A DNA stretch of 64,000 bases. Source: Candidatus Micrarchaeota archaeon (GTDB lineage: Archaea; Micrarchaeota; Micrarchaeia; CABMEP01). Positions within the stretch are counted from its first letter, which is position 1; every line of letters starts with the position of its first letter. The notes under the pieces were generated by a model. The model saw only the letters and a list, made by a program, of their open reading frames with translations, was not told the DNA's origin and made no database searches. Position numbers and translations under genes: made by a program. The stretch lies in contig CAYHPR010000004.1 of assembly GCA_964358895.1 (NCBI GenBank), positions 2,752 through 66,751 of the forward strand, in the 5' to 3' direction. Shown here one piece after another: positions 1-64,000 of the stretch.

Positions 1-10800: not shown

Positions 10801-12739
10801 GTGGGTATTCGATCCAGAAACTAAACAACTAAAAGAAAAGAGAGCACAAGAGCTTACTGAAAATGATCTACTTGCGTCACTTTCAACCGTTGAACATAAC
10901 TCAGTGGATACTCAAACTGATTTTGATCTCGTAAATTTATTTATGTCAGATTCCGAGTCTGAAAAAATAACCATTAGAACTGACAAAAGATTTACAAATG
11001 AAATTATGAAAAAATTTGGAAGCATGAAAAATGCTTCTAGAAATCTAAAAACAACTATGACAGTTATTGGAAATAGCTTCTACAGGAAACCTTATGCAAT
11101 TCCTTTAAAGTTATATAAACAAATCAGAAATGATAACTCTAATTTTAGAATAGGATTTAAGAGAAATTTTGGAAGTATGCCGCTGAAGATAAAAGTTACT
11201 GACGATTTGCTCAGATTAATCGGTTATTATGTCTCTGAAGGTTGGACTTGGATTTCAAAGACAAAAGGAAAAGAGTCTTACCATGTAGGTTTTGCTGCAT
11301 CAAACTCGGTAATAAGAAAAGAAATAAAAGAATTAATTAAAAAAACACTTAATGTCCCAGTTTATGAGGATTACAAAGGAGTGTATATTACAAACAAACT
11401 TTGCCATAAGCTATTTACAAACGAACTAAAATTGGGTAAAGGCGCCTATTCGAAGGATATTCCTGACTGGATATTAAATCTTTCAGACCAGTTGATGTAT
11501 GCATTTTTAGGAGGATGTTACCAAGGGGATGGAAACGTATACAAACGAGAAATAAAATATTGCACGGTTTCTGAGAGTCTTGCTTCAAAGATTTACTTCC
11601 TTCTGAGCAAGCTTGGGATGAAGCCAACATTTAAAGTGGAAAGAGATAGACCAACTAATAGCTCGTTCTTACTTAAAAAATATGAAAAACTTAAGAAAAC
11701 TCCACCTATAACTACACTGCATTATGTATGTTTATACTCAACAGATTCTGAGTTATTTGCTAAAAAAGTGAGATTGATAGCGGCAAAAGGTAAACTACTT
11801 AATGAAATCAAAACTCTGAACTTTGAGAGAAAATACATTAAAAGTCAGAAAGATATTAGGGTTCTAAAAATTAAAAGAATCGAAAAAGTTGGTCCATCAG
11901 CTCTATCTGAACCATTTGTATATGATATACAATTAGAGGCAAACAAAAACAAAATCTTTGCTTGTGGTAAAGGAATGCTCCTTTCTCATAATTGCGATGG
12001 AGATGAAAATTCTGTTATGCTACTGATGGACGGGTTACTGAACTTCTCAAGATCCTTCCTACCGCGCACACGCGGTGGTCAGATGGATGCGCCTCTTGTT
12101 CTTATGACAAAAATAGATCCTAGTGAAATCGATGACCAGGTTTACGCTATGGAAATCTGCAAGGAATTTCCGTTAGAGTTTTATGAAGCAACTCTCCAGT
12201 ACAAAACAGCATCCGAAATTGATATCGAAACTGTATCGGACCGGCTGAAAACAGATAGAAGTGATAGAGAACTGTGGTTTACGCATGACGTCTCCTCGAT
12301 CAATCAAGGAGTCATTACAACAAACTATGTCGCACTCAAAAGTATGAGAGAGAAAATTGATTCGCAGCTTGAACTTGCGCAGAAGATAGTTGCAGTTGAT
12401 GCGAAAGATGCAGCAGAACGGGTCATACTGAGCCATTTCTTCCCAGACCTTTATGGAAATATGAGATCTTTCACTAGACAGCTTGTCAGATGTGTTGATT
12501 GTAACATCAAATACCGCAGGCCGCCGTTGTCTGGGAAATGCAATAAATGTGGAGGTAAACTTATTCTCACAATCAATAGAGGAGGAATTGAAAAATATCT
12601 TAAGCTCTCACAGGAAATGGTTGAAAAATACGGCCTTCCGCATTACCTTAAGCAGCGTCTCGCACTTTTAGAAAAAGACATCAAATCCTTATTCGAAGAT
12701 GAAACAAGTAAACAGTTCAACCTCGCAGAATTTATGTAA
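7886..12739 (+). CDS. polC: DNA polymerase II (PolD) large subunit DP2, intein-containing precursor (1617 aa; about 1124 aa after splicing)
   Basis: N-terminus MIDENEVKRAYDIANNARAMNFDPSDKTEIIPAPDLAARVE and C-terminal Zn-finger cysteines are DP2-like. The catalytic region reads AHPYMFCASRRD|intein|CDGDENSVMLLMDGLLNFSRSFLPRTRGGQMDAPLV, matching the RRNCDGDED...MDAPLV motif recalled for Pyrococcus DP2. Confidence 0.85.
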   Translation: MIDENEVKRAYDIANNARAMNFDPSDKTEIIPAPDLAARVEAIVGPVGVAEKIREMSKGKNRTQLAFAVAETIIDGAFGLWSRDKTIEQAVRTGTAIITEGVLVAPTEGISAVKINKNQDGTDYLAIYYAGPIRGAGGTSAALSVLLGDFARRKLGIGEYRPTDTAVERYVEEIDLYDLRGARLQYKPPEDDLRWIIRNCPVCIDGEPTEDFEVGAYRNVPGIETNRVRGGVCLVTCEGIAQKASKLLSLSRKLGMGWDWLETVIKITKTKEKIQLQPDGRYLEEVVAGRPIFAYPSRLNGFRLRYGRTRISGIHAKSVHPATMVILNSFIAIGTQLKIERPGKSATILPCDSIEPPIVKLDDGSVVVVRSVEEAIALKDRVSKILWLGDMLVGYGDFVKSNTPLMPAGYCEEWWVHEVTAAEKKLNKKADKKNEKEITAEDAFKISEELDVPLHPKYTFFWNNINGKEIKDLINWIRKVESKYDWLTLKEISVEYSTEKTILEKILLPHRVDKETILIDSQNAYTLLKSLNLLGKMDHKHVETSIESIDDEANGLDVISKLSGIKIRDKGGSWIGCRMGRPEKVKERPMKPPVHVLFPIANAGGKTRNVIKAYKDAKANKLKYDINVEVARLKCEMCGNITFCKKCELCGGLTKQERVCTKCGKISESDVMVHGCGGRTNAYEERPLNIVKHMDDAIARTKTIPEEMKGVIGMMSTEKIPEPIEKGIFRAKHGAWVFKDGTCRFDATNAPMTHFYPKEIGTSVERLRQLGYTKDAHGNELTNEDQLVELKLEDMVVSERCVDYLTRVSNFIDDTLVSLYRTEPYYKIKSRDDMIGQIVIELSPHTSCGILGRIIGQTKAHVCYAHPYMFCASRRDCFDGNTMMYYQNSNRLHTDSISKMFEKYSNQPKFKDGEWELIDLTNKNVFTLGADTSGNSEKKRVRYLMRKPYNGSVLKIVAENNQELLTTPDHRMWVFDPETKQLKEKRAQELTENDLLASLSTVEHNSVDTQTDFDLVNLFMSDSESEKITIRTDKRFTNEIMKKFGSMKNASRNLKTTMTVIGNSFYRKPYAIPLKLYKQIRNDNSNFRIGFKRNFGSMPLKIKVTDDLLRLIGYYVSEGWTWISKTKGKESYHVGFAASNSVIRKEIKELIKKTLNVPVYEDYKGVYITNKLCHKLFTNELKLGKGAYSKDIPDWILNLSDQLMYAFLGGCYQGDGNVYKREIKYCTVSESLASKIYFLLSKLGMKPTFKVERDRPTNSSFLLKKYEKLKKTPPITTLHYVCLYSTDSELFAKKVRLIAAKGKLLNEIKTLNFERKYIKSQKDIRVLKIKRIEKVGPSALSEPFVYDIQLEANKNKIFACGKGMLLSHNCDGDENSVMLLMDGLLNFSRSFLPRTRGGQMDAPLVLMTKIDPSEIDDQVYAMEICKEFPLEFYEATLQYKTASEIDIETVSDRLKTDRSDRELWFTHDVSSINQGVITTNYVALKSMREKIDSQLELAQKIVAVDAKDAAERVILSHFFPDLYGNMRSFTRQLVRCVDCNIKYRRPPLSGKCNKCGGKLILTINRGGIEKYLKLSQEMVEKYGLPHYLKQRLALLEKDIKSLFEDETSKQFNLAEFM
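10514..11992 (+). mobile_element. Intein (493 aa) with LAGLIDADG homing-endonuclease domain inserted in the PolD DP2 catalytic motif
   Basis: Begins with Cys (CFDGNTMMYY, block A). Block B is LTTPDHRMW. Two dodecapeptide motifs: LIGYYVSEGW and FLGGCYQGDGNVY. Ends ...LLSHN followed by extein +1 Cys (CDGDE). In frame, with no stop codons. Confidence 0.75.
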
Positions 12740-12758
12740 ATAATTATTGCATAGATGA

Positions 12759-12968
12759 TTGGTTAGTAAAATGGTAAGAGATATTGAAAACAACAGTAAA
12801 AAATTTTATTTTTGTGAGGTGTGCATGTTCGCATACACCGACAAGAAAATAGTTAGCGATTGCGAGAACTTCTGCGCAATACATAATAGTTGTTCTATGG
12901 AGATAACTAAACACGCAGTCGGAGTTATTGAAAATGGAAAACTCATAATATTCAGGAAAAAAGAGTAA
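12759..12968 (+). CDS. Small putative zinc-ribbon protein (69 aa)
   Basis: CxxC...CxxxC arrangement (FCEVCMFAYTDKKIVSDCENFCAIHNSC). Short, with only 19 nt of intergenic space after polC. Coding status uncertain. Confidence 0.3.
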   Translation: MVSKMVRDIENNSKKFYFCEVCMFAYTDKKIVSDCENFCAIHNSCSMEITKHAVGVIENGKLIIFRKKE

Positions 12969-12977
12969 AAATTCTGA

Positions 12978-14456
12978 CTATTTGATAGAAAGAACAATGT
13001 CCGATATTTTGATTCTTTCCTGTTTTGTTGTATTTCTGTCTCGGATAGTTACTGTCCCATCCTTCAACGTATCGTAATCAATTGTTACTGCCCATTTAAT
13101 TCCAACTTCATCAGCTCTGGCATAACGTTTTCCAATCGAACCAGATTCATCATAGAGCGCTGAGATATTGCTGCCGCGCAACATGTCTGTTATTTCATGT
13201 GCTTTTTCAGCAAGACCGTCTTTTTTCATAAGTGGAAAAACTGCAACTCCATAAGGAGATAACTCTAACGGAAGGTCAAGCCACTCCCACCCTCTATCCT
13301 CACCTTTTCGGTATGCATGCTCAAGAATTGTCCAGAATAATCGATCAACTCCGAAAGATGGTTCAACCACATGTGGGATAATCCTTCTTCCATCTGGCAT
13401 TACAACCGTCAGATCTTTTCCAGAAGTTTCCATGTGGCTCTTGAGATCGAAATCAGTTCGATATGCAATTCCTACTGTTTCAATCCATCCATAAGAGGTG
13501 TGAACTTCAAGATCAAAGTTTCCTCCAGAATAATGCGGCATTTCATTTGGCAGAAGCTGACGGAAGTGCATTTCGGCAAAAGGAATTCCGCACTCTTCAT
13601 AAAACGCAGTTGTTGCACCTAGAAAGTATGAAAGTATCTCATTAGGCACTATTTTTTGATCAACTGCATCTTGACAAGTAAGAATTGTTGGCTTTGCATC
13701 TTTCTTTCCTTCCTTTTCTTGGCTGCTTTGAGTAACAATTGCTATTTTTTTATTTTCCATTTCTTTGAATTTAGAAAATTTAGGTTCTTGAGGATCAAAA
13801 AAATACTCAAGTTCCATCTGAGTAAATTCACGTAAACGAATAACTCCCTGTCTAGGTGAGATTTCGTTTCTAAGAGATTTACCTATTTGTCCGATTGCAA
13901 GCGGAAGCTTTCCGTATGTTCGGTATATGCGTGAAAAATCAAGCATTATTCCTTGAGCAGTTTCAGGCCTACCATATCCTGGCACGCCTCCAGTTGGACC
14001 AATATTTGTTTTAAACATTAAATTTTGAAATGTGACTTCACTAAACCCTTCTTTCTTACAGTTTGGGCAGATAATTTTTGATTCCTTAATCATTTTATTT
14101 ATTTCATCTATCGTTTTTCCTTCAACATGCAATTCGTTTTCCTCAAGCAGATGATCTGCTCTAAATTTAGACCCGCACAGCTTACAAGTAGTAACTGGAT
14201 CAGAAAAATGATCAAGATGGCCTGATGCCTTAACAACAATCTCTGGCACGATGAGGGAGGTTTCGATCTCGAGAAATCCATTTTTCTTTATGAAATACTT
14301 TCTCCACAGATCTTGTATTCTATGTTTAATTGCAGTACCCATTGGCCCAAAATCATAAAAACCACCAAGTGTTCCGTAGATCTCTGCTGCAGGAAAGATA
14401 AGTGATCTCCTCAAACCTATCTGAGATATGCGTTCCCTTATTTCAGTTGAAGTCAT
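12978..14456 (-). CDS. glyS: Glycyl-tRNA synthetase, archaeal/eukaryotic-type class II
   Basis: N-terminus RRSLIFPAAEIYGTLGGFYDFGPMGTAIKHRI matches the a2-type GlyRS signature (RRGFVFxSxEIYGGxxGFYDYGPxG). 492 aa. Confidence 0.85.
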   Translation of the reverse strand: MTSTEIRERISQIGLRRSLIFPAAEIYGTLGGFYDFGPMGTAIKHRIQDLWRKYFIKKNGFLEIETSLIVPEIVVKASGHLDHFSDPVTTCKLCGSKFRADHLLEENELHVEGKTIDEINKMIKESKIICPNCKKEGFSEVTFQNLMFKTNIGPTGGVPGYGRPETAQGIMLDFSRIYRTYGKLPLAIGQIGKSLRNEISPRQGVIRLREFTQMELEYFFDPQEPKFSKFKEMENKKIAIVTQSSQEKEGKKDAKPTILTCQDAVDQKIVPNEILSYFLGATTAFYEECGIPFAEMHFRQLLPNEMPHYSGGNFDLEVHTSYGWIETVGIAYRTDFDLKSHMETSGKDLTVVMPDGRRIIPHVVEPSFGVDRLFWTILEHAYRKGEDRGWEWLDLPLELSPYGVAVFPLMKKDGLAEKAHEITDMLRGSNISALYDESGSIGKRYARADEVGIKWAVTIDYDTLKDGTVTIRDRNTTKQERIKISDIVLSIK

Positions 14457-14547
14457 AAAATCGCTTTAGATATAATAGCGAAAGGATTTATAAGACATAT
14501 GCGGATTTACGTCTATACTGACTTTTAGAAAGATTGATGGTGTTAAG

Positions 14548-15351
14548 ATGGCTAAAGAAACGAAACGAGAACGAATCATAAGGGAAATGAAGGAAAAGAT
14601 AAAAGTTGCATATAAGCCTAGAGATATCCTTCTTGTTTTCGGAGAAAATACGATAAGAGACATAGAAAAAAGCAATAATCTACTTTTTGAGAAACTTAAT
14701 GAATGGTATTCAATATATTTTCCAGAACTTAAACTTGAGGATCGTGTAAAATATTGCAAATTAGTCTTAGCTATTGACAAAGAAAAAATGGAAGAGAACA
14801 GGGCAAAAATTAAGGAAATAATGGGAGAAAAAGGAGAAGAAGTCTATAAGCGACTTCAGAACAGCTCAGGAATTGATTTAACGTCTAAAGATTTGGAAAG
14901 CATAAGAGAATTAGCCTCCACAATTCTTACATTGATCAAAGAACAACAGGAAAAAGAGGCATATGTAGAAGGAATTGCACGAGAGGTATGTCCTAATACA
15001 GCTGAGGTTGCTGGACCCAGAGTTGCAGCAAAACTAATTGCACACGTTGGAGGACTTGAAAAACTGGCAAAGTTGCCTTCCTCAACAGTCCAAGTATTAG
15101 GTGCTGAGAAGGCTCTGTTTAAACACTTAAAAAGAAAGACGAAGCCTCCAAAGCACGGCATCATTTTTCAACATAGTTCAATCCATTCTGCACCAAAGGA
15201 TCAGAGAGGAAAGATTGCACGAGCGCTCTCTGCTCAGATTTCTATTGCAGCTAAGGTTGATACTTATGGCAAACGCTTCATAGGAAAAGAACTAAGAGAA
15301 AAATTTGAAAATCGTGTGAAAGAGATAACTAAATCTGTTAAAACAGATTAA
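14548..15351 (+). CDS. Nop5/Nop56-family C/D box sRNP protein (short form, Nop domain)
   Basis: C-terminal Nop domain AGPRVAAKLIAHVGGLEKLAKLPSSTVQVLGAEKALFKHLKRKTKPPKHGIIFQHSSIHSAPKDQRGKIARALSAQISIAAKVD. Only 267 aa. No fibrillarin gene directly downstream. Confidence 0.65.
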   Translation: MAKETKRERIIREMKEKIKVAYKPRDILLVFGENTIRDIEKSNNLLFEKLNEWYSIYFPELKLEDRVKYCKLVLAIDKEKMEENRAKIKEIMGEKGEEVYKRLQNSSGIDLTSKDLESIRELASTILTLIKEQQEKEAYVEGIAREVCPNTAEVAGPRVAAKLIAHVGGLEKLAKLPSSTVQVLGAEKALFKHLKRKTKPPKHGIIFQHSSIHSAPKDQRGKIARALSAQISIAAKVDTYGKRFIGKELREKFENRVKEITKSVKTD

Positions 15352-15360
15352 GGTGACTGC

Positions 15361-15771
15361 ATGACTGAATGCGTCTTTTGTAACATAATAAACGGAAAAA
15401 TTCCTGCTGAAAAAGTATTTGAAAATAAATCTTTCATAGCTATTCTTGACATCTTTCCAGCAAATAAAGGCCACACACTAGTTGTCCCAAAAAAACATGT
15501 TGAAAAAATGATGGATATGGATGACAAAGAGATAGGCGAAATGACAGTGGTTGCAAAGAAAATTGCCAAGGCCTTAAAAGAAGCACTGAGTGCCGGAGGC
15601 ATTAATTTCATATCAAATAATGGAAAACTCTCAGGGCAATTAATTGACCACGCGCACCTGCACGTTATTCCAAGATTTTCAGGAGATAAAATAGATTTCG
15701 GATGGAATCCGAAAAAATATGAAAAAAATGAGATTAAAGAGATGGGACAAAAACTCAGAAGTACCATTTGA
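15361..15771 (+). CDS. HIT-family (histidine triad) nucleotide hydrolase
   Basis: Motif HAHLHVIPR (HxHxHxx). 136 aa, a typical Hint-like size. Confidence 0.75.
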   Translation: MTECVFCNIINGKIPAEKVFENKSFIAILDIFPANKGHTLVVPKKHVEKMMDMDDKEIGEMTVVAKKIAKALKEALSAGGINFISNNGKLSGQLIDHAHLHVIPRFSGDKIDFGWNPKKYEKNEIKEMGQKLRSTI

Positions 15772-16944
15772 CTAATAGCTCAGAATAAAACCTAATTTAA
15801 CTTTGTCAGTATTCTCCTCTGAGTTAATAGTCCCGTCAGAAAATGTATCGTCTGCTAATGCATTTATTTTTCTATACTCAAAGGTTGGCACTATTTCGAT
15901 ATCAAAAACTTTTAAACCTGACGCAGATACTGCAAAACCAACTTCATTTGTAGTTGAATTTTCGAATGGCCTACCACTTATTGAATACACTGTAGTTCTT
16001 TTTCCTTTATAAAAATAATAAAGGCCTGAAATAATAATGTGCTTATACATAAATCCAAAATTGTTTTCTAAACTTAGAAGGTTATATCCGAACTTTTGAT
16101 CCGATGAAAAATTACTAACATGTGTCGTAATTCCTCCACCAACAAAACTGAAACGCATTGCTAAAAGGCCAAAAAGAGTATTATTAAATTCATTTGTAAA
16201 TAAAGGATAAACCGAAATAGCACCCAAACTAAATCCTGCACCTAAACCGCTGGAATCACCAAGAGATATTAATTCTTGATCGAACGGAAACGGATAATAT
16301 TCGCGTCTACTAGATGAATAATTGCGGTATTCCGTAATAACTTCGCCATTAATTCCTATACGATTTAATTTTTTTTCCATACCGTAATATAACTTACTTA
16401 CAACTTGTTCAGCATGACCTGCAACAGTAACATTATCGGCAGAGAATAGTGGTGATGCGTTAGTTATAAAAAACAGATTTCTATTGAAAGAAAAACCGAG
16501 ATATGATGTTTTTGTTTGCTTTGTTCTACTAAACGATAGGTTAATAGACATATCAGAAGCGTTACCTCTTTCATTTAATTTTAAAAGTAATGGCTCAGAC
16601 CCTGTTTCTAGATGTATATCGTTATTAACTTCAGAATTTCCACCATTAACTGAAAACTGTTGTTCAATCTTAAACTGTTTTATAATTTCTGGGTCAGCAA
16701 CCGGCTGCTTTTGAAGCACCTGAACTGCGTTCTGTTTTGGCATATCGGTTGTATTCTTATGTTTAATAACTACAGGTGTTTTCTTTTTATTTTGGTTAAC
16801 TTTTGCAACAGCCTCTAAACTTGCACCTCTAAAGAGCTGTTGTGATACTAAGAAGCACGTTGCAAAAACAGCAATGGATTTGATACTAAATAAATTGGAT
16901 TTAGGTTTTTGTTTAAACGTTGTTTCCATATTATATTGGACCAA
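15772..16944 (-). CDS. Hypothetical secreted beta-rich protein
   Basis: N-terminal signal-like hydrophobic segment (KSNLFSIKSIAVFATCFLVSQQLF). Alternating hydrophobic pattern throughout. The C-terminus ...VKLGFILSY ends in an aromatic residue. Confidence 0.4.
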   Translation of the reverse strand: MVQYNMETTFKQKPKSNLFSIKSIAVFATCFLVSQQLFRGASLEAVAKVNQNKKKTPVVIKHKNTTDMPKQNAVQVLQKQPVADPEIIKQFKIEQQFSVNGGNSEVNNDIHLETGSEPLLLKLNERGNASDMSINLSFSRTKQTKTSYLGFSFNRNLFFITNASPLFSADNVTVAGHAEQVVSKLYYGMEKKLNRIGINGEVITEYRNYSSSRREYYPFPFDQELISLGDSSGLGAGFSLGAISVYPLFTNEFNNTLFGLLAMRFSFVGGGITTHVSNFSSDQKFGYNLLSLENNFGFMYKHIIISGLYYFYKGKRTTVYSISGRPFENSTTNEVGFAVSASGLKVFDIEIVPTFEYRKINALADDTFSDGTINSEENTDKVKLGFILSY

Positions 16945-16974
16945 TGGAAGTATATAAAACTTTGTATAATAAAT

Positions 16975-17568
16975 TTACTGTTGAATTTTTTCTTTAGCAA
17001 AAACTTCCTTCAGTTCTGATTTTCTTATTTCAATTCTTTTTATTGGAGCAAATCTTTTTAGGACAGGTGTAAGCTTCATTGAAAATCTTCTAAAGAATAA
17101 TTCTTGTAAAAATTGATCAAGTGTAAACTGTGCTACTTTTGCCTTCAATTCTTGTCTTAATGCAGTTCTTATAGCTGCTTCAGTATCTCTTGCAACTCTA
17201 CCCGCAGTAAAAATCATGACCTTCAATCGGAGGTCCTTACCGTCAGAGGTTACCGTGTCAACTACGTCGTCAACAATAGTTCTGTTTCTCTTGATAAAAG
17301 TTCTTATAAACGCAGGTTGCTGTTCGTGACCTATGAATGAAGTGTAAGCATTCTTTCCTTTAACATCTGTTATTCTGAAACTAACCGTTGTGTAGGTTTG
17401 TGATAAATCGCCAGTGATTTCATCAAGCCCGACACTGATCAATCTGTCTTTTAGATGCTTGTCTTCCGTAGCTACAACTTCACCTATCGGCTTAGAACCG
17501 AACGTTTCCGGACTATAAATCTGATACCATTGCTTCAGTTTCCAAGTATCAACAACTTTTTTTACCAT
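16975..17568 (-). CDS. rps3ae: 30S ribosomal protein S3Ae (eS1)
   Basis: MVKKVVDTWKLKQWYQIYSPETFGSKPIGEVVA... matches the conserved S3Ae N-terminus (KKVxDxWKxKxWYxIxAPxxF). 197 aa. Confidence 0.7.
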   Translation of the reverse strand: MVKKVVDTWKLKQWYQIYSPETFGSKPIGEVVATEDKHLKDRLISVGLDEITGDLSQTYTTVSFRITDVKGKNAYTSFIGHEQQPAFIRTFIKRNRTIVDDVVDTVTSDGKDLRLKVMIFTAGRVARDTEAAIRTALRQELKAKVAQFTLDQFLQELFFRRFSMKLTPVLKRFAPIKRIEIRKSELKEVFAKEKIQQ

Positions 17569-17597
17569 AACATCAACTTAATATTATCTCAATATGA

Positions 17598-18050
17598 TTA
17601 TCTAACAAGTAGTGTTGCCTTCTCTGGATCATATGTCCAACCAGCTGGCAATTTCTTTGTCCTGACGTAATAAGTACCGACACGCCTTATCTTTGCTTCA
17701 ATATCGTGCAGCTTTGTTTTATTGTGCTGATCAGACCTGTGTCTCTCAAGATGTTTTCTAAGACTCACAGCTTTCTTAATCAAATTAAGAATGTCGTCGG
17801 GATAATCAAGTTTGCCAAGATTTTTCTCAATCATTTTAACTAACGGCATGCCAGTAAGTTCATGAATGCTGCCGACACCGTATTGATCTCTTAGGATGTG
17901 ACCGATTTTTGAAGCGGAATTGCCTGCCTTTCTTAGATCAACAACTAGTTTCTCAATTTCTTCAGCTGAGAACTCGACCCATTTCTGGCTTCCCTTGATC
18001 TTTCTTGATCCACTTTTTCCTTTCTTTTTCGTATGTAGCTTAGCCACCAA
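17598..18050 (-). CDS. rps15: 30S ribosomal protein S15P/S13e (uS15)
   Basis: N-terminal KKKGKSGSRK, and C-terminal KLHDIEAKIRRVGTYYVRTKKLPAGWTYDPEKATLLV, typical of archaeal S15P. Confidence 0.75.
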   Translation of the reverse strand: MVAKLHTKKKGKSGSRKIKGSQKWVEFSAEEIEKLVVDLRKAGNSASKIGHILRDQYGVGSIHELTGMPLVKMIEKNLGKLDYPDDILNLIKKAVSLRKHLERHRSDQHNKTKLHDIEAKIRRVGTYYVRTKKLPAGWTYDPEKATLLVR

Positions 18051-18184
18051 TACACCTAATATCTAAATTATTAACAATATTTGAACAAACTTCCTTAGAA
18101 GAAGCTGGGATTATTAGTCAGCCAATCTTTATAAATTTTGCATAGATTGAGTTTTCAGGCTTTTCTCCTAATTTTGCAGCTTAA

Positions 18185-20578
18185 TCAGAATATAATCTTT
18201 GTTTCTGGACCATAGGAAATCTTCTTTATCTTGTGCATCGTCTTAAAATCCTTCTCGACATCTGCAAATTTTTCATGAATAATTGCTTCCATAAAACCAT
18301 CTTTAAGAGATAGGCCCTTGTCCTTCTTAGCTTTCCAAATTATGCTATTAAGCTCTTCGAGCTCAGAGCTAACAAACTTTATCTCGTACTTCTCAGCCAT
18401 TTTTGGAAATATTTCTTTATGAATGTCGTTTTCATAAATATCCTTATACAATTTGTATGTTACAAAAGGTATTACAGGAGCAAGAAGCTTTAGGAGGGTT
18501 TTAAGGATGTAATGAAGCGTATAAAGTCCCGAATTCTGCTCATCTGGAGTAAATGCACCCTCGGGATTGTACACTCTGTCCTTCACCATTTCAAGATAAT
18601 GCGATGCAAAGGTTTCCCAGATAAAATGACGAAGTTTAATTACGGGATTATGAAAATCATAATTCTCATAATCGTGCCTTGTTGTTTCAATAAGACCGTT
18701 TAATTCCTGAATAATCCATTTATCAGTATCTGTTAACTTGATTGTATCTTTACGTTTAGGCTCTGGAAACATTGAAACAAATTTTGCAATGTTCCACAGT
18801 TTGGAAATTGTTTTTCCTGACGTGCTTATCCTATCGATAGAACATCTGAAATCCTGCTCAGTTAAGTTTCCTTCTGCAGCTGCCCAGAATCTGAATGATT
18901 CAGCTCCATGTTGGTCCAGAATATTTTTTGGATCCATAACATTACCAAGTGACTTTGACATTTTTTCTCCTTTTGCGTCTACAATATGGTAATTGATCCA
19001 AGCGTCCCGGAATATCTGCTTGCCAGTCAAAAGATAACACTTGAGCAACGTGTAGTATAACCAGGTCCTAACAATCTCTTTGCCTTGCGGCCTTAACGTA
19101 CAGAATTCTTGGCCGTCGAAAAATTTCTGATTTCTTTCGTAACCCAGTATGTATAAAGGAGTTATAGATGAATCAAACCACGTATCGAAAACACGTCCCT
19201 CTCCTCTAAATTTATCATGTCCACATTTAGGACATGTCTTAACTGGAGGGGCGTCCTTCCATGGTTGATAGTATTTACCCTTCGTCGGAACAATTATGTG
19301 ATTACATTTTTCACAGTACCACAAAGGCACTTCCGTAGCATAATATCGTCTTCGGGAAATAGGCCAATCAATCGAAATACCGTTAATCCAATCTTTCAGA
19401 ATCTTGCGGCTTTCTGGCGAAAAGAAATTAAGTTGATCTGCCATCTCAAGCATCTTTTCTTTATTATCAAGTTGTTTTACATAGAATTCTTTCATAGCAA
19501 TGAATTCTATCGGATCTTTTGATCTCTCACAGATTGGTGTTCGGTGTGCAAACTGCTGCTGATTTCTTAGAAGATTTGCTTCTTTAAGAAGTTCGATTAT
19601 CTTTTCTCTCCCTTTCTTTACATACAACCCGGCAAGGGGGCCTGAATTTTCATTAAGTTTTCCAGTTGCATCAATCAAAAATACAGGAGTAAGCTTCAGT
19701 TCTCTGAAAAATCGGATATCCGTCAAATCTCCGAATGAACACATCATCACAAGACCTGTTCCCTTCTCAGGATCTGCATAAGGATGCGCCATAATTGGAA
19801 CTTCCTTGTTGTAAATAGGAAGGACTGCGTGTTTGCCCTGAAGCTTTTGATAACGAAAATCTTCAGGATTGAAAATAACCATCTGACAAGCGCCTAAAAG
19901 TTCAGGACGAGTGGTTGCAATAATAAGTTCTTCTCCAGTCTCCTTAACTTTGAAAACAATATCATTGAAAACTGTTGAATGCTCCGCGTATTCCACCTCA
20001 GCATCCGCAATAGTTGTCTTACAACCAGGACAATAATTATTTGTTCTTTCATCCTCGTAAATCAATCCTTTATTCCACAAATCAATAAATGTTGACTGCG
20101 TAAGAGACCTGTATTCTGGAGAATCAGTCATGTATGCATCTCCTATTTTATTTCCGAATTCCCAAGAACTAAAGGAAATTCCTGAACGTAGAAATGTTTC
20201 TGTAGATGCGATACTGCTCTCTTCTAGAACTTGCTTACAGAGCTGGAGAAATTTCTCACGATCGACTTCATTAAATTTAATTTTAAATTTTTTCTCAGCA
20301 GCAACTTCTATTGGAAGCCCGTTTCTATCAAGTCCAAGAGGAAAAATAACATTGTAACCAAGCATTCTGTGAAAGCGGGCAAACATATCCATCAGAATAT
20401 ACGTTGTAGCTTGTCCTATGTGGATAGGTGCATTAACATAAGGCGGAGGAGTGTCGATTGAAAAAACAGGTTTGCCACTACCGGTATCAAATTGATATTC
20501 TTTGTTTGCCTTCCACACGTCATAGATTTGTTTTTCAAAATCTTTTGACCATGCCTTTTCAGTTACTTTTGCATCCAA
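18185..20578 (-). CDS. valS: Class Ia aminoacyl-tRNA synthetase, most likely valyl-tRNA synthetase
   Basis: HIGH-like region PPPYVNAPIHIGQATTY. KMSKS present (GEKMSKSLGNVMDP). CP/editing region (TTRPELLGACQMVIF) and zinc-knuckle cysteines. The 797 aa length fits ValRS better than IleRS or LeuRS; family membership is certain, exact specificity is not. Confidence 0.5.
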   Translation of the reverse strand: MDAKVTEKAWSKDFEKQIYDVWKANKEYQFDTGSGKPVFSIDTPPPYVNAPIHIGQATTYILMDMFARFHRMLGYNVIFPLGLDRNGLPIEVAAEKKFKIKFNEVDREKFLQLCKQVLEESSIASTETFLRSGISFSSWEFGNKIGDAYMTDSPEYRSLTQSTFIDLWNKGLIYEDERTNNYCPGCKTTIADAEVEYAEHSTVFNDIVFKVKETGEELIIATTRPELLGACQMVIFNPEDFRYQKLQGKHAVLPIYNKEVPIMAHPYADPEKGTGLVMMCSFGDLTDIRFFRELKLTPVFLIDATGKLNENSGPLAGLYVKKGREKIIELLKEANLLRNQQQFAHRTPICERSKDPIEFIAMKEFYVKQLDNKEKMLEMADQLNFFSPESRKILKDWINGISIDWPISRRRYYATEVPLWYCEKCNHIIVPTKGKYYQPWKDAPPVKTCPKCGHDKFRGEGRVFDTWFDSSITPLYILGYERNQKFFDGQEFCTLRPQGKEIVRTWLYYTLLKCYLLTGKQIFRDAWINYHIVDAKGEKMSKSLGNVMDPKNILDQHGAESFRFWAAAEGNLTEQDFRCSIDRISTSGKTISKLWNIAKFVSMFPEPKRKDTIKLTDTDKWIIQELNGLIETTRHDYENYDFHNPVIKLRHFIWETFASHYLEMVKDRVYNPEGAFTPDEQNSGLYTLHYILKTLLKLLAPVIPFVTYKLYKDIYENDIHKEIFPKMAEKYEIKFVSSELEELNSIIWKAKKDKGLSLKDGFMEAIIHEKFADVEKDFKTMHKIKKISYGPETKIIF

Positions 20579-20744
20579 TACATCACCAGCTATTATGACC
20601 GTCTCTTGAATATCTCTTGAACATACTTTTTAAGCCAAAATTATTAACCAAATCGTAAAAAGCGAATACATTTATAGGTGGAAAGCTTTATAAATAAGTT
20701 ATTGTTGATTATATTAGAAGTTACAGAGAATAGAGATTGATAAA

Positions 20745-21503
20745 ATGGACGCAGTCCTGACAGACCTTGAAGGAGTAGTAAGAGACTCCAAGAACGCGTT
20801 TCATCACGCGTACGAGCACTCATTAGGATCAGTAGGGCTACGTCTTGTTTCATATCCTGACGAAACATGGAAACTTAAGGGATACCAAGAATTCAACAGT
20901 ACAAAATCTTTTCTTAAAGCACTTTACTCAATAGCTAAGAACGGCGAAGATCTCACGCGTGTATTCTGGAAAAAATATCCGACGGAGTATGTTAACGAAT
21001 TGATAAAGAAAAATGGGCCGAATAAGGAAGTTATGGAAAAACTTGAGAACAGCTACAAACGTTACGTTCTCTCTCCGCGTGTGCTTAGGAGAATTCCGCC
21101 AGTAAGAGCTGGAAAGATTGGTGTTAAACTGCTAAGAGAAGACGGTTATAAAGTAGGGGCCGTGACGAACTCACCGGCAGATTACAATTCTGCTTGGATA
21201 GCTCATAAAAAATTGACAAAACATTTCGATGTAATGATAACTGCTGAGGACGTAGGTGCGCCAAAACCTGCACCAGACTCAATACTTAAAGCATGTTCAA
21301 AGTTGGGCGTTAAACCTAAGAATGCTGTATACGCAGGGGACACCGAAGCAGACATAATAGCTGCCAAAAGTGCAGGACTAATACCGATAGGCATAATGTC
21401 AGGCGGGACTGAACGAAGAATGCTAAAAGAACTAGGGGCTGCATATGTTTTCAAAAATCTGACAGAATTTGCACTTTGGGTAAGACACGGCGGAAAGATA
21501 TAA
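20745..21503 (+). CDS. HAD-superfamily hydrolase (phosphatase-like)
   Basis: Motif I-like LTDLEGVV near the N-terminus. Motif IV YAGDTEADIIAAKSAG (GDxxxD). Confidence 0.6.
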   Translation: MDAVLTDLEGVVRDSKNAFHHAYEHSLGSVGLRLVSYPDETWKLKGYQEFNSTKSFLKALYSIAKNGEDLTRVFWKKYPTEYVNELIKKNGPNKEVMEKLENSYKRYVLSPRVLRRIPPVRAGKIGVKLLREDGYKVGAVTNSPADYNSAWIAHKKLTKHFDVMITAEDVGAPKPAPDSILKACSKLGVKPKNAVYAGDTEADIIAAKSAGLIPIGIMSGGTERRMLKELGAAYVFKNLTEFALWVRHGGKI

Positions 21504-21574
21504 ATAAAAAAATTAGTGAGATATAATTATTAGGCATTTAAATATTTACAAAAAACAGTTATTAGGCGAGTTTT

Positions 21575-22144
21575 ATGGGACACGGAGTAGGCACAACAAT
21601 AGATAGAAGAGATACAGTTAAAGGAAGAAGAAAGGAGGACAAACATAAAATAAGAAACCTTTTCATCGCAGGTTCTGCTCTTTTAATCGTAGGGCCGCTT
21701 AGTTTGTACCCGATGAGTAGCGTTTATAAAAAGATTAAACAGGAAAAAGAGCTAAATGATGCAGCAATAATCCTAAAGCACCATGGACTTGAAAAAGCAG
21801 GATACTGGCTAACCAACGACCCATACGAATTGACGCTTACAGAAAAAAGATGGATAAATAACGTATGGGAAAAATTTGGTATCGATCCTGGCCAGATTTA
21901 TAATATGATAATAAAATATCAATTTGAATGGGAAAGAAACCAAGCATTTGAAGAGGCTATGGAAACATTAAGTTTAGATTCGCCTATGCTAAAAGCTATG
22001 TTGTATTTGGAGAACGTACGATTGGATCCTGTATTAAAATCGATAAAGAAAAAAATCAATGAGAGATACCAAAAAGATGAAAAAAGGATCAAAGCTACAA
22101 ACGGGAATTTATTAACTGAACGAACCCTGAATAATAAACTTTAA
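21575..22144 (+). CDS. Hypothetical protein with N-terminal TM segment
   Basis: Hydrophobic segment LFIAGSALLIVGPLSLYP; the rest is charged and helical. No recognised motifs. Confidence 0.35.
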   Translation: MGHGVGTTIDRRDTVKGRRKEDKHKIRNLFIAGSALLIVGPLSLYPMSSVYKKIKQEKELNDAAIILKHHGLEKAGYWLTNDPYELTLTEKRWINNVWEKFGIDPGQIYNMIIKYQFEWERNQAFEEAMETLSLDSPMLKAMLYLENVRLDPVLKSIKKKINERYQKDEKRIKATNGNLLTERTLNNKL

Positions 22145-22255
22145 ATACATTACATTCGATACACAGTGTAGTAAAGATCTGTTTGTTTTACTACTAATTA
22201 CGCTTAAAAATTCTTTAATAAAATTTGCAATTTTCAAATTTTATGAGGTGGGAGA

Positions 22256-23887
22256 ATGAGTAATGGAGTAATGCCAGAAGGCACTAATAGAGCACTTGGA
22301 AGAGATGTACAACGAATCAATATCGCTGTCGGCAGAGCCGTAGGCGAAATTGTAAGAAAAACGCTAGGTCCAAGAGGAAGCGATGTTATGCTCGTAAGCG
22401 AAATGGGTGACATCGTAATCACAAATGATGGAGCGACTATTCTTACTGAAATGAATGCAGAGCATCCAGCAGCAAAAATCATGGTCGAAGTGGCAAAGAC
22501 CCAAGATAAGGAAGTAGGTGATGGAACAACTACTTCAGTTGTTCTTGCAGGTGAATTGCTGAAAGGTTCAGAAGATTTGCTAGACAAAAATATCCACCCT
22601 TCAACAATTATCCGAGGATACAAACTGGCAGCAAGCAGATCACTTGAGACGATAAAGAAGATCGCAAAGAAAGTAGCCGTTAGCGATACTAAGACTCTTG
22701 AAAAGATAGCCGCTGTTTCAATGGGATCTAAATCAGTTGGAGTTGGCGAATCCAAAGATAAGTTAGCTGCAATAGTTGTTGGCGCAGTTAATCAAGTTGC
22801 CGAAAAGAAAGGCGATAGGATAATTATTGATCAAGATCTCATCAAGATCGAAAAGAAATCCGGTGGCAATATCGATGACACAAGCTTAATTCAAGGTGTG
22901 TTAATCGATAAAGAAATTGTTCATCCGGCAATGCCGAAAATAGTTAAGGGTGCGAAGATTGTACTTCTTGATACCGCACTAGAAATTGAAAAAACTGAAA
23001 CGGATGCAAAAATTGAGATCACGAGACCAGATCAACTATCAGCATTCCTTGATCAAGAAGAAAAAATGATTAAGGAAATGGTTGACAAGGTTGTAGCAAG
23101 CGGTGCAACAGTCGTATTCTGTCAGAAAGGAATTGACGACGTAGCACAGCACTATTTATCTAAGAAGAAAATTGTTGCTGCAAGACGAGTCAAAAGATCG
23201 GATATGGAGAAACTCGCACGAGCAACAGGTGGACGTATCGTAACTCTACTTAACGACCTCTCAGAAAAGGATCTTGGATTTGCTGGTCAAGTTGAAGAAA
23301 GAAAGGTTGCAGGAGAATCAATGATCTTTGTTGAACAATGTAAAGATCCAAAGTCTGTAACCATTCTCGTACGCGCATCGACTGATCACGTCGTTAACGA
23401 AGGCGAGAGAGCAATAAAGGATGGACTTGGAGCTGTATCGTCAGCAGTTGAAGAAGGACTCTATGTATTTGGTGGAGGGTCTGTCGAAATTGAATTGGCG
23501 CATGATCTGCGTGACTTTGCAACTAAAACTGGCGGAAGAGAGCAGCTAGCAATAATCGCATTTGCTGAAGCGCTAGAAGCTATACCGAGAACGCTTGCTG
23601 AAAGCACAGGTATGGATCCAATCGATACGCTCGTATCGCTAAGAACGAAGCACAAGACAAAAGATGGCCTCGCACAGGGTGTAAATGTTTACGAAGCAAA
23701 GATCGATGACATGGAAAAAGAAGGCGTTGTTGAACCTGCAAAAGTAAAGCAGCAAGCAATTATGTCAGCAAGTGAAGCAGTTGAAATGCTTCTAAGAATA
23801 AGCGACATGATTTCAGCCAGACCGAGACCGGCTAGCGGTGGCGGACATCCAGGAATGCCACCAGGAATGGGCGGCGGAGAATACTAA
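22256..23887 (+). CDS. thsA: Thermosome subunit (group II chaperonin)
   Basis: [10 protein letters not shown]...[24 protein letters not shown], and a C-terminal GGM-rich tail ([16 protein letters not shown]) typical of thermosomes. 543 aa. Confidence 0.9.
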
Positions 23888-23895
23888 CTCGCAGG

Positions 23896-24585
23896 TTAGA
23901 ATCTTCTTCGTGGTTTTCCTTTTTCTTCACCTAGCATGCCAGCGTAATAGCTGGTTACAGTTTCATCCCATAGCAATAGGCATGCTTCTCTTATGATGTC
24001 GTAAAGATTGTGATAAACAATTTTATTCAGCAGTTCTCTGTTGCCTGTTTGTTTGTACTCATACCAGATAGGTGGAATATCTTTTCCCATCGCCTCAATC
24101 TCGATTCCAAAATATTTGTGAGGCAACGAAACAAGTTCTTCGGCTCTTGGCCATTTTGGATCGTTCCATAATGGACGCTGACAGAATTGACACACATTTT
24201 CCTCGTTATTCTTAACCCACCTATGAACATAACACCACTTGTGACCTTCCTTCTTTGTACCACCAGCAATCTTTTTCCAGTTGTCAAAAAGATCAATGTC
24301 GAATTTAGTGTTAAGCCATTTCTCCTCGAAAGAAGCATTGTACGCATAAAACGGCCTTGGTAAAAATTTCATGGTTTCGATTACTGACTGTTTAAATTTA
24401 TCCGCCGAATCTTTGTCTGTTTTTGCTAGCTGACAGACTTTGGCAACACCTGAAGTAAAATATCCGAATGTAAGAATATCGCCATCTTGCGGCTCAAGTG
24501 CTGAAGTTTCTAGATCAATGATAGTACCTGGAAAAAGAATAGTAAACTTCCACTCATCACAAAATCCATAGTCTGTTTCTTCCAT
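23896..24585 (-). CDS. Predicted RNase H-like/DEDD-type exonuclease-domain protein with Cys cluster
   Basis: N-terminal IIDLETSALEPQDGDILTFGYF resembles the DEDD exonuclease Exo I motif (DxETTGL). A CxxC pair is present (CYVHRW...CQFCQRP). Confidence 0.35.
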   Translation of the reverse strand: MEETDYGFCDEWKFTILFPGTIIDLETSALEPQDGDILTFGYFTSGVAKVCQLAKTDKDSADKFKQSVIETMKFLPRPFYAYNASFEEKWLNTKFDIDLFDNWKKIAGGTKKEGHKWCYVHRWVKNNEENVCQFCQRPLWNDPKWPRAEELVSLPHKYFGIEIEAMGKDIPPIWYEYKQTGNRELLNKIVYHNLYDIIREACLLLWDETVTSYYAGMLGEEKGKPRRRF

Positions 24586-24604
24586 TTTCCCAACATTTCA
24601 AATT

Positions 24605-25285
24605 TCAGCCGACAGTTGTTCCGATAAACTTTCTTCCATGTAGAATCTCGTCTAAATTTTCCATGTTCTTACCGTTTGCGATGATAACTTTAAGCTTCAG
24701 CTTTTCAGCCAGCTTTGACGCAATCGGATCAAATGGAACATTTGCACCTGGATCCCATTTTGTACCGACGATCTTTCTAAATTCTTTCCAATTAATTGCC
24801 TTTATCGGTCTTGCATCTGGATACTTCTTTGGATTTTTGTTATAAACATAATCCACATTTGACAAATTAATCAATTGAGTAACTCTGAAGTTTTTAGCAA
24901 GTAAAACTGCATCGTAATCTGTTGAAGATCCAGGTTTCCAACCAGCTGCAACCACAACTCTCTCTTTATCTTTAAGCTTTAATTTTTCAGTTGGATTATG
25001 AATGACTATCGGATGAGCTATATTCTTAAAAATAATCTTAATTAACTGAGCATTCAAACGGGTGGAATGTATGCCTATCCAATCTAGATCCTCAGATCCC
25101 AGCTTCATAACACCTGATGCAGCTTCCTGATATCGACGTGCAGTCTTCCCACCACCGCAGATTATGATAAATCGGCTCTCTTTTATGTGGTTTAGAATAA
25201 TCTCTCTGAATCGTTTAAGAAAATTTACATCAACCTTATCTGGAACAATCAGCGATCCTCCCAGCGAAATAATATAAGTGTGCAT
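24605..25285 (-). CDS. pyrH: UMP kinase (archaeal type)
   Basis: MHTYIISLGGSLIVPDKVD...IIICGGGKTARRYQEA is the amino-acid kinase fold signature. 226 aa matches archaeal PyrH. Confidence 0.75.
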   Translation of the reverse strand: MHTYIISLGGSLIVPDKVDVNFLKRFREIILNHIKESRFIIICGGGKTARRYQEAASGVMKLGSEDLDWIGIHSTRLNAQLIKIIFKNIAHPIVIHNPTEKLKLKDKERVVVAAGWKPGSSTDYDAVLLAKNFRVTQLINLSNVDYVYNKNPKKYPDARPIKAINWKEFRKIVGTKWDPGANVPFDPIASKLAEKLKLKVIIANGKNMENLDEILHGRKFIGTTVG

Positions 25286-25380
25286 GACTAGATTTGGATT
25301 GGGTTTTAATATAGTTTCTTCACAACTGCTGAAGTGATGGAAAAGGAATATTTAAATAGTAGTTTTGGATAGTTATAGTT

Positions 25381-25836
25381 ATGGAAATAGTCACTATGGG
25401 GAGTTACAAAGATCTTTGGAAAGAAAGAATTACGAAAGTAAACAACTGCTACAATTATTTTTCAACTAAAATGAAAACTCTAAAAAACAATCTTTATGAA
25501 AAGGAACCAAAAACTTCGAAGATTTTTCATGCGTCAGTAGCTTTTGCGAATGGTGCGATGGTAAGCACAGGTTTACTTTATTGGTTATTCAAACCTGAGA
25601 GCAGAGACTTCAACAAAGTTGCAATAACCTCTGCAGTAGTTTTTGGAATAGCGAATCTTTCAAGGAATCTCTTTATCGAGAAAGAACAGAATAAAAAAGA
25701 TATGAACTCTTTTCTTAAAGGCGTTCCCTTTGGCGCAATTCCTACTTATGTATTAATTGGACTTTCCTTAGAAAGCACAGTTGTTGGATTAACTACGGGT
25801 TTAATTTCCGTATTAATAACGAGAAAATTACACTAG
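25381..25836 (+). CDS. Hypothetical small membrane protein
   Basis: 3-4 predicted TM helices (AMVSTGLLYWLF, VAITSAVVFGIANL, IPTYVLIGLSL...VVGLTTGLISVLI). Confidence 0.35.
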   Translation: MEIVTMGSYKDLWKERITKVNNCYNYFSTKMKTLKNNLYEKEPKTSKIFHASVAFANGAMVSTGLLYWLFKPESRDFNKVAITSAVVFGIANLSRNLFIEKEQNKKDMNSFLKGVPFGAIPTYVLIGLSLESTVVGLTTGLISVLITRKLH

Positions 25837-25840
25837 AATG

Positions 25841-26515
25841 TCAAGGAACAAGTCTAATGTTGCCTGCTTGAGCATTCCTTATCCTTCTAATAATTTCTTC
25901 AGCATTAGCTGTACCGATCTGTCCTTGTATCGCTCGTATAGCTTCTTCTCTTTGGTTTTGTTCTATGTTGCTTGGGTCTAACTCTGAAGTTTGCAAAGCT
26001 GTCTGGATTGCAGAGATTCTTAAAGCGCCTACCGAAATATTTTGAACTGCAGCTTCAGCAGGTGGCCGTCCAACTGGTTCATTTTCCCTGCGTTGCAGTT
26101 GTAATCCTTCGGTTTTAACTGGATGTTCTTCTTGAGTGTGAGTTCTGCTTTTGGCAACAGCCTCAGCATAAACTGGATCGTTTTTCATATGGATCTCTTC
26201 AACAGATTTATGCAAGTTATCTAGTCCATTAATTAAAATTTCTAACTTTTTGCCGTCCGTAATTTTTTCTAATTTGCTCAACCCAGATAATTTCCCTGAA
26301 AGCTCTATCTTTTTATTCGTTATAATAGTAGTTACATTGCTCAGGGCCGGGATATTGTTAACCTGCTTGGCAAGTTTGATGTAATCCATTGAAAGTTTAG
26401 AAATTTTTTCTAAACCTTCAGCATCAGTCTTATTAAGATCAGATTGTATTTGATTAAGCTGTTTGTATAACTCCTCGATTGATTTCGGTCCAATCATGGT
26501 TTGCGGATCTGCCAT
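25841..26515 (-). CDS. Hypothetical protein (coiled-coil, Q/E-rich C-terminal half)
   Basis: No catalytic motifs. A TATA-like GTATAAAAA lies about 25 nt upstream of the start. Confidence 0.35.
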   Translation of the reverse strand: MADPQTMIGPKSIEELYKQLNQIQSDLNKTDAEGLEKISKLSMDYIKLAKQVNNIPALSNVTTIITNKKIELSGKLSGLSKLEKITDGKKLEILINGLDNLHKSVEEIHMKNDPVYAEAVAKSRTHTQEEHPVKTEGLQLQRRENEPVGRPPAEAAVQNISVGALRISAIQTALQTSELDPSNIEQNQREEAIRAIQGQIGTANAEEIIRRIRNAQAGNIRLVP

Positions 26516-26582
26516 ATATCTAATAGTTTTTCATCATTTTTATACTTTTCCATCGAATAGAAATTAACAGAGTAGAGATAGT

Positions 26583-27869
26583 ATGTTAGACATAAAACTT
26601 ATTCGAACACAACCCGAAGTTGTCAAAGAGGCGATGAAGAACAGAGGCCAGGATATCGACATTGACACTTTTCTGAATATCGACAGAAAGAAAAGAGACT
26701 TGATGATTGAAAGCGACAAGATACGTGCAAAAAGAAACATGATTGAAAAGGATATCGCACGAATGAAAAAAGGATTACCCTGCGAGAGTGGTTTCTGCAC
26801 AAACGAGCAGCAGGCAATGGCTGCCATGAAAGATCTGTCGAAACGGATAGAAGAAAGTGAAGTTGAGTTAAAGCAGCTGGAGGAACAGACTGACCTGCTT
26901 CTCTATACGATGCCAAACATACCTCACGAAAGCGTCCCAGTTGGGAAGAAGGATGAATCGATCGAGGTACGCAAGAATGGAACGCCTCAAAAGACTTCAA
27001 AGGATGTTAAAGCGCATTGGGAGATTGGACCTCAACTTGGGCTTATTGATTTTGAACGCGGAGTTAAGCTTGCAGGACACCGATTTACGGTGCTGTGGGA
27101 CGATGCTGCAGCGCTTGAGAGAGCGCTTGTTAATTTCATGCTTGATACCGCCAAATCGCGGGGTTATCGAGAAGCATGGGTCCCTTACATAGTTAATGAG
27201 AAAACAATGACTGGAACAGGTCAGTTGCCGAAGTTTGCTGCTGAGCTTTACAATATACGCGAGGATCACGGAAACATGTGGCTAATTCCAACTGGAGAAG
27301 TACCACTGACAAACTTACACTCGGGAGAAGTACTGAAAGAAAAAGATCTACCGATTAAATATACTGCATACACTCCATGCTTCCGCCGCGAAGCTGGGGA
27401 ATATGGCAAGGATATCAAAGGATTCTTACGCCAGCATCAATTTGACAAAGTTGAACTTGTCAAATTTGCAACACCTGAACAATCTTATGAAGAACTGGAG
27501 AAGCTGGTAACGGATGCGGAAGAAGTTTTGAAGCTTCTTGATCTTCCTTACAAAGTTGTTGAACTGACAACTGGAGATTTAGGATTTGCATCAACTAAAA
27601 CGTATGATATTGAAGTGTGGGTCCCTTCTCAGGATAAATACCGCGAAATTTCTTCTTGTTCCAATTGTGGAACCTTCCAGGCCCGCCGTGCAAATATTAA
27701 GTATTGGAAAGCTGGAAAGCCTGAATTCGTACACACTTTGAATGGATCCGGACTTGCAGTTGGCAGGACCTTGATAGCTATTTTTGAAAACTACCAACAG
27801 GACGACGGAAGTATTAAAGTTCCAGACGTGCTGACTAAGTATATGAACAAATCAGTGATAGGTCGGTAG
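26583..27869 (+). CDS. serS: Seryl-tRNA synthetase
   Basis: MLDIKLIRTQPEVVKEAMKNRG N-terminal coiled-coil arm. Class II motifs (FRRE..., GSGLAVGRTLIAIFENYQ). 428 aa. Confidence 0.9.
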   Translation: MLDIKLIRTQPEVVKEAMKNRGQDIDIDTFLNIDRKKRDLMIESDKIRAKRNMIEKDIARMKKGLPCESGFCTNEQQAMAAMKDLSKRIEESEVELKQLEEQTDLLLYTMPNIPHESVPVGKKDESIEVRKNGTPQKTSKDVKAHWEIGPQLGLIDFERGVKLAGHRFTVLWDDAAALERALVNFMLDTAKSRGYREAWVPYIVNEKTMTGTGQLPKFAAELYNIREDHGNMWLIPTGEVPLTNLHSGEVLKEKDLPIKYTAYTPCFRREAGEYGKDIKGFLRQHQFDKVELVKFATPEQSYEELEKLVTDAEEVLKLLDLPYKVVELTTGDLGFASTKTYDIEVWVPSQDKYREISSCSNCGTFQARRANIKYWKAGKPEFVHTLNGSGLAVGRTLIAIFENYQQDDGSIKVPDVLTKYMNKSVIGR

Positions 27870-27871
27870 CA

Positions 27872-29074
27872 ATGGTTAGCGAAGGAAAAAAGAGACGGGA
27901 ACTAGCGAAGCTCTTAAGCAAACTGAAAGGATTCAGGGGTAGTGGAACTGAATTAATAACCGTGTATATACCAACAGGATATCCTTTAGCTGAAATTTCG
28001 AATAAATTGAGAAATGAATACGGACAAGCTGCCAACATCAAATCTAAATCGACAAAGAATAATGTTCAAGCCGCGCTCGACAAGATTATTCAATACCTGA
28101 AGATTTTCAAACAGACCCCAGATAATGGATTAGCTATTTTCTGCGGAAACATATCGAAGGACCCTGGAAGACCTAACATAGAACTATTTGCACTCTCCCC
28201 CCACCAACCTCTGCAGATTCAGATGTACAGATGCGACTCAGAATTTCAAATGGAACCGCTTCTGATGATGGGAAAGGTAAGAGAGAAGTACGGGTTAGTA
28301 ACAATTGATGGAAAAGATGCAACTGTTGCAATACTTGAAGGAAATGTAACAAAGATTGTGAGGAGACTTACCACCACAGGACCTAGCAAGACTACAAAAG
28401 GGGGGAGTTCGGCAGCTCGATACCAGCGTTATGTTGAAGAGCTTATTGAAAATTATTACACTCGAGTAGGGGAAGCAATGGATGAGACATTGATGACTAT
28501 CGGAATCAAAAAAGTTTTTGTTGGAGGACCTGGACCAGTTAAAGACAACTTTCTCAAAAAGAAGCCATTCAACTATCAATTTCAGATACTTGGCGTTTTT
28601 GATATTGGATACGTTGATGATTATGGAATCAGTGAACTAGCAAGAAAAACAAATGATGTAATTGCTGAAGCAAAGGCTATGAGAGAGAAGAAATTGATTG
28701 GAGAGTTTATGAAAGAAATCGCTAAAGAAGGATTAGCAGTTTATGGGCCAAAAGAAACGATGGAAGCACTTGAAAAAGGAAGGATTGGAACGCTGCTCAT
28801 GTCTGAAAAATTTATATCGAAACTTTTGAGAATTAGATGTGAAAAAGGAGATGAAGAAGACATTATTATTGAAAGAGAAGAGGAGAAAGAAGAAATAAAA
28901 TGCAGTAAAGGCCACGAAGTAGAGTTTATTGGAGAAACCGACCTTTTTGACCAGCTCTATGATAAAGCAGAAGCAAAAGGGATTGATGTTGAAACTATTG
29001 CTTCTGACACAATGGAAGGACAGCAATTCCTGGCAGGATTCAAAGGAATCGGTGCTATTCTAAAATATAAATAA
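27872..29074 (+). CDS. prf1: Peptide chain release factor aRF1 homolog (GGQ motif reads GGS)
   Basis: NIKS motif (QAANIKSKST) and YxCxxxF (YRCDSEF) are present. Domain 2 reads TKGGSSAARYQRY where canonical aRF1 has GGQSALRFxRL. C-terminal domain with GFKGIGAILKY. Confidence 0.75.
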   Translation: MVSEGKKRRELAKLLSKLKGFRGSGTELITVYIPTGYPLAEISNKLRNEYGQAANIKSKSTKNNVQAALDKIIQYLKIFKQTPDNGLAIFCGNISKDPGRPNIELFALSPHQPLQIQMYRCDSEFQMEPLLMMGKVREKYGLVTIDGKDATVAILEGNVTKIVRRLTTTGPSKTTKGGSSAARYQRYVEELIENYYTRVGEAMDETLMTIGIKKVFVGGPGPVKDNFLKKKPFNYQFQILGVFDIGYVDDYGISELARKTNDVIAEAKAMREKKLIGEFMKEIAKEGLAVYGPKETMEALEKGRIGTLLMSEKFISKLLRIRCEKGDEEDIIIEREEEKEEIKCSKGHEVEFIGETDLFDQLYDKAEAKGIDVETIASDTMEGQQFLAGFKGIGAILKYK

Positions 29075-29109
29075 AACCAACAGATCTACTTATGCGCCAG
29101 TTAGATTCG

Positions 29110-30198
29110 TTAGATTATTTTAGCGCTAATTATCGTCACATTCTGTAACGGCCTGTCGTCGGAATCTGTTTGCACCTTTCCTATCTTATCGACAACATCC
29201 ATCCCCTCGATAACTTTGCCGAAAACAGGATGCTTGCTGTCAAGGAAATTATTATTTACCAAATTGATAAAGAACTGGCTGCCTCCGGTGTTTGGACCTG
29301 CATTTGCCATTGCAATCGTTCCTCTGTCATTTTTATTGTTAGCAGTGAATTCGTCTTTTATTGTATAACTTGGGCCACCTGCCCCAGTTCCTGTCGGGTC
29401 TCCACCTTGAATCATGAAGCCGGACATTACACGATGGAATATTACTCCGTCGTAAAAGCCTTGGCCGACTAGTTTTGCAAAGTTTCCTGCAGTTATTGGC
29501 ATATCTGATCTAAGCTCTAGAGTTATGTTACCCATATTTGTTTCAAGTAGCACTTTTGTGCTGCTACCTGTTCCCGTGGTTGTTGCATTCTTCGACATAT
29601 TTTCACCTACCTGACTAGTTTGATTAACTGCTTGAATAATTGTTTGGTTATCTGATACTGTACCAGTTTCTGCGCCGGTTGACTGCGATACTTCGAATTT
29701 ACATTCCTGTTCAAATGTTTCATCAACAAACAGATATGCGACATGATCCGTGAAAATTGAATAGGATGCGCCGTATTTAATATCGAAATAAGTCCTGTTT
29801 GCATTCTCATCTACACACTCTTTCGGCGTCTTTGTTATCGTATTATTCTGTAGGATTGGATTGCTATACGTGCACTCGCTATCGCTGACTACATAAATGT
29901 GAAGATTACTTATATTTTTTCCAAGCTTACCCCAACTGCCTGCCAAACCAGCACCACAAGCGTATAGATATCTAGCCTGATCCGCAGCTGCGCTGCTTAC
30001 ATTCATTACTATTCCTAACTCATTTGAAGCCTGCAGCGTTTCCGAAAACTTTTGAAGCGAAGCACCTGAAGGAGATTGGTTCTTATCTGCTGAAGGAATC
30101 TTTGAGCCTTGTGTGAAGTAAAAAGCAAGGATGAAAATGACAAATAGCCCCACTATTATGTACATTGGTATTTCCTTAGATTGTTTGTTTTCTTGCAT
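29110..30198 (-). CDS. Membrane-anchored cyclophilin-type peptidyl-prolyl cis-trans isomerase
   Basis: N-terminal TM (IIVGLFVIFILAFYF), a linker region, then a cyclophilin domain (FHRVMSGFMIQGGDPTGTGAGG...GTIAMANAGPNTGGSQFFI). Confidence 0.75.
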   Translation of the reverse strand: MQENKQSKEIPMYIIVGLFVIFILAFYFTQGSKIPSADKNQSPSGASLQKFSETLQASNELGIVMNVSSAAADQARYLYACGAGLAGSWGKLGKNISNLHIYVVSDSECTYSNPILQNNTITKTPKECVDENANRTYFDIKYGASYSIFTDHVAYLFVDETFEQECKFEVSQSTGAETGTVSDNQTIIQAVNQTSQVGENMSKNATTTGTGSSTKVLLETNMGNITLELRSDMPITAGNFAKLVGQGFYDGVIFHRVMSGFMIQGGDPTGTGAGGPSYTIKDEFTANNKNDRGTIAMANAGPNTGGSQFFINLVNNNFLDSKHPVFGKVIEGMDVVDKIGKVQTDSDDRPLQNVTIISAKII

Positions 30199-30346
30199 CT
30201 GAAACGCCTCGTATAAACATATATGTTATTGAATATTAATTGAGTATCTAGCAGGGTATCGTAGATTACTTTATGCTATAACGATTACGCTGCACAGTTT
30301 TATAAAAGTTATTCAAAGAGGGGAGATAGAAAGGTCACACATGTAT

Positions 30347-32446
30347 TTATTCGATAAGCTTTGAGAACAAACACTCATTGAAGTATGCTTCATCTCCTTC
30401 AACAACTGCTTCTACTTTATAGAATGTGTAAAATGAACTAGCATTCTTTGATCCATATTTCAACCTTATTAGAGGTGTACGGCCTACGTCATTAAGGCAT
30501 TCTGAAACTATCTTCTCGTTGCATACTCCATCAATAACATCAATCTTTGTAACTGTCTTACCTAACGCAGTTAATGCCTGTTCAATCTTTGACCCGCACC
30601 CAGCCATCGCAGCAGCATTGGAAGTGGAGGATCGCTCTAAGAATAACACAGTTGCATTGTCCTTCTTTGCCTGGTTTAGATAATTGAATAAACTTGTCTG
30701 GCCCGTTTCCTTGCTCACTAAGGAGTTAAGACCGAGAGATAGGCCGATAAGAAGAATGAAAACGAATGCAAATATTATTGTCCAAGTCTTCATCACATTT
30801 GACTGCATAAATTTCTCGGTATTTCTCCATACTATGAAGAAGAATCCGATAGCGAATGATGCAAGCACAAGTATATCGACAACTGCGATTACTAGAAGAG
30901 GAATGTTTGCAATCCATGCCCTCTTTTCACTTTCCTTTACACCGAATGGTGCAGATATAACGTCAAGAACTGCTAGCGAGATGCCACGTGCAGTGCTTGT
31001 GAGCAAGTTATCAGCTGCAGCAGCTTCAAGAGTTCGTTTCTTTTCTACTATTGAAGAAGTATCGGACGTGATAGTGTTGTAATTTGAAGCAAGTGTGTCT
31101 ATCTCGTTATAGCTAATCTTCGCAGTTACACGTATTTCAAGTGAAGCAAATTTATCCCTCTGCGTCTTAAGATCAGATGAAAGAACTGCGTCTGAAGATT
31201 CAATAAGAAGTGACGCTCTGGCTAGCATGACAGACGCATTTAATCTTGCATCTACAACTGGTCCAAGTGTCACAAAGGATGCATTAAGATAAGCATCAAA
31301 TTCCGTAAGCTTCGAATCAATTGAAGAAACTGTCAGACCTGCTTGGTCATAAAGTTTTGCGTCGACGTTAGAATAGTATTGAGCACTGAGTTCAGTTATT
31401 GCATTAACATAAACAGTAATGTTTTCATCACTAACTAATGCAGTTATCGAAGCGGATCTTGTAGTGAGGTTATTGAATTTGGAAGTGAGAACTTCGAATT
31501 GTTCCTGCACAGATCCTTTCTGCTTCGTTCCCGTGTAAAGTTCAATTCTCGCCAGAGTGGAATTAATAATTTCTTTAGCCTTGCTGGATGTAGTGTCAAA
31601 ACATGCTGCCTTTGTCTTGATCGTCGATGCTTTTGAAGCGGCACTAGTAAGCGCAGAGTTATTTAGAGCAAGAGTAAATCCGACAGGTAAACAGAATTCA
31701 AACCCTCCAGAGTTACTTCTTATGTATAATTTGAGAGCTGAATAATTACCTGACAAATTCTGCAGAATTGTTACACTATTTGAGATATCTTGTGCTTTTT
31801 GTGAAACATTAAATGTGAGCTGTCCCGAGGAGGAAATACCTTTAAGTGTAGCTGTTGCTGAAAGGACAGCCGTAACGTTTGCATCAATACCTCGTTTAAC
31901 ATTCGCATACTTGAGCAATTCTGGTAAGAAGAGTGCGCTTCCCTGCGCGTATTGGAAGCAGGCATACGATCCCTGATTACATGCTATCTGGCAACTTTGA
32001 AGAGAAGTACAGTTTCCTTCGTCACCAACAGCCTGCCCAGTTATAGTATCACAATACCCTTCAAGAGTTCCGAAGGAAGTGCCAGTATACCTGCTGTTAT
32101 TAAATGCTAAAACTAAACCGCTAATATCACTAAGTTCAGTGGCAGAAGGGTAAGACGTTTCGAAGCAGTTGCCTTTGATCGCTAATTCAATCTCTGCTTC
32201 ATTTTTTACAAAATTGTCTGCTTTAAGAACAAATGTTTCTTTACCCCCTACAGTAACAATCTTGTAAAGGGTTCCATTAACTGTCGTATTTTTCTGCTGT
32301 ACAGAGGCTGTCGATTCAGTAGGATATAAGTAATCAGTAACGTTAACTGCTGCAAAAACAGTGGTTAAAAGAAGTGAAAGTACGAGGATAAATGTAGAGA
32401 GCCTTGCTGCTCTCTTTCTGTTTTCTACTGAAATAGAACTGTTCAT
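30347..32446 (-). CDS. Large surface protein: signal peptide, sequon-rich ectodomain, 2 C-terminal TM helices, Cys-containing cytoplasmic tail
   Basis: Signal (LSTFILVLSLLLTTVFAAVNV). Many NxS/T sequons. TM segments IPLLVIAVVDILVLASFAIGFFFIVW and TWTIIFAFVFILLIGLSLGL. 699 aa. Confidence 0.5.
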   Translation of the reverse strand: MNSSISVENRKRAARLSTFILVLSLLLTTVFAAVNVTDYLYPTESTASVQQKNTTVNGTLYKIVTVGGKETFVLKADNFVKNEAEIELAIKGNCFETSYPSATELSDISGLVLAFNNSRYTGTSFGTLEGYCDTITGQAVGDEGNCTSLQSCQIACNQGSYACFQYAQGSALFLPELLKYANVKRGIDANVTAVLSATATLKGISSSGQLTFNVSQKAQDISNSVTILQNLSGNYSALKLYIRSNSGGFEFCLPVGFTLALNNSALTSAASKASTIKTKAACFDTTSSKAKEIINSTLARIELYTGTKQKGSVQEQFEVLTSKFNNLTTRSASITALVSDENITVYVNAITELSAQYYSNVDAKLYDQAGLTVSSIDSKLTEFDAYLNASFVTLGPVVDARLNASVMLARASLLIESSDAVLSSDLKTQRDKFASLEIRVTAKISYNEIDTLASNYNTITSDTSSIVEKKRTLEAAAADNLLTSTARGISLAVLDVISAPFGVKESEKRAWIANIPLLVIAVVDILVLASFAIGFFFIVWRNTEKFMQSNVMKTWTIIFAFVFILLIGLSLGLNSLVSKETGQTSLFNYLNQAKKDNATVLFLERSSTSNAAAMAGCGSKIEQALTALGKTVTKIDVIDGVCNEKIVSECLNDVGRTPLIRLKYGSKNASSFYTFYKVEAVVEGDEAYFNECLFSKLIE

Positions 32447-32564
32447 TCAGATATTATGAACTAAATGTTTAAAAACGTTAACAACCGCACGAACGCGCGC
32501 GTACGTGCTAAAAATATTAGCGAAATAAAAAATCTGAAGCAACAGCTGAAGCTGGAAGATTGTA

Positions 32565-32627
32565 AAAAAAATAAAAAAAGAAAAAAAAGAAAAAAAGACC
32601 CCTATTCGGGGTTCGTTGGTGCTACAA
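32565..32627 (-). terminator. Hairpin plus oligo-T terminator downstream of the S-layer-like gene
   Basis: The minus strand reads CGAACCCCGAATAGGGGTC followed by T7CT8CT7ATTTTTTTT (plus-strand A/G-rich tract 32560-32600). Confidence 0.5.
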
Positions 32628-32628
32628 C

Positions 32629-35499
32629 TTAGGCCTTAGCAAGCAACTCAGAGATGAACTGCGATGCTGCTGCAGTCGTGTCGTCTGCAGTGTAACCTGC
32701 GACTACGATTCTCTGATCTGTTACTGCCTTGACAACTTTCACACCTGGTCTGTCGATCTTGACATCAGTGCCGCTGATTGTTCTTGCGGTTACTGTGTTG
32801 ATTAACTGACCTCCGACTAGAATCAACGATTCTGCGGATGGTGCTTCAGAGTCAAGTACAACAAGGCGTTCTGTTGCGCTCATCTTGTATGGTACTGAGA
32901 AGGAACCAGAAGCTGCTCCCGTATCGAGAACTGCTTTCATTGTGCCCTTGTCAGCTGTACAAGAGGAGTTGCCTCCGCTTACTGTACAGGCTCCAACTGT
33001 TTCACTGACTGATTTGAGTTTCACAGTGCTATCTTGAATAGCTACTTGTCCACCCTCAGCCAATGTTACTGTTGATACTCCTGCTGCAGTTACGTTTGCA
33101 CCTGATGTTGCAAGCTGGTACTGGAACTCACCGAGTTTCTTTGCCATCTTCAAGGTTATAGAGTTGCTAGACCTTGAGGAGATGACTGAACCTCTCTGTG
33201 TAGTGTATCCTGCTTCAAATTCAGAAGCGGATGTCGTACCGGTTGCAGTCAAGTAGGTTGCATCAATCTTCGATTCACTGCCAGAGCTCGACTTGAATGT
33301 CGTTGCTGTTGAATTGGCTGTGAAAGAGACGTTTGTTGCCGTACCTGTCAATGCACTTTGCGTTGAGGATCCACCCTTGTTGACGTACTCTGTAACTCCC
33401 AGTGTCTCTGTAGTACCAACCTGTTTGAATGTCAGGTTTCCGTTCTCTGCAGAGTTGTCCTGGACGTTGTATGTCAATGTAGCATTTTCCAAATCAAATG
33501 GGAATGCCACTGATGTCGGGAAGAAACTTGTGTTCACAATGAACAATGCGGTTGCGTTGAACAATGCGTACGCGCCCAAACCGATGCTTGGACAACTTGA
33601 GTTAGATGCAGATACAGACCAAAGATTCGTGGTGTTTAACACGACATTTGAATCTGCTTGCAGCCTGAACGTGTAGTTCGCTCCAGCTATGTCAGTCCAA
33701 TTCTGAGTTAGGGTTATGTTACAGTTTATCGTACCCGTGTTATTGCTTCCGAATGTTCCTCCTCCACCATTACCGAAGGTATTGTTGGTATTGAGTGCAT
33801 TCATCCATGCAGTTCCGTTCCAGAGACCGATAGATGATCCATTCCAGACACCGGATGCATCGTCACGTACCAACGTGGTTGTTGTTGTTGGGACGTATCT
33901 GATGTAACCTTTGTCAGGCTTCTCGTACAACAGCGGTGTTGCATTTCCAAGACCAAAACAGACTTTTGATCTGTCATCGCTTGAAGCTGGTGCTGTTGCG
34001 AAAGCGAATGCCTTCTTAGCAGACGTAGCACAAACGTAGTATCTGATTAATGGATCAGATGATACTGCATTTGTATCTCCTTCCAACGTGTAGTAGGCCG
34101 GATTCTGAATGAAAGCAAAAGAGAGTGTATCTCTGCTTGCATCACTCAATGTCGTTCCACTCAACGTTAGTTTGAACAATGCTGGCGAACCAATAAGGTT
34201 GATGCTCTCGCCCTCAGCAAGAGTTGGTAATGAAGACCCAGTCAATGTGATGTTTCTCAACGTCAAATTGTTGATTCCACCACTTGATGTACCCCATGCC
34301 AAAGCCACTGTCCAGTTCTTGTTCAGATCACTGTCAACAACTCTACCGTTTGTAAGAGTTAACTCTTGCGATAGAACGGACATTTCTGCCCACTTTGCTG
34401 CAGTCAATCCTGGTGCAGTCTTGTAGACACGAATTGTAATCTTGTCACCGTTTGGCAAAATAAGTTCTTTTGCCGCAGATGTAGTTACAGTGTCTTCCTT
34501 AACTAGTACACCATTCTTGTCGTAGACCTGAATGATTGCCTGTGAATCTGCACCGCCTCCTAGTGGAACGGTTAAATCTTGAAGCTTAACTGAATAAGCT
34601 CCTGCAGACACATTCTGACCAGCGTAAACGATCTGAGCTGGTGTTGATTCCTTAGCAAGCTTAATTGAGCTTGGTGAATCAAGTGGCTTCATTTCGCTGA
34701 CGATCCAATCGTCACCGAGGTACTTAACTTTCAATCTTTGTCTTGACATCAAGTAAGTTTCGGCTGCTGTACAATTTCCTTCCAATACTGAAGTCGTTGC
34801 ATAAACAGTTGTTCCAGAATAAACTGAACTCAACGTACATGCTGGAACTCCACTGAAGGTGTCGTGCTCGAACTTGATGACATAACTCAACGACTGTGGG
34901 ATTACCTTGTACTTCTTCACATCAGTGAAGAAAGTTGGGGCGGATCCAGTCTCCATATATGCTTCTTGCTTCGTTGTGAACGAACCAGAAACTGTAGAGA
35001 CTGTAGTCTTTGAATCTGCGAAGCTCACGAAGTTATCTCCAGTGATCTTCTTTGGATTTAGTGCAGCTTCAGCCTGTTGGTTATCTTCGGTAGATGCGTT
35101 ATCATCGATAAATCCATACATATAAGTCCTAAACCCATATGCTCCTGCAACAACACTTGTACCAGGTGATGTTATTTCCAATGTAGCTTTCTTGTCTGTA
35201 ACAGAACATGATCCTGCTCCTGCTCCAGCAACACTACAAGTTGGTGAACCTGTTAGTTGTGCGGTTACTGTCTGACTCTTGTAAGCCAAACTTCCTATAA
35301 CAGCGGCTATGTTAGCGGCTGCAACTCCATCGGATGCCTTCGCGCTTGCTCCAACAACAACTTTTACGACGGGCTTACCTTGTGCGTTAACGATCTCGGT
35401 GTTCCCATACATAATTGGCGCTGCTGCCAAGAGTGATGCTCCTAATAGTGCTGCTCCTACTGTAACAGCTGCTATTTTATTTGCGTCTATACTTTTCAC
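32629..35499 (-). CDS. S-layer-like large surface glycoprotein (956 aa)
   Basis: GTG start with a strong SD (GAGGTGATATC-GTG). Signal peptide (AAVTVGAALLGASLLAAAPI). Thr/Ser/Gly/Asn-rich with dozens of NxS/T sequons. Local GC is noticeably higher than the surroundings. Confidence 0.55.
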   Translation of the reverse strand: MKSIDANKIAAVTVGAALLGASLLAAAPIMYGNTEIVNAQGKPVVKVVVGASAKASDGVAAANIAAVIGSLAYKSQTVTAQLTGSPTCSVAGAGAGSCSVTDKKATLEITSPGTSVVAGAYGFRTYMYGFIDDNASTEDNQQAEAALNPKKITGDNFVSFADSKTTVSTVSGSFTTKQEAYMETGSAPTFFTDVKKYKVIPQSLSYVIKFEHDTFSGVPACTLSSVYSGTTVYATTSVLEGNCTAAETYLMSRQRLKVKYLGDDWIVSEMKPLDSPSSIKLAKESTPAQIVYAGQNVSAGAYSVKLQDLTVPLGGGADSQAIIQVYDKNGVLVKEDTVTTSAAKELILPNGDKITIRVYKTAPGLTAAKWAEMSVLSQELTLTNGRVVDSDLNKNWTVALAWGTSSGGINNLTLRNITLTGSSLPTLAEGESINLIGSPALFKLTLSGTTLSDASRDTLSFAFIQNPAYYTLEGDTNAVSSDPLIRYYVCATSAKKAFAFATAPASSDDRSKVCFGLGNATPLLYEKPDKGYIRYVPTTTTTLVRDDASGVWNGSSIGLWNGTAWMNALNTNNTFGNGGGGTFGSNNTGTINCNITLTQNWTDIAGANYTFRLQADSNVVLNTTNLWSVSASNSSCPSIGLGAYALFNATALFIVNTSFFPTSVAFPFDLENATLTYNVQDNSAENGNLTFKQVGTTETLGVTEYVNKGGSSTQSALTGTATNVSFTANSTATTFKSSSGSESKIDATYLTATGTTSASEFEAGYTTQRGSVISSRSSNSITLKMAKKLGEFQYQLATSGANVTAAGVSTVTLAEGGQVAIQDSTVKLKSVSETVGACTVSGGNSSCTADKGTMKAVLDTGAASGSFSVPYKMSATERLVVLDSEAPSAESLILVGGQLINTVTARTISGTDVKIDRPGVKVVKAVTDQRIVVAGYTADDTTAAASQFISELLAKA

Positions 35500-35640
35500 G
35501 ATATCACCTCAATGTATCGTATGTGCATTACATTTGCAATACTTTCTTTTTTCAAATCTTATACTGTCCTTCTGCCCTCAAATCTAACTGGGCTGTAGCA
35601 ACAGTTCAAAAGTAAGGTATTTAAACATTGTTGAATGATT

Positions 35641-35668
35641 TAAACTGCAGTTTATAAACTGCAGTTTA
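35641..35668. promoter_or_regulatory. Two tandem copies of the 14-bp palindrome TAAACTGCAGTTTA (putative operator) in the divergent S-layer/GT2 intergenic region
   Basis: Sequence TAAACTGCAGTTTATAAACTGCAGTTTA. Lies about 140 nt upstream of the S-layer GTG and 235 nt upstream of the GT2 gene. A further palindrome CGAACGCGTTCG sits at 35730-35741. Confidence 0.35.
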
Positions 35669-35903
35669 GAGGAAGTAATTTGTCGTACCTTCATATCGGC
35701 AAACAACGTTTTCAACTTTCTCACTTCTCCGAACGCGTTCGAAAAATTTAATTATTAATGAAAATATTTTCCGTCCTTGAACTCAATTAACTCTGTTATT
35801 AGTTATGACCCTCAAAAATATAAATAGTGATTATGAGAATTATGTAAGTAAGAGACTTATGTAAATAAAATATACAGGATATGGATATACTGGAAGGATA
35901 TTT

Positions 35904-36650
35904 ATGAAAAAAACAACAGGAAAAAAACCGACGATGTCAATTATTGTCCCAGCACTCAACGAAGAAAAGAATATTGAAGCTGCAATAAAAAAAGCTATTC
36001 GATTAGCTAAGCCTCGGTTTAGTGCGTATGAAGTAATTGCAATAAATGATGGAAGCAGGGATAAGACTGGTGAAATAATAGAAAAGATAGCAAAAGAAAA
36101 CAAGAATGTTGTTGCTGTTCATCATGACAAACCCTGGGGATTGGGAGGCACATATAGGGACGGATTGAGCAAAGCTAAGTATGAATATTTTTCACTGCTG
36201 GCAGGTGACAATGAGGAACTGGAGGATTCACAGGCAGTCCTTTATGATCACGTCGGAGAGGCGGATTTGATTGTTTCTTACACCGTAAATCAGAGTGTAA
36301 GGGCAACAGATAGGCAGATGGTGTCTGGCATATTTACTATAATAATGAATATACTATATGGACTTAACTTACGTTACTACACAGGTGCAAACATAATCAA
36401 GACCGAACTGATAAGGAAGACACCGATGCATACTGACGGGCATTTCTATATGCCTTCTTTAATTGTACGACTTGTTAAGCAAGGATACTCTTACAAACAC
36501 GTACCTAACCGAATAAGAAAAAGTGAAGGTTCGAATTTATACAAATTAAAGAATGTGATAAGTATCGTAAAGGAATTCATTCGACTTTTTATCGAAGTAA
36601 ATATTGCCAACAGATCAAAGTATAATAAAAAGCTAGTTATGTTAAGCTAA
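35904..36650 (+). CDS. Family 2 glycosyltransferase (Dpm1-like dolichyl-phosphate glycosyltransferase)
   Basis: MSIIVPALNEEKNIEAAIKK...EVIAINDGSRDKTGEII...LLAGDNE. The DxD-like and GT-A fold motifs are typical of GT2. Confidence 0.75.
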   Translation: MKKTTGKKPTMSIIVPALNEEKNIEAAIKKAIRLAKPRFSAYEVIAINDGSRDKTGEIIEKIAKENKNVVAVHHDKPWGLGGTYRDGLSKAKYEYFSLLAGDNEELEDSQAVLYDHVGEADLIVSYTVNQSVRATDRQMVSGIFTIIMNILYGLNLRYYTGANIIKTELIRKTPMHTDGHFYMPSLIVRLVKQGYSYKHVPNRIRKSEGSNLYKLKNVISIVKEFIRLFIEVNIANRSKYNKKLVMLS

Positions 36651-36677
36651 CAGAAAGCGTGTGTACAATTAAAATAA

Positions 36678-38552
36678 CTAAACCGTAAATTTGTATAACA
36701 CTGCGCTGCCATCATTATTTTTCCAGATCGGCTGGATCAGTTTGTCTAAGTCTTCTTTCCATATTGCATCGTCCCTAGGTTTGTAATTCGATGCATCAAT
36801 GAACAGTATATCGACTTTCTTGAAGTACCCTCCTCGCATTGAGGGGTCCAGCCACGTTCGTTGTGGAGTGTAATGCACACCGTTAACCTCGAGAACTCTC
36901 CTAGTTTCAGGAGTGTCAAAAACTGCAAGAGGATCGAATGAGCCTGCCACTTGACCTTTGCTGTCTAGCTCCCACTCGGAGTGTACCCAGTTTATATCGT
37001 AATAGAGATAGCTGATATTGTATTCCTTAATCAGTCGTATCTTCTCCTCCTGGCTGCTGCCGTATAGAATGATTGCCGCTGCGATCTCGCGATCGTCCAA
37101 CGTGGAGAATGGATCAACATGCCCTCTCCTGAACGCGACTGCCTTACGGCCGGAAATTGCATTTATTACAAAACTGATCTCATTGGAGGAAAGAATGACA
37201 TCGTTCACTGAAGTGTTTGCCAGAAGATAGCTCTGCAGCTCGGAATATTGAGGGATAAATGGTGTTCTTCCTACTGCTTTCCATCGGTCATTGTACCATC
37301 CGTCATATCCAAAAACTGCATTGACCAAGACAAACAGAATCATCAGATGTGACAGATAACCAGTAAACCTGCCAAAGCCATTCAGCCACTTGACGTCATT
37401 AACGCCTAACTTCGCTAGCCGAGCCAATGCATGTATTGCAACAAGAATGAAACCTAGTTTGAAGATCAAAAATGACATGTAATTCGGCCCAAAGTATGTG
37501 CCAATCAACGGAGCAGTGATGAAATAATGGAATGTGAGGAATGTTGAAACAATAAATGTTAATAGAACAAACTTTGACTCTGGACTCTCCTCTTTTTTGA
37601 AAAGAAGGAACCAAAGGCCGAGCAACCCTAGGATGCTTATCGCGCCTTCAAGCAACCCTGAAAAGTTGAAAACGTATTGTGTAAGTGTCTCAAACAAAAA
37701 GATAAACTGAAAAGTGAAAGAAGAGAAATCCTGGAAACCCCACTCATTAACCATCGCTTGGGATTTACCTCCGAGCTCAAAAATGGGTTTAAACCACCAT
37801 ATTTGAGCAATCAAAAAACCAATAACAAATGCTACAAAAAAGAAAATTGATGCTTTCTTTATGTTTTCAACCAGTTTCTCCTTGTCAGATAGTGAAGGAA
37901 TCAGAGATGCAATGCTAAACTCTTTCATCAAGTTTTCAAACACGTGTGAAAATACGGAATAAAAAAGGAAGAATAAAACAAATGCCGTGCCAATTATAAT
38001 CCCAGTTGGCTGGAGCAATGTGAGCATGCCGTAAATAACACCTAAAAGAAGTGCTCTCTTCAGCGTCTGCTTTTCATACAACCTGAAAAGAGCTACAAGA
38101 AACAGAGGAATAGCGAAGACGTGGACAAGTTCTGTATACTTAAGAACGGGAAACACTGTGAATGGCAAAAACACGAGAACGCCGATAATTGAGACTTTTG
38201 TGTCTTTAGTAATAAACTTAAAAAGAAAAAATGCAGTTACCAGAGAGATAAGCAGGAAAGGAAAGTTTGAGTAGAAGATCGATTGAATAGGCGTCAGACC
38301 GGTGACGACAGAAAAGGCAGCGACCACTGCCCCATAGATAGGAGAATATGTGGCTGAATGACCAAGGATGTTTGAGCTTTTGAACCAATCGCCAGGCGGA
38401 GAATTAAGAATGTGATAAACAGAACCAAGCTGATAATAATAATCTCCTCCGAAAATTGGCGAAGGAAGCTGCTTAAAATCTTTAATTAAATTGAAAATAA
38501 TCGCTGCATAAACAATAAAGATAACGAATAATGCAATCCAAACTTTGCCCAT
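36678..38552 (-). CDS. Large polytopic membrane protein, possible GT-C-type glycosyltransferase
   Basis: 624 aa. More than 10 predicted TM helices in the N-terminal two-thirds, then a C-terminal soluble domain (about 200 aa). No WWDYG (AglB) motif seen. Placement next to GT2 and surface-protein genes suggests a role in glycan transfer or export. Confidence 0.45.
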   Translation of the reverse strand: MGKVWIALFVIFIVYAAIIFNLIKDFKQLPSPIFGGDYYYQLGSVYHILNSPPGDWFKSSNILGHSATYSPIYGAVVAAFSVVTGLTPIQSIFYSNFPFLLISLVTAFFLFKFITKDTKVSIIGVLVFLPFTVFPVLKYTELVHVFAIPLFLVALFRLYEKQTLKRALLLGVIYGMLTLLQPTGIIIGTAFVLFFLFYSVFSHVFENLMKEFSIASLIPSLSDKEKLVENIKKASIFFFVAFVIGFLIAQIWWFKPIFELGGKSQAMVNEWGFQDFSSFTFQFIFLFETLTQYVFNFSGLLEGAISILGLLGLWFLLFKKEESPESKFVLLTFIVSTFLTFHYFITAPLIGTYFGPNYMSFLIFKLGFILVAIHALARLAKLGVNDVKWLNGFGRFTGYLSHLMILFVLVNAVFGYDGWYNDRWKAVGRTPFIPQYSELQSYLLANTSVNDVILSSNEISFVINAISGRKAVAFRRGHVDPFSTLDDREIAAAIILYGSSQEEKIRLIKEYNISYLYYDINWVHSEWELDSKGQVAGSFDPLAVFDTPETRRVLEVNGVHYTPQRTWLDPSMRGGYFKKVDILFIDASNYKPRDDAIWKEDLDKLIQPIWKNNDGSAVLYKFTV

Positions 38553-38561
38553 ATAGACACC

Positions 38562-38629
38562 TACGGTTTCTATTACTTCCTAGCACTTTATTTACTACGG
38601 TTTCTATTACTTCCTAGCAGTTTATTTAC
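38562..38629. repeat. Tandem direct repeat, 34-bp unit x2 (plus partial third)
   Basis: TACGGTTTCTATTACTTCCTAGCA(C/G)TTTATTTAC is repeated head-to-tail, followed by a partial TCCAGTTTTTTATTTACT. Sits in the promoter region of the minus-strand membrane protein gene and 3' of the AAA ATPase gene. Confidence 0.6.
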
Positions 38630-38692
38630 TCCAGTTTTTTATTTACTATAAATTTACTGGATTATATATTGATATATTGTTTTTGTTGTTTC

Positions 38693-41479
38693 TTATCTTC
38701 TTTCTCCATACTCCTTAACAAATGAGAGGTATTCTTTCAACATCTGAACAGTGACACTTCGTGTCCTATTTTCTGCCACATCAAGAATCGTCTGTGTAGT
38801 TACCTCCGGTTCTGGCTCGCCTGCAATCTTTGCCCTTACGAGCTTGAGTTTCACTTCCTGACATATCGATGAGATATCGGCACCAGTGAATCCTTCCGTC
38901 TCATCTGCAATCTTATCGTATTCAATCTTATCAATTCCTTTTATTCCGTCTAGATTGTGCTTGAACAGTTTTGCACGACCTTCCTTGTTTGGAGGGCCTA
39001 CAAAAATAATTTTATCAAGTCGACCAGGTCTGAGCAATGCCTTATCAATAAGTGATGGCTTATTTGTCGCGCCAACCAGCATTACATTCTTCAAATCTTT
39101 CAATCCGTCCATCTGCTGCAACAGCTCTGAAACAATTTCCTCAGTTATTTTAGATGCATAAGCTTCGCGCGAAGGAGCGATCGATTCCAATTCGTCTATA
39201 AATACAACTGAGGGTGCATTTTCACGTGCACGGTTGAATGTGTCTTTAATCAGTCTGACACCTCCTTCATATCCATGTCTAGACATATCGGAAGGTGAGA
39301 TAGAAATGAATGTCGCTTTCAATTCGTGCGATGCTGCCTTTACAATCAAAGTCTTACCCGTTCCAGGTGGGCCGAATAAAAGAAGACCTTTTGCAGGCCT
39401 TACTTTGTATTCCTTCAACTTCTCCTCGTGAAGCAGCGGTAATTCGATGGCTTCTGTCAAAATCTTTCTTACATCATCAAGACCAATTACATCATTCCAT
39501 GTAATCACTCTTTCCTCTGTTGGCTTGATCTCTTCCTTAACTGCACGCCTCTCGAAATCAATTCTGAACTTTTCATAATCTTCAAGCATTTCATAAGTAA
39601 CAGATGACTTCAGAGTCTTAAGAACTGAAGTGAAGTCTTCCATTTTAAGTGGAATAATTTTACCTTTTTCAACAGCCGCAGGTGCGGCAACACGCGCAGC
39701 TTCGATAACAACATTTGCAATGTCGGCACCTGTGAATCTCTCTGTCATCTTAGCAAGCTTCTTGATGTCAACCGACTTATCAAGTGGCAGCTTTTTGAGA
39801 TAGATGTTGAATATCGCTTCTCTCCCTTTTTCGTCCGGTGGAGGCTGATAAATAATTTTATCGAGTCGACCAGGTCGAAGAAGTGCATGATCAAGAAGAT
39901 TTGGAGTGTTAGTTGCAGCAACCACAATAACCTGCTCTTTTTCTTTCATCCCGTCTATTTCTGTAAGAAGACTACTCAAAATACGCGCAACGACGTCGTC
40001 GCCTCCGGCGTAAAACTCTCTTTTCTTTCCGATGGAATCGATTTCATCAAAAAATAAAATGCACGGACTGTTCTTTCTTGCAATCTTGAACAGTTCCGCT
40101 ATATTCTTTTCTGATTTTCCAAATTCACTGTCTAAAATATCGCTGCATTTCACATAGTAGAATGGCATGCGCAGCTCTTTGGCCATTGCAGACATGATCA
40201 ATGTCTTTCCAGTTCCTGGAGGGCCGAACAATAGTATTCCTTTTGGAGGACGCACACCGTATACGAGTGTCAATTCACGATGCCTCAACGGCATTAAGAT
40301 AGATTCCTGAATTTCTTTCTTTGTACTGTCGTAATTGCCGATCTCGGACATTGAAGCAGGTCCTGTCTGAGAAACTGATAGATCGACAAGTCCAGGGATT
40401 CCAAACATTCCTCTCTTTGTTTCTGCAACAATTTCTTCTTCACGCGTTATTTTGACACCGAATCGATCAAGCAAAAACATAACGCTGATCGTTACAAAGA
40501 CAGGTACAACAACCTCGAAATTTGGATCTACGCCGGAAAACTCTGCTGAAATAAAATGAATTGGGATTAGAAGTATGAGTACAAGTGATGGAACAAATTG
40601 GGAGTATTTACCATGGAAAAATAATGGTAAATAAGCAATTCCGTAGAATACAAGTGACCAAAGAATAATTTGGATAAGTCCGACATCAGCAAAAAATAGA
40701 TTCAGGATACCTTCAGATACTATTGAGATACTTAGATTAACATCTGCAAAAACCTCGAATGAAAATAAGTTTGCCACGGCTTCACCTATCCCTCCAAGGA
40801 GATCAACAATATCTGGCGCAGCATTCTGTGGCTTTAGTAATGAACTTGAAGAAAAGATATGAGTACCTACTGTCAGGAAGGATGCATTATGCGACTGCCA
40901 GATTACTGACAGCAGCAGAATCAAGAATACAGCTACGGGAATCAGAAATAATGTCTTTTTTGATCCCAGATGCAGTGCTGAAAATGTTAGGATCGGAATT
41001 ACAGCTGGACCCAACAACAGATTGAATGGAATTGGCTCGGAAGGTGCGAATGGAGCACTCACAAGTGCCATCACAGCTGCGATCAGATACCAATTCTCGA
41101 ATACCTTAAACAGCATAAATCCGATAGCAACAAGAAACAGCCATGCCAATGCCGGAGTCTGATAGGATACTGCAGGAAGAATCAGAACGAATGAAAGGAT
41201 AGTTCCGAATATTGGATTGTGATAGGAAACGACAAAAACAATAATCAACAGCAATGGCAAAAGTAAAGAATAAAATTCAAAGAAAAGGACGAATGACAAA
41301 AATCCAAGTGAAATAAGAACAGCATTCCAAAGCTGAGACATCTGAAGGAGAGTCAATACGAATGCGCGTAACTGAGCAAAACGAAACTGATTGCTTGTTC
41401 CTTTCTCATTATCGGCATCTGCCTTCTCGGCAGTCATAGTAGTATCGTCTTTCCCTGGGGCCATAAAATTAATGAACAA
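38693..41479 (-). CDS. Membrane-embedded tandem AAA+ (Cdc48/VCP-like D1-D2) ATPase with about 360-aa N-terminal polytopic membrane domain
   Basis: N-terminal about 8-10 TM helices. Two complete AAA modules follow, each with Walker A GPPGTGKT, Walker B (ILFFDEIDS / VVFIDELES) and a second region of homology (ALLRPGRLDK). No protease domain. Confidence 0.8.
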   Translation of the reverse strand: MFINFMAPGKDDTTMTAEKADADNEKGTSNQFRFAQLRAFVLTLLQMSQLWNAVLISLGFLSFVLFFEFYSLLLPLLLIIVFVVSYHNPIFGTILSFVLILPAVSYQTPALAWLFLVAIGFMLFKVFENWYLIAAVMALVSAPFAPSEPIPFNLLLGPAVIPILTFSALHLGSKKTLFLIPVAVFLILLLSVIWQSHNASFLTVGTHIFSSSSLLKPQNAAPDIVDLLGGIGEAVANLFSFEVFADVNLSISIVSEGILNLFFADVGLIQIILWSLVFYGIAYLPLFFHGKYSQFVPSLVLILLIPIHFISAEFSGVDPNFEVVVPVFVTISVMFLLDRFGVKITREEEIVAETKRGMFGIPGLVDLSVSQTGPASMSEIGNYDSTKKEIQESILMPLRHRELTLVYGVRPPKGILLFGPPGTGKTLIMSAMAKELRMPFYYVKCSDILDSEFGKSEKNIAELFKIARKNSPCILFFDEIDSIGKKREFYAGGDDVVARILSSLLTEIDGMKEKEQVIVVAATNTPNLLDHALLRPGRLDKIIYQPPPDEKGREAIFNIYLKKLPLDKSVDIKKLAKMTERFTGADIANVVIEAARVAAPAAVEKGKIIPLKMEDFTSVLKTLKSSVTYEMLEDYEKFRIDFERRAVKEEIKPTEERVITWNDVIGLDDVRKILTEAIELPLLHEEKLKEYKVRPAKGLLLFGPPGTGKTLIVKAASHELKATFISISPSDMSRHGYEGGVRLIKDTFNRARENAPSVVFIDELESIAPSREAYASKITEEIVSELLQQMDGLKDLKNVMLVGATNKPSLIDKALLRPGRLDKIIFVGPPNKEGRAKLFKHNLDGIKGIDKIEYDKIADETEGFTGADISSICQEVKLKLVRAKIAGEPEPEVTTQTILDVAENRTRSVTVQMLKEYLSFVKEYGERR

Positions 41480-41499
41480 TTGTATTTTTTAAGCTGTTC

Positions 41500-42102
41500 T
41501 TATGCGCGAATAGACTTACGTGTGCGCATCGCATTTATGTGCCATGAACTGCCTTCAAGCTTGTAGGAAATACTAAGGATAGGCGTCTCTTTTTCGTGTT
41601 CGTTTAACCATCTTATAAAGATCTCGAGTTCTGTTTCATTAACTTTATCAAAAGGAATTAGGATATCAAAATAATCGAAGTGCCCTTTCAAAAAAGATTC
41701 TAGCCAAAGAACGTCTGACGCATGAACTCCACTAGTTTTAAAGTAGTTCAAAACACTTGATAGATCTTCCTGATAATCGTAGCTATAATCCGGTTTTGCA
41801 TCTGGTTTTGAATTTGATTTTGATTTTTTGTCAGGCGTTGATTCTGCTGTTTTTCTTTCCCTATCCCAGTTGTACGGGCTATTTTTCTGTTCCTTTTTAT
41901 TTTTTTCTTGACTATTTTCTTTCTTTTCATTTTGGTTACCGTTCTGCTTATTTTTTTCTTTTTGTTTTTGTTTAGTTGGAGTTGTAGCAAAAATATTTTC
42001 TACAAAAGGTTTAGATACAAAAAAAGAGAGAGTTGAAACAGCCAGGACGAATGTGATTCCTATCCTTGTAAGATTTTTAACGAGTCTTTGTGAGTTTGCC
42101 AT
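41500..42102 (-). CDS. Hypothetical secreted/membrane-anchored protein with K/E/Q-rich low-complexity linker
   Basis: N-terminal TM (ITFVLAVSTLSFFV). Low-complexity KQKEKNKQNGNQNEKKENSQEKNKKEQK. C-terminal about 90-aa domain weakly similar to the C-terminus of the neighbouring 42165..42668 product. Confidence 0.4.
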   Translation of the reverse strand: MANSQRLVKNLTRIGITFVLAVSTLSFFVSKPFVENIFATTPTKQKQKEKNKQNGNQNEKKENSQEKNKKEQKNSPYNWDRERKTAESTPDKKSKSNSKPDAKPDYSYDYQEDLSSVLNYFKTSGVHASDVLWLESFLKGHFDYFDILIPFDKVNETELEIFIRWLNEHEKETPILSISYKLEGSSWHINAMRTRKSIRA

Positions 42103-42164
42103 CAGATCCTGACGTATTTAGATAATAAATATTTAACTATAACAAAAAATAACTATACGGACTA

Positions 42165-42668
42165 TCAGACTTCTCTCCAAAAAGAGAGATACCACCACCC
42201 GTCTTCGTCATCATAACCGAAAGATCTGACGTTGGTAAATGTTGATTGCACTTTTTTAGCTAATGATTCAATCGCACCGTCTAAAACAGGACCTGGAACT
42301 ATGATATCGACTCCTGAAGAGTTATCCTCTAAAAATAGTTCTAAGTCTTTGGTGTCCTGGTCGCTTACATTAAGTTCTTTGCAGAACTTTAGGATATCCT
42401 TTATCAGTTGCTCATTGACTGCCAAAATTCCTTTGAATTTTTCTTTGTGATTTTCTTTTTGTTTTCCTTTGAAATTTCCTATGAAATGTCTGTTTACTTT
42501 GACAAGAACTTCAGAAACTTGTCGGTTATTTGTGAATATTTTTTCTGCTAGAACCGAATTGCGGTTAGATGCAAAAAATAAAAAAGAAGAAAGAGCAAAA
42601 ACTACTGTTTTATTGGAGCTTGATTTTAAGTTTGATTTGATTGATTTCTTGAACAATTGATTAATCAT
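42165..42668 (-). CDS. Hypothetical secreted protein, paralog-like of 41500..42102
   Basis: N-terminal hydrophobic segment (VVFALSSFLFFAS). C-terminal domain with DLELFLED...VDIIVPGP resembling LWLESFLKGHFDYFDILIPFD of the neighbour. Confidence 0.4.
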   Translation of the reverse strand: MINQLFKKSIKSNLKSSSNKTVVFALSSFLFFASNRNSVLAEKIFTNNRQVSEVLVKVNRHFIGNFKGKQKENHKEKFKGILAVNEQLIKDILKFCKELNVSDQDTKDLELFLEDNSSGVDIIVPGPVLDGAIESLAKKVQSTFTNVRSFGYDDEDGWWYLSFWREV

Positions 42669-42847
42669 ATCCAGATATCCACAGTTAGGATATTTAATCC
42701 GTATTACGCTTGCCTAATGGTTGCATATGCTTGCCGAATCTTAACTCACTCTTGCTTCCGTCAAATTCTAACGGTAATGAAAGCTGTTCAACAGGTTTTC
42801 CAAAAACTGGTTTTGCATTATTTTCGATCTGAGCTGTTTCCATGTTG

Positions 42848-43057
42848 TCACCCCAAAAGCTCTGCAGCAATATGAATGTCGCGAGCCTTGATTCTTTTTC
42901 CGCGTCTTCGCAACGCTAACCGATATGCATAATGAATGACTCTATGCCCATGGTCTTCTAGCTTTTCAGCTAGCTCGATAGGTGCTTCTTCATCAACACG
43001 CTCTGCACCTGCCCTTCGGATTAATCGTTCTGAAACATAGACCAATTTATCTGGCAA
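42848..43057 (-). CDS. Archaeal histone (HMf-like histone fold)
   Basis: (TTG start)PDKLVYVSERLIRRAGAERVDEEAPIELAEKLEDHGHRVIHYAYRLALRRRGKRIKARDIHIAAELLG aligns with HMfA/B (PIAPIGRIIKNAGAERVSDDA...AKHAGRKTIKAEDIELA). 69 aa. TATA-like GCTATAAAAAC lies about 60 nt upstream on the coding strand. Confidence 0.7.
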   Translation of the reverse strand: MPDKLVYVSERLIRRAGAERVDEEAPIELAEKLEDHGHRVIHYAYRLALRRRGKRIKARDIHIAAELLG

Positions 43058-43285
43058 CTACTCACCACACAACACACACGCTGCGCACACACAATCTGAG
43101 AAAGGCGAAGCTATGTTTTTATAGCTTTTTACTTTCGTCGTTAAGTTTTGTATTAGATTTCTTTTAAAAAACGGAAAAAAATGCTCAAAAACCCTAATAG
43201 ATCTATTTATGGCCTATTAATCGAAAAATTTATACCTAAAATAGCCTTTTTGATTTGTTTGTCAATTTTAAACTAATCTAACAGC

Positions 43286-44458
43286 TTATGCAGGGCTATT
43301 TGAGATACTTTTAAGAAGAGAAATTTCGGTTTCTTCGAGCTGATAAACCTCCGGATTTTTCAGAATTATCGGAGCAAAAAAGCCAATATTCTGTCTGACG
43401 TAATATCCAGATGCATGAATCTTTTTACCGACCTTTAGCGAAACTGATTTCAGTATTGCTCTCTTGATCATTGAACGAGAAAGAGTGATTAGCATCGAAG
43501 GGAACCTGTATTTTGTGAATTTTTTATATGCCTTTTCTTTAGCAAGTGCAACACCTGCTGTCGCAAGATCAGATGAATACTTTCGCAGTCCCCAGCTCTG
43601 TCTTCTTCTTATCCTTCCTTCAAATATATCAGCTCTTGAAAGTGCTTCGTAAGCTAAATGGATGTCTTTAACATTCTCATATTCATTGCAGATATTCTCT
43701 TCGATCCACAGCATCATCATTTCAGGATCAACATCAACATTCCACATAGAACTTCTTGCAGAACCAAATGAATCTGCTTTGAACATTATTCCAAGTGCTT
43801 TGAAAATATTCATATCTCTTTCGCGATAGGTTGGCATCATATTTTGCAAATCAATCATAGATGCACGGACGTCCCCTCTAGATTTTTCTACAATCTCTGC
43901 GATATCTTCCTCTTTTGCAGCAATTCCTTCTGCAGCTGCTATTTTTTTCAAATGCTCAACCAACGTTCGGTTATTTACTGACTTCATTTCTAAGAAAACT
44001 GTGACAGTCCTGAGAGGACTGATCTTTTTTCCGAATGGATCATTTGCAATAAGAATCATTGGCTGCTGCGCCTTTTCGATAACTGATTCGATCGTTCCGA
44101 TTGCACCTCTGTCTGAAGTATTAATCCCATCGACTTCGTCAAGAATAATCAGTCTCCGCCTGCCAGTCAGTGTTGATTCTGTAGATGCTGAATCGATAAC
44201 TGATTCCAATGCACCTTTATTCCTTAGGTCACTTGCATTTGTTTCCAGAACTTCCCAATCCATGTCGTTAGCAACTGCATGAGCAAGCGAAGTTTTGCCG
44301 CAGCCCGGCGAACCGTAAATAAGTAATGGGACCTGTCTCTTACCGACATTCCATCCTGCAGCCCATTCTTTAACCTTGCCAACAACTTCTGAATTTCCGA
44401 TTATGTCTGCCACTTTCTTTGGCCTGTACTTTTCTTCCCACATAAAAAAAATTATCAA
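43286..44458 (-). CDS. rfcL: Replication factor C large subunit
   Basis: WEEKYRPKKVADIIGN...PLLIYGSPGCGKTSLAHAVANDMDWEVLETNASDLR (RFC box II-III/Walker A), and Walker B LIILDEVDG. The 390 aa length and extended C-terminus fit RfcL rather than RfcS. Confidence 0.7.
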   Translation of the reverse strand: MIIFFMWEEKYRPKKVADIIGNSEVVGKVKEWAAGWNVGKRQVPLLIYGSPGCGKTSLAHAVANDMDWEVLETNASDLRNKGALESVIDSASTESTLTGRRRLIILDEVDGINTSDRGAIGTIESVIEKAQQPMILIANDPFGKKISPLRTVTVFLEMKSVNNRTLVEHLKKIAAAEGIAAKEEDIAEIVEKSRGDVRASMIDLQNMMPTYRERDMNIFKALGIMFKADSFGSARSSMWNVDVDPEMMMLWIEENICNEYENVKDIHLAYEALSRADIFEGRIRRRQSWGLRKYSSDLATAGVALAKEKAYKKFTKYRFPSMLITLSRSMIKRAILKSVSLKVGKKIHASGYYVRQNIGFFAPIILKNPEVYQLEETEISLLKSISNSPA

Positions 44459-44632
44459 ACAGAATTTAAATTGGTTTAGAATTAAGAAAAATAAGATTTA
44501 TTTAGATTAGACCAAAAGATATATATACGTCTTATGTACTATTAGTTTTGTGGTGTCAACTGCAGAAGTTGAGAAATCAACTAATGCTGTGAAGACAGTT
44601 AATAATTAATTTGTTTTTTATAAGGATATGAT

Positions 44633-45490
44633 TTGATGATGCAAAAATTTAGAAAAAAAAGTAAATTCGAGCTTCCAATCCAGCAATTCAGATCCGAACG
44701 TTTACTTACTAGTGTTCTTGAAGCACCTACACGTGGTTCGTCTTCATTACAAAATGAAAAACCAACTATATCAATTGTAGTGCCAGCACTCAATGAAGAA
44801 AAAAACATTGAAGGAGCCATACTTAAAGCAATTAGACTGTGTCAAGGAAGAGTTAGTGCATATGAAATAATAGCAATTAATGATGGCAGTACAGACAAAA
44901 CTGGACAGATAATTAGTGGAATGGCAAAGGAAAACCGTAACATTATTGAATTACATCACAGTAAGCCGTGGGGCTTTGGTGGAACTTATAACGACGGACT
45001 AAATAAAGCAAAATATGAATACTTTTCATTAATACCAGGAGACAATGAAGAGATAGAAGCTCAGCAAGACTATCTGTATAGTCACCTTGGAAAAGCAGAA
45101 TTGATTATATCTTATACAACGAACATGGAGGTAAGGCCTCGGGATAGGGAGCTTATATCAAAGGCATTTACATTATACAATAATTTGGTTTATGGGCTTG
45201 ATTTACAGTATTATAATGGCTCAAACATTATCAAGACAAAACTTCTAAAGAATCTGAAGATGCATACGTATGGATTTGCATACAGCGCTTCAAACGTAGT
45301 CCGACTTGTCAAATCGGGACACTCGTTTATAGAGGTTGGTGTCAAAATTAAAGCTCCAACGAATTCAACAAAAGCATACAAAGCCGGAAACATAATTAGC
45401 GTTGCAAAAGAAGTTGTAAGACTTTTCTGTGAAGTAAATCTGTTAGATAGTCAGTTATATAACAAACCTATAAATCGTATTGATAAGTAG
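44633..45490 (+). CDS. Family 2 glycosyltransferase, paralog of 35904..36650
   Basis: ISIVVPALNEEKNIEGAILKAIRLCQGRVSAYEIIAINDGSTDKTGQII...LIPGDNEE. About 55% identical to the other GT2 over the conserved core, with a longer N-terminal extension. Confidence 0.75.
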   Translation: MMMQKFRKKSKFELPIQQFRSERLLTSVLEAPTRGSSSLQNEKPTISIVVPALNEEKNIEGAILKAIRLCQGRVSAYEIIAINDGSTDKTGQIISGMAKENRNIIELHHSKPWGFGGTYNDGLNKAKYEYFSLIPGDNEEIEAQQDYLYSHLGKAELIISYTTNMEVRPRDRELISKAFTLYNNLVYGLDLQYYNGSNIIKTKLLKNLKMHTYGFAYSASNVVRLVKSGHSFIEVGVKIKAPTNSTKAYKAGNIISVAKEVVRLFCEVNLLDSQLYNKPINRIDK

Positions 45491-45519
45491 AATAATAAAA
45501 AATAAAAGAAACAACAAAA

Positions 45520-46077
45520 CTAAACACTTTTGAGTTTAGTTAATACCTTTTGAACTTCTTTTTGTAAATTGTTTTCCAGATTTTCTTGTTTAGCTAATGC
45601 ATCTAAAGTTTCAACAGCATATCTGTCTTTATTTGATGCTAATTTCCCTACCGCTTCAACCGCGTAACGTCTAACATCTGTGGTTTCGTTTTCATTGTTT
45701 ACACCATTAACAAGAAAAGGCAGGGCAAATTTATCTCCGATATTTCCTAAAGCCCATGTAGCATACTTACGTACATCCGGGCTCTTGTCCTCAAGCGCAT
45801 CCCTAAGCGCTGTAGCTGCAGATATAGCTTTTTCACCCAAGCTGCCAAGTGCAACGGCTGCATTTCTACGAATATCTGCATTTTTTTCATTACTTAAAAT
45901 ATCTTTTAGAGTATTAACAACCTGTTCTATTTGAGGCTTGTCCAATTTTGTTATATTTTCAGCCCTACTAAGACCCCAAGCCGCAGCCATACGTGAATGG
46001 ACACTCGTATTCTTGAGCTGTTTTAAATAGTCATTAATTGTTTTCTCGGTGGGTTTAACTGCTTCTGCATAAGGCAT
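45520..46077 (-). CDS. HEAT-repeat (PBS lyase/E-Z type) protein
   Basis: Repeated about 30-aa units with D/NxxVRxxAxxALGxIG (DIRRNAAVALGSLG, DVRKYATWALGNIG, DVRRYAVEAVGKL). Confidence 0.6.
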   Translation of the reverse strand: MPYAEAVKPTEKTINDYLKQLKNTSVHSRMAAAWGLSRAENITKLDKPQIEQVVNTLKDILSNEKNADIRRNAAVALGSLGEKAISAATALRDALEDKSPDVRKYATWALGNIGDKFALPFLVNGVNNENETTDVRRYAVEAVGKLASNKDRYAVETLDALAKQENLENNLQKEVQKVLTKLKSV

Positions 46078-46190
46078 GATCCTAAAGAGTTATTGCTATT
46101 TATAACAATTTCTCTGTCATAAAATTCAATTAAACTTGAAATTTAAGATAGATATAAATAGGTGAACCGCATCATATTTTAGGTGTGTGA

Positions 46191-47006
46191 ATGCCGATAT
46201 TTTGGGATAAAAATAAAGACACTAGACGTTTTTGGTCGGAAGGATCAGATAGAAAAAATTTCATATTAAAACCTTTACTTGAAGGACCCAAAATATATGC
46301 AACAAAAGCTATCAGAGTATCCTGTCCGTTTCCGAAAGAAAATGCAAGAGAATTTTTTATAACTACTTTTAGCAAAGAGCAGATGATTAATGAAATAGAA
46401 AAAAAACCGAGCATCGGAGATTACAAGATATCTGGAAAGGAGTACGTCCGTGCTTTTGATAAAGAAATTTATGCATATAGGAACGACGGAGAGATGGTAG
46501 AACTTTTAAGATGTGAGAAAAAAAAAGCGGAGGTATACCTAAAGTGGTGTTGTAAATTTATGGAGAGGGAATCACATAAAACTGGTGACGATCTATGGCC
46601 TTATGAAACATTAGAAAAATGGTTAAATAAACCGTCAATATCAAAGGTAGTCAGAGCAATAAAACGCTACATCCAAAAAACAGTACCGTACATAGAAGCA
46701 CCTCTAAAAGATTCGTTAACTAAACGAAGTATCATACTTGCAAGTTTTACTGCAATTTCTGGTTTTGTTATTTCAACCTATCCGGAATCTGAAAGATTAA
46801 TTAAAAAAGCGGGAAGATTCCAAGAATTCTTCTATATTTTTACAGCTACCGTAATGGGTGCAGTTATGGAAAATATGCTTAATATGATCAAGAAAAAGAT
46901 CGAAAAAATAAGAATCTCGAAAGAAATGAGAAGGATTGTAGAAGAACATGCAGAAGTTGTTTACAAAAAAGTAGGACGAATACAGGCTAGGCTCGACCTA
47001 AATTAA
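46191..47006 (+). CDS. Hypothetical protein with internal TM segments
   Basis: No recognisable motifs. Hydrophobic stretch IILASFTAISGFVISTY...FFYIFTATVMGAVM. Confidence 0.35.
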   Translation: MPIFWDKNKDTRRFWSEGSDRKNFILKPLLEGPKIYATKAIRVSCPFPKENAREFFITTFSKEQMINEIEKKPSIGDYKISGKEYVRAFDKEIYAYRNDGEMVELLRCEKKKAEVYLKWCCKFMERESHKTGDDLWPYETLEKWLNKPSISKVVRAIKRYIQKTVPYIEAPLKDSLTKRSIILASFTAISGFVISTYPESERLIKKAGRFQEFFYIFTATVMGAVMENMLNMIKKKIEKIRISKEMRRIVEEHAEVVYKKVGRIQARLDLN

Positions 47007-47052
47007 AGCACTAAACATATGTTTTTAATGTTATTTAGCTTTTCTTTACAGT

Positions 47053-47658
47053 ATGGGCAAAACGTTAGCACTTCTTGGAGTCATCTTTGGTGTGATCGGA
47101 TTCCTGGCTGCTGTTGGCATATTTCTTACACTTTCAGGGATACCTGGCCAGCTGAAGGATTTTGCATTTGTTGAACTTGATAAGACTCGAGTGACGCTTA
47201 CAAATGTGGATAATGTCACAACTTCAGTAGGTACTGCGTTTGACGAATTGAAATCAACCGTTAGCGCTACATCAAAAACAACCAGGGATACTGTTGATTC
47301 GATGGTGCTTCTTGGATTTGGAATTGAAAAACTAGCTGATGATCTGAAAGCAATCTCTCCGCTTCTAGATGTAACAAAACTTAAGGATGCAGCAACTACA
47401 ATGAAAAAACTTGATTCGTCAAATGTTACTCAAGCATCTGGAAACTTTAACACGAAAATAGATGAACTGAAAGAGAGCATAAGTAAAACTTCAACAGCAA
47501 TAAATGGAACGAAAACGTCCGTAATCAGATTGAAAAGCACAATTGAAGATGTAACCTCTTCAATTTCACGTGTTATTTTGCTGTTAGGTGCTTTCTTAGC
47601 AATGATCTCACTTGCATTACTGGTTTCTTCTTACAACGCATATACAAAAGAGAAATAG
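47053..47658 (+). CDS. Hypothetical membrane protein (TM at both termini, coiled-coil middle)
   Basis: N-terminal LALLGVIFGVIGFLAAVGIFLTL and C-terminal VILLLGAFLAMISLALLV hydrophobic helices. Confidence 0.35.
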   Translation: MGKTLALLGVIFGVIGFLAAVGIFLTLSGIPGQLKDFAFVELDKTRVTLTNVDNVTTSVGTAFDELKSTVSATSKTTRDTVDSMVLLGFGIEKLADDLKAISPLLDVTKLKDAATTMKKLDSSNVTQASGNFNTKIDELKESISKTSTAINGTKTSVIRLKSTIEDVTSSISRVILLLGAFLAMISLALLVSSYNAYTKEK

Positions 47659-47682
47659 AAAAACCTGAAGTCGCTCTGTTTT

Positions 47683-48717
47683 CTAGTCAACAAAATTAGA
47701 TAATCTAACCCCTATTAGTCTAACTTTTCTTTTCAGTGGAAGAAAATGAATCAGTAGCTGTTCTGCTACTTCACTAATTTTCTTCGGATCATCGGTTTGT
47801 TCTTTTATTGTCAAAGAATGAGTGTGGGTCTCAAATCCACTGTATCTTATCTTCAAGGTAACTACACGAAATTTTAATTTCTGCTCAACCAAATTTTTAT
47901 GAATTTCGGGAACCATCTCATGGATGGTGCTTTTTATTTCTTCAACATCGTCCGTATCCTTTTGAAACGTATACTCCCTTCCGATAGATTTTGTCTCATA
48001 AAATTCAACAACTGGACTCTTATCGATACCTCGAGAAAGTTCGTATAGAGTTTCGCCATTCTTTCCGAATAGACTTGTAAGTTGTTCTATTGTCAGTCTA
48101 GCTAAATCTCCTATTGTTTTTATTTCAAGTTCATTTAGAATTTTCTCGCTTTTTGGCCCTACTCCTGGAATCGTTCTAACGCTGAGCGGCCAAAGAAAAT
48201 CAGTAGTTTTCGAAGGAGTGACAACTGTTAAGCCATCTGGCTTCTGGTGATCAGAAGCAATCTTTGCAATCAATTTGTTTGATCCGATACCAATAGAACA
48301 GGTCAGCTGCTCTTTCCGTTTTATTTCATGCCTAATCTTTTTTGCTAGCTCCTCAGCTTCTCTGAAACTTCCTAGACTGCTGACGTCAAGAAATGCCTCG
48401 TCTATTCCTCCGATTTCGAAAGCATCAGCGTATTCCTTAAGAATTTTCATGATTCTTACCGAAGTTTCTTCATATAACTGAAAATTAACTGGAAGAAAAA
48501 CGCAGTTAGGACATTTTCGATATGCAATAGAGATAGGCATACCTGAATGCAATCCGTATTCTCTTGCTGGATAGTTACAAGTTGAGATTACTCCTCTGCC
48601 TTTGCCGCCACGTGGGTCTGCACCAACTAGAACCGGCTTTCCTTTCAGTTCTGGCCGCTCACGCTCTTCACATGCAGTGAAAAAGCTGTCCATATCTACG
48701 TGCAGGATTATTCGCAT
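47683..48717 (-). CDS. dinB: DNA polymerase IV (Y-family, DinB/Dbh)
   Basis: MRIILHVDMDSFFTACEERERPELKGKPVLVG with catalytic DMDSFF. 344 aa with little-finger domain. Confidence 0.85.
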   Translation of the reverse strand: MRIILHVDMDSFFTACEERERPELKGKPVLVGADPRGGKGRGVISTCNYPAREYGLHSGMPISIAYRKCPNCVFLPVNFQLYEETSVRIMKILKEYADAFEIGGIDEAFLDVSSLGSFREAEELAKKIRHEIKRKEQLTCSIGIGSNKLIAKIASDHQKPDGLTVVTPSKTTDFLWPLSVRTIPGVGPKSEKILNELEIKTIGDLARLTIEQLTSLFGKNGETLYELSRGIDKSPVVEFYETKSIGREYTFQKDTDDVEEIKSTIHEMVPEIHKNLVEQKLKFRVVTLKIRYSGFETHTHSLTIKEQTDDPKKISEVAEQLLIHFLPLKRKVRLIGVRLSNFVD

Positions 48718-48737
48718 AAGATTAGCAGAATAGTAAA

Positions 48738-49889
48738 TTAATAAAAGTTCTTAATGAAACGCATTAGATTTATGTAAAGACATTTCGCATAATATGGATT
48801 GAGCATCAAATTATCAACTTTGTCTGTATCACCTTCAAGCTCATTCAAAAACTCTCCGCGCCTATACTTTGACAAACTTTGCGGTCGTCTAAATTTTTCT
48901 TCAAAAATATTTTCAAAACCGTTAACAAAATCTTCGAATGTTCCACGACCTCCTGCACTATAAAATTCAAAATCATTTAATATCTCATAAATTGATTGCA
49001 CAAACTCAGTGACAAGGAAAATTGGCTTTTCAATCGGATCTATTCTTAATGTAACTTCATCAAGATCAATGAAATCGCCAAGAATTGAAGTGTTGAATAG
49101 AACACTACTGTTTTCTTCGCTCTCAATAAACGTTTTGTCAGTCTTTAATTCTTTTAATAAATGCAACCATCTGGCTGCTGACCTTCCAGCCTGCATTAAA
49201 AACTTAGGATAATTTATATTTGAAACAATTGTTTCCCTAAACTTTTGATCATTTTTCTGATAAAAAAGTAGTGCGTCTCCCATTCTAATGTTTGTTCTAC
49301 TAACTCTCCAAATAGAATAGAGATTGCGATTTATTGGCAAAACAATGTCTCTAATCTTTTTTGGAAATTTTAATAATGAATAGTAGATAGGTGTAGGAAA
49401 GCTATTCCTTAATTCTAGGCAGTTAGTAAACTCTACTGTACTCTCTATTTTGAGCAATGCACCCCACAGTCTATTGCGCCTAACCACTGATTTTAAGTGC
49501 CAATATTTATCATAAATAACATTGCCGTCATATTCTGCACCTGCCCCCTTAAATTCTAAAATTGGAAAGGGTAACTCCCATTTTTTTGTTTTAATTCTCA
49601 AATTTGGAAAAACAACTTCTGCAACTTTTCCTCTTCTATTTATATCTAATTCTACTACTGTGCCTTGGACATTATAGTGATATGGTAAAATCAAACAATT
49701 TGTAAGCATGTTTGCTAAAGCTACAGACTCTTTGTTGCCTACAAATTCTATATCTCTTCTTTGTGCCATAATTTCTCCTGGCACACAAATAACTTTCTCT
49801 TTTTGTCCGGCAAAGAGTGGAGTATTACTAACTTCTATGATCTTATGTTCCGCAGTTTTCCTACGGTTCACATCAGTCTGTTTAAACAT
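48738..49889 (-). CDS. Hypothetical protein (383 aa), no recognisable domain
   Basis: Continuous ORF between dinB and elp3. No motifs identified by eye. Confidence 0.4.
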   Translation of the reverse strand: MFKQTDVNRRKTAEHKIIEVSNTPLFAGQKEKVICVPGEIMAQRRDIEFVGNKESVALANMLTNCLILPYHYNVQGTVVELDINRRGKVAEVVFPNLRIKTKKWELPFPILEFKGAGAEYDGNVIYDKYWHLKSVVRRNRLWGALLKIESTVEFTNCLELRNSFPTPIYYSLLKFPKKIRDIVLPINRNLYSIWRVSRTNIRMGDALLFYQKNDQKFRETIVSNINYPKFLMQAGRSAARWLHLLKELKTDKTFIESEENSSVLFNTSILGDFIDLDEVTLRIDPIEKPIFLVTEFVQSIYEILNDFEFYSAGGRGTFEDFVNGFENIFEEKFRRPQSLSKYRRGEFLNELEGDTDKVDNLMLNPYYAKCLYINLMRFIKNFY

Positions 49890-49935
49890 AATAGAGGTAT
49901 ATGCTCTTTTCTTCTATATAAATCTTCTTTTATCA

Positions 49936-51357
49936 TTATCCGAGAGATTTAACCATATAATGTCCTTCAAGAACATAACCCAGTTTCTTGTAATAATTCC
50001 TGACACCTACTCCGCTGATAACTGCTATCTTTTTCATTCCAAGGTCTCTTGCGATTTTTTCTGCTTCGAACATCAGTAACTTTCCAAATCCTCTGTGCTG
50101 CCATTTTTCAAAATTAGACCCGCCGACTTTTACTTCAGGTCCATAAACGTGAAGCTCTCTGACGAGAAGGGTGTCTTTAGTTATACCTTCAACCCATGGT
50201 TCGTTTGGAATTCTGAGCCTGCATAGTGCAAAAATAATATTTTGTGAATTTGTCATACTCAGAAAAATTTCTTTTCCACCACTTGCTTCGTATTCATATT
50301 TAGCAAGCTGGACATCGTCCTTAACCTCGACTTTATTTCTGATAGCAAATCCTATTTCTCTGCAACGGATGCATTGACATGCCTTCCCTCTTCTTTTCAT
50401 TTCTTCCTCAATCGATGCACGCATGTCGATCCGTAGAGTGCCTGCAGTCAAATATTCTGGAGGAATTTCACGGAGAACACGCATAATTCGGCAGTAATGA
50501 GGAACGCGTGACATTGTTTCTACAAGGATTTCGAAGGTCTCTTTATCATTGTAAGGATTATATCGACCTTCTTTATGCCACTGCTCTAACTCACTGCCTT
50601 GAATTACTTGACAAGGATATATTTTGATTTGATCTGGCCTGAATTTTTGATCGGAGAATATCTGTTCAAATTTTTCTATATCTTTTTCGAAACTGGAACC
50701 AGGAAGACCAGGCATTGTATGATAACCAACTTTGAATCCTGCATCCTTTAACTGCTGCGTTGCTTCAACAACGTCTTGAATCGTATGACCTCGGTTTGTA
50801 AGCAAATAGCTCTCGTCATCAAGCATCTGAACTCCGATTTCGCACCTTGTTGCTCCGAAGTCAAGCATGCTTTTGATCTCTTTTTTCTTTGACCAATCAG
50901 GCTTTGTTTCAATACACATGGCAACACAGCGGTTAGTGTTGCTGTTTTCATTGATTAATTTTGATTCATTGAGATCAACAGAAATAGTATCGTTTAATCC
51001 GTCATAGATGCTCTTCACAAAATTATATTGATAATCGGCGGGATAGGAAAGAAACGTCCCGCCCATAATGATTATCTCAACCTTGTCAGTTGGATGTCCC
51101 ATTGAATGAAAGGCGGTTAATCTTGATTTAACTTGTTGAAATGGATCAAACTTAAGTCGGATTGCACGCATGATGGCAGGACTTTTCGGAGTATATGATT
51201 GTGGTGCATTAGCATGTGTCGGACAGTAAACACACGTTCCATGTGCACAGCCCCGTGGTGGCAAAACAACTGCGATCGGAGAGACACCACTAAGTGTTCG
51301 GGTTGACTTTCTATTAATTGGCGTATCCTTCTCAGGATCAAATCCTCTATAGCTCAT
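49936..51357 (-). CDS. elp3: Elp3-like radical SAM/GNAT protein (tRNA U34 carboxymethyl-modification enzyme)
   Basis: Radical SAM cluster motif RGCAHGTCVYCP (Cx4Cx2C). C-terminal GNAT motif QHRGFGKLLMFEAEKIAR. 473 aa. Confidence 0.8.
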   Translation of the reverse strand: MSYRGFDPEKDTPINRKSTRTLSGVSPIAVVLPPRGCAHGTCVYCPTHANAPQSYTPKSPAIMRAIRLKFDPFQQVKSRLTAFHSMGHPTDKVEIIIMGGTFLSYPADYQYNFVKSIYDGLNDTISVDLNESKLINENSNTNRCVAMCIETKPDWSKKKEIKSMLDFGATRCEIGVQMLDDESYLLTNRGHTIQDVVEATQQLKDAGFKVGYHTMPGLPGSSFEKDIEKFEQIFSDQKFRPDQIKIYPCQVIQGSELEQWHKEGRYNPYNDKETFEILVETMSRVPHYCRIMRVLREIPPEYLTAGTLRIDMRASIEEEMKRRGKACQCIRCREIGFAIRNKVEVKDDVQLAKYEYEASGGKEIFLSMTNSQNIIFALCRLRIPNEPWVEGITKDTLLVRELHVYGPEVKVGGSNFEKWQHRGFGKLLMFEAEKIARDLGMKKIAVISGVGVRNYYKKLGYVLEGHYMVKSLG

Positions 51358-52031
51358 TCTCCCATTTCTTATTCGGCATTTCTTTTTATAAAGTCTTTGA
51401 CAAAGAACAGAATATGGAAGACCAAAAAGAGGTGTGGAACAGATTGGCGAGTCGGTGGACGCATTGGAGGAGTCAGCCAGAGAACTTTACCATTAAATTT
51501 GCAAATCAATGGAAGCAGGGTAAAATTCTAGATGTTGGATGTGGAAATGGGAGGAACCTAGTTCCATTCGCTAAAAATGGATTTGAAAGTTATGGAATTG
51601 ATTTCGGCGAAGAAATGATTAAGGAAGCAAAAAAGTTTGTGAAGAAACAAGATGTAGCTGTCGAGCTTAAGGTTGCCGATGCAAGAGAACTGCCATTCAA
51701 AGATGAAACATTTGATTATTGCATTTCGACAGCAGCACTTCATCATATAGAAACAAATGAAGGAAGAGAAAAAGCACTCAGCGAGATTAATAGAGTCCTA
51801 AAACGAGAAGGCTTTGCTTTCATCAGCGTCTGGAACCGGCTGCAATTCAGGTTTCTTTTCAGGCCTTCTGACACATTTGAACCTTGGAATACAAAAGAAG
51901 AAACCGTTTATCGTTACTATCACTTGTTCAATTATTGGGAATTCAAAAATTTACTTGAGAAGACTGGCTTCCGGATTATGTGGTCTTCAGGAATTCTTGG
52001 TAGAAATATTGAGTTTGTTGTTAAAAAATAA
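51318..52031 (+). CDS. Class I SAM-dependent methyltransferase
   Basis: Motif I ILDVGCGNGRN. The track start overlaps the elp3 start by 40 nt, so the true start is more likely MEDQKEVWNRLA at about 51414. Confidence 0.7.
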   Translation: MAYPSQDQILYSSFSHFLFGISFYKVFDKEQNMEDQKEVWNRLASRWTHWRSQPENFTIKFANQWKQGKILDVGCGNGRNLVPFAKNGFESYGIDFGEEMIKEAKKFVKKQDVAVELKVADARELPFKDETFDYCISTAALHHIETNEGREKALSEINRVLKREGFAFISVWNRLQFRFLFRPSDTFEPWNTKEETVYRYYHLFNYWEFKNLLEKTGFRIMWSSGILGRNIEFVVKK

Positions 52032-52051
52032 TAGATTTGAAAAAACCATAT

Positions 52052-52717
52052 TTACTGGTTCGTTCTCCAAGGCTCTAATCTATTTGTCCGTTCAATCTCT
52101 GCCTCACGTTTCATACTTCTGTCAAAAATTTCATATGGATCAGAACTGTAAGAAGACTCAGAGGTACTAGTTTTACGCTTGAGATTGTTAAGCAATAAAA
52201 ATGGCCCCCACGTAATAAATATAGTGAAAACGAACCACATCAATTCTACTATACGTTTTACAGATTTTATTACACGTTTTACAATTGGTGTGCAGTTTTC
52301 TATTAAACTATTGAAACTGGCTGGAAGGTTATTGTATCTCTTTTTTTCTTCTAATATTAAATCTTGTGAACCGTCATTTAATTTATTGGCTGTTACGTTT
52401 ACTGGCGTAATTCTATAATCAATGGAACTTTTGAACAAAGCCCTTGGATTTTGTTTTTGATTAGAGTAAATTTTATGTACTCTAGCTTGGTGTGGGTTAA
52501 TTTTGGTTTCTTTTATTTCTGTATCTTCAAATATGAAGTTTGGATAATCTTTCAAATTGATTGAAATTGGATTTGCATTGGAATCAATATTATTAGAATA
52601 AGACTTCATTGGGTTTGTTAATAAAATTCCTGCTACGAAAGGAGCGATAAAAAGAGTTCTAGCTACTCTCTTTCGAATCGTTTGAAATTGATTACTCTTT
52701 GGAGCAGCCAATTGCAT
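52052..52717 (-). CDS. Hypothetical membrane protein (N- and C-terminal TM)
   Basis: N-terminal RTLFIAPFVAGILLTN and C-terminal MWFVFTIFITWGPFLLLNN hydrophobic segments. Confidence 0.35.
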   Translation of the reverse strand: MQLAAPKSNQFQTIRKRVARTLFIAPFVAGILLTNPMKSYSNNIDSNANPISINLKDYPNFIFEDTEIKETKINPHQARVHKIYSNQKQNPRALFKSSIDYRITPVNVTANKLNDGSQDLILEEKKRYNNLPASFNSLIENCTPIVKRVIKSVKRIVELMWFVFTIFITWGPFLLLNNLKRKTSTSESSYSSDPYEIFDRSMKREAEIERTNRLEPWRTNQ

Positions 52718-52793
52718 GATCTGATTTAGGTTTTATAGTATAAAAGAGTATGTTTGGCAGGCTGCCAAACTAAAACTAGAGACAAAACTAGAG

Positions 52794-54068
52794 TCAAGAT
52801 CCGTACATCGGTGCCTTGCCGACGATGCCGAGAAGGATTGGCATAACTTCCTTATGACTTATTCTACTAAGTCCGCCATGTGATGCAGTTACTTCATCAA
52901 ATTTGTTGACTCCGTCAACACGCACCGTTCCTTCAGGCCCCCAGATTACAATTGGAACTGGATCTGCTGAATGCGACTTGAGTGCGCAAGGAGTGGAGTG
53001 GTCAGACGTGACCACAATAATCGTATCTTTAAGCTTGAGGAGTGGAGCAATGGCTTTGTCAATTTTTTCAATAAATTTCATCTTCATCTGCCAATTTCCA
53101 TCGTGACCAGCGACGTCGGTTCCTTTGATATGAAGAAATACGAAGTCATTGTTCTTCAGTGCAGTTGTTGCAGCTGAAACTTTTGCATTCAAATCTGTAT
53201 CAACATTACCAGTTGCACCTTTGACTTCCATTATATCCATACCGAGATAACGCGCAACTCCTTTGTAAAGCGCTCCTCCCGCTATGCATGCAGCGCTGAG
53301 TCCATATCGTTCTTGAAATCGTTGAATCTTGACTGATCTTCCGAACATTCCACTGTATGTCGCGCCCTTATGTGGCGCTCCTTCAGTAAGCATCGATGCG
53401 CCTCTCGTAATTATGAAATTTGCCTCGGGTAGTCTCTTTTTTGCTCTTTCCTTATTGATTGGGTGTACACGAAGAATCTGATACACTTTCTTCAGCCAAT
53501 CATTTAATGCATCGGCAGTCTTCCTTGCCCCTTCGGAAGAATCAAGTTGTCTTGACCAGACAACCTGTCCTGTTACGTGGCTATCAATGTCAGAAACCAT
53601 CGGACTTACAAATTTAGATCTTATGATCAACACGCCTCGGTGTCCTTTTGTGTGGCTGAAAAGAAAACTGAATTCCTTTGTGCTCACATTAGCTATTGCT
53701 TTTGCAAGTTCTTCTGCAGATTTATCATCAATCCTACCGGCCCGCCTGTCAGTGATGTTAAATTTATTATCAATAGCGCAAATATTGCACCTCAGAGCGA
53801 CGTCACCTTCGTAAACTTTTACTCCCGAACCAAGAGCTTCGAGGATTCCTCTGCCCACGTAGAAGTTTCTTGGATCATAGCCTAACAAAGAAAGGTAGCC
53901 TGTGTCACTCCCTAGAACTACGCCTGGACCCAGAGGATAAGAGATGCCATTCACTCCGTTCTTTGCCAGTTTATCTAGATTAGGAGTCTTAGCCAGTTGA
54001 AGAGGCGTCTTTCCACGCTTTACGGGACGGTCACCAAGACCATCAAGTGCTATCAATAGAATTCGCAT
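52794..54068 (-). CDS. apgM: 2,3-bisphosphoglycerate-independent phosphoglycerate mutase, archaeal type
   Basis: MRILLIALDGLGDRP (LxxxDGxGD N-terminus of ApgM), metal-binding DHSTP near the C-terminus. 424 aa. Confidence 0.8.
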   Translation of the reverse strand: MRILLIALDGLGDRPVKRGKTPLQLAKTPNLDKLAKNGVNGISYPLGPGVVLGSDTGYLSLLGYDPRNFYVGRGILEALGSGVKVYEGDVALRCNICAIDNKFNITDRRAGRIDDKSAEELAKAIANVSTKEFSFLFSHTKGHRGVLIIRSKFVSPMVSDIDSHVTGQVVWSRQLDSSEGARKTADALNDWLKKVYQILRVHPINKERAKKRLPEANFIITRGASMLTEGAPHKGATYSGMFGRSVKIQRFQERYGLSAACIAGGALYKGVARYLGMDIMEVKGATGNVDTDLNAKVSAATTALKNNDFVFLHIKGTDVAGHDGNWQMKMKFIEKIDKAIAPLLKLKDTIIVVTSDHSTPCALKSHSADPVPIVIWGPEGTVRVDGVNKFDEVTASHGGLSRISHKEVMPILLGIVGKAPMYGS

Positions 54069-54224
54069 ACCAATGCTTCAATGCTCATTGGACTATAGAG
54101 TTTAAAAAATATGAAGGACTAAATAGAAAGGTATTTATATAAGAAAAGAGAGTTTAGGATATGGTAAGTCCATTAAGCGAAAAACTCTGGAAAAGATTTT
54201 CTAGGGAAAAAAAGGAAGGGTATT

Positions 54225-55052
54225 ATGGAGTATAAACGAAAACATATTGTTAATGATGGCATATTAAGAAAAAGGACCGAAGCATGGGACCGAATTAAAT
54301 TTTGTTCCAGACCTGATGAGATTCCTAATACGCCATTACACAAAGAAGTTTGGAAAGTCTATGAGATACTATACGAAACAGTTAACCGGATACATTCGGC
54401 TAAAGTGGATAAAACAATTAATTTTCTATTTAATGAGTTAGCAAAACGAGAAGACTTTCTTCAATTAGCAAAAATTATGAAAAATCACGTTGATCTTTTG
54501 ACTGGAAAAACAGAACACAACTTACTTTCTGGATTGGTTTTTAGCAAAATAATTTTTAAAACTACAGCAGAGGGAATAGAGAACGATCTAACAACTGCTG
54601 AGATAAATGGAGAATTGCTACTTTCGACAGTTCCCCCTGTTCTTCAGAAAATGCCAATCTATGAAATTACCGAGGATATGCTAGGAGACTTGGCAAGATA
54701 CAGGAAACTACGCAATTGGATAAAACATAACGGTATTGTAATTGATAATAATGTATTTCATGAAACGATGACAGGATTACTGTGGATTATTAATGGACCA
54801 AAGGAGTATTACGACATAAAGAGAAAATACTCTGCATTACTTGCATTATATGCAAATTACGAAGACCGTCTCGGAGAAAAAGAGATTATACTACTGAAAA
54901 AATGTTTATATACTAAACAGCCGTACATCGCAGGTTGTGCTGCACTTGTTCTTTTCAAACTAGGGATTGAAAATAAAAAGATAACAGAAGGACTAGGACG
55001 AATTGAACGGATTACTGCAAATGCTAAAGCAAAACAGTTATCTGTACAATAA
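54225..55052 (+). CDS. Hypothetical protein, possibly alpha-helical repeat
   Basis: No catalytic motifs. C-terminal PYIAGCAALVLFKLG is HEAT-like. Confidence 0.35.
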   Translation: MEYKRKHIVNDGILRKRTEAWDRIKFCSRPDEIPNTPLHKEVWKVYEILYETVNRIHSAKVDKTINFLFNELAKREDFLQLAKIMKNHVDLLTGKTEHNLLSGLVFSKIIFKTTAEGIENDLTTAEINGELLLSTVPPVLQKMPIYEITEDMLGDLARYRKLRNWIKHNGIVIDNNVFHETMTGLLWIINGPKEYYDIKRKYSALLALYANYEDRLGEKEIILLKKCLYTKQPYIAGCAALVLFKLGIENKKITEGLGRIERITANAKAKQLSVQ

Positions 55053-55092
55053 AATAATAATGCCAATAGATCTCTAGACAAATCTAGACAAA

Positions 55093-55620
55093 TTACTTCT
55101 TACCCAAAGTCTTCTTTCCGGGCGCCCATTCAACAGGACACAACTCTCCAGTCTGAAGAGCTTGCAGAACACGTAACGTCTCACTGACGCTTCTACCTAC
55201 ACCGCTGTCGCTGACAACCATGTAACGGATTATACCTTTTGGATCAATAATAAACGTTCCACGTTCGCTTTCGCCGTTTTCTTCGTTTAAAACACCATAC
55301 GATCTACTGATCTGATGATTTGTATCTGCAATGACAGGATACTGAATATCTTTCAAGTCACGTTCAAACCATGCTTTATGGCTGTGCTCACTATCCGTAC
55401 TTGCAGCAATCACTTCGCAATTCAATGCCTTAAATTCTGTCTTCCTTGTTGCAAAACCTGTCAACTCAGTTGGACAAATGAACGTGAAATCACGCGGATA
55501 AAAGAATAGGACACACCATTTACCTTTGTAGTCGCTAAGCTTCACAGTTGTAAACTTCCCCTTCTCGTATGCCTTTACATTAAATTCTGGAGCTTTTTCA
55601 CCAATCTTAACCATAATCAC
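55093..55620 (-). CDS. Peroxiredoxin (AhpC/TSA family, 2-Cys type)
   Basis: Peroxidatic Cys motif FTFICPTEL and resolving Cys ELCPVEWAPG. 175 aa. Confidence 0.8.
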   Translation of the reverse strand: MIMVKIGEKAPEFNVKAYEKGKFTTVKLSDYKGKWCVLFFYPRDFTFICPTELTGFATRKTEFKALNCEVIAASTDSEHSHKAWFERDLKDIQYPVIADTNHQISRSYGVLNEENGESERGTFIIDPKGIIRYMVVSDSGVGRSVSETLRVLQALQTGELCPVEWAPGKKTLGKK

Positions 55621-55747
55621 ACCTCGTACTCAATAACAATCTAATTTCTAATTCGAATAGAATCAGACTATCATATTCTGAATAAATAGTAAACCTTCAG
55701 AAATTTAAACATTGTGCAAAGCGTACAAGTGATAAATTTATATAAAA

Positions 55748-56353
55748 TTGGGACAACAGGAAGTAATGGTATCGAAATCAAAGTCAAAACACTCGCAGAA
55801 ACAGAAATCCGCTCCTGAATTAAGTGTTGGCTCAGCCCATTTTGGCACAGAAATAAAGAGAAGAACGCCTTGGATTCTTTTTAGTGTTATAGCTGGAATC
55901 GTGATGATCTGGATCAGCCTAACTTACGAAGATGTGCTATCAAAGAAAGTTCAATTAGTATTTTTCATTCCTATGATTGTTTATATGAGTGACAGTATCG
56001 GGACTGAAACCTTGGCACTCTTTGTCAGAGAATTGGCTCTGAAGCGGCTGAGCCTTAGACATATTTTCTTGAAAGAATGCATGGTCGGCCTTTGTCTTGG
56101 AGCCGTCAGCGGTCTTTCAATGGGGGCATTAAGTTACTTTTGGTTCAAAGATTTCTCTCTGTCTGCAACCATAACGATAGCCATGACAGTCAATGGCATT
56201 ATCGCTGTGTTAATAGGTATGCTTCTTCCAATTATTTTTTCAAGATTAAGAAGAGATCCTGCTGTGGGAACTGATGAACTTACAACCGCACTATCTGATA
56301 ATCTAAGTATCCTCATCTATTTGATTGTAGCGACATTCGTTTTGCTTAGATAA
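55748..56353 (+). CDS. mgtE: MgtE-family Mg2+ channel, transmembrane domain only (no N-terminal/CBS domains)
   Basis: Matches the MgtE pore domain: LFVRELALKRL (compare LVIRALALGEL) and RRDPAVGTDELTTALSDNLSILIYL (compare GVDPALVSNPLVATLSDVTGLLIYL). 5 TM helices in 201 aa. Confidence 0.7.
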   Translation: MGQQEVMVSKSKSKHSQKQKSAPELSVGSAHFGTEIKRRTPWILFSVIAGIVMIWISLTYEDVLSKKVQLVFFIPMIVYMSDSIGTETLALFVRELALKRLSLRHIFLKECMVGLCLGAVSGLSMGALSYFWFKDFSLSATITIAMTVNGIIAVLIGMLLPIIFSRLRRDPAVGTDELTTALSDNLSILIYLIVATFVLLR

Positions 56354-56356
56354 AGA

Positions 56357-58927
56357 TTAAGCTTGAGCATATTTGCTATAGAAGTAATGCTTAGCGGTTT
56401 CAACCAATGCAACGTAGACAATAACTATTACTCCTACAGCCGTCAAAAATGACAAAGAAGGTGGAGTAAACTCAAACAATGAGGCAAACGGACTAAACGG
56501 CAAAAGAACTGCGATTGTAAGTGCGAGTAATGAAGTAGCAACAAGCAACGTACCTGGACGACTTTGTAAGAATGGTCTTCTAGTTCTTATGATGAAGATT
56601 ACAAAAATCTCTGTCGCAAGCGACTCGATAAACCACCCTGTTCTAAATAGTGCAGGTGTTGCATTAAGCAAAAACAGAAGAATGCCGAAAGTAAGGAAAT
56701 CGAAAATTGAGCTTATTGCTCCGAAGAACACCATAAAACGACTGATAAATTTAATGTCCCACCGCTTTGGCTTCTTGATGTACTCCTCATCAACATTATC
56801 GGTATGGATTGTGAGCTCAGAAAGGTCATAAATAAGATTAGTCAAAAGAATCTGGACAGGCAGCATCGGCAGGAACGGTAGGAAAATAGATGCACCTGCA
56901 ACGCTGAACATGTTACCGAAATTGGAGCTTATGGCCATCAGAACGTATTTCATTGTATTTCCGAATATTTTCCTTCCTTCCACGATTCCTTCGCTCAAAA
57001 CCGTCAAGCTCTTTTTAAGCAATACTATATCGGACGCTTCTTTAGCAACATCAACGCCACCGTCCACAGATATTCCGACATCCGCAGCATGCATTGAGGG
57101 CGCATCATTAATTCCATCGCCGAGAAATCCGACGATATGTCCGTTCTCTCGTAACGCATTTATTACCAAAACTTTTTGCTCAGGAGTTATCCTTGCAAAA
57201 ATATTATTTTTTTCAACTAATTCCTTAAGCTTCTTTGGCCCCATTTTTACCAATTGCGGGCCGGTGATAATGCCTTTGATATGTAGACCGATCTCTTGAC
57301 TGATGCTCTCAGCCACATATTCGTTGTCACCCGTTAGTATCTTTAGATCAACACCTAAAGATTTCAACAGAGGAATTGAAGTCTTGGCAGAATGTTTTGG
57401 CGGATCAAAGAATACAAGATAACCGATCATTGTCAGGCCCCGCTCATCCTTGAAGGAATACTCCTTCTTACGCTCAGTTTCCTTTACAGCAACAACAATT
57501 ACACGATTTCCCTTAGATGAAAGATTAACAAACTCTTTTGACAATTTTTTGACGTATCTCTTAGCATCAATAAGCTTACCGTCTACCCTCACATTCTTGC
57601 AGGCACTCAGCATTTCGATCGGAGCGCCCTTAACAACCATGAGATTTCGCTTTCCGATTTTGTAAACCATTGACATTCGTCTTCTTTCATAATCAAAAGG
57701 AAGCTCTGCAACCCGTTTATGAATTTCATTAACAGAAACGTTTGTACTTATCGCATGCCTTGTTATTGCAACATCTATCGGATGACCGGATACTTTATTT
57801 TTGTGAATTAATGTATGGCTACTCATCAATGCATACATCAGAACCGATTTGTCCTCTTCCCCGTTAACATTCGAATGCTTGACTAACGTAATCTCGCCTT
57901 CAGTCAACGTACCGGTTTTATCAGAACATAATGTATCCATATTACCAAAATCTTCGACAGCAACCATCCTCTTGACGATTACTCCTTTTTTCAGCATCCG
58001 TGTGGCACCGTTCGACAGATTTATTGTAACTATTGCAGGTAAAAGTTCCGGGGTAAGGCCTACTGCTATCGCCAAAGAGAAAAGCAATGCATCGAGATAA
58101 TTCGCCTTCAAAAATCCGTTAGCGATAAAGATAAAGACTGCAAGAATTACTGTAACTTTTATAAGCAGATTTCCGAAGTCAGTAAGTCCTTTCTGAAAAT
58201 CCGTCTGTGGCCTCTCCTGCATAATATCAAGAGATATTTTTCCGAACTCTGTTCGGGTTCCAGTTTCGAAAACAACTCCAATGCCGGATCCATGCTTAAC
58301 TGTGGTTCCCATGAATGCACAATTTTTCAACTGAGAAATGACTGGACTTTTGAAAGACAGTGAAGAAAAAATTTTATGGATCGGATAATACTCTCCGGTA
58401 AGCGCAGCTTCATCAATTTCTAAATTTTTAGCATCTATCAGCCGCAAATCTGCAGGAACCACGTCACCGCCTGAAAGTACTACCACATCTCCGGGGACCA
58501 GCTCCTTCACATCAGTAATTATTTCTATGCCATCCCTGAAAACTTTTGCTTCGTATGTGATCTTACCTAACAGATCCTCAATTGTTTTTTCGGCTTTATA
58601 CTCATTATAGAAACCAAGTATAGCGCTTAGCAAAACAATCAGAATGATTATTACGGCGTTAATTTGGCTTTCGAATAGAAAAGCGACTGCAGCTGTAATA
58701 AGAAGGATAAGGATTAATGGCGATTTGAACTGAGTATATAAAACTGAGATAGGACTAGCCTTTTTCCTAACAAACTCGTTTCGGCCGTAAACCTTTTGTC
58801 TTTCTCTGACCTCTGAAGCTGAGAGGCCGCGTTTCGATGTCTTAAGGTGCGTTAAAACATCTTGTTCTGATAATGGCCAGATCTCGTCTCTAGTCTCCTT
58901 TCCCTTCAGCCCATTAACGTGATCCAT
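56357..58927 (-). CDS. P-type cation-transporting ATPase (MgtA-like)
   Basis: DKTGTLT phosphorylation motif, TGDN, GDGINDAPSM (GDGxNDxP), and N-terminal LSASEVRERQKVYGRNEF. 856 aa with about 10 TM helices. Confidence 0.8.
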   Translation of the reverse strand: MDHVNGLKGKETRDEIWPLSEQDVLTHLKTSKRGLSASEVRERQKVYGRNEFVRKKASPISVLYTQFKSPLILILLITAAVAFLFESQINAVIIILIVLLSAILGFYNEYKAEKTIEDLLGKITYEAKVFRDGIEIITDVKELVPGDVVVLSGGDVVPADLRLIDAKNLEIDEAALTGEYYPIHKIFSSLSFKSPVISQLKNCAFMGTTVKHGSGIGVVFETGTRTEFGKISLDIMQERPQTDFQKGLTDFGNLLIKVTVILAVFIFIANGFLKANYLDALLFSLAIAVGLTPELLPAIVTINLSNGATRMLKKGVIVKRMVAVEDFGNMDTLCSDKTGTLTEGEITLVKHSNVNGEEDKSVLMYALMSSHTLIHKNKVSGHPIDVAITRHAISTNVSVNEIHKRVAELPFDYERRRMSMVYKIGKRNLMVVKGAPIEMLSACKNVRVDGKLIDAKRYVKKLSKEFVNLSSKGNRVIVVAVKETERKKEYSFKDERGLTMIGYLVFFDPPKHSAKTSIPLLKSLGVDLKILTGDNEYVAESISQEIGLHIKGIITGPQLVKMGPKKLKELVEKNNIFARITPEQKVLVINALRENGHIVGFLGDGINDAPSMHAADVGISVDGGVDVAKEASDIVLLKKSLTVLSEGIVEGRKIFGNTMKYVLMAISSNFGNMFSVAGASIFLPFLPMLPVQILLTNLIYDLSELTIHTDNVDEEYIKKPKRWDIKFISRFMVFFGAISSIFDFLTFGILLFLLNATPALFRTGWFIESLATEIFVIFIIRTRRPFLQSRPGTLLVATSLLALTIAVLLPFSPFASLFEFTPPSLSFLTAVGVIVIVYVALVETAKHYFYSKYAQA

Positions 58928-59022
58928 AACGGGTGTTGCACTTAAACGTTTTAAACCACTGCTTATCTACTCAACGAAAGTTTGCCTGTACGTACTAAAA
59001 TTTATAAGGAGCATATAGATAC

Positions 59023-60120
59023 ATGGCAGAGGCAGACATAAACGGAACTATAGAAAAGATAGAAGAACTCAGATACTTAGTCAGTGAAAAAACTTATGAG
59101 TTACTCAGAAAGAAAAAAAGAAAAGAAGAGTCGAGTGGATTGGAAGTTGAAGTAGAAGGTCTGAAAAAGGAAATGAATGAAAAACTAAATTCCGTAACAG
59201 CAGTAGGACTCACGTACTTGCTGTTCAATAAAAAAACAATTGACGACTTGAGAGCATCATTCTTATCCTTACCAATTGCAGAAAAAGGCAGGGCGTTGGA
59301 AGGGACAGGTGAAGGAAAAGAGGTAATCGATAAGTTGAATGCACTTTTGAGGCATAATTATGAACATAGAAACGAGATAGCCACAATTACTACGATGCTA
59401 CCTAAAATTCTAGACGAAGAAGATAAAAGAAAGAGGTTAGGATCTTTGTTCGAAGGATATGAAACCTTCTTTCTTGCAAATATGGACAGATCGACAAATG
59501 GAGTAGATACGTTTGTAAACGCTGTAAATTTCTTAGGATTTTTCTCTAAGCTAGAATCGGATCTGATTTTTGTTGCGAGAAACAGAATGTTTCATACATT
59601 TTCATTCATTCAGAACAGCAATAGTCCGAAAAGAGTTGAACTGATAGAATTATTCGAATTAGTAACTGAAAAATTGCAAGGAAACCAAACAGTTGAAGTA
59701 AGTGCAGCATCAGAATATTCTGAAGAGGATATCACTAGAAAAATAAATGCGATAGTAAAAAGCCCGAAGATGCAACGGTGGGTTCTTAATACGTTTAAGG
59801 ATGAAAAAGAAAGAGAAGATTATGCCAAATATCAGACTATCCTCACGACACTTATAAGACTAAAAAGAAGGATTGGTACTGTGAAACAAGCTGTGGCAAC
59901 AAGAGCTGCACGGTTATGGTTTAACAATGAGAGAGTAAATTGTTTTTTAGAAACGATCAAACCGAACATGACAGAGGGAACAATTAAAATGAAACAAGAA
60001 GGGCTGCTTAACATTGGAAAAAATATTAAGTTAATAAATGTCGACATTGAAAATAAAATAAGATTTACAGAACAAGACCTTCCACAACAAAATTTAAGTG
60101 TAATTTTCTCTTTCATTTAG
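59023..60120 (+). CDS. Hypothetical protein (365 aa)
   Basis: Long ORF with no recognisable motifs. Confidence 0.4.
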   Translation: MAEADINGTIEKIEELRYLVSEKTYELLRKKKRKEESSGLEVEVEGLKKEMNEKLNSVTAVGLTYLLFNKKTIDDLRASFLSLPIAEKGRALEGTGEGKEVIDKLNALLRHNYEHRNEIATITTMLPKILDEEDKRKRLGSLFEGYETFFLANMDRSTNGVDTFVNAVNFLGFFSKLESDLIFVARNRMFHTFSFIQNSNSPKRVELIELFELVTEKLQGNQTVEVSAASEYSEEDITRKINAIVKSPKMQRWVLNTFKDEKEREDYAKYQTILTTLIRLKRRIGTVKQAVATRAARLWFNNERVNCFLETIKPNMTEGTIKMKQEGLLNIGKNIKLINVDIENKIRFTEQDLPQQNLSVIFSFI

Positions 60121-60143
60121 ATAGTTAATTAAATCGAAGTTCC

Positions 60144-60632
60144 TCATCTTTCAGATTTTAAAGATAATTGTCTTTCAATTTCATTCAACTTATTTGCCAA
60201 TTTTTCAAGATCCCTGCGCGTGGACGCCACTTCTGCAGAAAGTGCATTCCTAAACTGCTTAGGCTGTTTATTAGACTGCTCTTTAAGTTCTGTCAATTTT
60301 TCTAGAATTTTTTCAATATTCTTTTTAGAAGCACTTAAGTCAAAAATAATTGCCTGATAAAAAACTCTATCAGAAACGGAAGGTGTGATTGGTGTGATGG
60401 ACGTGGCGCCCTCCTGAAAGGAACCCATCTGAAATTCTTTTATCTTTTCTGCCTGTGAAGTCTCTTTCACAACTCTTCTAACGAGCTTTTTGAGTGCAGG
60501 AAGAGACATTGGCTTTTCTTCGCTTTTCTTGTATAGTTCCTCTCTTAATATCACTAGCTTATCTTTATTCACTCTGGTTGTTTTCCACTTAGTTAAAAGA
60601 GATAGAATCATCCGTTTTTTTTCATCATCCAT
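60144..60632 (-). CDS. Hypothetical coiled-coil protein
   Basis: Charged, helical 162 aa. No motifs. Confidence 0.35.
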   Translation of the reverse strand: MDDEKKRMILSLLTKWKTTRVNKDKLVILREELYKKSEEKPMSLPALKKLVRRVVKETSQAEKIKEFQMGSFQEGATSITPITPSVSDRVFYQAIIFDLSASKKNIEKILEKLTELKEQSNKQPKQFRNALSAEVASTRRDLEKLANKLNEIERQLSLKSER

Positions 60633-60702
60633 AGTCGCACCAAATCTAGAATAGTACTAAAGATCATTTATGTCAAAAGGATTTATAAACCTAATAAGGC
60701 CC

Positions 60703-61452
60703 TCAGACCTGAGAATACCTTGCAGAAATAAGAGATAAAAATTTAGCTGTCTTAGCCTTGCCTAAGACCTTTTCCAACTCTTTAGGATCTGCATTGAAAA
60801 CTGCGTTCAGATTCTTGAAGTTGGCCAGTAGTTTTTTTGCCATAACGGGACCAATGTCTGGAAATGATTCTAATACCCTCAGCTGCTGATGCTCTAGCGA
60901 ATGGGCTTTTCTCTTGTCTAACAGACGAATTGGTCTTCTTTCAGCAATTTGTTCTCGTTTGGCAAGTGCATAAATCAGCTTAGCTGTTTCCTCTTCATTA
61001 CTGCTATAGAGAACTTGAATTCCAAAATCAATGACAAGTGCCACTAAGGCACCTCTAAATGCATTCTCATGAATCCGCTCAATTCTTCGCTCTCCCTCAA
61101 GGATCATAACAGGCGTCTCGTACGGTTCCATTCGCATAGCCTGATCAAATAGGCGACCATCGATTACGGATGCTTCAAAGTCTGAAACAGTTTTCCTCTC
61201 AATGACAAGCCTGTCAGAAACAAGAAAATCTCCTACTTCCATCTGTCTCTCCGTAACGGCCGCACCCATCTCAGTTAGGATATCTGCAATAAAGGGATTC
61301 TCTCGAATATCTGCAAATATTTCTATCTGCTTATCCTTATTCTTGCCTTTTTCTTTATCGGAAAATTCGGCAATTCTTGACTGCATGTCCAACACAAGTA
61401 GTTTGTGCTTATAAATTTTTACTGAGGTTATTATTTGTGTTAAAACATTCAT
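60703..61452 (-). CDS. xpf: Short XPF/Mus81-family ERCC4 nuclease with C-terminal (HhH)2
   Basis: ERCC4 motif GDFLVSDRLVIERKTVSDF (GDFxx...ERKxxxD). C-terminal HhH2 LRVLESFPDIGPVMAKKLLANFKNLNAVFNADPKELEKVLG. Lacks the helicase domain (short archaeal form). Confidence 0.75.
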   Translation of the reverse strand: MNVLTQIITSVKIYKHKLLVLDMQSRIAEFSDKEKGKNKDKQIEIFADIRENPFIADILTEMGAAVTERQMEVGDFLVSDRLVIERKTVSDFEASVIDGRLFDQAMRMEPYETPVMILEGERRIERIHENAFRGALVALVIDFGIQVLYSSNEEETAKLIYALAKREQIAERRPIRLLDKRKAHSLEHQQLRVLESFPDIGPVMAKKLLANFKNLNAVFNADPKELEKVLGKAKTAKFLSLISARYSQV

Positions 61453-62528
61453 GGAAAACTAAACTGAGAGATACCTCTTTGGCTCTTGCAATTGGAATAG
61501 CTACTTCGTTAACCTTCAACAGAATTAATGTAAAAGCCTCAACATTAGATGAATATGGTTATTTAGGAATAGAGGAGATTATGTATAGAGATAATAGCTC
61601 ATTGCAGAATAGCTCATTGCAGTCTAGTTCTTTATATGAAATTCCTCCAATAATAAATGAAAAGAATGCGATCACAATATATGTTTCAGCAGGACACGGA
61701 TATTATTTAAGTAAAAACGATGCCGAGGGATATGTAAACAGAGAAATTGAATTGTTAAAGAAAGAAGGAAAACTGACGAAAGGCAGAGAAAGAGAACTAA
61801 AGAAAATCAAAAAGGAATTGCTTACAAGATACGGACAGCTTACTCCTCAAGGTCTGTTCAAAAAAGGAGTAGAAGGTTACTCACTAGGCACCCAGTATCA
61901 TACCAATGTTGGGAAAATTATTCACTACACAGAAAATGGGAGCATCATTAGCTATCGAGATGTAATAACTGAAGAGGAATTCGTTCTTCCTGCTGCAAAA
62001 GCACTTGCATATGAATTAACACAAAGAGGATTTAGCGTAATAAATCGTAGGAATATGGTTCTTGACAAAAGCCAGATAAGAGCAGATGTCGCACATGATG
62101 CGAATGGAAAAAAAGCAGACTTGTTTATAGAGCTGCATGCGAATGATCCGGGAGCGCATGGAACAAGAGCGTATATCTGTCCAGTTGCAGATAAAAAAAT
62201 AGAAAAAATAGCACGGGAGATAACTAGATCCATAAAACAAATTGCCGGGTCTAAAAACAATAAAACCATAAGACGACAATTGGCAGTATTACAAAAAACA
62301 GAAATGCCTGCAGTTGTATTTGAGATAGGATCATTGAAGGAATTAAAAAATAATTTATGGAATAAAACGGACTGGCCTGTTGAGTTTGCAAAACAGGTAG
62401 CTGACAAAATAGACAATCCCGAAGTTATAGATTATTTAAAATCTACTAAACAGCAAAGAGCGCTGGAATTTTTGAAAACAAATGGAAGGATACCTGGATT
62501 AATAAACACAAATCAGGATAGAAAATAA
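61377..62528 (+). CDS. N-acetylmuramoyl-L-alanine amidase-like (Amidase_3 family) secreted protein
   Basis: C-terminal Amidase_3 signatures ADLFIELHANDPGAHGTRAYIC and PAVVFEIGSLKE (compare DLFISIHANA... and xLIEMGFLSN). Signal-like N-terminus (KLRDTSLALAIGIATSLTF). The track start overlaps the xpf start; a GTG at about 61434 is a likelier start. Confidence 0.6.
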   Translation: MTACPTQVVCAYKFLLRLLFVLKHSWKTKLRDTSLALAIGIATSLTFNRINVKASTLDEYGYLGIEEIMYRDNSSLQNSSLQSSSLYEIPPIINEKNAITIYVSAGHGYYLSKNDAEGYVNREIELLKKEGKLTKGRERELKKIKKELLTRYGQLTPQGLFKKGVEGYSLGTQYHTNVGKIIHYTENGSIISYRDVITEEEFVLPAAKALAYELTQRGFSVINRRNMVLDKSQIRADVAHDANGKKADLFIELHANDPGAHGTRAYICPVADKKIEKIAREITRSIKQIAGSKNNKTIRRQLAVLQKTEMPAVVFEIGSLKELKNNLWNKTDWPVEFAKQVADKIDNPEVIDYLKSTKQQRALEFLKTNGRIPGLINTNQDRK

Positions 62529-62533
62529 GTATA

Positions 62534-63253
62534 TTATATTCTTGCAAGCTCTTTTATTTCGTCAAAACCAACTGCACATCCATTAAACTTGATTGCGTAG
62601 AGTGCTGATTCATATGCCTTTTGTTCCAGATCTTTAAATTTTTTGAAGTATTTTGCCTCGTAAGCAAGAGCAACAATCTCTGAGGATCGGATAACGTGAA
62701 TATTTTGTGTTAGGCTTTGAAATTCATTTAACAGTTTTGTATTAACATTAAGTTTTATCCTGAATTCATTCTCCAAGTGTTTCTTTGTCTCCATCGGAGC
62801 TTCCATAATCGTACGAGTTGTCCGCTCGTCCATAACTAAAGTTTTAAGGTCGTTATCAACAGCTGCGGCTAAAATTTCTGCTTCTCCTTTATCAACTAAA
62901 TGAAATGGTTTATTGGTGTAAAATAAGTTATTGGTAAGATAAAGAATTCTGTCAACTGTCTGCTGTTTGAAGCTTATAACCGTAAACACTCCTGTATCAA
63001 GAGCTCTCTGTATTCTGACAGCTGAAAAAGAATATTTTGGTACCGTGATAGGATAAGTTATTGATTCGTCAATAATTCCTTGAGTTATTAGAAGCTGACC
63101 TTTCATTTTCTGCTTCAGAGCAATCAAAGCACCAAGGAGTCCTGCATCTGTCAAGGCTATGAGTGATGAAGAATCGCATAAGATGGAATCAGGGTGCACC
63201 GATTGCACAATTGGCAATTTACCTGAGGATTTACTTAAGGATTTTTCTTGCAT
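62534..63253 (-). CDS. Hypothetical protein with possible PIN-like nuclease fold
   Basis: Acidic residues spaced as in PIN domains: ILCDSSSLIAL (D1), DKGEAEILAAAV (E), LVMDERT (D). Weak. Confidence 0.3.
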   Translation of the reverse strand: MQEKSLSKSSGKLPIVQSVHPDSILCDSSSLIALTDAGLLGALIALKQKMKGQLLITQGIIDESITYPITVPKYSFSAVRIQRALDTGVFTVISFKQQTVDRILYLTNNLFYTNKPFHLVDKGEAEILAAAVDNDLKTLVMDERTTRTIMEAPMETKKHLENEFRIKLNVNTKLLNEFQSLTQNIHVIRSSEIVALAYEAKYFKKFKDLEQKAYESALYAIKFNGCAVGFDEIKELARI

Positions 63254-63776
63254 ATTTTAGTCTCTCATCAACAGATATCGATTTCCCAAATCGATCAGCC
63301 ATAACTGTCTTTCCACTATATTCAAGAACCTCATGCTTTTGTGCACCAGTAAGTGACACTGCTCTTGCCAAAGACAGACCTTGTGCATAAAGAAGAGCTG
63401 CAATTTTTGTCCTTCCTTTTTCAACAATATTGTAAACAAACCTAGGATCCTTTTTCTCCAGTATTCCGACCGCACTAAGTGCACTCTCTAAACTTTGCTG
63501 TGCTTCTTTTAGTCTATTCTTTCTTACTTGTTCCTCAGATTTAGCAAAGTAATGCAAAACTTTTGCAAAAAGTTGGGGAGTTCTATATCTTGGTTTTTGA
63601 ATCAACTTTGCAAGAACATAAGAGAGAAGTGCAAGTGTAAAATGAATGGGTTGTTCATCAACTGCTAGTTTAGAGGTGCACAGTGAAGTTACTTCGCGAA
63701 GATCACGCGCATTCTTACTTCCTATGCCCTTCCTGCATCTTGCCATGCAGTCAAGAGTAAAATCTGACATAGACAT
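63231..63776 (-). CDS. Hypothetical protein (181 aa), overlaps downstream gene start by 23 nt
   Basis: Helical, K/R-rich. No motifs identified. Confidence 0.3.
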   Translation of the reverse strand: MSMSDFTLDCMARCRKGIGSKNARDLREVTSLCTSKLAVDEQPIHFTLALLSYVLAKLIQKPRYRTPQLFAKVLHYFAKSEEQVRKNRLKEAQQSLESALSAVGILEKKDPRFVYNIVEKGRTKIAALLYAQGLSLARAVSLTGAQKHEVLEYSGKTVMADRFGKSISVDERLKYARKILK

Positions 63777-63883
63777 ATTTATTCAAAAGAAAGAAAAAGG
63801 TTAGTTTATCCAAGAATAGGGTTATTCTAGAAAAGTTTATATGTCCTGAAAACGATAAAATTATGTGCAAATAACAAAAAAAA

Positions 63884-64000
63884 TGCAAAAACTATTGGCT
63901 AAAACAACCGTGATCGGATTAACTACTTCCCTTCTATTTGTTGGAGGATTTGCTGGAAAGGCACATTCCTCAGAGATCGAGCCTATCGAAGAAGAGCCGA
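63884..64000 (+). CDS. Partial (5' end only) secreted protein
   Basis: ATG at 63884, then MQKLLAKTTVIGLTTSLLFVGGFAGKAHSSEIEPIEEEP (signal peptide). Runs off the window end. Confidence 0.3.

What the first reader, a model, noticed from the sequence alone, without database searches (positions are those of the whole stretch)
28400..28408. aRF1 homolog whose universally conserved GGQ motif reads GGS
The protein has the aRF1/eRF1 stop-codon-recognition motifs (NIKS as QAANIKSKST; YxCxxxF as YRCDSEF) and the usual three-domain length, so it is not Pelota. The domain-2 loop, however, is TKGGSSAARYQRY (codons GGG GGG AGT TCG), not GGQSA. The Gln of GGQ positions the hydrolytic water for peptidyl-tRNA cleavage, and in my recollection its substitution abolishes release activity. 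Either a second canonical aRF1 exists and this paralog has a different role, or the organism uses an unusual termination mechanism, or this is an error in a G6 homopolymer region.
Basis: partly seen in the sequence, partly recalled or inferred. Interest (0 to 1): 0.65.

Follow-up and report, generated by a model that had tools for sequence, protein, structure and literature searches.

The report
Archaeal release factor with GGS, not GGQ
The protein that ends translation in this small archaeon carries serine where all such factors are said to carry an essential glutamine; the change is real, inherited by a whole lineage, and parallel changes occur in related archaeal groups.

Summary
ORF 27872-29074 (+) is a full-length aRF1: it scores 398.7 bits on TIGR03676 (cut-off 234.7), has the NIKS and YxCxxxF motifs, and is predicted to adopt the eRF1 fold. 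Codons GGG GGG AGT (28400-28408) align without gaps onto GGQ.

It is not an error. The same DNA occurs in two independent assemblies. Thirty-three homologues (49-100% identity, Micrarchaeota) form one clade and all have GGS. They use both serine codon families (TCN and AGT).

The gene sits in the ancestral aRF1 locus (pyrH-serS-aRF1-cyclophilin-membrane protein-S-layer), which GGQ-bearing Micrarchaeota share. It is therefore the positional ortholog, not an obvious paralog. dN is 0.10 while synonymous sites are saturated.

Other DPANN aRF1s also lack the Gln:
- All 119 of the 120 nearest Aenigmatarchaeota relatives that could be read: 115 GGM, 3 GGW, 1 GGF.
- A GGW clade near Iainarchaeota.
- One GGA genome.
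- About 16% of the nearest 50%-identity cluster representatives.

Best reading: this is the working release factor. Catalysis would rest on the backbone NH and the ribosome's peptidyl-transferase centre, and the Gln side chain and its N5-methylation have been given up.

Not tested: whether a second, canonical aRF1 exists elsewhere in these genomes. No report of this was found in the searchable literature.

The parts
27872..29074 (+). aRF1 gene (400 aa plus stop): the class-I release factor ortholog that carries GGS
   Evidence: The ORF is listed. Pfam finds eRF1_1, eRF1_2 and eRF1_3. TIGR03676 scores 398.7 bits against a 234.7 cut-off. The AlphaFold model (pLDDT 82.8) best matches aRF1 4af1 and ribosome-bound eRF1, TM 0.76-0.77.
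28400..28408 (+). GGS tripeptide (GGG GGG AGT; G177 G178 S179) in place of GGQ, at the tip of the domain-2 loop just before helix 179-206
   Evidence: Ser is invariant in 33 clade members, and Gln is invariant in the 87 other Micrarchaeota homologues.
28034..28045 (+). NIKS stop-codon-recognition motif (N55-S58)
   Evidence: These columns are invariant in the alignment of 39 GGS and GGQ sequences.
28226..28246 (+). YxCxxxF motif (Y119 R C D S E F125)
   Evidence: Y119, C121, S123 and F125 are invariant.
26583..27869 (+). serS (seryl-tRNA synthetase), ending 2 nt before the aRF1 start; a conserved upstream neighbour
   Evidence: Pfam finds Seryl_tRNA_N and tRNA-synt_2b. serS lies directly upstream of aRF1, on the same strand, in about 35 GGQ Micrarchaeota loci and in GGS loci L114, L116 and L120.
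24605..25285 (-). pyrH-like amino-acid kinase; a conserved aRF1 neighbour in many archaea
   Evidence: Pfam AA_kinase. It lies next to aRF1 in Hadarchaeota and Iainarchaeota loci and in GGS loci L086, L090, L092, L096, L120 and L122.
29110..30198 (-). Cyclophilin-type PPIase with a long N-terminal extension; conserved downstream neighbour
   Evidence: Pfam Pro_isomerase. Synteny is seen in L085, L086, L096, L114, L116 and L120.
30347..32446 (-). 699-aa membrane/secreted protein (no Pfam hit); conserved downstream neighbour of both GGS and GGQ aRF1 genes
   Evidence: Homologues lie downstream, on the opposite strand, in GGQ loci L005, L007, L009 and L022 and in GGS loci L086, L114 and L120.
32629..35499 (-). 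S-layer-like protein (956 aa); the far end of the conserved neighbourhood
   Evidence: Pfam S_layer_C. It is 61-62% identical in L114 and L120 and is present in GGQ loci L004 and L005.

Best explanation
This is the organism's ordinary, vertically inherited class-I release factor (aRF1). In one clade of Micrarchaeota (DPANN archaea), the Gln of the catalytic GGQ loop was replaced by Ser and has been kept as Ser ever since.

Proposed mechanism:
- Shown by sequence: domain 1 still reads stop codons, because NIKS and YxCxxxF are intact.
- Inferred: aEF1-alpha delivers the factor to the ribosome.
- Shown by alignment and model: the two glycines are retained, and the loop length and the following helix are unchanged.
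- Inferred: the Gly-Gly turn places the loop in the peptidyl-transferase centre.
- Inferred from bacterial RF work: peptidyl-tRNA hydrolysis is promoted by the main-chain NH of residue 179 together with the A76 2'-OH and rRNA, so the Gln side chain is dispensable for chemistry.

What is lost is the side chain's packing and water-selecting role, and the N5-methylation by Mtq2, which cannot act on Ser. This probably costs speed or nucleophile selectivity, which a slow-growing organism with a small genome can tolerate.
For: Family assignment and fold.

Not an artefact: the DNA is identical in two independent assemblies.

Lineage-wide: 33 of 33 members of one monophyletic clade, at 49-100% identity and from NCBI, JGI, ENA and Logan sources, have GGS. 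Their sister group (P0049, P0065) has GGQ.

Unbiased check of the position: a metagenome scan that left the residue free returned 15 Ser and no other residue in this clade, using TCA, TCG, TCC, TCT and AGT. At least two switches between the TCN and AGY codon families map on the tree.

Positional orthology: the order pyrH-(serS)-aRF1-cyclophilin-699aa-S-layer is shared with GGQ genomes such as L005. serS-aRF1 adjacency is seen in about 35 GGQ loci.

Constraint: dN = 0.10 with synonymous sites saturated, measured against an 83%-identical relative. Only three loop-adjacent positions (A170G, H171P, Q179S) and five conservative hydrophobic or acidic swaps elsewhere separate the clade from GGQ Micrarchaeota.

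Standard code: all three stop codons are used in the window, TAA 31, TAG 12, TGA 8.

Single copy in relatives: each of 80 related assemblies gave one aRF1 locus.

Independent parallels: Aenigmatarchaeota have GGM, GGW or GGF in all 119 of their 120 nearest relatives that could be read, with no GGQ. A GGW clade exists. One genome has GGA (L058). 23 of 148 nearest cluster representatives lack Gln.

Literature: the main-chain NH is catalytic and the side chain packs and selects water (PMC4691834). Gln mutants of human eRF1 keep some activity (Seit-Nebi 2000 title, cited in PMC1976462).
Against: There is no biochemical evidence for this protein.

Gln substitutions are lethal in E. coli (PMC9589212, citing Mora 2003). 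I also recall that such substitutions are lethal in yeast (Song 2000), from memory. Natural tolerance therefore needs an explanation that has not been identified here.

A second, canonical aRF1 elsewhere in the genome is not excluded. The 64-kb window holds no second copy, but it is a small part of the genome.

The GGS clade is slightly more diverged from non-DPANN aRF1s than its GGQ relatives: 40.6% versus 42.9% mean identity.

The predicted loss or idleness of Mtq2 was not tested.
Confidence: 0.65

Rival explanations
1. Division of labour. The GGS protein still binds stop codons but is catalytically weak or dead. Peptide release is carried out by another factor encoded elsewhere: a second canonical GGQ aRF1 gained by duplication or transfer, or a Vms1-like or other peptidyl-tRNA hydrolase. 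The GGS protein would then serve a regulatory, rescue or recycling role, much as Pelota does.
For: By the criterion of Burroughs & Aravind 2019 (PMC6514570), loss of the loop Gln marks the non-catalytic aeRF1 relatives (Dom34/Pelota, most baeRF1). GGQ mutants are lethal in E. coli (PMC9589212). The genome-wide copy number could not be checked. The clade shows a slight extra divergence.
Against: The gene occupies the ancestral aRF1 locus shared with GGQ genomes. NIKS, YxCxxxF, the Gly-Gly pair, the loop length and the downstream Arg-rich helix are all retained, unlike Pelota or baeRF1, where the loop decays. I infer, by analogy with the eRF1(AAQ) mutant used to trap termination complexes (PDB entries 5lzv and 3jag, listed), that a stop-codon reader unable to hydrolyse would compete with the real factor and block termination. 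Each of 80 related assemblies showed a single aRF1 locus. None of the nearest Aenigmatarchaeota relatives that could be read (119 of 120) has GGQ.
Confidence: 0.2
2. The Ser is not a passive replacement. It is chemically active or modified, for example by coordinating the hydrolytic water through its hydroxyl, by acting as a transient acyl acceptor, or by carrying a modification that restores bulk.
For: Ser specifically is held across both codon families, and none of the likely single-step intermediates (Thr, Cys) was seen in 33 proteins and 15 unbiased DNA hits. This points to selection for Ser itself, not merely for 'any small residue'.
Against: Other lineages use Met, Trp, Phe or Ala at the same position, so no single chemistry is required. 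There is no direct evidence for any modification.
Confidence: 0.1
3. Sequencing or assembly error in the G6 homopolymer, or a pseudogene.
For: The six G's precede the codon.
Against: The DNA is identical in two further independent assemblies. The 400-codon frame is intact and aligns end to end. All 33 clade members have Ser, with varied Gly and Ser codons and no homopolymer. Purifying selection is strong. Changing CAR to AGT needs three substitutions, which is not an indel.
Confidence: 0.01

Closest known systems
Canonical archaeal aRF1 (e.g. PDB 4af1, labelled only 'Archeal Release Factor aRF1'; I recall it as Halobacterium salinarum; 3agk, labelled 'archaeal translation termination factor, aRF1', which I recall as Aeropyrum pernix; NCBIfam TIGR03676)
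   Same: It has the three domains, NIKS, YxCxxxF, the Gly-Gly turn, the loop length, the Arg-rich helix after the loop, the same fold (TM 0.76) and the same genomic locus as in other Micrarchaeota.
   Different: The third residue of the catalytic tripeptide is Ser, not Gln. The Mtq2 N5-methylation shown for Haloferax aRF1 (PMC6144793) is therefore impossible.
Laboratory Gln mutants of class-I release factors (E. coli RF1/RF2 Q-to-X, Shaw & Green 2007; RF2 Q253P, Santos 2013; human eRF1 Q185 mutants, Seit-Nebi 2000/2001)
   Same: The same position is altered. These studies supply the mechanistic expectation that the backbone NH does the chemistry and the side chain packs and selects water (PMC4691834).
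   Different: Those are engineered variants, and they are lethal or deleterious in vivo (PMC9589212). Here the substitution is natural, fixed and conserved across a deep clade.
Pelota/Dom34 and baeRF1/Balon-type aeRF1 relatives that lack the Gln
   Same: They share the eRF1 domains 2 and 3 and lack the catalytic Gln.
   Different: They lack the NIKS/YxCxxxF domain, and their loop is poorly conserved in sequence and length (PMC6514570). This protein scores below their cut-offs: Pelota 56.6 against 177.65, Rv2629 family 41.8 against 320.
Aenigmatarchaeota GGM(SQ), GGW and GGF aRF1s, and the GGW clade near Iainarchaeota
   Same: These are primary aRF1 genes of DPANN archaea with the Gln replaced lineage-wide.
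   Different: They carry bulky hydrophobic residues. Most have a Gln two residues later (GGMSQ, GGWSQ), resembling the GGxSQ motif of aVLRF1 (PMC6514570), which could substitute for the lost Gln. The GGS clade has no Gln anywhere in the loop (GGSSAA).

Membership tests
aRF1/eRF1 class-I release factor (TIGR03676; Pfam eRF1_1/2/3) | Three-domain architecture, with a whole-protein HMM score above the curated cut-off | tested here: met
   eRF1_1 70.2, eRF1_2 88.4 and eRF1_3 81.7 bits. TIGR03676 scores 398.7 against a 234.7 cut-off, covering residues 8-400.
aRF1/eRF1 class-I release factor | Stop-codon-recognition motifs NIKS and YxCxxxF in domain 1 | tested here: met
   QAANIKSKST and YRCDSEF are present. 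N55-K59, Y119, C121 and F125 are invariant in 39 aligned sequences.
aRF1/eRF1 class-I release factor | GGQ tripeptide at the tip of domain 2 | tested here: not met
   The tripeptide is GGS (G177 G178 S179), aligned without gaps on the GGQ of 4af1 and human eRF1. There is no Gln elsewhere in the loop. By descent the gene belongs to the family. By this motif criterion it is a variant.
aRF1/eRF1 class-I release factor | eRF1 fold | tested here: met
   The AlphaFold model has pLDDT 82.8. The best PDB matches are 4af1 (E 1e-40, TM 0.76) and accommodated eRF1 5lzv and 3jag (TM 0.77).
aRF1/eRF1 class-I release factor | Orthology with canonical aRF1 (same locus, nested phylogeny) | tested here: met
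   The GGS clade is nested within Micrarchaeota aRF1s. The pyrH-serS-aRF1-PPIase-699aa-S-layer neighbourhood is shared with GGQ loci.
aRF1/eRF1 class-I release factor | Stop-codon-dependent peptidyl-tRNA hydrolysis | not testable with these tools
   This needs an in vitro release assay or genetics.
aRF1/eRF1 class-I release factor | Sole release factor of the genome | tested here: inconclusive
   The window has no second copy, and each of 80 related assemblies gave one locus. However, the genome scan was cut at 600 rows and returned no GGS-clade genome.
Pelota/Dom34 | Whole-protein HMM score above cut-off, with an Sm-like N-domain in place of the NIKS domain | tested here: not met
   TIGR00111 scores 56.6 bits against a 177.65 cut-off, and only over residues 137-317. 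The N-domain is eRF1_1 and carries NIKS.
baeRF1 / Balon-type hibernation factors | Family HMM score above cut-off | tested here: not met
   NF052289 scores 41.8 against 320, and NF052288 scores 21.2 against 480. The Pfam baeRF_family10 hit overlaps the eRF1_2 domain.

The most novel reading that the evidence does not exclude
The 'universally conserved' catalytic Gln of class-I release factors, and with it the N5-methyl-Gln modification, has been abandoned repeatedly in DPANN archaea: GGS in a Micrarchaeota clade, GGM/GGW/GGF in Aenigmatarchaeota, GGW near Iainarchaeota, and GGA in one genome. In each case the variant aRF1 would be the only release factor. Natural translation termination would then run on the Gly-Gly backbone and the ribosome alone, possibly with compensating changes in the peptidyl-transferase centre.
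Probability: 0.55. Interest if true: 0.88.

Novelty: new variant of a known kind. Interest (0 to 1): 0.8.

Why it matters
GGQ is the textbook example of a motif shared by all release factors in all three domains of life. Its Gln is methylated by dedicated enzymes in bacteria, eukaryotes and archaea (PMC6144793), and comparative studies use its presence to decide which eRF1-like proteins are catalytic (PMC6514570).

A deep, conserved natural GGS lineage, with parallel GGM, GGW and GGF lineages, would have three consequences:
- It gives natural test cases for the long-debated role of the Gln side chain and its methylation.
- It predicts loss or re-purposing of Mtq2 in these genomes.
- It warns that motif-based calls of 'inactive' release-factor homologues can be wrong.

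It also shows that an essential translation component of DPANN archaea differs at its active site.

Tried and rejected
1. Genome-wide copy number. The best hit was only 53% identical, and no GGS-clade genome was retrieved. The second-aRF1 question therefore stayed open.

2. Relative-rate test against SerRS. I planned to use the adjacent SerRS as an internal clock. This was abandoned because the window's SerRS is 54-57% identical to the SerRS of distant GGQ genomes but only 36-37% identical to the SerRS beside the closest GGS genes. Other neighbours and an outgroup comparison were used instead.

3. Mtq2/PrmC. A scan of window ORFs for the NPPY methyltransferase motif found none. This says nothing about the rest of the genome.

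4. Primary papers. Shaw & Green 2007, Santos 2013 and Seit-Nebi 2001 are not held in the library, so I relied on summaries in PMC4691834, PMC9589212, PMC6742477 and PMC1976462. My recollection that small-residue substitutions reduce hydrolysis only modestly is from memory.

5. Taxon names for the GGW, GGF and GGA representatives. The cluster look-up gave none.

6. Shifted-motif idea. This was rejected for the GGS clade, which has no Gln in GGSSAA. It remains possible for GGMSQ and GGWSQ.

7. Homopolymer error. Rejected.

Full report
**Observation**

Window 28400-28408 reads GGG GGG AGT. It lies in a 400-codon ORF at 27872-29074 on the + strand.

The protein has the three eRF1 Pfam domains. It scores 398.7 bits on NCBIfam TIGR03676 (aRF1/eRF1 equivalog, cut-off 234.7), while Pelota scores 56.6 bits against a cut-off of 177.65.

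phmmer alignments to solved aRF1 (4af1) and human eRF1 are gap-free through the loop. They place K-G-G-S-S-A-A-R-Y on K/R-G-G-Q-S-A-x-R-F, so Ser179 occupies the catalytic Gln position.

NIKS (N55-S58) and YxCxxxF (Y119-F125) are present.

An AlphaFold model (pLDDT 82.8) has the eRF1 fold. The GGS sits at the end of a flexible loop, just before a long helix (179-206). The best PDB matches are aRF1 4af1 and ribosome-accommodated eRF1 (TM 0.76-0.77).

**Not an artefact**

The identical protein, and the identical 23-nt stretch around the motif, occur in two independent groundwater assemblies (L001, L002).

Of the 120 best homologues in a 5.8-billion-protein collection, which the sources label Micrarchaeota or Micrarchaeia, 33 carry GGS and 87 carry GGQ. 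In a neighbour-joining tree the 33 form one clade spanning 49-100% identity to the window protein. Its sister group (P0049, P0065) has GGQ.

I scanned JGI metagenomes with a DNA pattern that fixed the flanks (P..K..KGG?SA.RY) but left the critical codon free. This returned 43 loci. The 15 from this clade all encode Ser, using TCA (6), TCG (3), TCC (2), TCT (1) and AGT (3).

Mapped on a tree, the two serine codon families alternate at least twice. L090 (TCA) and L096 (AGT), for example, have identical local peptides. Moving between TCN and AGY needs two changes, or a Thr or Cys intermediate. Ser has therefore been held over long evolutionary time. A homopolymer error cannot explain sequences such as GGT GGT TCA.

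**Ortholog or paralog**

The window's gene order is as follows:
- thermosome
- RNase-H-like protein
- pyrH-like kinase (24605-25285, -)
- two small ORFs
- serS (26583-27869, +)
- aRF1
- cyclophilin (29110-30198, -)
- 699-aa membrane protein (30347-32446, -)
- S-layer-like protein (32629-35499, -)

serS sits immediately upstream of aRF1, on the same strand, in about 35 GGQ-bearing Micrarchaeota genomes. pyrH is the aRF1 neighbour in Hadarchaeota and Iainarchaeota. GGQ locus L005 shows pyrH ... aRF1-699aa-S-layer in the same order as the window. GGS loci L114, L116 and L120 share the full arrangement, and L086, L090, L092, L096 and L122 have pyrH-aRF1.

The GGS gene therefore occupies the ancestral aRF1 position.

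**Evolutionary constraint**

The gene is under strong purifying selection. Against an 83%-identical relative (L126), dN = 0.10 while synonymous sites are saturated (pS = 0.91).

Only eight alignment columns separate the clade from GGQ Micrarchaeota. Three are in or next to the loop: A170G, H171P (already present in the GGQ sister group) and Q179S.

Divergence from non-DPANN aRF1s is only slightly raised, at 40.6% versus 42.9% mean identity.

**Genetic code and copy number**

All three stop codons terminate genes in the window (TAA 31, TAG 12, TGA 8; coding density 90%). Nothing suggests an altered code.

The window holds no second eRF1-like gene.

Whether the rest of the genome does could not be determined. 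Its 80 best loci came from 80 different assemblies, one aRF1 locus each.

**A wider pattern**

The same free-codon scan picked up three GGM sequences (L094, L118, L124). Searching with one of them returned 120 relatives, which the sources label Aenigmatarchaeota. Of these, 115 have GGM, 3 GGW, 1 GGF and none GGQ; one could not be read.

Most read GGMSQ, with a Gln two residues later. This recalls the GGxSQ motif of archaeal Vms1-like factors described by Burroughs & Aravind (PMC6514570). About a tenth read GGMSA or GGMSS.

An exhaustive HMMER search of 1.84 billion 50%-identity cluster representatives with the window protein gave 148 top hits in which the motif could be read. Of these, 125 have Gln, 12 Trp, 5 Met, 3 Phe, 2 Ser and 1 Ala.

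A GGW clade of eight proteins (GGWSQ) has Iainarchaeota/Diapherotrites-like GGQ proteins as its nearest relatives. One Micrarchaeota genome (L058) has GGA.

Replacement of the Gln in the primary aRF1 is thus recurrent in DPANN archaea. The GGS clade is the most radical case, with no Gln anywhere in the loop.

**Mechanism**

Shown here: the stop-codon-reading domain, the Gly-Gly pair, the loop length and the following basic helix are all conserved.

Inferred from published work on bacterial factors:
- The main-chain amide of the Gln residue is what contributes to catalysis (PMC6742477, PMC5378476, PMC4691834).
- Only Pro at this position, which lacks that NH, abolishes activity without deforming the loop (Santos 2013, via PMC4691834).
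- The side chain packs the pocket so that water is the nucleophile (Shaw & Green 2007, via PMC4691834).
- Gln mutants of human eRF1 retain some activity (title of Seit-Nebi 2000, cited in PMC1976462).

From these I infer that the GGS aRF1 still releases peptides. It probably does so with reduced speed or nucleophile selectivity, and necessarily without the Mtq2-dependent N5-methylation demonstrated for Haloferax aRF1 (PMC6144793).

Against this, Gln substitutions are lethal in E. coli (PMC9589212, citing Mora 2003). Something in these lineages must therefore make the change tolerable. Candidates are slow growth, changes in the peptidyl-transferase centre, or another factor. None of these was tested.

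The main rival is that hydrolysis is supplied by another protein and this one has a non-catalytic role. I give that rival about 0.2. A stop-codon reader unable to hydrolyse should block termination, as the eRF1(AAQ) mutant used to trap complexes does. The gene is also the positional ortholog, and its loop shows none of the decay seen in Pelota or baeRF1.

**Novelty**

Full-text searches combining GGQ or aRF1 with DPANN, Micrarchaeota, Aenigmarchaeota, Nanoarchaeota, Diapherotrites or ARMAN found no paper holding both kinds of term.

The broadest survey of the aeRF1 superfamily treats the Gln as the mark of catalytic members and does not mention classical aRF1s that lack it (PMC6514570). The archaeal Mtq2 study calls the motif universally conserved in aRF1 (PMC6144793).

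The library is incomplete, so prior mention elsewhere cannot be excluded.

I class this as a new variant of a known kind: an aRF1 by descent, fold and context that fails the family's best-known motif.

**Verdict**

Interest is high (0.8), because the finding contradicts a textbook universal and supplies natural material for testing what the Gln and its methylation are for.

Noticed in passing
P0006, P0025, P0241 (GGS); P0059 (GGQ); P0137, P0223, P0238 (GGM); many of P0241-P0390: Inteins of 135-500 aa are inserted exactly between GGX and the following Ser of aRF1 (e.g. GGS|C...HN|SAARY). About a third of the nearest 50%-cluster representatives carry one. Among the 133 representatives parsed at first pass, 13 of 22 without Gln and 40 of 111 with Gln carry one (Fisher p = 0.057; representatives are biased towards long sequences). 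A link between intein residence and loss of the Gln is an untested idea.
   Followed up: partly
window 26583-27869 (serS) compared with L003/L004/L006/L010 and L114/L116/L120: The window's SerRS is 54-57% identical to the SerRS beside GGQ aRF1 genes of distant Micrarchaeota. It is only 36-37% identical to the SerRS beside the closest GGS aRF1 genes. This suggests two SerRS types exchanged at the same locus.
   Followed up: no
L058:6508-6560 (JAJZMY010000037.1, Micrarchaeota MAS3.bin46): This aRF1 reads AHAKVRKGGASAGRYERAI, i.e. GGA (codon GCA), in a single genome, with serS upstream as usual. I did not check whether it is lineage-wide or an error.
   Followed up: no
L124 (GGM) and L084 (GGQ) aRF1 ORFs: The NIKS motif is altered to NVKDK and NVKNK in these DPANN aRF1s. 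The stop-codon-reading motif therefore also varies in some lineages.
   Followed up: no
window about 28830-28960 (aRF1 residues about 320-362): The window's subclade (P0001-P0013) has lost most of the CxxC...CxC cysteines in the domain-3 insertion. Other Micrarchaeota aRF1s keep them, and they probably form a zinc knuckle.
   Followed up: no
P0121-P0240; P0264, P0394-P0400: Most GGM and GGW aRF1s have Gln at +2 (GGMSQ, GGWSQ), like the GGxSQ motif of archaeal Vms1-like factors. GGQSQ also exists among canonical sequences, so the +2 Gln may predate the loss and could take over the role.
   Followed up: partly
window 29110-30198 (-): The cyclophilin domain (residues 216-360) is preceded by a stretch of about 210 aa with a hydrophobic N-terminus and Ser/Thr/Asn-rich sequence. 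The protein is probably secreted or membrane-anchored. It is a conserved neighbour of aRF1 in this clade.
   Followed up: no
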